45,219 bases of DNA from assembly GCA_019057795.1 (NCBI GenBank), contig JAHLWS010000015.1, positions 1 to 45,219 of the forward strand. Reading direction: 5' to 3'. Positions within the stretch are counted from its first letter, which is position 1; each line of letters begins with the position of its first letter. This document shows positions 1 through 45,219 of this stretch, piece after piece. Position numbers and translations under genes: made by a program. The notes beneath the pieces were generated by a model. It had not been told where the DNA came from. It saw nothing but the letters and a program-made list of their open reading frames with translations, and made no database searches. Source of the DNA: Promethearchaeota archaeon (GTDB lineage: Archaea; Asgardarchaeota; Lokiarchaeia; Sigyniarchaeales; SOKP01).

Positions 1-629
1 TAAATGTCGTTATTTGAACCATTTCTATAATCTTTCCACGTTATAATCGCACCTCCACCTCCATCGCTACAGATTTGAGGATGAATTTGGGCACTACTTG
101 CTGTACAAATTTCAACGCCATTAGCAGCCCATTGTACTACACCGTTAGAATTAATTCGTTGAGCGTAAATGTCGTTACTCGAACCACTTCTATAATCATG
201 CCACGTTATAATCGCACCTCCACTTCCATCGCTACAGATTTGAGGTACAGATTGGGTATTACTTGCCGTACATATTTCCACCCCATCAACTATCCCTTGT
301 ATTACTCCACTAGAGCTAATCAATTGAGCGTATATATCGGTATCTGCACCTCTATTATCATACCACGTTATAATCGCACCTCCGCCTCCATCGCTACAGA
401 TTTGAGGTTCACCTTGGTTACTACTTTCCGTACATATTGGTTTCCCGTCATTAGACCACTCGATCCCCCAGGACAATTTAGGTGTATCTATTACTGAAAT
501 CGTTGAATCTTCATAGGTTTGATTTCTCGAAAGAAAAAGATATCGATGAGATGTATTAATAGAAATTAACGCCAAAGAAACTACCAGTAGGATTGGAAGA
601 AACAAATTTAGTTTTTGTTTTTTTCTCAT
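1..629 (-). CDS. Secreted/surface repeat protein, probable beta-propeller (3' end runs off the window)
   Basis: Not in the ORF track. Manual translation from ATG at 629: MRKKQKLNLFLPILLVVSLALISINT (signal-peptide-like), then three 54-55 aa repeats ICTxSxxQxxPQICSDGxGGAIITWxDxR...DIYAQ. No stop before position 1. Confidence 0.85.
   Translation of the reverse strand, partial: MRKKQKLNLFLPILLVVSLALISINTSHRYLFLSRNQTYEDSTISVIDTPKLSWGIEWSNDGKPICTESSNQGEPQICSDGGGGAIITWYDNRGADTDIYAQLISSSGVIQGIVDGVEICTASNTQSVPQICSDGSGGAIITWHDYRSGSSNDIYAQRINSNGVVQWAANGVEICTASSAQIHPQICSDGGGGAIITWKDYRNGSNNDI
36..407. repeat. Three near-identical 45-bp intragenic repeats (36-80, 201-245, 363-407)
   Basis: CCACGTTATAATCGCACCTCC(A/G)C(C/T)TCCATCGCTACAGATTTGAGG, periods 165 and 162 bp (multiples of 3). 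Encodes PQICSDGxGGAIITW on the minus strand. Confidence 0.9.
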
Positions 630-837
630 GATTTCATCCTTCTTAAAAATATTTTTTAATTAAATTGTTATTAGATCTTTCATATTTTCTTAATTTAAAT
701 TTAATCCTTTTTTTTATTTAAATTCAATAAATGAAGGGATTTAAAATAATTTTAGAAGATTTTTGGTATTAGTATGCGGCATAAATATTGCATGAAACGA
801 CATAACACATGAATAATATCATCATATGCAAATTAAT

Positions 838-859
838 TCGTGAAACTCAGCTTTCACGA
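838..859. promoter_or_regulatory. Perfect 8-bp inverted repeat, candidate operator in a divergent intergenic region
   Basis: TCGTGAAA-CTCAGC-TTTCACGA between the divergent 629(-) and 961(+) genes. Confidence 0.35.
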
Positions 860-921
860 TCAAAATAACTTTTTTTTTCTGAGAAAATTGTATTTCTAAC
901 AAAAAACTAAGCAAAAATTAT

Positions 922-954
922 AAATACTTAGTATTTCTTAATTTTACTTAGTGA
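922..954 (+). promoter_or_regulatory. Candidate TA autoregulatory operator palindromes
   Basis: AAATACT-T-AGTATTT (922-936) and TTACT-T-AGTGA (944-954), just downstream of a TTATAAA TATA-like box and upstream of the antitoxin ATG at 961. Confidence 0.55.
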
Positions 955-960
955 TATAAA

Positions 961-1215
961 ATGGTATTAGACAAAGTTGTTAATGAAAAAGAAGTTACAA
1001 TTACTAATCGTGGTATGATTACAATTCCAGCTAAGTTTAGAAAAAACTTTAATTTAAAAGATGGGGATAAAGTTTTAATAATTGAAGACGAGGGTACTCT
1101 TAAAATCATACCGATTAAAGATCCCGAAACTTTGCGCTTAAATTCTTATAATACTGAAGAAATGAAGGGAGAAATGAATAAATCTCGCAAAGAAGAATTG
1201 GAACGGGAAATATAA
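961..1215 (+). CDS. vapB: AbrB/MazE/SpoVT-family antitoxin (VapB-like)
   Basis: ITNRGMITIPAKFRKNFNLKDGDKV swapped-hairpin signature. Abuts a PIN toxin gene. Confidence 0.9.
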   Translation: MVLDKVVNEKEVTITNRGMITIPAKFRKNFNLKDGDKVLIIEDEGTLKIIPIKDPETLRLNSYNTEEMKGEMNKSRKEELEREI

Positions 1216-1629
1216 ATGAAGAATAAAGCTTGTATAGACACGGGGATTATTACACAATTATATTCTAAAGAACCTCCTAAGAGTATTTTACATTTTATGA
1301 ACTCAATTAAGGCGGGAAAAATAGAAGCATATGTTCTTTCACCTATAATTGTAGAGGCATTTTATCATATATGTAAATTGAAAGGAAAAGCAAATGCAGA
1401 AACAATGATTGCAACATTTCTTAAAACCTATCCAATAAAAATTGTGAATTTTAATCAATCACTCATTTTTAAAGCAGGTATATTAAAATGTCAGCACCGA
1501 GCAGAATTATCCTATAATGATTGTTATGCTATTGCTTTTTCCTTAAATAAAAAAATTACATTTCATACAACAGAAAAAAGCTTAACCAAAATACTACCAA
1601 CTCTAAAATTAAAAACTTATAAGTTTTAA
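1216..1629 (+). CDS. vapC: PIN-domain toxin (VapC family)
   Basis: CIDTGII, IVEAFY, LSYNDCYAIA and TTEK acidic PIN motifs. 137 aa, directly after the antitoxin. Confidence 0.9.
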   Translation: MKNKACIDTGIITQLYSKEPPKSILHFMNSIKAGKIEAYVLSPIIVEAFYHICKLKGKANAETMIATFLKTYPIKIVNFNQSLIFKAGILKCQHRAELSYNDCYAIAFSLNKKITFHTTEKSLTKILPTLKLKTYKF

Positions 1630-1706
1630 CTTTGCTAACCTTTAAAGTAAAGGAAAAGTATTTGTGTTTACAGTTAATTTTATATTAAAATTAACTTTAG
1701 TTTATT

Positions 1707-1820
1707 ATGAACTTCAGATTAGCTACTATTGAGGATGTACCAGAAATCGTTAAGGAATCGAAGCCCCTGATCCAAATCTATTTTTATAAAGATAGATTTA
1801 TTAAGTCACTAAGTTACTAA
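1707..1820 (+). pseudogene. Possible truncated GNAT acetyltransferase N-terminus
   Basis: 37-aa ORF MNFRLATIEDVPEIVKESKPLIQIYFYKDRFIKSLSY. The first 15 aa match the typical GNAT start (xRxATxEDxPxI); the rest runs through the next promoter. Confidence 0.35.
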
Positions 1821-1828
1821 GTAACTAA
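1803..1828 (+). promoter_or_regulatory. Tandem 8-bp repeat/palindromic operator of the second TA pair
   Basis: AAGTCACT AAGTTACT AAGTAACT AA immediately before the ATG at 1830. Contains the palindrome GTTACT-A-AGTAAC. Confidence 0.6.
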
Positions 1829-1829
1829 T

Positions 1830-2114
1830 ATGGCAACTATAAAATTTGATAGACAAAATGAATTGGATGAAATTTTAGCCCGTATATACTTAGATACAAA
1901 TAAGAAATTTACAAAAAAAGACCTTTTAGAAATTATTTTCGAATTAGGAATTCAGGACTATCATGCTTTACTTAATAAGATAAATAATAAAGATAAAACC
2001 GATACAAAAGATTTAAGAAATCAATTCATTCACATCTTTTCAGGATCACTGTCAGTCTCAAATCCTGATGCTATTAATCCAAAATCGATTTGGGAAAAAC
2101 ATTTAGAGGATTAA
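1830..2114 (+). CDS. Putative archaeal antitoxin
   Basis: 94 aa, short N-terminal strand plus helices (MATIKF...LDEILARIYL...KKFTKKDLLE). Lies 1 bp upstream of a PIN toxin. Confidence 0.7.
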   Translation: MATIKFDRQNELDEILARIYLDTNKKFTKKDLLEIIFELGIQDYHALLNKINNKDKTDTKDLRNQFIHIFSGSLSVSNPDAINPKSIWEKHLED

Positions 2115-2115
2115 A

Positions 2116-2550
2116 ATGACAGTATATTTTTTAGATACAAATATCTTATGGTGGTATTTTGTTAAGAATTCAATCAATCATCAACCAATTAAAAATTACT
2201 TGGATAATCTTATCTTAAATGCTCAAAATTCTTTTATTATAAATGAATTTGTTATGATAGAACTATTTCATTTATTAATTAAAAACAAAGGAAAAGAAGG
2301 TTTTAGAATAGCATCATTGTTACTAAATGAAAAATATCCCTTTTTTAAATTTAAGTATGATTTACTTCAGATATCAGATTTAGATAGTGTATTAAGAATT
2401 CTACATAAGTACGGGAATATTAGTTCAATTGGTGGGAGAGATTCAACAATTATTTACTCTATGACTCGTCATAAAGTTAGAAACATTATAACAAATGATA
2501 AAGGGTTTGAAAAAATAAATTCAATTACGATTCACAACCCATTGAACTAA
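2116..2550 (+). CDS. vapC: PIN-domain toxin (VapC family)
   Basis: YFLDTNIL, VMIELFH, GGRDSTI and IITNDKGF motifs. Confidence 0.9.
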   Translation: MTVYFLDTNILWWYFVKNSINHQPIKNYLDNLILNAQNSFIINEFVMIELFHLLIKNKGKEGFRIASLLLNEKYPFFKFKYDLLQISDLDSVLRILHKYGNISSIGGRDSTIIYSMTRHKVRNIITNDKGFEKINSITIHNPLN

Positions 2551-2557
2551 TTTAAAA

Positions 2558-2592
2558 AATAGAGATTTTAATCTTGTAAAAAAATCTCTATT
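2558..2592. terminator. 12-bp inverted repeat after vapC (hairpin terminator or operator)
   Basis: AATAGAGATTTT-11 nt-AAAATCTCTATT. Confidence 0.4.
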
Positions 2593-2629
2593 AGTAAAAT
2601 CTAACATAATTCTTACAGGCGAATATAAA

Positions 2630-3127
2630 ATGAATATAAAACGACATGCAGGTGCTGATAGAGAAATACCCCATGCACATCTATATCACGCATTACTGCC
2701 AGTAATATTCTGGGTAATTTGGTTTTTGGATTTACAAGTATTTCAATTAACCACGTTTTTAAACGATTATATACATTTGTTAATACGAGTACCTGTATTT
2801 ATTGTAATATTTGGCATTGCCTTGGTTATTATTTTGAAATCTCATAAACTATTATTTCAATCACATAAGCCTCCAAATCAATTACAATCTGGAGGAATCC
2901 TTAGGTATGTTAGAAATCCTATGTATCTTGGGATATTATTAATCTACATTTCTTTGATATTCTTATCTATTTCACTGATTAGCATTGTTGTATTCATCAT
3001 CGTGTTTCTTGTGTATAATAAAATGGTTAATTTCGAAGAAAATATCCTTGAAGCTAAATTTGGGGAAGAATATAAAGAATATAAGAAAAATGTGCCCAAA
3101 TGGATTCCAAACCCGTTTAAAAAGTAA
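2630..3127 (+). CDS. Isoprenylcysteine carboxylmethyltransferase/PEMT-family membrane methyltransferase
   Basis: YVRNPMYLG and EENILEAKFGEEYKEYKKNVPKWIP motifs, about 4 TM helices. Confidence 0.85.
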   Translation: MNIKRHAGADREIPHAHLYHALLPVIFWVIWFLDLQVFQLTTFLNDYIHLLIRVPVFIVIFGIALVIILKSHKLLFQSHKPPNQLQSGGILRYVRNPMYLGILLIYISLIFLSISLISIVVFIIVFLVYNKMVNFEENILEAKFGEEYKEYKKNVPKWIPNPFKK

Positions 3128-3207
3128 AGAAATAGTTTGAGTATTTTAATAATTTTTATTAAATCCTTTTTTAAATATAATAAAATCATCTAAATGATGT
3201 TTTAACT

Positions 3208-4056
3208 ATGAAAAAGAATTGGTATAAAAGTAAAGTGTTTGTAATTACAGGAGCGAGCGGTGATATCGGTAGCGAAGTGTGTCGTCTTTTTGCTCCTTTA
3301 GGAATGAGGATGTACTTATTAGATTTACCTAATTCGCCTTTAGAGGGGCTTGTAGATGAATTGAAAAAACTTGGAGCGGATTATATTGAAGCAATTATCT
3401 TAGATGTAACAAACCGAGAACAAATTGAAGTAGTTTTTAAAAAGATTGGTGAGAAAGAGAAGTATATTGATATCATATTTAATAATGCCGGAATTGGAAG
3501 CAAATGCTCAATAACAAATAAAGGAACGTTTGAAGAGTACAGAAAAATAATGTCAGTAAATGTAGACGGCATGTGGCTCGTACTTCAGGCAGCTCTCCCT
3601 TACATAGGACGACCTTCTCCAACGAAAAAATACCCAGATAGAAGGGAAGGACAATTAATATTTTCTTCGAGTGCTGCGGGAAAGACTGGTGTCCCTAACA
3701 TGGCAGCATACGCTATGAGCAAAAGCGCAATTATAGCCTTAGCAGATTCGATTCGGTTGGAATATAAAATGAATGGCCATAAAATTGATGTAATTACTTC
3801 AGTATCAGCTCCTGCTAATACTAAATTTTATAACACACCAGAAATGGTGAACTGGGTGAAAAATTATCAAAAGAAAGGCTTTTTTTTTAAATTTGTCGAG
3901 CCTCAAGATGTTGCTAAACGAGTCTTAAAAGCTTCACGCAAAAATAAGAAAGAGATTTATGTGCCAAGATTTTGGTGGTTAATAGGCTTTCTATTCGTTT
4001 TCAGCCACGGTTTAATAGGGAACTTACTTATTAAAATTGAGAAAAACCAGAAATAA
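3208..4056 (+). CDS. Short-chain dehydrogenase/reductase
   Basis: TGASGDIG, NNAG and YAMSK. Confidence 0.92.
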   Translation: MKKNWYKSKVFVITGASGDIGSEVCRLFAPLGMRMYLLDLPNSPLEGLVDELKKLGADYIEAIILDVTNREQIEVVFKKIGEKEKYIDIIFNNAGIGSKCSITNKGTFEEYRKIMSVNVDGMWLVLQAALPYIGRPSPTKKYPDRREGQLIFSSSAAGKTGVPNMAAYAMSKSAIIALADSIRLEYKMNGHKIDVITSVSAPANTKFYNTPEMVNWVKNYQKKGFFFKFVEPQDVAKRVLKASRKNKKEIYVPRFWWLIGFLFVFSHGLIGNLLIKIEKNQK

Positions 4057-4214
4057 TATTGTTAAGTTAAATTAAACATCATCTTATAAAAGAATTGAGT
4101 TAAAATAAATCTAATAAGAGAGATTTAAGTATTAGAAATGATATGAGATTTTTAATAAACATAACTCTATTAAAAAAAATAAAATTTTGTTGAATAAAAA
4201 AAGGGTTAAAACCT

Positions 4215-5171
4215 ATGGCTATTCAAATAAATAAAATGATTTTCCAGGGGATTCTCAATGCGCTAATGTACATTGCTTTACCGTTAATTATCTTTGAATT
4301 AATCTCAATGATTGCACCTATGACATTTAGTCAAGAATTCAAAATTACCATAATCATTATTGGAATTATTGGTACTTTTTTTGCCATATTAAGGTATGCT
4401 TTTCCCAAAGACACTTCTGCGAATCGTCTTATGACGTTTGGTTCTACAATATACTCTGGGATTTACGTGTTTTATATTTTCGGGGGTTTTACGACCGGAG
4501 TACAATTGGGGACATATTCAATAAATTTACCTGCGCTTCAAGTATTTTTAGGTATACAAATCATAGCTTGGTTGTTATTAGGTTCATATGGGATTAAGGC
4601 ATTGCAATACTTAATTGAAGCAATAGAATTACGAAAAAATAAAGAATATCGTGTAAAATTTAAACTTAGTCATATTTTTAAAGTATTAGGTACGATGTTA
4701 AGTCTTATCACATTTGGTTATCTTGGTAGCATTGGTTATAGCGGAATGAATCTCGGTTTTAATTTTCACGACACATATCCAATAGGATGGGATGACGGCG
4801 GTACACTTCTTGATCTAAGCGACGATAATATTAATGTCACGTTTACTTTTGATCTCGACAACCAAGGATTTTACGCTATTTATGATGTTTATATCGACGC
4901 AGAATTTCATACAGTGGATAGCGCGAATGAATCAGCTCTCCCTGTAGGAGTTAAAGTAGGAGAATCATTTGATACCTATTTTAGTACGTTTCATTCCTCC
5001 ACAAATAATATCAATAATAACATAACAATTATTATAGATCCAGCTTATATAGAGGGATTAGCTACTACAGATGCAACTTTAGCGCTTAAAATCTCATTTT
5101 CTACGTACTATGCCGCAATCCTCATTAATTTGAATGCAACTGTAAATATTCCGTGGGCTCACTTAATTTAA
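4215..5171 (+). CDS. Hypothetical membrane protein (about 5 TM plus a beta-rich acidic C-terminal domain)
   Basis: 318-aa ORF with hydrophobic segments in the N-terminal 175 aa. No family recognised. Confidence 0.75.
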   Translation: MAIQINKMIFQGILNALMYIALPLIIFELISMIAPMTFSQEFKITIIIIGIIGTFFAILRYAFPKDTSANRLMTFGSTIYSGIYVFYIFGGFTTGVQLGTYSINLPALQVFLGIQIIAWLLLGSYGIKALQYLIEAIELRKNKEYRVKFKLSHIFKVLGTMLSLITFGYLGSIGYSGMNLGFNFHDTYPIGWDDGGTLLDLSDDNINVTFTFDLDNQGFYAIYDVYIDAEFHTVDSANESALPVGVKVGESFDTYFSTFHSSTNNINNNITIIIDPAYIEGLATTDATLALKISFSTYYAAILINLNATVNIPWAHLI

Positions 5172-5305
5172 CTTCTAAAAATTCTTCTTTCTTTTTTTAT
5201 TTTCAAGTTATAATTTCTCATCAAAGTATAAGATAACAGCATCTTTGAGTTACTTAATAATTTATATCCAATTACTTTAAATTTGAAATCACTCAATTTT
5301 TTAAT

Positions 5306-5818
5306 ATGAACGACGACGAACCGCCAAGACCTAGTGGATTACCAACGGGTTCTAAAGCGCCATTATTTGACACTAAGGATATTTATGGAAACGAACTCAG
5401 CTTAAAAAAACTACTTGAAGTCTATAACGGAGTGTTAATTGATTTCTTTAGAGGAAACTGGTGAAGTCATTGCAAAAAACATTTAACGCTACTAACCGAA
5501 AATATATCTGAATTTGAGAAAAGGAATATTAAACTTATGTCAATAGCAAGCGATAGCGAAAGACTTTTAAAAAAATTCAAGGAAGAAAATAATTTTGCAG
5601 TAGATATGATATCTGATCGCGGAGCAAAGATTGCCAAGGATTACGATGTTTACTGGTTTGCTCCCGGTGGAGGAGGGACTATGAATATCAAACAAGCGGT
5701 ACCGAGCAAATTTCTAATAAACAAGGACGGAAAGATTATTTGGACTTATATTGGTAAAGATAAGACTGATAGGCCTTCAATAAAGATGATGACAGATATA
5801 ATTGACGAAAAAATATAG
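5306..5818 (+). CDS. Selenoprotein: AhpC/TSA (redoxin) peroxiredoxin-like protein with UxxC motif, 170 aa
   Basis: ATG 5306: MNDDEPPRPSGLPTGSKAPLFDTKDIYGNELSLKKLLEVYNGVLIDFFRGNW-TGA(5462-5464)-SHCKKHL..., in frame with track ORF 5537-5818. The TGA sits at the catalytic Cys of the FxRGxWCPxC motif, and a SECIS follows the stop. Confidence 0.93.
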
Positions 5819-5824
5819 AATCCC

Positions 5825-5875
5825 GTAAGGATGACTCGTGTGTAAAAACTATAGACGCATGACGACGAACCTTGC
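5825..5875 (+). promoter_or_regulatory. SECIS element (eukaryote-like/lokiarchaeal type) in the 3' UTR
   Basis: Helix 1 GUAAGG/CCUUGC; core AUGAC/CGAC (tandem G.A/A.G); helix 2 UCGUGUGU/ACGCAUGA; apical loop starting AAAAA. Confidence 0.88.
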
Positions 5876-5955
5876 AAGGTTTTACGGGATATTACTTCTT
5901 TTTTTTAGATTTTTAAGATTAAAATAAAATGATATAGAATGTATTAAATGAATTA

Positions 5956-6777
5956 TTAATAGGTGTAGAACCCCTTACCAGATTTCCTTCCTAATTCGCC
6001 ATTATCTACCATTTCTTTAAGAGCTTTTGGCGGCTTATCGTTTGGGTCTCCGCTTTCGTTATAGTAAGACATCTCGATATCCCAAACTACATCTAACCCA
6101 ACTTGGTCCATCAAAGTAAAAGGGCCGTGTCCCATCCCAGTGTAAATCTTCCACGCTTGATCAACTACTTCAAAATCAGCGTGTCCACCCGCCCATATTT
6201 TCAAGCTTTCTTTTTTAATTGCGCGCCATATTCGATTAAATACAAAACCAAAGCATTCTTTTTTAACAATTAATGGCGTTATATCTATACTTTCAACCCA
6301 ATTCTTTCCTTTTTGAAAAGTATCGTCGCTCGTTCCGCTCCCTCTCATTATATCTGCCATAGGAGATACTGTTAAATGGTAAAAGTGGATATTTAACACT
6401 TTATCTTTTCGTTTAACAGAGTCTTCAAGTTTGGATACTGGAATCGAGGAACTATTAGTCGCAATTATAGCATGTGGTGGCGCAAATTTGTCGATCTCAG
6501 AAAATATTTCTTTCTTCAAGTCCAATTTTTCTGGTATTGCTTCTATAATTAGATCTGCATCTTTTACAGCTTCCGCAATTGTGTCATGGAATGAAACATC
6601 TCCAGAAACCTTTTTTATCCTTTTTCTTCTCGCAATTTTTCTCGTGTATTTATCAAACCCTTCGGGATTTGCGTCGTACATTCGAATAGAATAATTCTTG
6701 TCCGCAGATTTTTCAACAATTTGCTTTCCCATGAAGCCTATTCCAATAATAGAAACAACTTTAATTTCATCAACCAT
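5956..6777 (-). CDS. 3-hydroxyacyl-CoA (3-hydroxybutyryl-CoA) dehydrogenase family
   Basis: GIGFMG, IIEAIPEKLDLK, ATNSSS, IHFY, GFVFNRI and LGRKSGKGFY. Confidence 0.92.
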   Translation of the reverse strand: MVDEIKVVSIIGIGFMGKQIVEKSADKNYSIRMYDANPEGFDKYTRKIARRKRIKKVSGDVSFHDTIAEAVKDADLIIEAIPEKLDLKKEIFSEIDKFAPPHAIIATNSSSIPVSKLEDSVKRKDKVLNIHFYHLTVSPMADIMRGSGTSDDTFQKGKNWVESIDITPLIVKKECFGFVFNRIWRAIKKESLKIWAGGHADFEVVDQAWKIYTGMGHGPFTLMDQVGLDVVWDIEMSYYNESGDPNDKPPKALKEMVDNGELGRKSGKGFYTY

Positions 6778-7033
6778 TTTTGATCCACTAATTTTTTTTA
6801 ATCATGTTACCTTTTGATTTCTCTCTTTAAGTAGTTGATAGTTTAAAAAAATCTTCGAGCAAATTTCAACAAGTAAATCTCTACAAATATGTCTAATTAT
6901 TACAGTTACTCCATAATTATATATTCAAGTTTATCTCCAATAATTAATAATCAACTTTTTACAAGAAATCTTTCTTTAAAATTTAATTTACAAATAAAAA
7001 AAAATATGGATTCCAAAAGGAGATAAGATTAAA

Positions 7034-8326
7034 ATGGTACAAGAAAAAACAGCTTGGTACGAAACACCTGTAATTAAAGATATGATGGCCTTAATGGGTG
7101 GCAGAGCGTTAAGAGGTGTAATGGCCAATTATTTATCGTCTAAAATTTTTGTAGGAAAAGCGGCGCTACTACGAGTTACGCGATACTTAGAAGCTATGAT
7201 TGATAAACAAGATAGGCGAGCGTTAATTATAACAGATTCTTTTACTCAAAAGTTTGCCAAAAAGCTAACAGATTATCTTGATTTAATTGAAATGGAATAC
7301 AAGGTATGGTCTGGTGCAGAGCCAGAGGTGCCAATCACAACTATCTATGAGGGTGCTAAAATATGCGAGGAATTTAAACCACAAGTACTGTTTGCATTAG
7401 GGGGCGGTAGTGTTATGGATACGACAAAAATGGTGATGGTTAAATATGAAAAACCGGAAGCAAATCTTTTAATGATTTTACCATATTTCGGTTCGTTAGG
7501 ATTGCGAAAGAAGATGAAATATTTTATTGCGATACCAACAACATCTGGAACTGGTTCCGAAGTAACCCCCGTTGCCGTAATTACTGATACTGAAAGAGAT
7601 CCTCCTAAAAAAATTGAAGTGTTAGCTGACGAGTTATGTGCAGATATCACGATTCTATTTACGGATTTTGTTAAAGATATGCCTCCGTTTCTGACAATGG
7701 CGACAGGTTTGGACGCATTCGCTCACGCCATGGGGTGCTTCGTGTCAAATTGGGGTAGCCCATTTACTGATGCCATGAATTCGACTGCGATAAAAGAAGT
7801 CGTAAAATACCTTCCTCGTGCGTATAAATACGGTTCAAAAGATATAGAAGCTAGAGATCACATGCAGATGGCTTCATTAATGGCGGGAATAGGATTTGGA
7901 AACACAATAGCTGGAATAGACCATTCGTTAGGGCATAGCTTTGGGAAGATTTTTGGTGTACATCACGGGCTTAGCGTTGGGTTGTTCTTGCCTTATTCTA
8001 TTGACTTTCAAGCAAAAGTCACTGATAGATGGAGAGCCTTATGCCCAATTTTCAATGTTAAAGTCGAAAACAAGGGTAGAGACGAATTGTACAAAGAATT
8101 TCTTCAAGCCGTCAAAAATTTTATAGTCTCACTTGATGGTCCTATATGCGTAAAAGATTTGAAAAATCCTGTTATTAATAAAGAAGATTATTTCTCGAAA
8201 CTAGATTTGTTAGCCGAATATGCCGACGACGACGCAGTATCTCTAACTTCTTTTCGTACAATTAATAGGAAGCTATATAGAACCATTTTTGAATACGCGT
8301 GGGATGGAAAGGATATTGATTTTTAA
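7034..8326 (+). CDS. Iron-containing alcohol dehydrogenase
   Basis: LGGGSVMD, IPTTSGTGSEVT, GLDAFAHA, HSLGH and HHG metal ligands. Confidence 0.93.
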   Translation: MVQEKTAWYETPVIKDMMALMGGRALRGVMANYLSSKIFVGKAALLRVTRYLEAMIDKQDRRALIITDSFTQKFAKKLTDYLDLIEMEYKVWSGAEPEVPITTIYEGAKICEEFKPQVLFALGGGSVMDTTKMVMVKYEKPEANLLMILPYFGSLGLRKKMKYFIAIPTTSGTGSEVTPVAVITDTERDPPKKIEVLADELCADITILFTDFVKDMPPFLTMATGLDAFAHAMGCFVSNWGSPFTDAMNSTAIKEVVKYLPRAYKYGSKDIEARDHMQMASLMAGIGFGNTIAGIDHSLGHSFGKIFGVHHGLSVGLFLPYSIDFQAKVTDRWRALCPIFNVKVENKGRDELYKEFLQAVKNFIVSLDGPICVKDLKNPVINKEDYFSKLDLLAEYADDDAVSLTSFRTINRKLYRTIFEYAWDGKDIDF

Positions 8327-8341
8327 TATGGAGGGAAAAAA

Positions 8342-10216
8342 ATGAGTGAAAATTTATTTGGTTATAACGGAAAAATTGCTTATGTGAATTTAACCGACCA
8401 AACGGTCGATGTTAAAGATTTGGATGCTCAAGTAGCAAAGGAATACCTCGGTGGTACAGGGTTAAGCGCTAAAATAACTTACGACCTTCTATCAAAAGAC
8501 GATTACGATACTTTAAAAAAAGATGCTTTTTCAGAAATTAATCCATTGATATTTGCGACGGGCCCTGTAACAGGAACTTTAAGGCCATCCTCCGGAAGGT
8601 ACACTGTAACAGCAATATCCCCTCTTACAGGGATATGGGGTGAAGGCAGTTCGGGGGGTTATTTTTGCATTCCTTTACATAATAGTGGTTTCGATGCTAT
8701 AGTTATTGTTGGGAAAGCAAAAAGTCCTATCTATCTATTTGTCCACGATGAAACCATTGAATTTAAAGGTGGAGATGCCGTTTGGGGTAAAGACACGTAC
8801 GAAACCCAATCAATTTTGAAAAAAGAGCTAAACAACGAAAAAATTCGGGTTGCCACTATCGGTATTGCTGGTGAAAATTTAGTGAAATATGCGGGAATAA
8901 TTAACGACGAAGGTAGAGCTATAGGAAGATGTGGTTTAGGTGCTATAATGGGTTCAAAAAACTTAAAAGCAATTGCAATTCACGGAACTAAAAGAATTCA
9001 AATCGCAGATAATAAAATAGGCAGAGAACTGTTAAAAGAAGCAGAAGATGCAAAGAGAGGAGACCTCCTTAAATCAATAACGCCTTATTTATTCACTTTA
9101 TATGGTACAAACTGCTATTTAGACATAGGTATGGCTCTTGGTGACACGCCAGCACATTATTTTACTAAGAACGAATTTTTCGCTGAAAAATTGACGGGGA
9201 AAACATTACGTGAAGAATATCCTGTTTTAGATTACGGATGTGCGGGCTGTACTATGAGATGTGGTAAAACAACAATTATAGAACATGAAGGAAAAGAAAT
9301 CGAAGTAGATGGGCCAGAATACGAGTCTGTCGCGGCATTTGGACCTTTATGCGGCGTTAACGATTCCAAAGAAGTAATTCTCTCGCATCATATGTGCAAT
9401 GTATATGGTTTTGATACTATTTCTGGGGGCGTGTCAATCGCATTTTTAATTTATTTAGTTGAAAACAATTTGGGGATTGATAAAATTAGGTCACATCTAA
9501 AAGATATTGAAATCGGAGAAATAAAGTGGGGAAATGGAGATTTACTTTTAAAATTAATTGATAAAATTGCTAAAAGGGAAGGCATAGGTGATATTCTTGC
9601 TGAGGGAGTACGCACCATGGCAAAAGAATTAAATGTTGATCCTGAATTAGCTGCGCATGTAAAGGGTTTAGAAATGCCCATGCACGATCCAAGAGCTTTT
9701 GCGGGACAAGCTTTAAGTTATATTACTTGTTATGTGGGCGCGAGTCACGAAAAATGCGATTGGTTCAGCGCTGAATTGGGAAATCTCGCGTACCCGCAAT
9801 TACGCATAAAATCTGGAGATAGAACTTCCATAAAAGGTAAAGAAAAGGGAGTTATTGCCTTACAAAACATTAGGGCGATAGATGATTCCGCTGTAAATTG
9901 CAATTTCCTAAACCCCTCACTTGATCACATAATTAAGCACATTAACGCAGCAACGGGTCTTGATTACAGTAAAAAATCTTTATTGCTTGTTGGGGAACGA
10001 ATAAATACTCTTAAAAGACTTATTATATGCAATTTAGGGATAACAAGAGAAGATGATAAACTACCTGGTCATCTCAACAAAGTATTAAAGTCTGGTAAAA
10101 CAGAAGGTGTAAAGCTAGATTTAGATGGAAACTTAAAGAAATATTACAAGATTCGTGGTTGGGATTGGGAAACTGGTTGTCCAACAAAAGAAAAACTCGA
10201 AGAACTTAATATATAA
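8342..10216 (+). CDS. aor: Tungsten aldehyde:ferredoxin oxidoreductase (AOR family)
   Basis: YLGGTGL, SPLTG, GRCGLGAIMGSKNLKAI, CAGCTMRC, GPEYE and HVKGLEMPMHDPR. Confidence 0.93.
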   Translation: MSENLFGYNGKIAYVNLTDQTVDVKDLDAQVAKEYLGGTGLSAKITYDLLSKDDYDTLKKDAFSEINPLIFATGPVTGTLRPSSGRYTVTAISPLTGIWGEGSSGGYFCIPLHNSGFDAIVIVGKAKSPIYLFVHDETIEFKGGDAVWGKDTYETQSILKKELNNEKIRVATIGIAGENLVKYAGIINDEGRAIGRCGLGAIMGSKNLKAIAIHGTKRIQIADNKIGRELLKEAEDAKRGDLLKSITPYLFTLYGTNCYLDIGMALGDTPAHYFTKNEFFAEKLTGKTLREEYPVLDYGCAGCTMRCGKTTIIEHEGKEIEVDGPEYESVAAFGPLCGVNDSKEVILSHHMCNVYGFDTISGGVSIAFLIYLVENNLGIDKIRSHLKDIEIGEIKWGNGDLLLKLIDKIAKREGIGDILAEGVRTMAKELNVDPELAAHVKGLEMPMHDPRAFAGQALSYITCYVGASHEKCDWFSAELGNLAYPQLRIKSGDRTSIKGKEKGVIALQNIRAIDDSAVNCNFLNPSLDHIIKHINAATGLDYSKKSLLLVGERINTLKRLIICNLGITREDDKLPGHLNKVLKSGKTEGVKLDLDGNLKKYYKIRGWDWETGCPTKEKLEELNI

Positions 10217-10286
10217 CTAATTTTTTTTTTATTATAATTTTATTTTTACATATAACATAGCAGTGTTTAAATAATGTTTATTCTTT

Positions 10287-11270
10287 TCAATCTCTCTTTT
10301 GATATGTGATTTTTTCTAAAGCTCCTAAAAAATAATCGTTTTCTTTTCTAGTTCCTATTGTAACCCGAAAATATTCTGAACCTAGTTGTTTTGATATGTC
10401 TAATACCAATACTCCTTGCTCGGTAAGCTTTTTTGTAATGTTAGGTATTTTTGTTTTCATTAATAAAAAATTCGAATAACTTTTAAAAACTGAGATATCC
10501 AATTTTGAAACAACACTTCTAATTCGAATTTTTTCTTTTTCAACTTCTTTAATATATTCTATTGCATAGTTTTGATTTTTCAAGGCACTTATGCCAGCTA
10601 CTACGTTTGGATAGGGTAGCATTGTATTTATTCCAAAAAACCTCTTTTGGATAGTTTCTCCTCCAATTATATATCCCACTCCTAACCCAGATAATCCAAA
10701 CCCCTTGCTTAATGTTCTTAAAATAGCTAGATTAGGATAATCTGCGATTAAATTAACATATGATACATTTGAAAATTCAAAATAAGCTTCGTCCACTAAA
10801 AAAATGATGTTTTCATTTTCTAATATCAATCTTACTTCGTTTTTATCTAAAATTATATTTCCAGTTGGGTTATTGGGGTTATCTAAAATAATTAATGTTG
10901 GTTTTTTTAACTCATCAATTAACGGTACAATTGAAAATTTAAATTCAGGTTCTTTTAATCTTACCTTTAAAATTGAAGAATAGGTCTTTCGACAGGTGGC
11001 GTTAATTAAGAAAAATGACGGATCAGCGAGAACAATTTGCCGGTTTTTCGAAAAAAGATAAATAAATTCTTTAAGCAAGATATCTGATGCAGTACTAATA
11101 ATAATTGAATTTTTAGGAGAATTCGTATACATACTTAACAAAGATAATAATTCGTCTACTTTACTTTGAGGTGTATATCGATTTAAAAATTCTATGCTTT
11201 CTTTGATAGGATCGGTAATCTCTCTTGGGAGCTTTATAGGCATTTCGTTTCTATCTAATCTAACTAACAT
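10287..11270 (-). CDS. PLP-dependent class I/II aminotransferase, HisC/CobD-like (divergent)
   Basis: RLDRNEMP, NPNNPTG, VDEAYFEF, LRTLSKGFGLSG and FRVTIGT. Confidence 0.85.
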   Translation of the reverse strand: MLVRLDRNEMPIKLPREITDPIKESIEFLNRYTPQSKVDELLSLLSMYTNSPKNSIIISTASDILLKEFIYLFSKNRQIVLADPSFFLINATCRKTYSSILKVRLKEPEFKFSIVPLIDELKKPTLIILDNPNNPTGNIILDKNEVRLILENENIIFLVDEAYFEFSNVSYVNLIADYPNLAILRTLSKGFGLSGLGVGYIIGGETIQKRFFGINTMLPYPNVVAGISALKNQNYAIEYIKEVEKEKIRIRSVVSKLDISVFKSYSNFLLMKTKIPNITKKLTEQGVLVLDISKQLGSEYFRVTIGTRKENDYFLGALEKITYQKRD

Positions 11271-11342
11271 GATTCGTACCTTATTTGATAAAAATCGCTC
11301 TTATTATTTTTCAATATATTAACAATGTTAGAAAATAAATGC

Positions 11343-12449
11343 TTAACATTCAATCTCTATTATTAGCTCCTCTTTGTATCCGATTATCACTTTTGCAAGT
11401 CCTTTAAGCATTTCATCGGTCTTAATATCGCCAGTATCTACCATTAAACATCTTAAACCTTTAATTTTTTCTTCAGTTGAAACTATTTTAACATTCTTTT
11501 TTCCAATTTTTTTTAGAATTTTAGGAGTAATCTGCTTATTACCTCTTCCAAAAATAAATCCTTGTCCACCTATTGGCGAAACGATAATCTTAGCCTTTTT
11601 ATGTTTATCCAAAAGTTCTAGGATTCCATGTTCATTTAAATCTATCCCAATAATCTTATCGTTATAAAGAGCATCTACTCCAAGTAAGCTTTTTATTAAC
11701 TTTAACTGATCGGTGATTGCTTTTACAGTTGTACCAGGCCCAAGTAAATATAATGTATCAGCTTCTAAATTTTCAATAACATGTTGAGCAATTTCATGTT
11801 TATTTTCTTCAATGGATCTTCCTATTTTAGAACTATCTTTTCCAGCCTGTAGAAGATTTATAACTTTAGGTACATTTAAGTACCCATATAGTCTTGAATC
11901 TAAAATTCCTTCTCGAAATGATTCTTCATTAATATCTAAAACCTCGTTTTCTTGAAGTTCTATTGTTTCCTTTATGAATTTATTAACAATTTCGGCAGCA
12001 GCTCTAGGATTAATGGCAAAAACAGAGCTGAACATTTTAACGCCAGAAGGTATTGCCACAACAGGTATTGATAAGCCTATGGCATCGTGAATATCTCTGG
12101 CTGTCCCGTCTCCGCCACAAAAAATCAATAATTCAATATTTTGTTGTTTCATCATTTTAGCTATTTTTTTTGTATCTTCAGCAGTAGTTTCTTGATTAAT
12201 ATCGCCAATTATTTCGAAATTAATACCAGTTTCTTTCACAAAATTAGCGCCCATATTTCCTGGAGCAACTAATAAATGAATTTTACCTTTGGTTTTTATA
12301 TTAGAAAGAAAAGAGCGAATTCTGTCAGGAGTTATTGGCCTAGCTCCCATTTTAATAGCTTTCTTAAATGTATGACCATCAGTTCCTTTAAGTCCTACAC
12401 TTCCACCCATTCCCGCAATAGGATTTATAATAAGCCCTATTTTTCGCAT
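11343..12449 (-). CDS. ATP-NAD kinase-family protein (COG3199-like)
   Basis: INPIAGMGGSVGLKGTDG, GGDGTARD, IPSGVKMFS and GQGFIFGRGNKQ. Confidence 0.88.
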   Translation of the reverse strand: MRKIGLIINPIAGMGGSVGLKGTDGHTFKKAIKMGARPITPDRIRSFLSNIKTKGKIHLLVAPGNMGANFVKETGINFEIIGDINQETTAEDTKKIAKMMKQQNIELLIFCGGDGTARDIHDAIGLSIPVVAIPSGVKMFSSVFAINPRAAAEIVNKFIKETIELQENEVLDINEESFREGILDSRLYGYLNVPKVINLLQAGKDSSKIGRSIEENKHEIAQHVIENLEADTLYLLGPGTTVKAITDQLKLIKSLLGVDALYNDKIIGIDLNEHGILELLDKHKKAKIIVSPIGGQGFIFGRGNKQITPKILKKIGKKNVKIVSTEEKIKGLRCLMVDTGDIKTDEMLKGLAKVIIGYKEELIIEIEC

Positions 12450-12497
12450 ACTGAAATCTCTTCCTCTTAATTGAAATTTTGTTTCTCTATTAAATCG

Positions 12498-13319
12498 TTA
12501 ATTTAAATTTCTTAAAAACTCTTGTTTCCTCTTCTCTCCTTTCTTTTCTAATTTTGGCCACATTTTTTGAACCCTCTTGGGGAAACACATAATAAATTTA
12601 GATAAAGTTCCTTGAAAGTGAGGGACACAAATCTCTACTTTATTTTTAAGAATTGCTTTTAATACTGCTTTAGCGACTTCTTCAGTCTTTACAGGGTCAC
12701 TTAAAAATGTTAAGGGCGACCCGCCATGCTTTGCTTCGTATTCTAACATAGGTGTGTCTACAGAATCAGGAAAAATAGTGGAGACGGTTATATTGTGTTT
12801 TTTAAGTTCAAGACTTAAGGTTAGATCAAAACCTCTGAGGGCGAACTTGGTTGCTGTATAAATTGAACTATAAGTTTCTGGAACTATTCCTGCTAGAGAA
12901 GAAATAGTAACAATATTTCCCCCTCCCGCATCTTTCATTATTGGAATAACTTCTTTGGTACAATGAATTATACCTAATAAATTAACATTAATTTGTTTTT
13001 CAATATCCGAATAATTAGTATTTTCGAAAAGAGCAGGAATGATAATACCAACTGTATTAATAAGAATATCTACTGTTCCATACTTTGAATTTGTTTGTGA
13101 AATTAAGTTTTTTACTTGTTCTATTTTTGTTATATCACAAGGAATAATTAATGGTTCTTGTGAAAGCTCTCTTGCAATTACTCTTAAGCCTTCTTCATTA
13201 ATATCTGTCAAAATTAATTTTGTATCATATATATCAAATAACTTTGCTATTTCTCTCCCGATACCTCCTGCTGCTCCTGTAATAATTGTTATTTTATCTT
13301 TTAAATCATTTTTTTTCAT
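12498..13319 (-). CDS. Short-chain dehydrogenase/reductase
   Basis: TGAAGGIG, SSLAG, YTATKFALRG and PDSVDTPM. Confidence 0.92.
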   Translation of the reverse strand: MKKNDLKDKITIITGAAGGIGREIAKLFDIYDTKLILTDINEEGLRVIARELSQEPLIIPCDITKIEQVKNLISQTNSKYGTVDILINTVGIIIPALFENTNYSDIEKQINVNLLGIIHCTKEVIPIMKDAGGGNIVTISSLAGIVPETYSSIYTATKFALRGFDLTLSLELKKHNITVSTIFPDSVDTPMLEYEAKHGGSPLTFLSDPVKTEEVAKAVLKAILKNKVEICVPHFQGTLSKFIMCFPKRVQKMWPKLEKKGEKRKQEFLRNLN

Positions 13320-13400
13320 AATTATAATTCTTCTAAATACTCAGTTTCAATTAATAATTAAAAACATTTTTTAATTTTCAAAAAAAAATAAATAAAATAA

Positions 13401-14264
13401 TTAAATCTTTTTGCCCATCTTCTTTCGAGCTTTTTTAAGATCACCATCTGTAACCCAATGAACCAACTTTGGGAATAATCTCATCAATCTCCAAAACAAT
13501 TTTGCTGTTCCTGCAAAGATGTAAAATTTCTTTTTTAGAACCCCTTTTATTATTTTTTCAACTACTTCTTCAGGTTGCAGAAGACCAGCTTTTTCAGCAA
13601 TAATATTTAATTCTTCTGGTCTAGTTTCAGCTTCTTCATGTAGACCTGGAGTATCCGTATCAGGTGGAAAAATTATGGATATGGTAATATTATAGGGTTT
13701 ATATTCATGTCTTAAAACTTCACTCAGTCCTACGATAGCAAATTTAGTAGGAGTATACGCAGCATAACCCATTACACCAATATATCCTGCAACAGAAGAC
13801 ATGTTAATAATATGACCCTCTTTTCGTTCCATATAATAAGGCAATACTGTTAAAATTGGATTTAATTGCCCAAAAAAATTGGTATCCATATGAAGTTTAT
13901 AATTTTCAATGGTCAATTTATCTGTATAATCTGGGAGAGAGATCCCTACAATATTAAACAAATAGTCTGGAACTCCAAACTTTTTAATGTATTCATTAAA
14001 TAATCGTTTGACCTGTTCCATACTGGACAAATCACAAGAAATCACTTCCACAAATTGATTCTCGTTTACTTTCAAGCTTTTAAGCTCTTCAGCAGTAGCG
14101 TTTAATGTATCTATATTTCTTGCCACTATACAGACATTACCACCTAATTGAACGAATAATTTTGCTGTAGCCTTGCCTATTCCTTTTGAGCCACCACTGA
14201 TTATTGCCATTTTGTCTTTAAAAGGTTGTTTTTTTATTAGTTTCTCTTTTACCATTTGATTCAC
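13401..14264 (-). CDS. SDR, 3-ketodihydrosphingosine reductase (KDSR)-like subgroup
   Basis: SGGSKGIG, GYAAYTPTKFAIVGLSEVLRHE and FPPDTDTPGLHEE, the last typical of KDSR-like SDRs. Confidence 0.8.
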   Translation of the reverse strand: MNQMVKEKLIKKQPFKDKMAIISGGSKGIGKATAKLFVQLGGNVCIVARNIDTLNATAEELKSLKVNENQFVEVISCDLSSMEQVKRLFNEYIKKFGVPDYLFNIVGISLPDYTDKLTIENYKLHMDTNFFGQLNPILTVLPYYMERKEGHIINMSSVAGYIGVMGYAAYTPTKFAIVGLSEVLRHEYKPYNITISIIFPPDTDTPGLHEEAETRPEELNIIAEKAGLLQPEEVVEKIIKGVLKKKFYIFAGTAKLFWRLMRLFPKLVHWVTDGDLKKARKKMGKKI

Positions 14265-14277
14265 TTCTCAGTATAAT

Positions 14278-14682
14278 TTAGAAATTTAAATATCCATAAA
14301 TTAAGCAAACGATACCTAAAATTAGCACAGCTGAAACAATAAAGATACTCATGTAGGCATCCATGTCTCTTGTCTTAAACAGACCATTCTGAAGATTAAA
14401 TGCGAAATCTATTAAACCTAAAAACAATAAAGCTCCACTAGCAACTATAGTAAAGAATAGCCCAAATCTCTGCCCTGTAAAAAGTCCTATTGCGGAAATT
14501 ATCAAACAAGTTGTAATTAAACCTAAATCAGGGAGAGGAAAAGATCGTTCATGTTTCAAATACCACTCAGTCTTATCCGGATTTTTATTTTCTACCAAAA
14601 AGAAATAAATCCAAAATCCAATAATTCCAATCGCTAAAATTATCTGTAAGATTGCTATTATAATTTCAATCATTTTTATCAC
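14278..14682 (-). CDS. Hypothetical 4-TM membrane protein
   Basis: Four hydrophobic segments and a WYLKHERSFPLPD loop. Co-directional with the SDRs (13-bp gap). Confidence 0.8.
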   Translation of the reverse strand: MIKMIEIIIAILQIILAIGIIGFWIYFFLVENKNPDKTEWYLKHERSFPLPDLGLITTCLIISAIGLFTGQRFGLFFTIVASGALLFLGLIDFAFNLQNGLFKTRDMDAYMSIFIVSAVLILGIVCLIYGYLNF

Positions 14683-14923
14683 TTTTTAAAATTAAATTTT
14701 TAATTTTATTATAATTTATTATCGATTTTCTTTAGTATATAAATTTTTAATCTTTCTTAATGTCAGAAACTATAAAAAATAATAGATTTTAAATTTCAAA
14801 TCAATAAAATATGTTGATAATTATACGTTAAATCTCTCATAACTTCATTATTTCTATGAAATGTTTTCTATAATAGGAGTCTATATTTAACAAGTCTAAA
14901 ATTAAAATAAGATAAAAAAAAAA

Positions 14924-15739
14924 TTAAAATTGCCACTCTCTAAAACGATTCGCGGCTACTCCTACTTCAGCTATACCCCCGTCGATAGGAAATATATGTC
15001 CTGTTATAAAATCACTTCTAGGAGATGCAAGAAAAATCATTAAGTTTACGACATCTTCAACTGTTCCAATTCTATTAAGGGGTGTTTTAACATCTGACAT
15101 TTTCAAGGATTGTATTACGGTATCTTCGCTATTACCATATATCCCCGTAGTATGATAACCCGGAGCTATCGCATTGGAAGTAATGTAAGGGGCTAGAGAC
15201 TTTGCTACGAGTTGAGTTAAAGCAATAATACCTGCTTTACTAATGCTGTAAGCTGAAAGAGTATCGTCAGCAACTATTCCTGCTATAGAAGTAGTGTGAA
15301 TTACTTTACCTCTCAAAGGTTCCATTTTTTGCCTATTCATCTTACGACAAATATTTTTATCAACTAACCATTGTCCTTTAAGATTTACATTCATGGTTAT
15401 ATCCCATGCTTTTTCACCAATTTTAATTATGTTAACTCCCGCTTGAGCTGCCGTTCCTGCGTTATTAAATAAAATATATACATTATCGAGCTCGTTAAAT
15501 GTTTGTTCAGTCATCCTTTTTACTTGTTTTGAATCTGAAACATCGCAGACAATTGGCACTACTTTTTGTTTTGTTTCTTGTTCAATCTTTTTACTAGTTT
15601 CCTCCAATAAAGTTTCATTTATATCTACTAAAACTAAATCAGCACCTCTCTCAGCAAAAGCAAAAGCGACACCTCTTCCAAAACCGCTAGCACCACCCGT
15701 GATTACAGCTCCCTTTCCTTCTAGAAATTTTTCGACCAT
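14924..15739 (-). CDS. Classical SDR (FabG-like)
   Basis: TGGASGFG, NNAG, YSISK, NAIAPG and FITGHIFPIDGG. Confidence 0.92.
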   Translation of the reverse strand: MVEKFLEGKGAVITGGASGFGRGVAFAFAERGADLVLVDINETLLEETSKKIEQETKQKVVPIVCDVSDSKQVKRMTEQTFNELDNVYILFNNAGTAAQAGVNIIKIGEKAWDITMNVNLKGQWLVDKNICRKMNRQKMEPLRGKVIHTTSIAGIVADDTLSAYSISKAGIIALTQLVAKSLAPYITSNAIAPGYHTTGIYGNSEDTVIQSLKMSDVKTPLNRIGTVEDVVNLMIFLASPRSDFITGHIFPIDGGIAEVGVAANRFREWQF

Positions 15740-15903
15740 ATTTTATCATCTTTTAATAATTTATTTTAATATATATTTGTTTCTTCCTTCTTTTAAGTTT
15801 TTAATTCAAAGATAAATGTTGAAAATCTAGAGGCAAATATTTATTTACTTAACTCATTTTTAGATTTAATATAGAAAATAGAAAATTTAAGTGATTCAAA
15901 AAA

Positions 15904-17484
15904 ATGGTAGATAAGATAATTCCTTTTCTAATCGATGTTGGCTCCGTGATCCCTGCCCGCTCAAAAGCTACATTACTAGATGAAATGGCGATGGCATTAA
16001 ACGAATGTATAAACATTTATGGAAAGACCATTAAAAAATTAGGCAAGATAAACAGAATTACTGCTTGTTTTTGGCCCGTTCGTTTAGTTCCTTTAAACGA
16101 TACTCGTGCTTGCGTTTGTAGTTATCTGTTAAATAAACAAGAGAAATTAAATGTAGGAAAATTTTCAGAAACGCCACCCAGCCCAGATAATATAATTCAA
16201 GGTGCAGATTCAACATCATTCTTAAATTCTTTGCAGTCGTATAATAGTAACTATTTAAAGAAATCTAAAAATTATAAAAGAGGTACGGCAATTCAAGAAG
16301 CCCTTTTTAGCGCTAGTGAAGTTGAGTATTTTAAAAACTTCTTCTTAAATCAATACAATGTTAGTTCATTTAGTGAGCCATATTTCCTCTTAGAAGGAGG
16401 ACCTATTCCTAAAAGCATAAACCAAGCAAAGATAATTCCAGAAGTTTTTGATTTCATATCTCAAAAAGATGTTAAACTACTAGATAATTATGGTCAGACT
16501 ATTATCAAACTATGTGATAAGTGGATTCAGCGCGGTGCCCAAGACACTGACAAATTAAGAAGTCGAAAAGTCGATACGAGCGAAGAAGAAAAGCAATTGG
16601 CAATAGTTACTAGAGAATTAGAAGCTGAGAAAACCCGAAAAATAGAAGCTACGCCTCAAGAATTAGTAAAAAGTGGAAAGTATAAAATTAACGATAAAAC
16701 TGGCGATCTTTACAACAATCTTAGCGCAATAAAAAATAGCGTCGATAGACTAAAAAATTCAATCAATAAAAACGACTTATTTGAAGTTGAAGGTGCTCTA
16801 AAAGATTTACGCATAAAATATCAGGATCTAGGGAATACAATTAGCAGATATGAATCCGAAATCGCTCAAATAAGGAAGAATATACAACGAGAGATAAATG
16901 ATTTAGAAAAAACCAGGCAACAAAAAATTCGAGAGCTTGAAAGGAAAAAATCTGAGATTGAAAATAAAATTCAAACGAAACATAGTGAAATTAGCAGCGA
17001 CCTTTCTTCAGCCGAGAGCATAGTTGCAAGAATCAAACAAGAAAAGCAATCTTGTCTTGATAACATCGAAAGAATTAAAGATGTTGAAATGACTAATGTT
17101 CAAAACTTCTTTAAAACTTATTCTATTGAAATTATGACTAAAGATGTGATCGTAGGCATACCTATGTTTATTTTCTACTTTGTTGATCCAAATACGCGCA
17201 GAACTACAGAAAGAGCTCCCGTTTTTCCTATTTTGATAAAAAAAGGGAAAATCCAACGGACAAAAGTAACAGATTCCTTTAGAAATAAATTAAGGGATTT
17301 AATGAATAAAGACAACGCGATGATAAATTTAGTCGATAAAGGAGGAGAAACAGGCAATTTGATGGATATGAAAAATCTGGATAATAAGCTCGAAGAATCA
17401 ATCAACGATTTACGTATTAGGAAAATACTAGGTAAAAAAGAAGCTGATAGAGATAAAAACGTAATTAGCGATTTAATTTGGTAA
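15904..17484 (+). CDS. Hypothetical long coiled-coil protein
   Basis: 526 aa. Heptad-rich, highly charged region at about aa 215-400, flanked by globular N- and C-terminal segments. Confidence 0.8.
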   Translation: MVDKIIPFLIDVGSVIPARSKATLLDEMAMALNECINIYGKTIKKLGKINRITACFWPVRLVPLNDTRACVCSYLLNKQEKLNVGKFSETPPSPDNIIQGADSTSFLNSLQSYNSNYLKKSKNYKRGTAIQEALFSASEVEYFKNFFLNQYNVSSFSEPYFLLEGGPIPKSINQAKIIPEVFDFISQKDVKLLDNYGQTIIKLCDKWIQRGAQDTDKLRSRKVDTSEEEKQLAIVTRELEAEKTRKIEATPQELVKSGKYKINDKTGDLYNNLSAIKNSVDRLKNSINKNDLFEVEGALKDLRIKYQDLGNTISRYESEIAQIRKNIQREINDLEKTRQQKIRELERKKSEIENKIQTKHSEISSDLSSAESIVARIKQEKQSCLDNIERIKDVEMTNVQNFFKTYSIEIMTKDVIVGIPMFIFYFVDPNTRRTTERAPVFPILIKKGKIQRTKVTDSFRNKLRDLMNKDNAMINLVDKGGETGNLMDMKNLDNKLEESINDLRIRKILGKKEADRDKNVISDLIW

Positions 17485-17527
17485 TTTTACCAATTTTTTT
17501 TAAAATAATTTTTACATATTTTTTTCA

Positions 17528-17698
17528 TTATCCCTTGTAATTCATTTTTTGTCCACAACATTCTGGAATAGGTCGATAACTACACTCTTCTGATTCACAA
17601 CAACATAGTAAATAGTCGTCCTTCATAATCATTGACTGATCGCAACATAAAGGCACATCTTTTTCATTTCCGCAAATCTCGCATCTTAATTTTGATAT
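17528..17698 (-). CDS. Small Cys-rich metal-binding protein (tandem desulforedoxin-like units), probable ATA start
   Basis: Not in the track. (I/M)SKLRCEICGNEKDVPLCCDQSMIMKDDYLLCCCESEECSYRPIPECCGQKMNYKG has 10 Cys in 56 aa. SD-like GAGGTG at 17713-17708. Confidence 0.7.
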   Translation of the reverse strand: MSKLRCEICGNEKDVPLCCDQSMIMKDDYLLCCCESEECSYRPIPECCGQKMNYKG

Positions 17699-17928
17699 TA
17701 TTTAAATCACCTCTTCTATGAGTTTCCAACTTAGTTATATTATTTTAAATAGAAAAAAGCTTGTTTTATTTAATATAAATTTATTTCATATCCCCATTTT
17801 AAATAAAAAGCAATTTTTCTTGAATGATTGTGAATTATTAAAATTGCCGTAATCTTTGAATTTTATTTAAAAATATTCAAAAATTATGTTTCTTATCTAT
17901 TCTCATTAGAAATAAATGGAGATGAATA

Positions 17929-19173
17929 GTGGTAAATCAATTAAATTTAGATAATTCAAATAGATTATATGAAGAGGCATTGAAATTAATCCCTGGCGCT
18001 ATTTTAGGAATTCGACGTCCTTATAACTTTGTAGAGGGAGAATATCCTATTTTTTTTGAAACTGCCAAGGGAGGTAAAGTTATTGATGTTGATGGAAATG
18101 AATATCTTGATATGTTATGTGCTTATGGACCTATTATTATAGGGCATAGGGAAGAGGAAATCGATAATGCCGTAATAGATCAAATTAAAAATAAGGGATT
18201 TTGCATGTCTTTAACCCAGCAAATACAAAACAGATTGGCAAAAAAATTAAAAGATTTAATACCCTGTTGTGAAAAAATGGTATTTGTAAAAACAGGTTCT
18301 GATGCTACTACTATTGGTGTTCGCGTTGCTCGGGGTTATACAAAACGATTAAAAATATTACGGTGTGGATACCATGGTTGGCATTCTTGGTGCGTCGAAG
18401 GTAAAGGTGGAATTCCTGAAAAACTCTACGAAGATGTGTATGAATTCGAGTATAACAACCTTGACCATGTTAGTAAGTTGATGCAAAAATATGGTAACGA
18501 TGTTGCTGCAATTATTATGACCCCTATTAACCACCCAGGAGCTCATGAATTAGAAATGCCAGAATCAGGATTTTTAGAGGGTGTTCGTGAACTAGCAGAT
18601 AAATATGATGCACTGTTGATATTTGATGAAATACGTACAGGCTTCAGAGTTAATCTTGGTGGCGCTCAAAAAGAATTAGGTGTGATACCTGATCTTGCCG
18701 CATTCGGAAAGGCAATGGCAAATGGTTACCCTATCAGTTTCCTTGCAGGTAAAGAACAAGTAATGGATACATTAATCGAAGAAGTATTTCTAAGTTCAAC
18801 CTTCTTTCCAAATAGTTTTCCACAAGTAGCAGCACTTAAAACTATAGAAATTATGGAGCGGGAAAATGTTTTAGATGTCATTCGTAAGAAAGGTGAAAAG
18901 TTTGCTAAAAATGTTACCGAGATCATAGAAGAAAGTGGCGTTCCGTGTACCTTTTCGGGAAGCCCATGGATGCCTTACATAACATTTGACTCCGATCCAA
19001 ATCACTTATACCGAAAATTGAGAGAAGAGTTTTATAGACAATTAATTCGACGGAAAGTGTTCTTACAACCATATCATCACGGATATATTTGTTATAGGCA
19101 TACAAATGAAGATTTGGAGAACGCAGCAAATATGATCGCCGAATCTTTAAAAGAATGTAAAAAGCTAATGTAA
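17929..19173 (+). CDS. kat: Class III aminotransferase, probable 3-aminobutyryl-CoA aminotransferase
   Basis: GIRRPYNFVEGEYPIF, KTGSDAT, GYHGWH, FDEIRTGFR and FGKAMANG. GSA-aminomutase-like fold, at the head of a lysine fermentation cluster that lacks kal. Confidence 0.78.
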   Translation: MVNQLNLDNSNRLYEEALKLIPGAILGIRRPYNFVEGEYPIFFETAKGGKVIDVDGNEYLDMLCAYGPIIIGHREEEIDNAVIDQIKNKGFCMSLTQQIQNRLAKKLKDLIPCCEKMVFVKTGSDATTIGVRVARGYTKRLKILRCGYHGWHSWCVEGKGGIPEKLYEDVYEFEYNNLDHVSKLMQKYGNDVAAIIMTPINHPGAHELEMPESGFLEGVRELADKYDALLIFDEIRTGFRVNLGGAQKELGVIPDLAAFGKAMANGYPISFLAGKEQVMDTLIEEVFLSSTFFPNSFPQVAALKTIEIMERENVLDVIRKKGEKFAKNVTEIIEESGVPCTFSGSPWMPYITFDSDPNHLYRKLREEFYRQLIRRKVFLQPYHHGYICYRHTNEDLENAANMIAESLKECKKLM

Positions 19174-19189
19174 AATTTAATGAAAATGA

Positions 19190-19474
<285 letters not shown>

Positions 19475-19478
19475 AAAA

Positions 19479-19832
19479 GTGAAATTCAAATTAGATGAAA
19501 ATGTCCCTTGGATTTTAAAATATTTAATTGAGAGTATTGGACAACATGAAGTGGATTCTGTTTTTCATGAGAATATTGCAGGTATAGATGATAAGAGTTT
19601 AAATAAAAAATGTTTCGAAGAAAAACGAATACTGATTACATTAAACTCAGATTTTATAAACCCCAAAGATAGTTTTTATGGTTTAATAATAATGAGGTCC
19701 AACAAACAGGGTAAGAATGCTGTAAAAGAATTATTTGAAAGATTCTTGAAAAGTTATAGTTTAGAAGAAACTGTGGGGAAAATAATTATAATTGAAACTA
19801 ACCAAATTAGATTAAGATCTGATATAACATAA
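19479..19832 (+). CDS. DUF5615/Mut7-C-like PIN toxin
   Basis: MKFKLDENVP, GIDDKSL, EEKRILITLNSDF and GLIIMR. Follows DUF433. Confidence 0.85.
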   Translation: MKFKLDENVPWILKYLIESIGQHEVDSVFHENIAGIDDKSLNKKCFEEKRILITLNSDFINPKDSFYGLIIMRSNKQGKNAVKELFERFLKSYSLEETVGKIIIIETNQIRLRSDIT

Positions 19833-19904
19833 TAAAACTTAAAATATTTTAATTCTACAACCTTTTAAATAGGCTTATTACCAAATTTTTAATTTATTTA
19901 AGGG

Positions 19905-20738
19905 ATGTTAATAATGGAGAAATTGATAATAACTGCCGCCATATGCGGAGCTGAAGTAACAAAGAAACAAAATCCAAATTTACCTTATACTGTTAGAGAA
20001 ATAGGGATCGAAGCAGAAAAAGCATACTTAGCAGGTGCGAGTATTATACATCTACATGTAAGAGAAGATAATGGCACCCCCACTCAAGATATAAAACGGT
20101 TCCAAGCGTGTGTCGATGAAATAAAAAACAGATGTCCCGATGTTATCGTTCAACCCTCCACTGGAGGTGCTATAGGAATGAGTAATGAAGAGAGACTACA
20201 ACCTATCTTCATGGAACCTCCACCCGAAATGGCAACTCTTGATTGTGGTACAATGAATTTTGGTGGCGATGAAATTTTCGTTAATACAGAAAAGACCATC
20301 ATTAGTTTTGCTCAAGAAATGAACTCGCGTGGAATTAAACCAGAACTGGAATGTTTTGATAAGGGCATGATCGACATGGCATTACGACTTAATAACAAAG
20401 GATATATCAAAGATCCAATGCATTTTAACTTTGTTTTAGGCGTCATCGGAGGAATAGCAGCAACACCTCGAGATTTGGTATTTATGATAAACAGTATTCC
20501 GAAAAATTCTACGTTTACCGTGTGTGCTATTGGAAGACATGAATTTCCTATGGTTACTTTATCTATGGTTATGGGTGGCCATGCTAGAGTAGGTTTTGAA
20601 GATAACATTTATCTTTCTAAAGGTGTATTAGCTAAGTCTAATAGTGAATTAGTCGAAAAAATAGTTAGGATTTCAAAGGAAATAGGTAGAGACATCGCCT
20701 CTCCTTACCAAGCGAGAAAAATTTTAGGTTTAAATTAA
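19905..20738 (+). CDS. kce: 3-keto-5-aminohexanoate cleavage enzyme
   Basis: MEKLIITAAICGAEVTK (true start probably 19914), IHLHVR, QPSTGGA, KPELECFD and RVGFEDN. Confidence 0.95.
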   Translation: MLIMEKLIITAAICGAEVTKKQNPNLPYTVREIGIEAEKAYLAGASIIHLHVREDNGTPTQDIKRFQACVDEIKNRCPDVIVQPSTGGAIGMSNEERLQPIFMEPPPEMATLDCGTMNFGGDEIFVNTEKTIISFAQEMNSRGIKPELECFDKGMIDMALRLNNKGYIKDPMHFNFVLGVIGGIAATPRDLVFMINSIPKNSTFTVCAIGRHEFPMVTLSMVMGGHARVGFEDNIYLSKGVLAKSNSELVEKIVRISKEIGRDIASPYQARKILGLN

Positions 20739-20768
20739 TCAATACAAATAAAGAAAAAAGTAAAGATT

Positions 20769-21476
20769 ATGTATAAAGTATTTGCTGATATTTACGATCT
20801 AATTTATTCGTTTAAGGATTACAAAAAAGAAGTTAAAAAAATTAAGAAGTTGATTAAAAAATACAAAAGTACGGATGGTAGCGAACTTTTAGATGTAGCT
20901 TGCGGTACTGGAGAGCATCTAAAATATTTAGAAGATAGTTTTATTTGCACTGGTGTGGATATCAACGAAGGAATACTGAATGTCGCTAAAAATAAAGTCA
21001 AAGGAGCGACTTTCAAACAAGCTGACATGATAAATTTCGATCTAAACAAAAAATTTGATGTAATCATCTCTCTGTTTAGTTCGATTGGGTATGTACAAAC
21101 TTATGCTAATTTAGAAAAAACAATTGTAAACTTTGCGAACCATTTAAAACAAGGTGGAGTCGTAATAATAGAGTTATGGTTTACCAAATCTACTTACTGG
21201 GTAGGTTTGCCGAGTATGACAACTTATGATGGAGACGATATTAAGATTGCCAGATTAAATACAACAAAAATAGAGAACGATCTATCTGTAATGGAAATGC
21301 ATTATTTGATTGTAGAGAAAAATAAGGATGTTAAATATTTCGTAGATAAACATGAATTAGGACTCTTCGATACAGATAAAACATTAGAATTCATGAAAAA
21401 AGCCGGTCTGAAAGTAGAGTTTCTAAAAGATGGCTTAATGAAAGAAAGAGGATTATATGTTGGGGTTAAAACATAA
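20769..21476 (+). CDS. Class I SAM-dependent methyltransferase (TylM1/DesVI-like)
   Basis: YDLIY...KDY, LLDVACGTGEH and LFSSIGY. Confidence 0.88.
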   Translation: MYKVFADIYDLIYSFKDYKKEVKKIKKLIKKYKSTDGSELLDVACGTGEHLKYLEDSFICTGVDINEGILNVAKNKVKGATFKQADMINFDLNKKFDVIISLFSSIGYVQTYANLEKTIVNFANHLKQGGVVIIELWFTKSTYWVGLPSMTTYDGDDIKIARLNTTKIENDLSVMEMHYLIVEKNKDVKYFVDKHELGLFDTDKTLEFMKKAGLKVEFLKDGLMKERGLYVGVKT

Positions 21477-21566
21477 AATATTAGAAAAAATTATAATTAT
21501 ATTGAATCTTTACTAAGATCAGATACTATAATAAATAATTTCTAAGGATTAAATGGAGAACTTTAC

Positions 21567-22607
21567 ATGGCGAAAGGTAATAAATACGGAACTCATAGAG
21601 TCATTGAGCCTAAAGGGGCGCTTCCTCAACCTGCTTTTAAAATATCCAACGATACGACCATATTCGACAACGAAATATTAATAGATGTCGATTATTTGAA
21701 TATCGACTCCGCAAGCTTTACTCAACTTATGGAAGAAGCGGGAGGAGATATAGAAAAAATAAAAGCTAAAATAATGGAAATTGTTCAAGAGAGAGGAAAA
21801 ATGCAAAATCCTGTTACTGGTTCAGGTGGAATGCTGATTGGAAAGGTAGAAAAAATTGGACCAGATTTAACAGAAAAAATCGATTTACAAAGAGGAGACA
21901 AAATTGCTACGTTAGTTTCTCTTTCTTTGACACCACTTAAGATTGAAAAAATTTTAGATATCAAACCAGACATAGATCGAGTTGAAATTGAAGGTAAAGC
22001 CATACTTTTTGAAAGCGGAATTTATGCTAAAATCCCAAAAGATATGGACGATAAATTGGCCTTAGCTGCTCTTGATGTAGCAGGTGCTCCGGCTCAAACA
22101 AAAAAGATTGTTAAACCGGGAAACTCTGTTTTAATACTTGGAGCAACTGGAAAATCTGGATTAATGTGCTCTTATATAGCAAAAAGTATTGTTGGACCAA
22201 ACGGTAAAGTAATAGGGCAAGCTAGAAATGATAAAAGAGCTGAGTTCCTTAGGAAAACAGGTTTTTGTCATGAAGTGATTATTGCTGACATCCTTAAACC
22301 GCTGGATGTCTTAGAAAAAGTATTTGCTATTAACGATGGAAATGAAGTTGACATTTCCATTAATTGTCTAAGTATACCAAACACTGAAATGTCAAGTATT
22401 TTACCCGTTAAAGATGGGGGGATCGTGTATTTCTTTTCTATGGCTACTAGTTTTACCAAAGCCGCATTAGGTGCTGAAGGTGTCGGAAAAGATGTCACGA
22501 TGATAATTGGGAATGGTTATACCAAAGGACATGCTCAAATAGCTTTAGATGAGTTACGAGAGTCTGAAAAATTACGAATAATATTTGAAGAAAAATATAT
22601 AAAATAA
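21567..22607 (+). CDS. kdd: L-erythro-3,5-diaminohexanoate dehydrogenase
   Basis: KYGTHRVIEPKGALPQPA, GKMQNPVTGSGGM, LDVAGAPAQ and FFSMATSFTKAALGAEG. Confidence 0.95.
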   Translation: MAKGNKYGTHRVIEPKGALPQPAFKISNDTTIFDNEILIDVDYLNIDSASFTQLMEEAGGDIEKIKAKIMEIVQERGKMQNPVTGSGGMLIGKVEKIGPDLTEKIDLQRGDKIATLVSLSLTPLKIEKILDIKPDIDRVEIEGKAILFESGIYAKIPKDMDDKLALAALDVAGAPAQTKKIVKPGNSVLILGATGKSGLMCSYIAKSIVGPNGKVIGQARNDKRAEFLRKTGFCHEVIIADILKPLDVLEKVFAINDGNEVDISINCLSIPNTEMSSILPVKDGGIVYFFSMATSFTKAALGAEGVGKDVTMIIGNGYTKGHAQIALDELRESEKLRIIFEEKYIK

Positions 22608-22648
22608 TTTAGAATATGAAGATAATTAGATAAGTAAAGTGAATTGTT

Positions 22649-23887
22649 ATGAGAGTAAATAGAAGAAAAGAATTATTTAAAGAAGTAAGCGATGAAGATT
22701 GGAATAATTGGCGCTGGCAATTTAAGAATAGAATAAACACTTTAGAAGACCTTAAACAATATATTCCTCTAACTAAAGAAGAGGACGACCCAAAAATCTT
22801 AAAAGAATTGCGAATGGCAATTACACCTTATTATTTGTCATTAATCGACCCTCACGATCCTTACGATCCTATAAGAAAACAAGCTATCCCTACTATCCAC
22901 GAATTACACGTATCGTCGAGCGATCTTGTAGACCCTCTTCACGAAGATGTTGATTCACCAGTTCCAGGTCTAACCCATAGATATCCTGATCGCGTATTAT
23001 TTTTAGTTACTGAAAATTGTTCGATGTATTGTCGACATTGTACGCGCAAGCGATTTGCCGGCCATCACGATAAAGCACCTCCCCAAGATCAAATCGATAA
23101 ATGTATCGAATACATACAAGAAACTACGGCTATAAGAGATGTACTTTTATCTGGAGGCGATGCGTTATTAATATCTGATAAAATATTAGAAGATATCCTG
23201 GTCAGATTAAAGGAGATTCCTCATGTAGAAATAGTACGATTAGGTTCTCGAACACCCGTAGTTATGCCTCAAAGAATTACTCCTGAACTATGTGAAATGA
23301 TTAAGAAATATCATCCTATTTGGTTTAATACCCATTTCAATCATTCTAATGAAATAACAGAAGATTCTAAAAGAGCGTGTGAAATGTTAGCAGATGCGGG
23401 AATCCCGCTTGGAAATCAATCGGTATTATTGAAAGGCGTAAATGATTGTATTCATGTCATGAAAAAATTAGTCCAAGACCTTGTAAAAATTAGAGTAAGA
23501 CCTTACTATATTTATCAATGCGATCTCTCTGTTGGTCTTGAGCATTTTAGAACCCGCGTTGCTCAAGGTATTGAAATCATTGAAGGATTAAGGGGGCACA
23601 CATCTGGCCTATGTATTCCCACGTTCGTAGTAGATGCCCCAGGGGGCGGAGGGAAGATACCTGTTATGCCAGATTATACAATTTCTCAGGGAAATAGACG
23701 GGTTGTGTTAAGAAATTTTGAGGGTGTTATTACAACATACGAAGAACCAGATGATTATATTCCGGGCTGTCATTGCAAAGATGTTGAAGAGCAGATTGGA
23801 GTTTCAGCGTTATTAAGCGGCCAAAAAATAACAATTGAGCCAGATGATTTAGAAAGAAATAAGAGGAAAAGGAAATTAAGTAAATAA
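22649..23887 (+). CDS. kamA: Lysine 2,3-aminomutase (radical SAM, PLP)
   Basis: WNNWRWQ, GLTHRYPDR, CSMYCRHC and DAPGGGGKIP. Confidence 0.96.
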   Translation: MRVNRRKELFKEVSDEDWNNWRWQFKNRINTLEDLKQYIPLTKEEDDPKILKELRMAITPYYLSLIDPHDPYDPIRKQAIPTIHELHVSSSDLVDPLHEDVDSPVPGLTHRYPDRVLFLVTENCSMYCRHCTRKRFAGHHDKAPPQDQIDKCIEYIQETTAIRDVLLSGGDALLISDKILEDILVRLKEIPHVEIVRLGSRTPVVMPQRITPELCEMIKKYHPIWFNTHFNHSNEITEDSKRACEMLADAGIPLGNQSVLLKGVNDCIHVMKKLVQDLVKIRVRPYYIYQCDLSVGLEHFRTRVAQGIEIIEGLRGHTSGLCIPTFVVDAPGGGGKIPVMPDYTISQGNRRVVLRNFEGVITTYEEPDDYIPGCHCKDVEEQIGVSALLSGQKITIEPDDLERNKRKRKLSK

Positions 23888-23902
23888 AATTTTATGGAAA
23901 GT

Positions 23903-24322
23903 CTAAACTAATTTTTTTTGGTTTTTCAACAAGGTAATTTTTTCTTGAATGCTTTGGAATTGATTGGATTCACATCTTCTAACCATATCCTTCCATATTA
24001 CCCTAAATTGATAAAAATATTCTGAAATTTCAAGTGGATCTCCAAATAATACGTGATATGTATCAGCAATTTCAATTTTTAAATAAAGTGGTAAAAGCTC
24101 AAAAACTTTAACATCATAATTATGAGGAATTTTCTCTAACAAGGACAACCAAATTTTAAAATTAGCTTTTTTATCTTTAGTTTTTGTAATTATGGCTACA
24201 TCTAAATCGGATCGACTTGGGATAAAATTACCAGAAATGAAACTACCATAGAGAACTGTCCAAAGATCCTTGCAAATTTCTAAATCTTTTTTAATCTTAA
24301 TTAGAGAATTCGATTTTCTCAT
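23903..24322 (-). CDS. Minimal nucleotidyltransferase (MNT/MntA-type antitoxin)
   Basis: VLYGSF...SDLDVAI and YDVKVFELLPL. Overlaps the HEPN gene. Confidence 0.88.
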   Translation of the reverse strand: MRKSNSLIKIKKDLEICKDLWTVLYGSFISGNFIPSRSDLDVAIITKTKDKKANFKIWLSLLEKIPHNYDVKVFELLPLYLKIEIADTYHVLFGDPLEISEYFYQFRVIWKDMVRRCESNQFQSIQEKITLLKNQKKLV

Positions 24323-24710
24323 TTATTATCACTTCCACTTTTTTTGCAAAAGTCATTAATGTATTTACTACTTCGTTTTTATTTTGAAGCACTAAATCTT
24401 CTTCTATCTTATTGTATTTATGTGCAAGAACATTCCTCAAACCGTTCCATTGATGGAGATTCTTTATGAGATTTGGTGAAAATATAGAAAGTTCATCCAA
24501 CGCGTCCAAATTAGAATAATCGTCTTTAACGGTTATACCTAAATCTTTACATAACATCGCAACAACATCCATTGTAGCATCAATTGATATCTGAAGACGA
24601 TAGAAGAGAGCATCTAAAAAAAAATAATTTTCATCAATTTTTTCTGGTAAATTAGTAATCTTATCTATAATAAACTCTAATTTTCTTTTATATTGATCCT
24701 TGCGATTCAT
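24297..24710 (-). CDS. HEPN/DUF86 RNase toxin (HepT-type)
   Basis: GLRNVLAHKY (RX4HXY) and YRLQISIDATMDVVAML. Confidence 0.9.
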   Translation of the reverse strand: MNRKDQYKRKLEFIIDKITNLPEKIDENYFFLDALFYRLQISIDATMDVVAMLCKDLGITVKDDYSNLDALDELSIFSPNLIKNLHQWNGLRNVLAHKYNKIEEDLVLQNKNEVVNTLMTFAKKVEVIINEKIEFSN

Positions 24711-24852
24711 TACGTTAATTTTTGTGTTTCACTCTTTTAATATTTTCTATTTTCATCATAAGGGGTTATTTTTAATTCCTCTTCTTTCTTAAATTCCTCT
24801 AACTATTTATAAATTTAGGCCCTCTCAATTTTTATTGGGATAACACAACACT

Positions 24853-25039
24853 GGTTGTGTTAAGAAATTTAAAGGGTGTTATTACAACATACGAAGAACC
24901 AGATGGTTATATTTTGGGCTGTCATTGCGAATATGTTGAACAGCAGATTGGAGTTTCTGCTTTACTGAGTGGCGAAAAAATAACTATAGAACTTGAAGAT
25001 TTGGAAAGAAATGTTAGAAAAAGAAATCTATCCAAATAA
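24853..25039 (+). pseudogene. kamA: Duplicated 3' end of kamA (direct repeat of 23701-23887)
   Basis: 187-bp gap-free copy. I count 31 mismatches over 62 codons (about 83% identity). No 5' part of the gene is present. Confidence 0.92.
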
Positions 25040-25153
25040 ATATCTTGTATTTAGAATAAGAAATGATGAATCATTTAGTAGATAATTAAAGTTATCTTAA
25101 TTTATTATTCCTTCTTATTAGATCATATAAATACATTTGATACTCTCATTAAA

Positions 25154-26191
25154 ATGGAATTTGCTAATTTCATACAAGAAAAAATAAAGGAATATAAAAT
25201 AATCTCAATTATAGGACTTGCTAAGAATGTTAGTAAAACTACTACATTAAATCACATTATTCAAGCTTTAAAAGGAAAATATATTTTAGGACTTACGTCT
25301 ATTGGGCGAGATGGCGAAAAATATGATGCTATTACGACTTTACCTAAACCACGCATATTTGTCGAATCAGGGGTGTTAGTAGCTACAGCTACTCATAGTA
25401 TTAAAAACAGTGAAGTAAAAATTGAGATCATAAAGACAACTGGAATCAACACTCCAATGGGAGAAATCGTTATTGCAAGAGTTATATCAAATGGCTACAT
25501 TGAATTGGCAGGTCCTTCTATTAACTCAGAATTAAAATTTGTATGTAAAGAATTATTAAATTTAGGAAGTAATCTGATACTAATTGATGGTGCATTTGAT
25601 CGCAGATCTTATGCTTCACCTCTCGTATCAGAAGCGACAATCCTTTCTACTGGAGCCTCTGTATCTAAGAAAATGCAAGAAGTTATTGATATAACTCATC
25701 ATACAATGAATTTAATATCCTTAGAAAATGAAGAAAATTTTCAAATAATTAATTTAGCAGAAGATATCATATCCAAGGCAAAAGTTGGAATCATTAATGA
25801 AGACTATTCAGTTAAAATCTTAGAACTATTAACAGCTTTGGATTCTGCAGACGAAATCTTAAATTTTATGACGAATAAATCTAAAATTCTTGTAATTAAC
25901 GGAGCAATCACGGATAAATTCCTTGAGGAGTTTATGAAGAAATCAGATCTTTATAGAAATATTAAAATTTTGGTCCCTGATGCAACAAAATTGTTTTTAA
26001 ATAAAACCACATTTGAAAAATATTCTAAAAAAGGTGGAGTCATAAAAGTTTTAAATAAAATTAAAATTATTGTCGTCACAATCAATCCAACTTCGCCTTT
26101 AGGTTATAAATTTGACAAATCTAAGTTCTTAAACGAATTAAAAAGAGGAGTCTCTATTCCGATTTATGATCTTGGACCGAGTAAATACTAA
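25154..26191 (+). CDS. kamB: KamB-like lysine 5,6-aminomutase accessory/reactivase subunit
   Basis: SIIGLAKNVSKTTTLN, GLTSIGRDGE, IELAGP, LIDGAFDR and ILSTGAS. Located between kamA and kamD. Confidence 0.82.
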   Translation: MEFANFIQEKIKEYKIISIIGLAKNVSKTTTLNHIIQALKGKYILGLTSIGRDGEKYDAITTLPKPRIFVESGVLVATATHSIKNSEVKIEIIKTTGINTPMGEIVIARVISNGYIELAGPSINSELKFVCKELLNLGSNLILIDGAFDRRSYASPLVSEATILSTGASVSKKMQEVIDITHHTMNLISLENEENFQIINLAEDIISKAKVGIINEDYSVKILELLTALDSADEILNFMTNKSKILVINGAITDKFLEEFMKKSDLYRNIKILVPDATKLFLNKTTFEKYSKKGGVIKVLNKIKIIVVTINPTSPLGYKFDKSKFLNELKRGVSIPIYDLGPSKY

Positions 26192-26266
26192 AGTATAATT
26201 TGTTTGAATTACTAAATGAAATATAAATTTTATAAAAGTTAATTTCTTTTAGAGGTTATAATAACA

Positions 26267-27844
26267 TTGAAAGCAAAAAGCAAGCTAAATTTGAATTTAG
26301 AATTAGTTGAAAAAGCCAGAAACATAGCCAGAATAATTGCTAATGATACTCAAATATTTATAAACAATCATACCACAACTTCCATTGAAAGAACTATATG
26401 TCGATTATTAGGGATTGATGGAACTGATGAATTTGGAGTTCCTTTACCCAACATTATAATTGATCATATCATAAAAACAGGACTAATAAATAAGGGTGCT
26501 GCATTGTACCTTGGAAACGCGGTTATACACACAAATTTATCACCCCAAAATATCGCAGAAAAAGTCAGCCAAGGTCAATTAATCATCACAAACTTTCCAA
26601 GGGGGAGCTTATCTGAGGTAAAAGAGGCATTAACATCGATAATACAGAAGAATATAGATATAATTAGACGAAACAAGCAAAAAAGAGAAGACTTAATTAA
26701 GAAATACGGAGAAAAAGTTGGACCTCTAATATATATTATTGTTGCCACAGGGAACATTTTTGAAGATATTGTCCAAGCTCAAGCGGCTGCAAGACAAGGT
26801 GCTGATGTTATAGCTGTCATTCGCTCTACGGGACAAAGTCTATTAGATTACGTCCCATATGGTAGCACAACTGAAGGATTTGGAGGGACATATGCAACCC
26901 AAGAAAATTTTCGTCTCATGAGGTCAGCTTTAGATAAAGTCAGTGAGGAAGAAGGTAGATATATTAGACTTACTAACTATTGTTCAGGACTTTGCATGCC
27001 CGAAATTGCTGCCATGGGAGCATTTGAAAGAGTAGATATGATGTTAAACGATGCGTTATACGGTATTTTATTTAGGGACATAAACATGCAAAGAACAATA
27101 ATCGATCAATATTTTTCAAGGATGATTAATGCATTTGCAGGAGTAATCATTAATACGGGGGAAGATAATTATCTTACAACTGATGATGCTTATGAAGCTG
27201 CTCATACAGTATTAGCATCACAATTTATCAATGAACAGTTCGCAAAATTAGCGGGGTTAAAAGAAGAACAAATGGGTTTAGGTCACGCATTTGAAATGGA
27301 TCCTGACTTGGAAAATGGATTTATTTATGAACTTGCTCAAGCTCAAATGGCACGCGAAATCTTTCCTAACGCTCCGTTAAAATACATGCCTCCCACTAAA
27401 TACATGACGGGAAACATCTTTAGAGGTCATGTTCAAGATGCTTTATTCAATATCATCACCATTCTTACAAATCAGAGAATTCATTTACTCGGGATGTTAA
27501 CTGAAGCAATCCATACGCCATTCATATCGGATCGGGCTTTATCTATTGAAAATGCGAGGTACATATTTAAAAATATGAAAGATTTGGGAGATGAAATCAC
27601 GTTTAAAGAAGGAGGGATAATGCAACAACGTGCAAACGAAGTAGTAAATAAAGCCCTTGATCTTCTGACTAATATTGAAAAGGAAGGACTATTTAAGACC
27701 ATTGAGAAAGGGATCTTTGCTGGGATAAAAAGATCGATTGATGGGGGGAAGGGATTGGATGGAGTAATTCATAAAGATAAAGAATATTTTAATCCGTTCT
27801 TAGAATACATGTCAATAGAATTAAACTTGGGAGGCGAAAACTAA
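26267..27844 (+). CDS. kamD: D-lysine/beta-lysine 5,6-aminomutase alpha subunit
   Basis: ERTICRLLGIDG, IVATGNIFED, RSTGQSLLDYVPYG, NYCSGLCMPE and KYMPPTK. Confidence 0.96.
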   Translation: MKAKSKLNLNLELVEKARNIARIIANDTQIFINNHTTTSIERTICRLLGIDGTDEFGVPLPNIIIDHIIKTGLINKGAALYLGNAVIHTNLSPQNIAEKVSQGQLIITNFPRGSLSEVKEALTSIIQKNIDIIRRNKQKREDLIKKYGEKVGPLIYIIVATGNIFEDIVQAQAAARQGADVIAVIRSTGQSLLDYVPYGSTTEGFGGTYATQENFRLMRSALDKVSEEEGRYIRLTNYCSGLCMPEIAAMGAFERVDMMLNDALYGILFRDINMQRTIIDQYFSRMINAFAGVIINTGEDNYLTTDDAYEAAHTVLASQFINEQFAKLAGLKEEQMGLGHAFEMDPDLENGFIYELAQAQMAREIFPNAPLKYMPPTKYMTGNIFRGHVQDALFNIITILTNQRIHLLGMLTEAIHTPFISDRALSIENARYIFKNMKDLGDEITFKEGGIMQQRANEVVNKALDLLTNIEKEGLFKTIEKGIFAGIKRSIDGGKGLDGVIHKDKEYFNPFLEYMSIELNLGGEN

Positions 27845-28633
27845 ATGGGTGGAGGACATTATTCTACTGGAAATAAAGAGTTCGATAAGAATTTAGATCT
27901 AACTCGAATAAAACCTTATGGAGATACAATGAATGACGGAAAAGTTCAAGTTAGTTTTACTCTTCCTGTAAATGATGGAGAAAAAGCTACTTTTGCTGCT
28001 TTAGAAATAGCTAAGAAGATGGGATTAGAAAATCCTTCAGTTGTTTATCACGTATCGTTAGATAAGGATTTTACATATTTTGTGTTATATGGAAGCTTCA
28101 AACATTCTATTAACTATACAGAAATAAAAGTGGAATCAATAGACATTGAAGCACTGACTATGGAAGAAATTAATGATTATATAAAAACACAAATAAAAAG
28201 AAAATTGGTTGTTATTGGCGCTACGACTGGAACAGATGCACATACGGTAGGAATCGATGCAATTATGAACATGAAGGGATTTGCAGGTCATTATGGCCTA
28301 GAGCGATATGAAATGATTGAAGCATATAATTTTGGAAGTCAAGTAACAAATGAAGAATTCGTTAAAAAAGCAATCGATTTAAAAGCTGACGTGTTACTGG
28401 TGTCTCAAACTGTTACTCAGAAAGATATTCATGTTAAGAACCTCACTAACTTAGTGGACCTCTTAGAAGCTGAAGAGATTAGAGATAAAGTTGTTTTAAT
28501 TTGTGGGGGTCCTCGAATTACGAATGAATTAGCAAAAGAATTAGGATATGACGCTGGATTTGGCCCAAGCACATTTGCTGAAACTGTAGCAACTTATTTC
28601 ATCAAAGAAATTTATAATCGAAAATCTAAATGA
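27845..28633 (+). CDS. kamE: Lysine 5,6-aminomutase beta subunit (B12-binding)
   Basis: KPYGDTMNDGKVQ, DAHTVGIDAIMNMKG (DxHxxG plus the PLP Lys) and LVSQTVTQ. Confidence 0.96.
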   Translation: MGGGHYSTGNKEFDKNLDLTRIKPYGDTMNDGKVQVSFTLPVNDGEKATFAALEIAKKMGLENPSVVYHVSLDKDFTYFVLYGSFKHSINYTEIKVESIDIEALTMEEINDYIKTQIKRKLVVIGATTGTDAHTVGIDAIMNMKGFAGHYGLERYEMIEAYNFGSQVTNEEFVKKAIDLKADVLLVSQTVTQKDIHVKNLTNLVDLLEAEEIRDKVVLICGGPRITNELAKELGYDAGFGPSTFAETVATYFIKEIYNRKSK

Positions 28634-28645
28634 GATACAAACAAT

Positions 28646-29419
28646 ATGCCTCGATCAAGCGTTTATTCTGATGATGATTGGAAAAAAGTTACACCTCATA
28701 TACCCCCTGTATATGAAAAAAAGGCTTATAATTTAATTTACGATCATCATTCTCACACATACTTCAGTGATGGAGTACTTACAATTAAGCAAAATGTTGA
28801 ATGGCATATTGCTATGGGGTTCAACGCATTAACTATAACTGATCATAACAACATGCGGCATTTAGAAAAAATTAAGAAGGTTAAAGAAGAATATTTTGAA
28901 AAGGGTATTCTTATTACGAGTGGCATAGAATGGACAACTGTTAGGATTCATTTAAATTTCTTAGGTGTCTCAAAGTGGGATACCAGAATATCTTATAAAC
29001 TTTAAAATGAAAAAATTATTGACGCAATCAACAAGGTTCACGATCAAGGGGGCATAGTTGTTTGTAACCATATTCCATGGAGTATAAACGAAGCTAAATA
29101 TAAGAATCATCCAACCCGAGAAACCTTATTGGAATGGGGAGTTGATTATATCGAGATAGTTAACGATGATTCTCAACCGGAAAATGTCTTTGATCAAGAA
29201 TCCTATGATTTTTGTATGGGACATAAAGGAGAAATTGGTATGCTTACTGGTACAGATATGCATAAACCAGATGGATTATTAGGTGGGGGTGTTCATGGCT
29301 GGACATTATTAAACCTTAAAGAATTTACAGAAGAAGCGCTATTAGAAGAGTTAAGAAGGGGACGCACTAAAATTCTCTATTCTAAAGAACCATATGCAGA
29401 TCTAGGTAATCATAAATAG
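28646..29419 (+). pseudogene. PHP-domain phosphoesterase interrupted by an in-frame TAA (29003-29005)
   Basis: DHHSHTYFSDG, ITDHN and GIEWT precede the stop. The same frame continues NEKIIDAINKVHDQGGIVVCNHIPW...IEIVN...GTDMH into track ORF 29129-29419. Confidence 0.85.
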
Positions 29420-29522
29420 AACGATTCTTGCCATCTGAATAAAGCTTAAAATATAAATATTAAATAAATAAATAAATAATAATATTATGAAATAAAAAAA
29501 TAAAATTTTATGTGAAAAATAA

Positions 29523-30491
29523 ATGTCTAATATAATTATTCAAACAAATAATTTAACTAAATATTACGGTAAATCTCGTGGAATTGAGAATTTAACATTT
29601 GAGGTAAATAAAGGTGAGATCTTTGGGTTGCTCGGACCAAATGGAGCTGGGAAAACCACCACAATTAGGGTCTTACTTGACTTCATTCGACGGACTTCGG
29701 GAGAAGCTCAAGTATTTGGATTGGATGTGAAGCAACATAGCACCGAAATTCGACGGAGAACAGCATATTTACCTGGTGACTTGGGATTATATAAAGACAA
29801 AACGGTGCGAAAAAACCTTCAATTCCTTTTAAAGATGTATAACAAACCTGTACCCAATAGAAAGATTGAGGAGTTGGCAGAGCGCATTGACTTAACTTTA
29901 GACAGGAAAGTGAAAGAACTTAGCAAAGGGAACAAGCAAAAGATCGGAATTGTCCTTACTTTTGCACCAGAAACTGAGCTATTAATGGTTGATGAGCCCA
30001 CCGCCGGTTTGGATCCTTTTATTACGGCCGAATATTACAAAATTCTTTACGAACAGCAAAAAGATTTTGGCACGACGGTTCTTTTAAGCTCTCATTTACT
30101 CGGGGAAGTCGAAAAGGTTGCCCATCGAGTTGGTATTATTCGAGAAGGAACGATTGTGGAATCAGATTCCGTTCAAAGTTTGAAAAAAATCGCCTTAAAA
30201 GAAATTACGATCGAATTTCCCACCGCTTTGGAGCTTCAAAAATTTAACTCTAAAATCCCAACCGGAATTGTTGATAACTTAAGAACAAGCGAGACGAGCG
30301 TTTCTCTTACAGTTCCTCGCGAAAATCTAACCGAAATCATAGATGTTCTAGGACAGGTCGGAAAGGTAAGCGATTTACAGATTCAAAGTCCCAGCCTCGA
30401 GGATATTTTTATGAAATATTACGAAACAAGTTCGAGCAGCACTGATTCTTTAGAAAAGGATAATATTAAAGCTGAGAGGTTGATGGATTAG
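29523..30491 (+). CDS. ABC-2 type exporter ATP-binding subunit
   Basis: GPNGAGKTT, LSKGNKQK, VDEPTAGLD and SSHLL. Confidence 0.95.
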   Translation: MSNIIIQTNNLTKYYGKSRGIENLTFEVNKGEIFGLLGPNGAGKTTTIRVLLDFIRRTSGEAQVFGLDVKQHSTEIRRRTAYLPGDLGLYKDKTVRKNLQFLLKMYNKPVPNRKIEELAERIDLTLDRKVKELSKGNKQKIGIVLTFAPETELLMVDEPTAGLDPFITAEYYKILYEQQKDFGTTVLLSSHLLGEVEKVAHRVGIIREGTIVESDSVQSLKKIALKEITIEFPTALELQKFNSKIPTGIVDNLRTSETSVSLTVPRENLTEIIDVLGQVGKVSDLQIQSPSLEDIFMKYYETSSSSTDSLEKDNIKAERLMD

Positions 30492-31310
30492 ATGGGTCAA
30501 TTGCTAACAATAGTGAAAGAATATTTAAAAGACAAAAAGTGGGCGACCATTCTTCTTGGGGGAATTATAGGATTGTTTGGTCTTTTTACAATATATATAA
30601 TAAACGAGTTCGATTTGGAAGCCATGGACTCTCTTATGGCGTTTATCCCACCAGATATGTTAGATTTTTTTGGGGGTGTGGCTGCCTTGACTAATCCTTA
30701 TGGTTTCCTTACCATTGAGGTATTAGGCTTTATTTGGTTGTACGCGGGGATATATTTGGTTTTTTCTGCCAGTTCGCTTCTCTCGCAAGATGTCGAAGAA
30801 AAAACCATCGAGTTGTTCTTATCAAAACCAATAACTCGAAACAAGTTTTTGGGTAGCAAAATTGTTTCGCTATATGTGCTTATAACAATTATGATGACTT
30901 TGGCGTTTCTTATCCTCTCTGGAGGGATCGCAACTTCTCAGATGTTCATAGACGAGGGCCTTTATTGGGACCGCGTGTGGGGGACTTATGTTATAGTTGT
31001 CCTGTTTTTAAGTGCTTTATCCATGATTGCCTTTTTCAGCTCGACAATTTTCCTTAATTCCAAGAAAGCAATGGTAATAGGCATAATCGCGCTCTTTTTG
31101 ATGTTTTTTATCGATGGGTTTTATATTTACATGGAAGAGATCGAAAACTTGAAGTATTTTACGGTGTTCTTTTATTACAATCCCATCGATTATCTCGTAC
31201 ACGCGGATATAGATTTATTTATTCGGGACATAATTGTGTTAGCGTCAATAAATGCCGCGCTCGTAATTGGAAGCCTCATAGTTTTCAACAAAAAGGACAT
31301 TCCAAATTAA
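30492..31310 (+). CDS. ABC-2 type exporter permease
   Basis: Six TM segments, DVEEKTIELFLSKPITRNKFLGSK motif and FNKKDI C-terminus. Abuts the ATPase gene. Confidence 0.92.
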   Translation: MGQLLTIVKEYLKDKKWATILLGGIIGLFGLFTIYIINEFDLEAMDSLMAFIPPDMLDFFGGVAALTNPYGFLTIEVLGFIWLYAGIYLVFSASSLLSQDVEEKTIELFLSKPITRNKFLGSKIVSLYVLITIMMTLAFLILSGGIATSQMFIDEGLYWDRVWGTYVIVVLFLSALSMIAFFSSTIFLNSKKAMVIGIIALFLMFFIDGFYIYMEEIENLKYFTVFFYYNPIDYLVHADIDLFIRDIIVLASINAALVIGSLIVFNKKDIPN

Positions 31311-31671
31311 CATTCTTTTATTTTTCAAATAAGCGATCGTGCTATCAATGTCAATATCGTAAAGTTTAGCAGAATATTTCGATCGCATTAATTTTTCTTT
31401 TCACTATTAAAATAATGTTCTAAAATAGAATAAAAATTTACTAATTTTCGATTATTATTTTGAAGATTACATATAATATGTCCAAAAAGACTCAGCAACT
31501 TTCTTGATGACCTTATCAGATCCACGAAAAGATGGACAAGTGGTAGGCTATTAGATTAGGCTAATTTTTAACTTGTTCGTAATAGTGATATAAATTTATT
31601 GATATTAGAGTTATTTTAAAAAGGTAGAATTTATTATTTTGATATTATAAAAATATAAGATTTGATTTTAC

Positions 31672-32211
31672 ATGTCAAATAAAACTGAAATGATTTTTAA
31701 ATTAGCCGTTTTAGGTAATTCTGCTGTTGGAAAAACATCATTAATTAATCAATATATTAATCAGAAGTTTGAACAAGATTATCATCCTTCTTTGGGAGTT
31801 AATATTGTTATAAAAGAGATGAATGTTGAGGAAAAAAATGTTCATGTTAAAATGATACTCTGGGATATAGCAGGCCAAGATAAATATGATTTATCGCGAA
31901 AAGCGTTTTTTCAAGGTTGCGCTGGAGCCTTATTTGTGTATGATGTAACTCGACCAGTTACATTTAAGGATGTAAAATCCAAATGGCTGAAAGACTTAAA
32001 AGAATTTGGAAATAACAATGCCGCTTATCTCTTAATTGGCAATAAGAACGATTTAACAGAAGAAAAGATAGTTTCAACCCAAGACGGTGAAAAATTAGCA
32101 AAAAAAATGAAAGCTATCGAATTTATCGAGACGAGTGCTAAACATGGTGGTAATGTTGAAAAAGCATTTAAAACTCTTGTTCTTAGCGTAATCTCTAATA
32201 GGGTAAAATAA
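31672..32211 (+). CDS. Rab-like small GTPase (Ras superfamily; eukaryotic signature protein)
   Basis: G1 GNSAVGKTS, G3 WDIAGQ, G4 GNKND and G5 ETSAK. No C-terminal Cys prenylation motif. Confidence 0.95.
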   Translation: MSNKTEMIFKLAVLGNSAVGKTSLINQYINQKFEQDYHPSLGVNIVIKEMNVEEKNVHVKMILWDIAGQDKYDLSRKAFFQGCAGALFVYDVTRPVTFKDVKSKWLKDLKEFGNNNAAYLLIGNKNDLTEEKIVSTQDGEKLAKKMKAIEFIETSAKHGGNVEKAFKTLVLSVISNRVK

Positions 32212-32286
32212 AAGCTTATTTTATAAAATTTTGTTATTTCTCCCAAGATCGCATTATTACATGTGTATTTGACTCACTACTAAAAG

Positions 32287-33579
32287 CTAGGGAATAAGTA
32301 ACGAAAATAAAGTTAAGTAGATTATACTAACTCCAATATGTATTAAAGTTATCACAGAACCATATTTTAATAATGATTTATAGTTAAAATCTGATACGCC
32401 ATATTTTTCTGCTAGATTTAAGGTTATTAAATCACATGCAGCTCCTTGTGGTAAAAAATTAGAGCCAATATTTATTCCAAGGATCATTGCCATAATAATA
32501 AGGTTAGGAACTTGCCCTATACCATAAATATTTTCCATTAATGTGATAAAGACGAGAGCTGTTGGAATTTGGGCTAAAAAACCTGATAATACGCTTATCA
32601 TCAGTAAAACGGTTATAGCAGCAATAAGATCATTATCCGAAATAAAGGTTTCTATTAAATCACCAATAAATATAAAAGTTCCATTTATTTGCATTGTACC
32701 CATAAGGAGGAATATTCCTATAAAAAATGTAATAACCTTTAGATCAGTTTTTAGAAGAACTTCTGCAAACTTTTTTCGATTTAAAAGGCACATTATAACC
32801 GCACCAACAACAGCAACTATATAAGCTTCAGGGATAATGATGAATCCAATAACTATACATATAAAATTTATTGAAATGAAGACAAATTTCTTCTTATTAA
32901 CAATAATCATGTTAGGATCCATGATATCAAGAAGAATTTTCTTATAATCTTCAGGAGGGGGGTCCTGTTTTCTAAGCATAGTAAAATCTATAAGGAAGAG
33001 GGTATAAATTAAGGTTGGAATAACAATTAGAGAAAAATTAGTTACAAAGTAAGCAAAATTAAGTGAAAAAGCATTCGCTATAAGAATATTCTCTGCTGAA
33101 CTAAAAGGAGTATAAATGGACCCGATATTAATCGTAAAACTTAGGCCAAAAAGATAAGGTGCTGGATTAATTTTCAAGATTTTACATGCTCGTATAACAA
33201 GGGGTACAAAAATAATCCCTACTGTAATATCAGAGACAAATGCTGATGTTATACATGCCATAATACAAATTAAAAAGAAGAATTTTCTATGATCAGCTCT
33301 CGTCCAATGAATCGTTTTTAAGATGACCCACTGAAATATTTTTTGCTCTTCCATAATAGCAATAATAATTTGCATACAGATTATAAAAAATAATGGTTCA
33401 AATTCGATAAAGGTTATAAATTCTGTAAACCCAACACCAAAGGTAATACCTGCAACAATACAAGCAATAACTGCTGAAAGTATTGTAAAAGAAATATAGT
33501 CTATTCGTTCATTTGTAAAGATTGCCATTATCACTATAAATAAAACAGCTGAAATAATAATTGATATTATCTCATACAT
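32287..33579 (-). CDS. SLC13/ArsB/NhaD (IT superfamily) permease
   Basis: About 12 TM. SAFVSDIT, INIGSIYTPFSSAENILIA and INIGSNFLPQGAACDL repeat motifs. Confidence 0.88.
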   Translation of the reverse strand: MYEIISIIISAVLFIVIMAIFTNERIDYISFTILSAVIACIVAGITFGVGFTEFITFIEFEPLFFIICMQIIIAIMEEQKIFQWVILKTIHWTRADHRKFFFLICIMACITSAFVSDITVGIIFVPLVIRACKILKINPAPYLFGLSFTINIGSIYTPFSSAENILIANAFSLNFAYFVTNFSLIVIPTLIYTLFLIDFTMLRKQDPPPEDYKKILLDIMDPNMIIVNKKKFVFISINFICIVIGFIIIPEAYIVAVVGAVIMCLLNRKKFAEVLLKTDLKVITFFIGIFLLMGTMQINGTFIFIGDLIETFISDNDLIAAITVLLMISVLSGFLAQIPTALVFITLMENIYGIGQVPNLIIMAMILGINIGSNFLPQGAACDLITLNLAEKYGVSDFNYKSLLKYGSVITLIHIGVSIIYLTLFSLLIP

Positions 33580-33854
33580 CTTACGCTAATCCTCAATTAT
33601 TTTAATTAGATCTAATGAATTCATATTTCTTTAACTTTTCCTTATTAAGTTTTGAAAATTAAATTTTCTAACAATAATAATATTAATTTTATTCAATAAA
33701 AAAAAAATCGTATACTGTAATTATCTGTTAGTTTTATATTTATTTCATAAAAAGAACATAATTGCTTTTCGTTCATGGAGCCTATTCTCCTCTCGATCGA
33801 AAACAATTGATCGGTTATTAAATTATTTTATAGAAACTGTTTTTCTTTTATATT

Positions 33855-34043
33855 TTATTTCTCCCACGCTTTCATAATTACATGAGTATTTGAAGCAAAA
33901 ATTCCTTCTATCAAATTTATTTTCTCAGAAAAAATATCGAATAATTCTTCGGATGTTTCTACTTCAATTTCAGTCAATATATCGTAGTCTCAAGTCAAAG
34001 ACATGACTTTCTTAATTTCTGGTATGGCTTTCAGTTCTTCTAT
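33855..34043 (-). pseudogene. 5'-truncated paralog of the adjacent Lrp/AsnC ligand-binding-domain gene, with internal TGA
   Basis: IEELKAIPEIKKVMSLT*DYDILTEIEVETSEELFDIFSEKINLIEGIFASNTHVIMKAWEK aligns without gaps to 34194-34448. The TGA at 33992-33990 replaces Gly. Confidence 0.88.
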
Positions 34044-34193
34044 TCCTTAAATTCTCTCATGAGATGTATTGCAACAATTGAAAGTAGGATAATTATCACT
34101 TACTATATTTTCCGATATAACATTATTATATCTTCCAAATAAATTTAATCCAACGGCTAAGCAGTGGATCATTGAATCAAACTAATGTACACT

Positions 34194-34448
34194 CTATTTT
34201 TCCCAAGAGCGCATTATTACATGCGTATTAGATTCAATTATCCCTTCAATTAAGTCAATTTTTTTAGCAAAAATGCTGTACAACTCTTCGGACGAATCCA
34301 CTACAATTTCAATTAACACGTCGTAATCGCCAGTTAAAGACATTACGCGTTTGATTTGAGGAATCTCTTTTAATTCGTCAATTACCTTTTCTATTACGCT
34401 CATTCCTAATTTACATAAGGTTATTGCCTTTATTGTCATAATTTCCAA
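34194..34448 (-). CDS. Stand-alone Lrp/AsnC ligand-binding (RAM) domain protein
   Basis: VMSLTGDYDVLIEI...IEGIIESNTHV, no HTH. Start may be the ATG at 34439. Confidence 0.9.
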   Translation of the reverse strand: MEIMTIKAITLCKLGMSVIEKVIDELKEIPQIKRVMSLTGDYDVLIEIVVDSSEELYSIFAKKIDLIEGIIESNTHVIMRSWEK

Positions 34449-34457
34449 CCATATAGT

Positions 34458-35780
34458 CTATATTTCTAATTTATTTATTTCATTTACAAAAAGAATTTTA
34501 ACATTTTTAACTTCGTCTAACTTTTTTATTTGTTTATTTACTAAATAATAAAAATCTTTTATAGAACTGCTTTTAACATTTAGTAAGAGGTCGTGCGTTC
34601 CTGCTAACGTGTCTACGCTAATTACTCCTTGAAATTTCAATAATTTCATTGGTAATTTCTTTAAACTTCCAATTTCGTTGTCTAAAAGAATATACGCGTT
34701 GACAATGTTTTTCAATTCGTGACCGTACCGGAATAAAATTGAGACGATTAATAAAAAGAATACTACCAATAAATTTTCTAACGGGAAATACTCGCCAACA
34801 AAAATTATCCCAAAAATCAAAGCACCTATTGGTTCTATTAGAGTTAAAATGCTATTCCATTGGCTATAGGTCAAATTATAAGGCTTCCAATATATACTCG
34901 TAAGAAAAACAAGCAGAAATGGAAGGATTGTAGAAAAAATTATCAAAAAGATTACATCCCTTCGCATTAGGATATTAAACATATTCGGGAATTCACCATA
35001 AAATTTAACGGTTTCAGTAGTTAAATCAGAAATTGGAAAAATGAGTTGAAAAATCAAAAGAAAAGGAAACATGAATATTACACCTATTAAGAATGTACTT
35101 GATATTTTTATAAGGAGACGGATAATCTTATAGTATTGATTTTTATTAGCAATTTTTAGCTCACGTTTCGAATAAATATCTCTATTTATAGATATTTGAA
35201 AAAAAACGAGACTTAACATGAATAACGTAATGTATATCAACCCCATCAACGAAAATCCGGTTCCATGCAAAGCAGCTTCTTGACTCTTTACGTTTATTAT
35301 GATACCTATTGAAACAACTAACAACAAGAGATATAGTATTTTGAATATATCCAGTTTCTCTGATTTGATTCCGTGTTCGTAAAGAGCTACAAGGATAATA
35401 CTAACTTGAAATCCGATCATTGCTAAAGCAATAGTTTCTGTAACTTTTAAAGCCATAAAATACCAGATAAGTTGCATTATGATGCCAAAAAACCCCATTA
35501 TAGCGAAATAATAGATGTTCCTTAACCTGAAAAACCTTCTATTCTTATGAGTATAAATAATTTTAAGAACTTCAAATGGAATTTTTTTATTTGAAGTGAA
35601 TCTATTGTTTACAAATATCAATAAAATCGCAAGAAGAAACAGAATAACTCCTGATGCTAAAAATCTTAGAAAAATAACCATTAAAATAGAAACTTCGTTG
35701 AACAAACCTAATACTATAACAGGAATAAAACTCCATAGCAAATTTGCTACGATAAGATTGATAATGATTTTATTCTGCAT
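34458..35780 (-). CDS. EamA/DMT-family transporter fused to a C-terminal Lrp/AsnC ligand-binding domain
   Basis: About 10 TM with DMT motifs (ANLLWSFIPV, IFLRFLAS, LIEPIGALIFGIIFVGE). Soluble tail NAYILL...GVISVDTLAGTHDLLLNV...IKKLDEVKNVKILFV. Confidence 0.82.
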   Translation of the reverse strand: MQNKIIINLIVANLLWSFIPVIVLGLFNEVSILMVIFLRFLASGVILFLLAILLIFVNNRFTSNKKIPFEVLKIIYTHKNRRFFRLRNIYYFAIMGFFGIIMQLIWYFMALKVTETIALAMIGFQVSIILVALYEHGIKSEKLDIFKILYLLLLVVSIGIIINVKSQEAALHGTGFSLMGLIYITLFMLSLVFFQISINRDIYSKRELKIANKNQYYKIIRLLIKISSTFLIGVIFMFPFLLIFQLIFPISDLTTETVKFYGEFPNMFNILMRRDVIFLIIFSTILPFLLVFLTSIYWKPYNLTYSQWNSILTLIEPIGALIFGIIFVGEYFPLENLLVVFFLLIVSILFRYGHELKNIVNAYILLDNEIGSLKKLPMKLLKFQGVISVDTLAGTHDLLLNVKSSSIKDFYYLVNKQIKKLDEVKNVKILFVNEINKLEI

Positions 35781-36001
35781 AATACTTATTACTTTAAATT
35801 GTTTAAATCAAGGTTTTCGATTACGATATATAAAATCACGATCATTTGAATAGTTTTTCTTAAAAAACACCTTGATATTTGGTTCATTTATCCCACAGCT
35901 TTCCCAAAAGATTTGTTGTACCAAAATTAAAAATTTTTTATGTATAGGTAAATTTAGATATATATATTAAGAACCCTATAAAAAAAGATTAGTGAAACTA
36001 C

Positions 36002-37261
36002 ATGCCAAGTTCAAAAGATTATATGGAAATGGATGATAAATACTGCGCTCATAATTATCACCCAATTCCCGTTGTTATATCAAAAGCGGAGGGTGTATGG
36101 GTTTACGACCCTGAAGGAAATAAATATATTGATTGTTTATCTGCCTATTCATCCCAAAATACGGGGCATTGTCACCCCGAAATTATAAAAGCTTTAAAAG
36201 AACAAGCAGATAAGGTCACTTTAACATCTCGCGCGTTCTATAACGATATGATGGGTCCCTTTTTAAAAAAATTATGCGAAGTTGTTGGACCACATATTAA
36301 CGATCCAAACAATTCTGGAATAATGGCACTTCCAATGAACACGGGAACTGAAGCAGTCTCCTCCGGTCTAAAAGTTGCGAGAGCTTGGGGTTATATTAAA
36401 AAGAAAATTCCTAAAAACGAGGCAAAAATAATTATTTGCAGAGATAATTTTCATGGAAGGTCAATAACAATAGTAGGATTTAGTACGGATATTGAAGCTG
36501 TAAAATACTATGGAAACTTCGGACCTTACACTCCCGGTTTCGTAATTATTCCGTATGGAGATGCTGAAGAGTTAGAAAATACAATCTTAGAAATCGGCCC
36601 TGAAAAAGTAGCGGCGTTCCTATTTGAGCCAATTCAAGGAGAAGCTGGAGTAAAAATCCCTCCTGAAGGATACTTAAAAAAGGTTAGAGAGATCTGTACA
36701 AAGTACAATGTTCTGATGATCGCTGACGAGATTCAGACTGGTTTTGGAAGAACTGGGGAGTTTTTTGGATGCGACCACGAAAATGTGAAGCCTGATGCGA
36801 TGTTACTTGGAAAGGCGCTTGGAGGGGGTGTTTATCCCGTTTCAGCTGTAGTTACTACTAAAGATATAATTGGCCCTGATGTTATTAAACCTGGAACGCA
36901 TGGAAGCACATTTGGAGGAAACCCGTTGGCTAGTGCGGTTGCTATGAAATCGTTAGAAATTCATATCGACGACCATTTAGCTCAAAGAGCCAAAGAATTT
37001 GGAGGTTATTTTCTAGAAGGGCTTAGAAATATCGCAAAAAAGAAAACTATAGTTCCAATTAAAGAGGTTAGAGGTAAAGGTCTATTAATAGCTATTGAAT
37101 TTGAATCAGATGCAAGGCACATAGTCGAAATGTTTAAAGATAAGGGCGTATTGGCCAAAAATACTCATTCTACAATTATACGTTTTGCCCCACCTCTAAT
37201 TATAACTAAAGACCAAATCGATTGGGCTTTAAAAATTATCGAAGATGTGCTGGTAGCGTAA
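36002..37261 (+). CDS. rocD: Ornithine--oxo-acid aminotransferase
   Basis: AHNYHPIPVV, DCLSAYS, LTSRAFYND, PMNTGTEA, EPIQGEAG, DEIQTG and HGSTFGGNP. Confidence 0.93.
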   Translation: MPSSKDYMEMDDKYCAHNYHPIPVVISKAEGVWVYDPEGNKYIDCLSAYSSQNTGHCHPEIIKALKEQADKVTLTSRAFYNDMMGPFLKKLCEVVGPHINDPNNSGIMALPMNTGTEAVSSGLKVARAWGYIKKKIPKNEAKIIICRDNFHGRSITIVGFSTDIEAVKYYGNFGPYTPGFVIIPYGDAEELENTILEIGPEKVAAFLFEPIQGEAGVKIPPEGYLKKVREICTKYNVLMIADEIQTGFGRTGEFFGCDHENVKPDAMLLGKALGGGVYPVSAVVTTKDIIGPDVIKPGTHGSTFGGNPLASAVAMKSLEIHIDDHLAQRAKEFGGYFLEGLRNIAKKKTIVPIKEVRGKGLLIAIEFESDARHIVEMFKDKGVLAKNTHSTIIRFAPPLIITKDQIDWALKIIEDVLVA

Positions 37262-37292
37262 AAAATTAAAATTTACTTATTTTTTATATAAT

Positions 37293-38213
37293 TTAATTAT
37301 CGTTAATAAAAAAGTGGGTACCGGATTTTCCCTCTAAAGCTTCTGTAATTTTTTCGATTGAAGTTATAATGGCTTGTTCTCCACCAGATTCTAAGAAATT
37401 TATTACTGCTTGTATTTTAGGACCCATGCTTCCCGGAGGAAAATGGCCTTGTTTCATATATTCTTTTGCATCTGTGGTTGAAACTCTATCGAGGTATTTA
37501 TAATCAATTCTTCCGTAATTTAACGCCACTTTTTCTACATCTGTAGCAATTATTAAAATATCTGCGTTTACTTGTTCGCCTAACTTTGCGCTTGCAAGAT
37601 CTTTATCGATAACGGCTTCAACTCCTTGAAAACGATTTCCTTCTTTAATAACAGGAACGCCCCCACCACCACACGATATCACAATAAAATTCTCCTGAAT
37701 TAACTTTTTAATTTCCCGCGATTGAACTATTCTTATAGGCTTTGGCGAGGGAACTACGCGCCGCCATCCTTTTGCCGTTTTCACACATCTTGGTTGCTTT
37801 CTTTTGTAAACTGGTCCAATTGGTTTGGTGGGGTGTTTAAACGCTCGATCGTTACGATCAACTTCAACATAAGTTAATACGGTAAGGAAATATTTATCAA
37901 GATCAATCCCTAAATGCATAAGTTCTTCATCAAGGGTGGATTCAATTAAAAATCCAATTTGCCCTTGTGTTTCGGCTACTAATATCTGTAAAGGCATTTT
38001 TGTAATCTCATCAGACGCTTCTTGTTGCAAGAGAAGCGCGCCAACTTGAGGACCATTGCCATGGGTAATTATAATATTATATTCATTTGACAATTCTGCA
38101 ATTTGTTTTATAGGAGCCCGTAAATTATTAATCATTTGTTCGGGGGTCCCCCTCTCTCCAGCTTTAATGAGGGCATTGCCCCCGAGAGCAACAATTAAAG
38201 TCTTCAAAGGCAA
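37293..38213 (-). CDS. arcC: Carbamate kinase
   Basis: VALGGNAL, THGNGPQVG, PTKPIGP, WRRVVPSP, EAVIDKD and GSMGPK. Confidence 0.96.
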   Translation of the reverse strand: MPLKTLIVALGGNALIKAGERGTPEQMINNLRAPIKQIAELSNEYNIIITHGNGPQVGALLLQQEASDEITKMPLQILVAETQGQIGFLIESTLDEELMHLGIDLDKYFLTVLTYVEVDRNDRAFKHPTKPIGPVYKRKQPRCVKTAKGWRRVVPSPKPIRIVQSREIKKLIQENFIVISCGGGGVPVIKEGNRFQGVEAVIDKDLASAKLGEQVNADILIIATDVEKVALNYGRIDYKYLDRVSTTDAKEYMKQGHFPPGSMGPKIQAVINFLESGGEQAIITSIEKITEALEGKSGTHFFINDN

Positions 38214-38271
38214 ACCTCTAATAGTAAGATTATTAACAAAATTGAAAAAATAATAATAGTTAACTTGTTAT

Positions 38272-39210
38272 TTAAAGTTTCCCTCGTAGGAAGAGCATAA
38301 TTGCTTTTTGACCGTGCAATCTGTTTTCTGCTTGATCAAATACAATTGATTGGGAGCCATCAATAACCTCAGCGGTTTGTTCGTAACCTCGCATTGCTGG
38401 TAAACAATTCATAAAAATAGCGTTTGGTTTCGCGACTTTCATTATTTTTAAGGACACTTGATATGGCATGAAAATCTTCTTTCGTTCCTCCTCTTTTTCA
38501 ACCAGAATGCCGTAAGACATCCAAGAATCTGTATAAATTACATCAGAATTTTTCGCTGCCTCAAAAGCGTTATGAATGATGTTCACTTCTGCTCCAGTCT
38601 CCTTTGAAATTTGAGATACTTCGTCAAGAACTATTTTTTCAGGCGTATATTCTGCGCCTTTAGGACAAGCAACATCTAATTTTAGACCAAACATAGCAGC
38701 TATTCGCATTAAATCGTAGGTAACATTGTTATAGGCGTCTCCAAAGTAAGCTATTTTTAAATCTCCCAGTCTACCTTTCTTTTCTTTAATGGTTAAGAAA
38801 TCCCCAATCATTTGGCAAGGGTGCGCGAAATCATCAAGCATATTGATTATAGGAACATCAGCATATTTGGCTAAATCCCAAATATCTTGTCTCTTAAACA
38901 CTCTTGCTGCTATTAAGTTAACGAATCTTGAGGCTGTTTTTGCGGTATCGTGAATATTTTCTTTCTTGCCAAGAGGAGAATCCTTTATCGAATAGAAAAT
39001 CGCATGACCCCCTAATTGTTGCATTCCCGCTTCAAAAGATATTCTAGTTCTTAGCGATGGTTTTTCAAATATCATTAAAAGCGTTTCTCCTTTTAAGGTA
39101 GTGTCAAATTTATCGGGATTTTTCTTAATTTCTATTGCTTTATTTATAATTTTCTCGCATTCCGCCTTCGAAAGGTCAGAAATTTTTGTTAAATGCCGTA
39201 CCATTTTCAA
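38272..39210 (-). CDS. argF: Ornithine carbamoyltransferase (probably catabolic; start may be the ATG at 39204)
   Basis: KPSLRTR, HPCQ, YTDSWMSY, FMNCLP and DQAENRLH. Lies upstream of carbamate kinase. Confidence 0.94.
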   Translation of the reverse strand: MKMVRHLTKISDLSKAECEKIINKAIEIKKNPDKFDTTLKGETLLMIFEKPSLRTRISFEAGMQQLGGHAIFYSIKDSPLGKKENIHDTAKTASRFVNLIAARVFKRQDIWDLAKYADVPIINMLDDFAHPCQMIGDFLTIKEKKGRLGDLKIAYFGDAYNNVTYDLMRIAAMFGLKLDVACPKGAEYTPEKIVLDEVSQISKETGAEVNIIHNAFEAAKNSDVIYTDSWMSYGILVEKEEERKKIFMPYQVSLKIMKVAKPNAIFMNCLPAMRGYEQTAEVIDGSQSIVFDQAENRLHGQKAIMLFLRGKL

Positions 39211-39297
39211 TACCAGTTTTACTTTACTATTTCTTTATTTGTTTATTTATTAAATTTATTAGTTTAACTTGATTTATAGGATTATTTCTTTTAATCT

Positions 39298-40464
39298 TTA
39301 CTTTAAATCTTCTACTTTATAAAAATCTCGTCCGTACACGAGTTCATTTAAAATTTCTTTATCTTTTGCATTTAACTTATCTGTTAGTAAGCGACTTAAT
39401 AATTCGGCAAGGCCTGGTCCCAGCATAAAACCTTGTCCACATAAACCCACAGCATTAATATATCCTTCAATATTGTTAACTTTACCGATAATTGGATTAC
39501 CATCTGGCGTCATAGGGTACAAACCACGCCATGTTCTCCTGATCTTTATATTCATTAATCTTGGTAATAATTTAACCATACGTTTTGAGATTTGAGGTAA
39601 GTACGAGCTTGTTTCGCGGCGATCTAAGCCGGGTATATTAGGTTCAGGAGTTAAACAAAAGATAATTTTACCTTCTTTATTTTGATAAAAATAATAATTT
39701 TTTGAGTTTCCAAACTTTGCATCTGTGGCAGGTTTAATATCAATTACCATTGTAGAGAAAAATCTTTTAACTGGCTCTGTAATACCTGCTTCATGGCTTT
39801 CTGGAATGACGGGTAAATCAATATCAATCATATTTCCAATGTTTTTAGCGTGACCTCCTGCTGCATTAATTACATATTGTGTTTTATATTCAGCTTTAGT
39901 AGTTTTAACTCCTAAAACGGCTTTATCTTTAGTTATAATGTCAATAACTTTTTCATTAAACTTATATTCAGCTTCTAATTCTTTAGATTTACGATAAAAT
40001 GAATGAAGAGATAATAACGGAGAAGCATTTCCATCTTTAGGACTATATGTGCCTCCTAATAAATCTTTACTGTTAATCCCAGGTATAAGTTCTTTTATTT
40101 TTTCTTTATCTAAGAAATTTATATCTAACCCGTATTCTTTTTGTTGTCGAACTGTATCTTTTAGCATTTTTTCGTGTTCTTCGGTAAAAGCTAAAAAGGA
40201 GTACCCTCCTTGTTCCCACCAGATGTCATCACCATGTAAATCCTTCCAAGTAGAAAAGACTTCTATAGATCTTTGACATAACCATATCTTACTTTTGAGC
40301 GAATGTGTAGCTCGGATCCCTCCAATAGCGTGCTTATTATCCCCTTGGGCAACGGAAGGAAATGAATCTAAAACGAGTGTTTTAAGTCCATTTTCTGCAG
40401 TAGCTAAGGCCGTTGGAACTCCAACACTTCCTGCACCGATAATAATGACATCGTATTCTACCAG
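39298..40464 (-). CDS. FAD-dependent DAO-family oxidoreductase (proline dehydrogenase/sarcosine oxidase beta-like), CTG start, 388 aa
   Basis: The track ORF (to 40167) extends 99 open codons upstream to CTG-VEYDVIIIGAGSVGVPTA (FAD-binding motif). SD GGAGGT 8 nt upstream. RTWRGLYPMTPDG and GQGFMLGP motifs. Confidence 0.9.
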   Translation of the reverse strand: MVEYDVIIIGAGSVGVPTALATAENGLKTLVLDSFPSVAQGDNKHAIGGIRATHSLKSKIWLCQRSIEVFSTWKDLHGDDIWWEQGGYSFLAFTEEHEKMLKDTVRQQKEYGLDINFLDKEKIKELIPGINSKDLLGGTYSPKDGNASPLLSLHSFYRKSKELEAEYKFNEKVIDIITKDKAVLGVKTTKAEYKTQYVINAAGGHAKNIGNMIDIDLPVIPESHEAGITEPVKRFFSTMVIDIKPATDAKFGNSKNYYFYQNKEGKIIFCLTPEPNIPGLDRRETSSYLPQISKRMVKLLPRLMNIKIRRTWRGLYPMTPDGNPIIGKVNNIEGYINAVGLCGQGFMLGPGLAELLSRLLTDKLNAKDKEILNELVYGRDFYKVEDLK

Positions 40465-40466
40465 GA

Positions 40467-42551
40467 TTATTTACCTCCTTTCTTTACTTTTACTCTAGCA
40501 AAAGCACTCATAGGAACTTCTATAAATAATGGCCTACTTGTGCCAGGAATAACTTCTTCTGGTAAGACGCCTTCTTCACGAAAAATCCGATTAATTAACG
40601 GCGTACAAGTCTTCCCGCCGCAGGCACCCATTCCAACTTTCGTCAAAGCTTTTAATTCGTTAAAATCTTTAATTCCATATTGAATCCATTTTCGAATTTC
40701 TCCCACAGATACGCGTTCACACCTACAAACTATAACATCGTCGTCAGTATAGGATTTTTGGTATATCTCTAGGGGTTGATCATACGCAGTTTTTTGAAGT
40801 TTGATAGCAACGGCAATTTTTGCTAATTCCGCAGGAATTTTGACGGTAATTAATAGAGTTTTTGGAAACTCTTTAAGAAATCTTGAGCGTTTAACTTCAA
40901 ATTCTCCTAATTCTCGGTCATCGCTTACAACGATAACTTTTTGCCCAACACTTATTTTTTCAGAAGTTAATTCAAGAGGAAATGTAACTGATGGGTAATC
41001 CTTGTCTTTTCGATAGTCAACTAGCGTCACTGCTAATCCCGGGCATACAGCTACGCACTGTCCGCAGCCTATACAATCCTCTTCGTCTTTAAAATATGGT
41101 AATTGCGTGATTAAGTTATCCACGGTCTCAATCTGTTCTTGAGGGCACACAGATGTGCAAGGATTACATGGGATTTCTTGATTGCAATGAAAGAGAGGAA
41201 AAATACCATCTTCTTTTTCAAATATTGTTGTTTCACTGGGAGCTGGAGGTTTTGCCTTCATAATGTTTGCAAATTTTTCCAATTCATCGATATTTTCTTT
41301 GACCTCGATTCCCATTTCATTTAACATTTTTAGGGCTTCAATTCTTCCAGTAAATATCGCAGCTGACGCTTCAGCAATTTCTTGAGCGTCTCCAGCAACC
41401 CTAACTTTCATATTGAATTCTTTTGCTTTATCATAAAATTCATTAACGGGATTTAACCCTACCGCAATTAAGATAGTATCGCAATTAAATGTTCTTTCAG
41501 TTCGGGGAATAAGTTTAAATTTATCGTCTAATTTACCAATTGTGATCGATTCTACTTTGTTTTGGCCGTTTGCAGAAATTATTGTATGATTAGTATAAAT
41601 GGGAACTCCTAACCTTCTAAGTTTATCTTCATGAACTCTATAACCGCCACATAGAGATAGAGCTTCGATCAAACCAATAACTTCTATATTTGCTTGGATA
41701 GCGTGATATCCCGCAATTAATCCAACATTTCCGCCTCCAACTATGAAAACTTTATCGGCAGCTTTAACGAGATCGCGGTTAACTAAAGTTTGAAATGCAC
41801 CCGCACCGTAAACTCCTGGAAGGGTGTTCCCTGGAAAAACTAACATTTTCTCTCTTGCTCCAGTTGCAATTAACAGATAATTCGGCTTAATTAATATGTA
41901 TTCTTCATTGTTCTTCAAAACACCAACTAAATTGTCGCTAAATACAGCTAAAGCCGTGCTATTGAGTAAAATCTTTACTGAGTTCAACGAATTTACAATG
42001 TCACCAAGAATCTCAGCTATATCAATACCGCGCTTACCAGCATATACATCTTCTTGGGAACCAAAAAATTTGTGCGTTTGAAGCACTAATTTGCCGCCAA
42101 GTCTATTTTTATCGTCAATTAGTACGACATCTATTTCACGCTCTCCAAAAAGTTTTGTAGCCGATAATCCAGCTGGACCCGCACCAATAACAAGAACTTC
42201 TGTGTTAATAATATCGATATCGCCAACTTCTACGGCTCCATCTACGAGAGGTAGTTCTGGTAAGCCATTACAACTTCTTATCTCCATTCCATCTGTTAAA
42301 AGTGTCATACACGCTTTCACTGGAATACCATCGGCGATTACATTGCACTGAGAGCATTGTCCATTAGCACAAAACATTCCCTGAGGACTAGAGTCTTTTA
42401 TGTGATGACCAAAAATTTTAATTTTATTAAGAAATAAAGCAGAAGATATAACCATTCCCTCAAATCCGGTTAATAATTTCCCGTCAAATTTGAATTTAAT
42501 TTTCTTTCTTTCAGGAATTTCCAGGATGGGATGCTTGGTTATGTTTTCCAT
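40467..42551 (-). CDS. Multidomain FAD/Fe-S oxidoreductase (proline dehydrogenase/sarcosine oxidase alpha-like fusion)
   Basis: 2Fe-2S (FCANGQCSQC...C), GAGPAG FAD domain, GGGNVG, ferredoxin (CNPCTSVCP, CIGCGQCVAVCP) and BFD-like (VCRCE...GACGGKTC). Confidence 0.9.
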   Translation of the reverse strand: MENITKHPILEIPERKKIKFKFDGKLLTGFEGMVISSALFLNKIKIFGHHIKDSSPQGMFCANGQCSQCNVIADGIPVKACMTLLTDGMEIRSCNGLPELPLVDGAVEVGDIDIINTEVLVIGAGPAGLSATKLFGEREIDVVLIDDKNRLGGKLVLQTHKFFGSQEDVYAGKRGIDIAEILGDIVNSLNSVKILLNSTALAVFSDNLVGVLKNNEEYILIKPNYLLIATGAREKMLVFPGNTLPGVYGAGAFQTLVNRDLVKAADKVFIVGGGNVGLIAGYHAIQANIEVIGLIEALSLCGGYRVHEDKLRRLGVPIYTNHTIISANGQNKVESITIGKLDDKFKLIPRTERTFNCDTILIAVGLNPVNEFYDKAKEFNMKVRVAGDAQEIAEASAAIFTGRIEALKMLNEMGIEVKENIDELEKFANIMKAKPPAPSETTIFEKEDGIFPLFHCNQEIPCNPCTSVCPQEQIETVDNLITQLPYFKDEEDCIGCGQCVAVCPGLAVTLVDYRKDKDYPSVTFPLELTSEKISVGQKVIVVSDDRELGEFEVKRSRFLKEFPKTLLITVKIPAELAKIAVAIKLQKTAYDQPLEIYQKSYTDDDVIVCRCERVSVGEIRKWIQYGIKDFNELKALTKVGMGACGGKTCTPLINRIFREEGVLPEEVIPGTSRPLFIEVPMSAFARVKVKKGGK

Positions 42552-42595
42552 TTAGAATCATATTTTAAATATTTATTATTATTGATAATAATTAT

Positions 42596-44776
42596 TTATT
42601 GATAAGGAGAGATAACATCAATTACTTCGTCAAAATCAATTCCCAATTTTCGTACCATCTCTATAGTAGGACAACCGTTTTTATTCCAACCTCGTTCTAT
42701 ATAAACCGCGTCTTGAAGCTTTGTATACTGTTCTTCACGATGCTTACGAAGTATTTTAATTTTTTCTTCGGTTGATTTATCATTAACTTTAAACCCTAAC
42801 TCTTTAAGTTGGGTATCATATCTTTCAGCACGACTTTCGTATTCAAGCGGAGTAACTGGTCCAACTGCTCTATAAGGTAGATTTGAATCGTGTTCTCGAA
42901 GTCCTTTACCCAACCTAATGTTAAAAATCCTTTGAAATGTATACACTCTTTCAGACATCTTTATGAGATCTTTCGATGTTGATTGATGTCCCGTAACTGC
43001 TGAATAATATTTAACGTAATTTTCAACGTGATCGGGAATTTTTGCTCGAACTAGTTCCCCCGTTTTAGGATCTTTGATGGGGTAATCTGCTTGACTCGTT
43101 GGTTGGATATCGTTCCACGGTAGCTTGCATAAACCACATAAACTAAACCAGGTCCTCCATAGGGGGAAGTATCTCAGAGCTTTAGCTTTGTCCTCGAATG
43201 TTGGAATCGAGTTTCTAATTACATCGTCAAAGATAAGCCAAGCTTCATCGTGTTGCGGACCTTTATTCGTCAACCCATATCCCCCTTGTTGTGCCAAGGA
43301 TTCTTTAGTTACGTACTCAGAAAACTCTAAACCTTTGTGTTCCATGCCGATATCTTGTACAAATTGAGGATCTGCTCCAAATTTTTCGACAAAGTAGTGT
43401 TTCATATACCTAATACCTTTTCCAACTATAACTCCAAATCCTTCGCCTTTAGCCATGTGGTGAATTAACTCAACCGCAGCTTCAACATCTCCGAAATTTA
43501 ATTCCAACCCTCCAGTCCTTTCTTTATTTAAGATGCCCGCTTCATAACACTCCATAACAAAAGCAATTCCTGTCCCAACTGAAATTGTATCTAATCCGTA
43601 TGTATCGCAGTAAAAGTTTACTTCTAAAACCCATTTTGGGTCCCAAACGCCCCAATTTGACCCACATCCGGCTATTGTTTCGTATTCTGGGCCGTCAACA
43701 ATCAATTTTTGACCTTTGAATGGTCCTGTTAAAACTTCGTAGCCTTCTGAATAATGAGAACAGCTAACAGTGCATCCAATCCAACATCCATCCCCGCCTT
43801 CTTTTCCCGAATATATCTCTCTCATTATCTCTCTGCTATACGGAATATCTTTTCCACTAATTTCTTTGTGTCTTCCGAAGCGATAATTTTCTGTTGGTAA
43901 AAGGTCAGTAACATTCATGATATCGGGAAGATGCCCCGTTCCAACTCTACGCATTTCGTTTTGTAATGGGTCAAGTTTAATTATTTCTTGAGTATGTGCT
44001 ATCCCTATTTTTCTAGCATCTTCTAAATTAGCAGGATTATTAGAACCAACTGTAACTTTTGGAGCGCGACAAACCAATGCTTTAACTTTTTTATCATAAA
44101 AAACGGTCCCAATTCCCCCTCGCCCAGCTTGTTTGCTAGACGCCCATTTACGGCCAGGAACATACCAAGAAAAGTTTAGCATACCCCAATTCGAATGTTT
44201 TGCAGCAGGACCCGTGCTCACTACCGAAATCCGTTGTTTTTCGCGGTTATCTTGTGAGTACAACTCAGTAAGTTGCTGGGTCAATTCGTGAGAATAATTA
44301 GATAACCCATCAGATTCTTCAACTTCTTTGATTTGAACAACACCCTCAACTCCATCTATGTATATTATAACCTCTTTTTGAGCTTTACCTTGAATTTCAA
44401 TTGCATCAAAACCCGAGAATTTTAAATACGGACCGAAATAACCGCCAACATTAGAATCCATGATAATACCCGTTAAAGGAGATATTGTTGTAACAATTGA
44501 TTTCCCCGAACCGGGGTAAAAGATGCTCCCTCCTAAAGGTCCAGAAGAAATGCAAATTTCGTTTTCGGGATCGTTCCATTTAACAATTCTATCTTGAGGA
44601 AGTCCATTCCACATAAGCCAAAGATCAAATCCTTTCCCACCGATAAACTTTTCTTTCATTTCATCAGTGACCGGTTTGATCTGGATATCATTATTAGTAA
44701 GATTAATATATAAGGTTCGATTTACATATCCCTTTTGGACTTCTTGGATTTCATATTTCTTTTCTGTTAATATCAA
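42596..44776 (-). CDS. Aldehyde:ferredoxin oxidoreductase family protein (second, long type)
   Basis: FIGGKG, SPLTG, QAGRGGIG, CWIGCTVSC, GPEYET, YGLDTIS and KGLE. Confidence 0.92.
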   Translation of the reverse strand: MILTEKKYEIQEVQKGYVNRTLYINLTNNDIQIKPVTDEMKEKFIGGKGFDLWLMWNGLPQDRIVKWNDPENEICISSGPLGGSIFYPGSGKSIVTTISPLTGIIMDSNVGGYFGPYLKFSGFDAIEIQGKAQKEVIIYIDGVEGVVQIKEVEESDGLSNYSHELTQQLTELYSQDNREKQRISVVSTGPAAKHSNWGMLNFSWYVPGRKWASSKQAGRGGIGTVFYDKKVKALVCRAPKVTVGSNNPANLEDARKIGIAHTQEIIKLDPLQNEMRRVGTGHLPDIMNVTDLLPTENYRFGRHKEISGKDIPYSREIMREIYSGKEGGDGCWIGCTVSCSHYSEGYEVLTGPFKGQKLIVDGPEYETIAGCGSNWGVWDPKWVLEVNFYCDTYGLDTISVGTGIAFVMECYEAGILNKERTGGLELNFGDVEAAVELIHHMAKGEGFGVIVGKGIRYMKHYFVEKFGADPQFVQDIGMEHKGLEFSEYVTKESLAQQGGYGLTNKGPQHDEAWLIFDDVIRNSIPTFEDKAKALRYFPLWRTWFSLCGLCKLPWNDIQPTSQADYPIKDPKTGELVRAKIPDHVENYVKYYSAVTGHQSTSKDLIKMSERVYTFQRIFNIRLGKGLREHDSNLPYRAVGPVTPLEYESRAERYDTQLKELGFKVNDKSTEEKIKILRKHREEQYTKLQDAVYIERGWNKNGCPTIEMVRKLGIDFDEVIDVISPYQ

Positions 44777-45038
44777 AGAATTTCACTCCATTAAGTTCTG
44801 ATTTTTAAATTAAAAACATAATTTTGAATTATGGATGATTAAATGAGGCGAAAGAATTAAATTTTATTTAATTTTAACCTAGAATTCAATTTATAATTCA
44901 ATAGAATTATTCATTTTATTGCAAAATGACTTCATAAACGAGCAGAATCATGTTTATAACAGTAAAAACCCTAAATTACAGCGTTTTATAACTCTTCAAG
45001 GGTAACGATCGGGTGCAACAGTTTGTTAGGTTCTGTTA

Positions 45039-45219
45039 TTATACCACAGTTATTACTACATTTCCCGTTTTCTGCCCTTTGTCAATATACATATGAGCCT
45101 CGGGAATTTGTTCCAACGGATAGCGTCTACCTATCGCAGTTTTTATCTTCCCCGCCTCAATAAGCTCTTTGAGGTAAATTAAATCTTCAGTCTTCGTGCT
45201 CGCCCCCCCAGCTATTACA
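45039..45219 (-). CDS. C-terminus of an MDR-family NAD(P)-dependent alcohol dehydrogenase/quinone reductase (partial)
   Basis: Manual translation [49 protein letters not shown]. Confidence 0.8.

Follow-up and report, generated by a model that had tools for sequence, protein, structure and literature searches.

Does the TGA codon at positions 5462–5464 end translation, or is it decoded as selenocysteine (Sec), and if so through which signal? We addressed this question in the window, that is, the whole stretch of 45,219 nucleotides that was analyzed, and in related genomes. A frame runs from ATG 5306 to TAG 5816–5818, and TGA 5462–5464 is its single interruption (FFRGNW-U-SHC), the read-through translation around it being ...DFFRGNW-U-SHCKKH.... 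Calling of open reading frames (ORFs) under Table 11 cut the gene into ORFs of 52 and 93 amino acids (aa). Pfam AhpC-TSA (PF00578) matched residues 15–146 (4e-24), so that the match spans the TGA. The initial annotation had described the 93-aa ORF as the tail of a 170-aa redoxin-fold protein, and the single frame and the AhpC-TSA match that crosses the TGA bear this out. Cys56 is the sole Cys among the 170 residues. The features of the gene are as follows.

5306..5818, plus strand: putative PrxL selenoprotein gene (Prx-like, most likely a thiol:disulfide oxidoreductase), 170 codons and a TAG stop
5462..5464, plus strand: in-frame UGA, candidate selenocysteine U53, with which the U-S-H-C redox box begins
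5471..5473, plus strand: TGC encoding Cys56, the resolving position of the redox box

Upstream of the gene lies a 318-aa multi-pass membrane protein (window 4215–5171, plus strand), and downstream a convergent 273-aa ORF (window 5956–6777, minus strand). With these neighbors, the RNA element described below and the U-run behind it fill a convergent intergenic gap of ~137 nt.

Scanning of species-representative genomes yielded 73 related loci, nearly all of them labeled Promethearchaeota/Promethearchaeia (formerly Lokiarchaeia), and position 5462 was covered in 72. The matches came via the pattern KQA[VI]PSKFL; the other pattern requires TGG at codon 53 and cannot match TGA, and the locus search was therefore blind to this codon. 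Codon 53 was TGA in all 72 loci that cover the position. Three codons further on, 60 of the 72 carried Cys and 12 a second TGA (UxxU), and USHC was the most frequent redox motif. Orthologues down to 43% identity had the TGA at the same codon and kept the N-terminal 52 codons in frame. A tblastn search of the host genome found no PrxL paralogue or Cys form. One orthologue, with 85% identity, the TGA and the 3'-UTR element, is on DATKTW010000172.1, a contig assigned to a ‘Candidatus Nanopelagicaceae bacterium’ MAG, most likely through mis-binning of Lokiarchaeial sequence.

In the protein records, the ‘full-length’ database homologues had W at the U53 column, as could arise if short contigs were translated with a genetic code in which TGA means Trp. 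The remaining homologues were 93–117-aa C-terminal fragments, annotated as redoxin proteins of Lokiarchaeota. One of the database matches came from the LCGC14 marine sediment metagenome, which we take to be the Loki's Castle core. Standard gene callers either break Asgard selenoprotein genes apart or translate them with code 4, and in the case of PrxL the public annotations are thus wrong in most genomes. Independent cold-seep and marine-sediment assemblies held no variant at 5462–5464; TGT and TGC, which according to the initial annotation would have argued against recoding, were looked for in them and not found. A contig from an RNA library spans 5361–5786 and is identical at 5462–5464; it could be DNA carry-over, and it gives a weak indication that PrxL is transcribed across the UGA.

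The AlphaFold2 model of the protein has a pLDDT of 90.7, and a helix begins at residue 54. Foldseek returned Bcp4 (3hjp) as the best PDB match, with a TM score of 0.84, and Bcp4 and AhpE were the closest structures (TM about 0.8). In the alignment to BCP/PrxQ, C56 falls at the peroxidatic Cys, U53 at the Thr, Q130 at the Arg and R49 at the Pro. A true peroxiredoxin of this class has a Cys activated by the conserved Pro, Thr and Arg, and all three are replaced here. W-U-S-H-C-K aligned residue by residue with WCGHCK of protein disulfide isomerases (PDI) and with WCKPC of ResA. Cys or TGA had been anticipated at residue 53; the orthologues have TGA throughout, and the column corresponds to the N-terminal Cys of CxxC in PDI and ResA. 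With Sec at the nucleophilic position of a CxxC-like box and the peroxiredoxin Pro, Thr and Arg replaced, CxxC-like rather than peroxidatic chemistry is to be expected. Judged by these alignments, PrxL is most likely not a true peroxiredoxin but an oxidoreductase of the thiol:disulfide type, which would act through a selenenylsulfide on a predicted substrate of that kind. No member of the PrxL family had been characterized at the time of its description (PMC4989117).

The region behind the stop codon contains the following elements.

5820..5827, plus strand: 5' strand of the closing (lower) helix of the proposed SECIS three-way junction, pairing with 5883–5890
5831..5834, plus strand: AUGA, which forms the SECIS core on the 5' side (tandem G.A quartet, predicted kink-turn type)
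5835..5863, plus strand: SECIS helix 2 (5835–5843 with 5855–5863) and the 11-nt apical loop 5844–5854 (AAAAACUAUAG)
5864..5865, plus strand: GA, which completes the SECIS core on the 3' side; the next base, C5866, is nearly invariant
5867..5882, plus strand: accessory mini-hairpin (GAACCU-UGCA-AGGUUU), located 3' of the core
5883..5890, plus strand: 3' strand of the closing helix, pairing with 5820–5827
5896..5906, plus strand: U-rich tract (TTCTTTTTTTT), from its sequence a likely archaeal transcription terminator

Helix 2 has 9 positions, namely 8 Watson-Crick or GU pairs and a C.C at the base. The element folded with a minimum free energy of -22.4 kcal/mol (z = -2.76). An AUGA..GA core with an 8-bp upper helix and an A-rich apical loop had been proposed in the initial annotation, and all three are present at 5831–5865. 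The hairpin does lie in the 3'-UTR as claimed there, but not with its start 7 nt after the stop: the AUGA begins 12 nt past the TAG and the closing helix 2 nt after it. The distance from the UGA, given as about 360 nt, measured 369 nt to the AUGA, and the conserved structure extends to 5890 rather than ending at 5875. Rfam cmscan of 5200–6000, with E up to 10, returned no SECIS family; its matches were two snoRNAs, both below threshold. In most orthologues the element is followed by T-runs.

We found the arrangement ATGA/9/11–12/9/GA directly after the stop codon in 58 of 67 orthologues (9/11 in 51, 9/12 in 7). Six others use the UGA of the AUGA as their stop codon, and one more is a variant with a 12-nt loop, which brings the count to 65/67. 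The coding sequence and the SECIS thus overlap in those six orthologues, and the VhuU-like gene on contig C60 of the host genome likewise has the UGA of AUGA as its stop codon. In an ungapped alignment of 49 distinct elements, which had been selected for ATGA..GA and at least 7 pairs, the AUGA, three loop A's (A16–A18), the last loop G (G24) and the GA were all invariant. Across the same selected set, 90% of the helix 2 cells were paired, with 123 double-sided changes; none of 500 shuffles reached as high a covariation and no slid register came close. The base pair of helix 2 was unpaired in 25 of the 49 elements. RNAalifold recorded compensatory changes in 8/8 helix 2 pairs. Covariation in helix 2 is strong.

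The end coordinate of 5875 implied a helix 1 directly adjoining the core. Such a simple helix was tried and rejected: it has 6 bp in the window but occurs in 14 of 57 relatives, fewer than among shuffles, and is therefore not conserved. RNAalifold on a MAFFT alignment of the extended element recovered helix 2 only; the flanks were misaligned, and the junction was therefore tested by an anchored search against shuffles. The strict three-way pattern of closing helix and side hairpin was present in 48 of 57 elements, compared with 13.3 ± 2.8 (maximum 21) when the 3' flank was dinucleotide-shuffled, a figure that overstates the case because orthologues are not independent. In the related elements the side hairpin has 4–6 bp and begins 1–2 nt after GA-C, and its stems comprise 34 distinct sequences. 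The paralogous elements of the host genome are better evidence for the three-way junction than this shuffle figure: the accessory hairpin stands behind all ten SECIS matches described below, with unrelated stem sequences. Published lokiSECIS models consist of the core, the upper stem and the loop, and the main texts of PMC4989117 and PMC11227280 have no side hairpin.

The initial annotation had held that missing Sec machinery would tell against a selenoprotein. tRNA-Sec, SelD, PSTK, SepSecS and EFSec/SelB are all present in the host genome. SepSecS scored 484 bits, over the cut-off, and two selD genes, each with one in-frame TGA, were also over the cut-off. A PSTK-like kinase had selen_PSTK as its best family at 143 bits, below the curated NCBIfam cut-off, and an archaeal SelB of the EF-Tu family matched selB at 234 bits, likewise below that cut-off, and Pfam aSelB_III. 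The tRNA-Sec(UCA) gene is at contig C73:91758-91910 (plus strand), directly upstream of SepSecS, with aSelB ~3 kb away. It was seen in a permissive cmscan near SepSecS, at 28 bits in Rfam; RF01852 on the whole genome returned ordinary tRNAs only, and ARAGORN did not call a tRNA-Sec in the host genome, whether or not introns were searched for. It missed the gene on account of two inserts: the 31-nt T-loop insert that has been published for Lokiarchaeota tRNA-Sec and an apparent second one of ~30 nt near the D arm. Once both inserts had been taken out, ARAGORN called tRNA-SeC with an 8–9-bp acceptor stem.

We also searched the host genome for the same RNA element. A loose SECIS pattern gave 102 matches, compared with 76 in the reversed genome, and, being noisy, was replaced by a strict one. 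The strict motif had 10 matches in the 4.95-Mb genome and none in the reversed genome or in three block-shuffled genomes, and all ten sit behind frames with an in-frame TGA. Four of them follow pairs of HdrA-like and FlpD/MvhD genes with in-frame TGAs, one belongs to the PrxL gene itself, and one lies behind the NiFeSe hydrogenase large subunit (VhuA) and a VhuU-like peptide, FDCULSCAAH. The SECIS of the VhuU-like gene reads AUGA..AA, as published for VhuU. A covariance model was scanned against the genome and scored 150 of 10536 candidates. The initial annotation had proposed such a scan, and the model built from the hairpin led to further candidate selenoprotein genes, namely hdrA-mvhD pairs, vhuU and a zinc-ribbon protein. 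Strict matches at C26:53929-54164 (plus), C63:23698-23732 (minus) and C78:176805-176839 (plus) accompany small uncharacterized frames with in-frame TGAs; these comprise a single-pass membrane protein of 65 aa that contains GGG-U-L-C, a zinc-ribbon protein whose frame has several TGAs (..HG-U-T-U-VLC..) and a 158-aa frame with G-C-U-U.

The second-best match to the SECIS model among the 150 scored candidates (42.5 bits; contig C24, 23574–23608, minus strand) lies outside the window, in the following locus.

Contig C24:23574-23765, minus strand: candidate Sec-ending zinc-ribbon ORF and its SECIS

Upstream of this SECIS is a 36-codon ORF, MIFCLKCKTKTIGTEEGYYYCKVCKKFARFFTLRFK, followed by TGA and then TAA, with the SECIS ~45 nt further on. 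Its layout is CxxC-x13-CxxC ... RFK, and the product would have 37 residues if the TGA encodes a terminal Sec. Of 151 genomes in the order, 54 carry the mini-protein, and these all belong to the same family. All 30 loci that were fetched end in ..FK-TGA-stop, and 25 of them have a strict SECIS 39–48 nt on, with covarying stems. Among ten further, weaker matches, the five ..KC-stop forms all lacked a SECIS and the five TGA-ending forms all had one. Sec and Cys forms paired in this way are what usually distinguishes a true selenoprotein family. No Pfam family matched the mini-protein above threshold, and it is not among the seven Asgard selenoprotein families in PMC11227280. On the strength of its sequence pattern, we regard it as a candidate for a new family of archaeal selenoproteins that end in Sec. 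Scanning for the SECIS first brings up small selenoproteins that escape homology-based surveys.

It seems to us reasonably probable that the UGA-recoding signal is a three-armed, possibly k-junction-like RNA that stands behind unrelated selenoprotein genes, and that its model uncovers families missing from published Asgard lists, chiefly the 37-residue Sec-ending zinc-ribbon protein. The accessory hairpin and closing helix would then refine the model of an RNA that is thought to be ancestral to the eukaryotic SECIS.

Several other readings of the locus were weighed. Table 11 yields two ORFs and the public annotations hold C-terminal fragments only, as they would if a nonsense mutation had split a pseudogene in two, or if the TGA came from faulty assembly. 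Yet the codon falls exactly at the redox Cys column and is TGA in 72/72 orthologues, over a range of divergence in which the N-terminal 52 codons have stayed in frame, and the independent metagenome contigs agree at 5462–5464; we regard a pseudogene or assembly fault as exceedingly improbable. The W found at the U53 position of database homologues could alternatively mean that TGA is read genome-wide as a standard amino acid (Trp or Gly), without selenocysteine. This is scarcely credible in a genome in which TGA ends 257 of the 1988 frames of at least 300 codons, most of the long TAA/TAG-delimited frames are without TGA, in-frame TGAs cluster in known selenoprotein families with the SECIS motif behind each, and the Sec pathway is complete.

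A further doubt concerns the hairpin rather than the codon. With a U-run behind it, the structure might be a mere terminator or mRNA-stability element, the UGA being read through or reassigned to Cys independently of any SECIS. A plain terminator would need neither an invariant core nor a covarying stem, whereas here the stem covaries, and the AUGA/GA core, the stem and loop lengths, the AAAAA and the terminal loop G vary little or not at all. The motif was found only behind genes with an in-frame TGA, and within the zinc-ribbon family it accompanied all five TGA forms that were compared and none of the five Cys forms. Taken together, these observations make the terminator explanation very unlikely.

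We therefore favor, with a probability of about 0.93, the reading that 5306–5818 is a PrxL selenoprotein gene of Lokiarchaeia/Promethearchaeia in which UGA 5462 is decoded as Sec via a 3'-UTR lokiSECIS. The gene structure, the conservation of the TGA, the covarying SECIS and the Sec machinery of the host genome all agree with it. The product would be a 170-residue, BCP/AhpE-like thioredoxin-fold protein with the redox center U53-S-H-C56, and the UGA would be decoded by Sec-tRNA(Sec) delivered by archaeal SelB/EFSec, an insertion that we infer, together with a SECIS-binding protein. The signal would be the lokiSECIS 369 nt downstream, with an AUGA/GA core of predicted kink-turn geometry, a 9-position helix and an 11-nt A-rich loop, probably closed by a lower helix that bears the side hairpin.

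The locus can be compared with several described systems. Mariotti et al. 2016 (PMC4989117) reported a Lokiarchaeal PrxL family with UxxC or UxxU, no other Cys and no Prx signature, in which the USHC motif predominates. According to Huang et al. 2024 (PMC11227280), 43.2% of the Asgard archaea that use Sec have Prx-like selenoproteins, along with type I eSECIS-like elements, and the PrxL family is also named in a 2026 review. The window gene shares with the published PrxL (PMC4989117, PMC11227280) the AhpC/TSA fold, the UxxC box with Sec first and UxxU in some relatives, the lack of Cys outside the box and of the Prx T-x-x-C signature, the Lokiarchaeial host, and a monocistronic gene with a lokiSECIS right after the stop. 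It differs in nothing of substance, the match to PrxL.1/PrxL.2 being by published description.

The published lokiSECIS (PMC4989117) has an AUGA, a 9-bp stem, an 11-nt loop and GA after the stem, and adjoins the stop codon; the first five loop bases are mostly A, and the last is an ultraconserved G usually preceded by A. Every one of these features is present in the window element, which has AUGA, a 9-position stem, the 11-nt loop AAAAA...AG and GA(C), within 12 nt of the stop. As a difference, the element and its relatives add the distal closing helix and the side hairpin between the GA and that helix. The eukaryotic type I SECIS is alike in its 3'-UTR location far from the UGA, its AUGA/GA non-Watson-Crick core and its unpaired apical A's, but the window helix 2, at 9 positions, is shorter than the eukaryotic stem, the lower part is a three-way junction rather than a simple helix 1, and there is no Rfam SECIS match. 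No SBP2 homologue is known in Lokiarchaeota (PMC4989117). The euryarchaeal SECIS of Methanococcus and Methanopyrus shares the 3'-UTR location and a pathway of archaeal SelB, PSTK and SepSecS; its GC-rich two-stem structure with a GAA/A bulge was not seen in the window, where the core is AUGA/GA.

Among enzymes, BCP/PrxQ and AhpE share the fold with the window protein (TM 0.84 to Bcp4) and the peroxidatic Cys of BCP falls at C56, whereas Sec stands in place of the catalytic Thr of BCP/PrxQ, Gln130 in place of the Arg and Arg49 in place of the Pro. With the CxxC oxidoreductases ResA and PDI the likeness lies in W-U-S-H-C-K, which matches WCGHCK and WCKPC. The initial annotation's central claim, namely that an Asgard archaeon encodes here a redoxin-fold selenoprotein with a UGA-recoded UxxC box and an AUGA/GA SECIS in the 3'-UTR, and that gene callers split it, is supported by the present analysis. 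Its suggestion that USHC and the short helix 2 mark a distinct Asgard subfamily is not: both USHC and the 9-position helix 2 are the published norm of PrxL and lokiSECIS, and thus no new subfamily is indicated. The gene is of an already known kind, the Lokiarchaeial Prx-like selenoprotein with a lokiSECIS.
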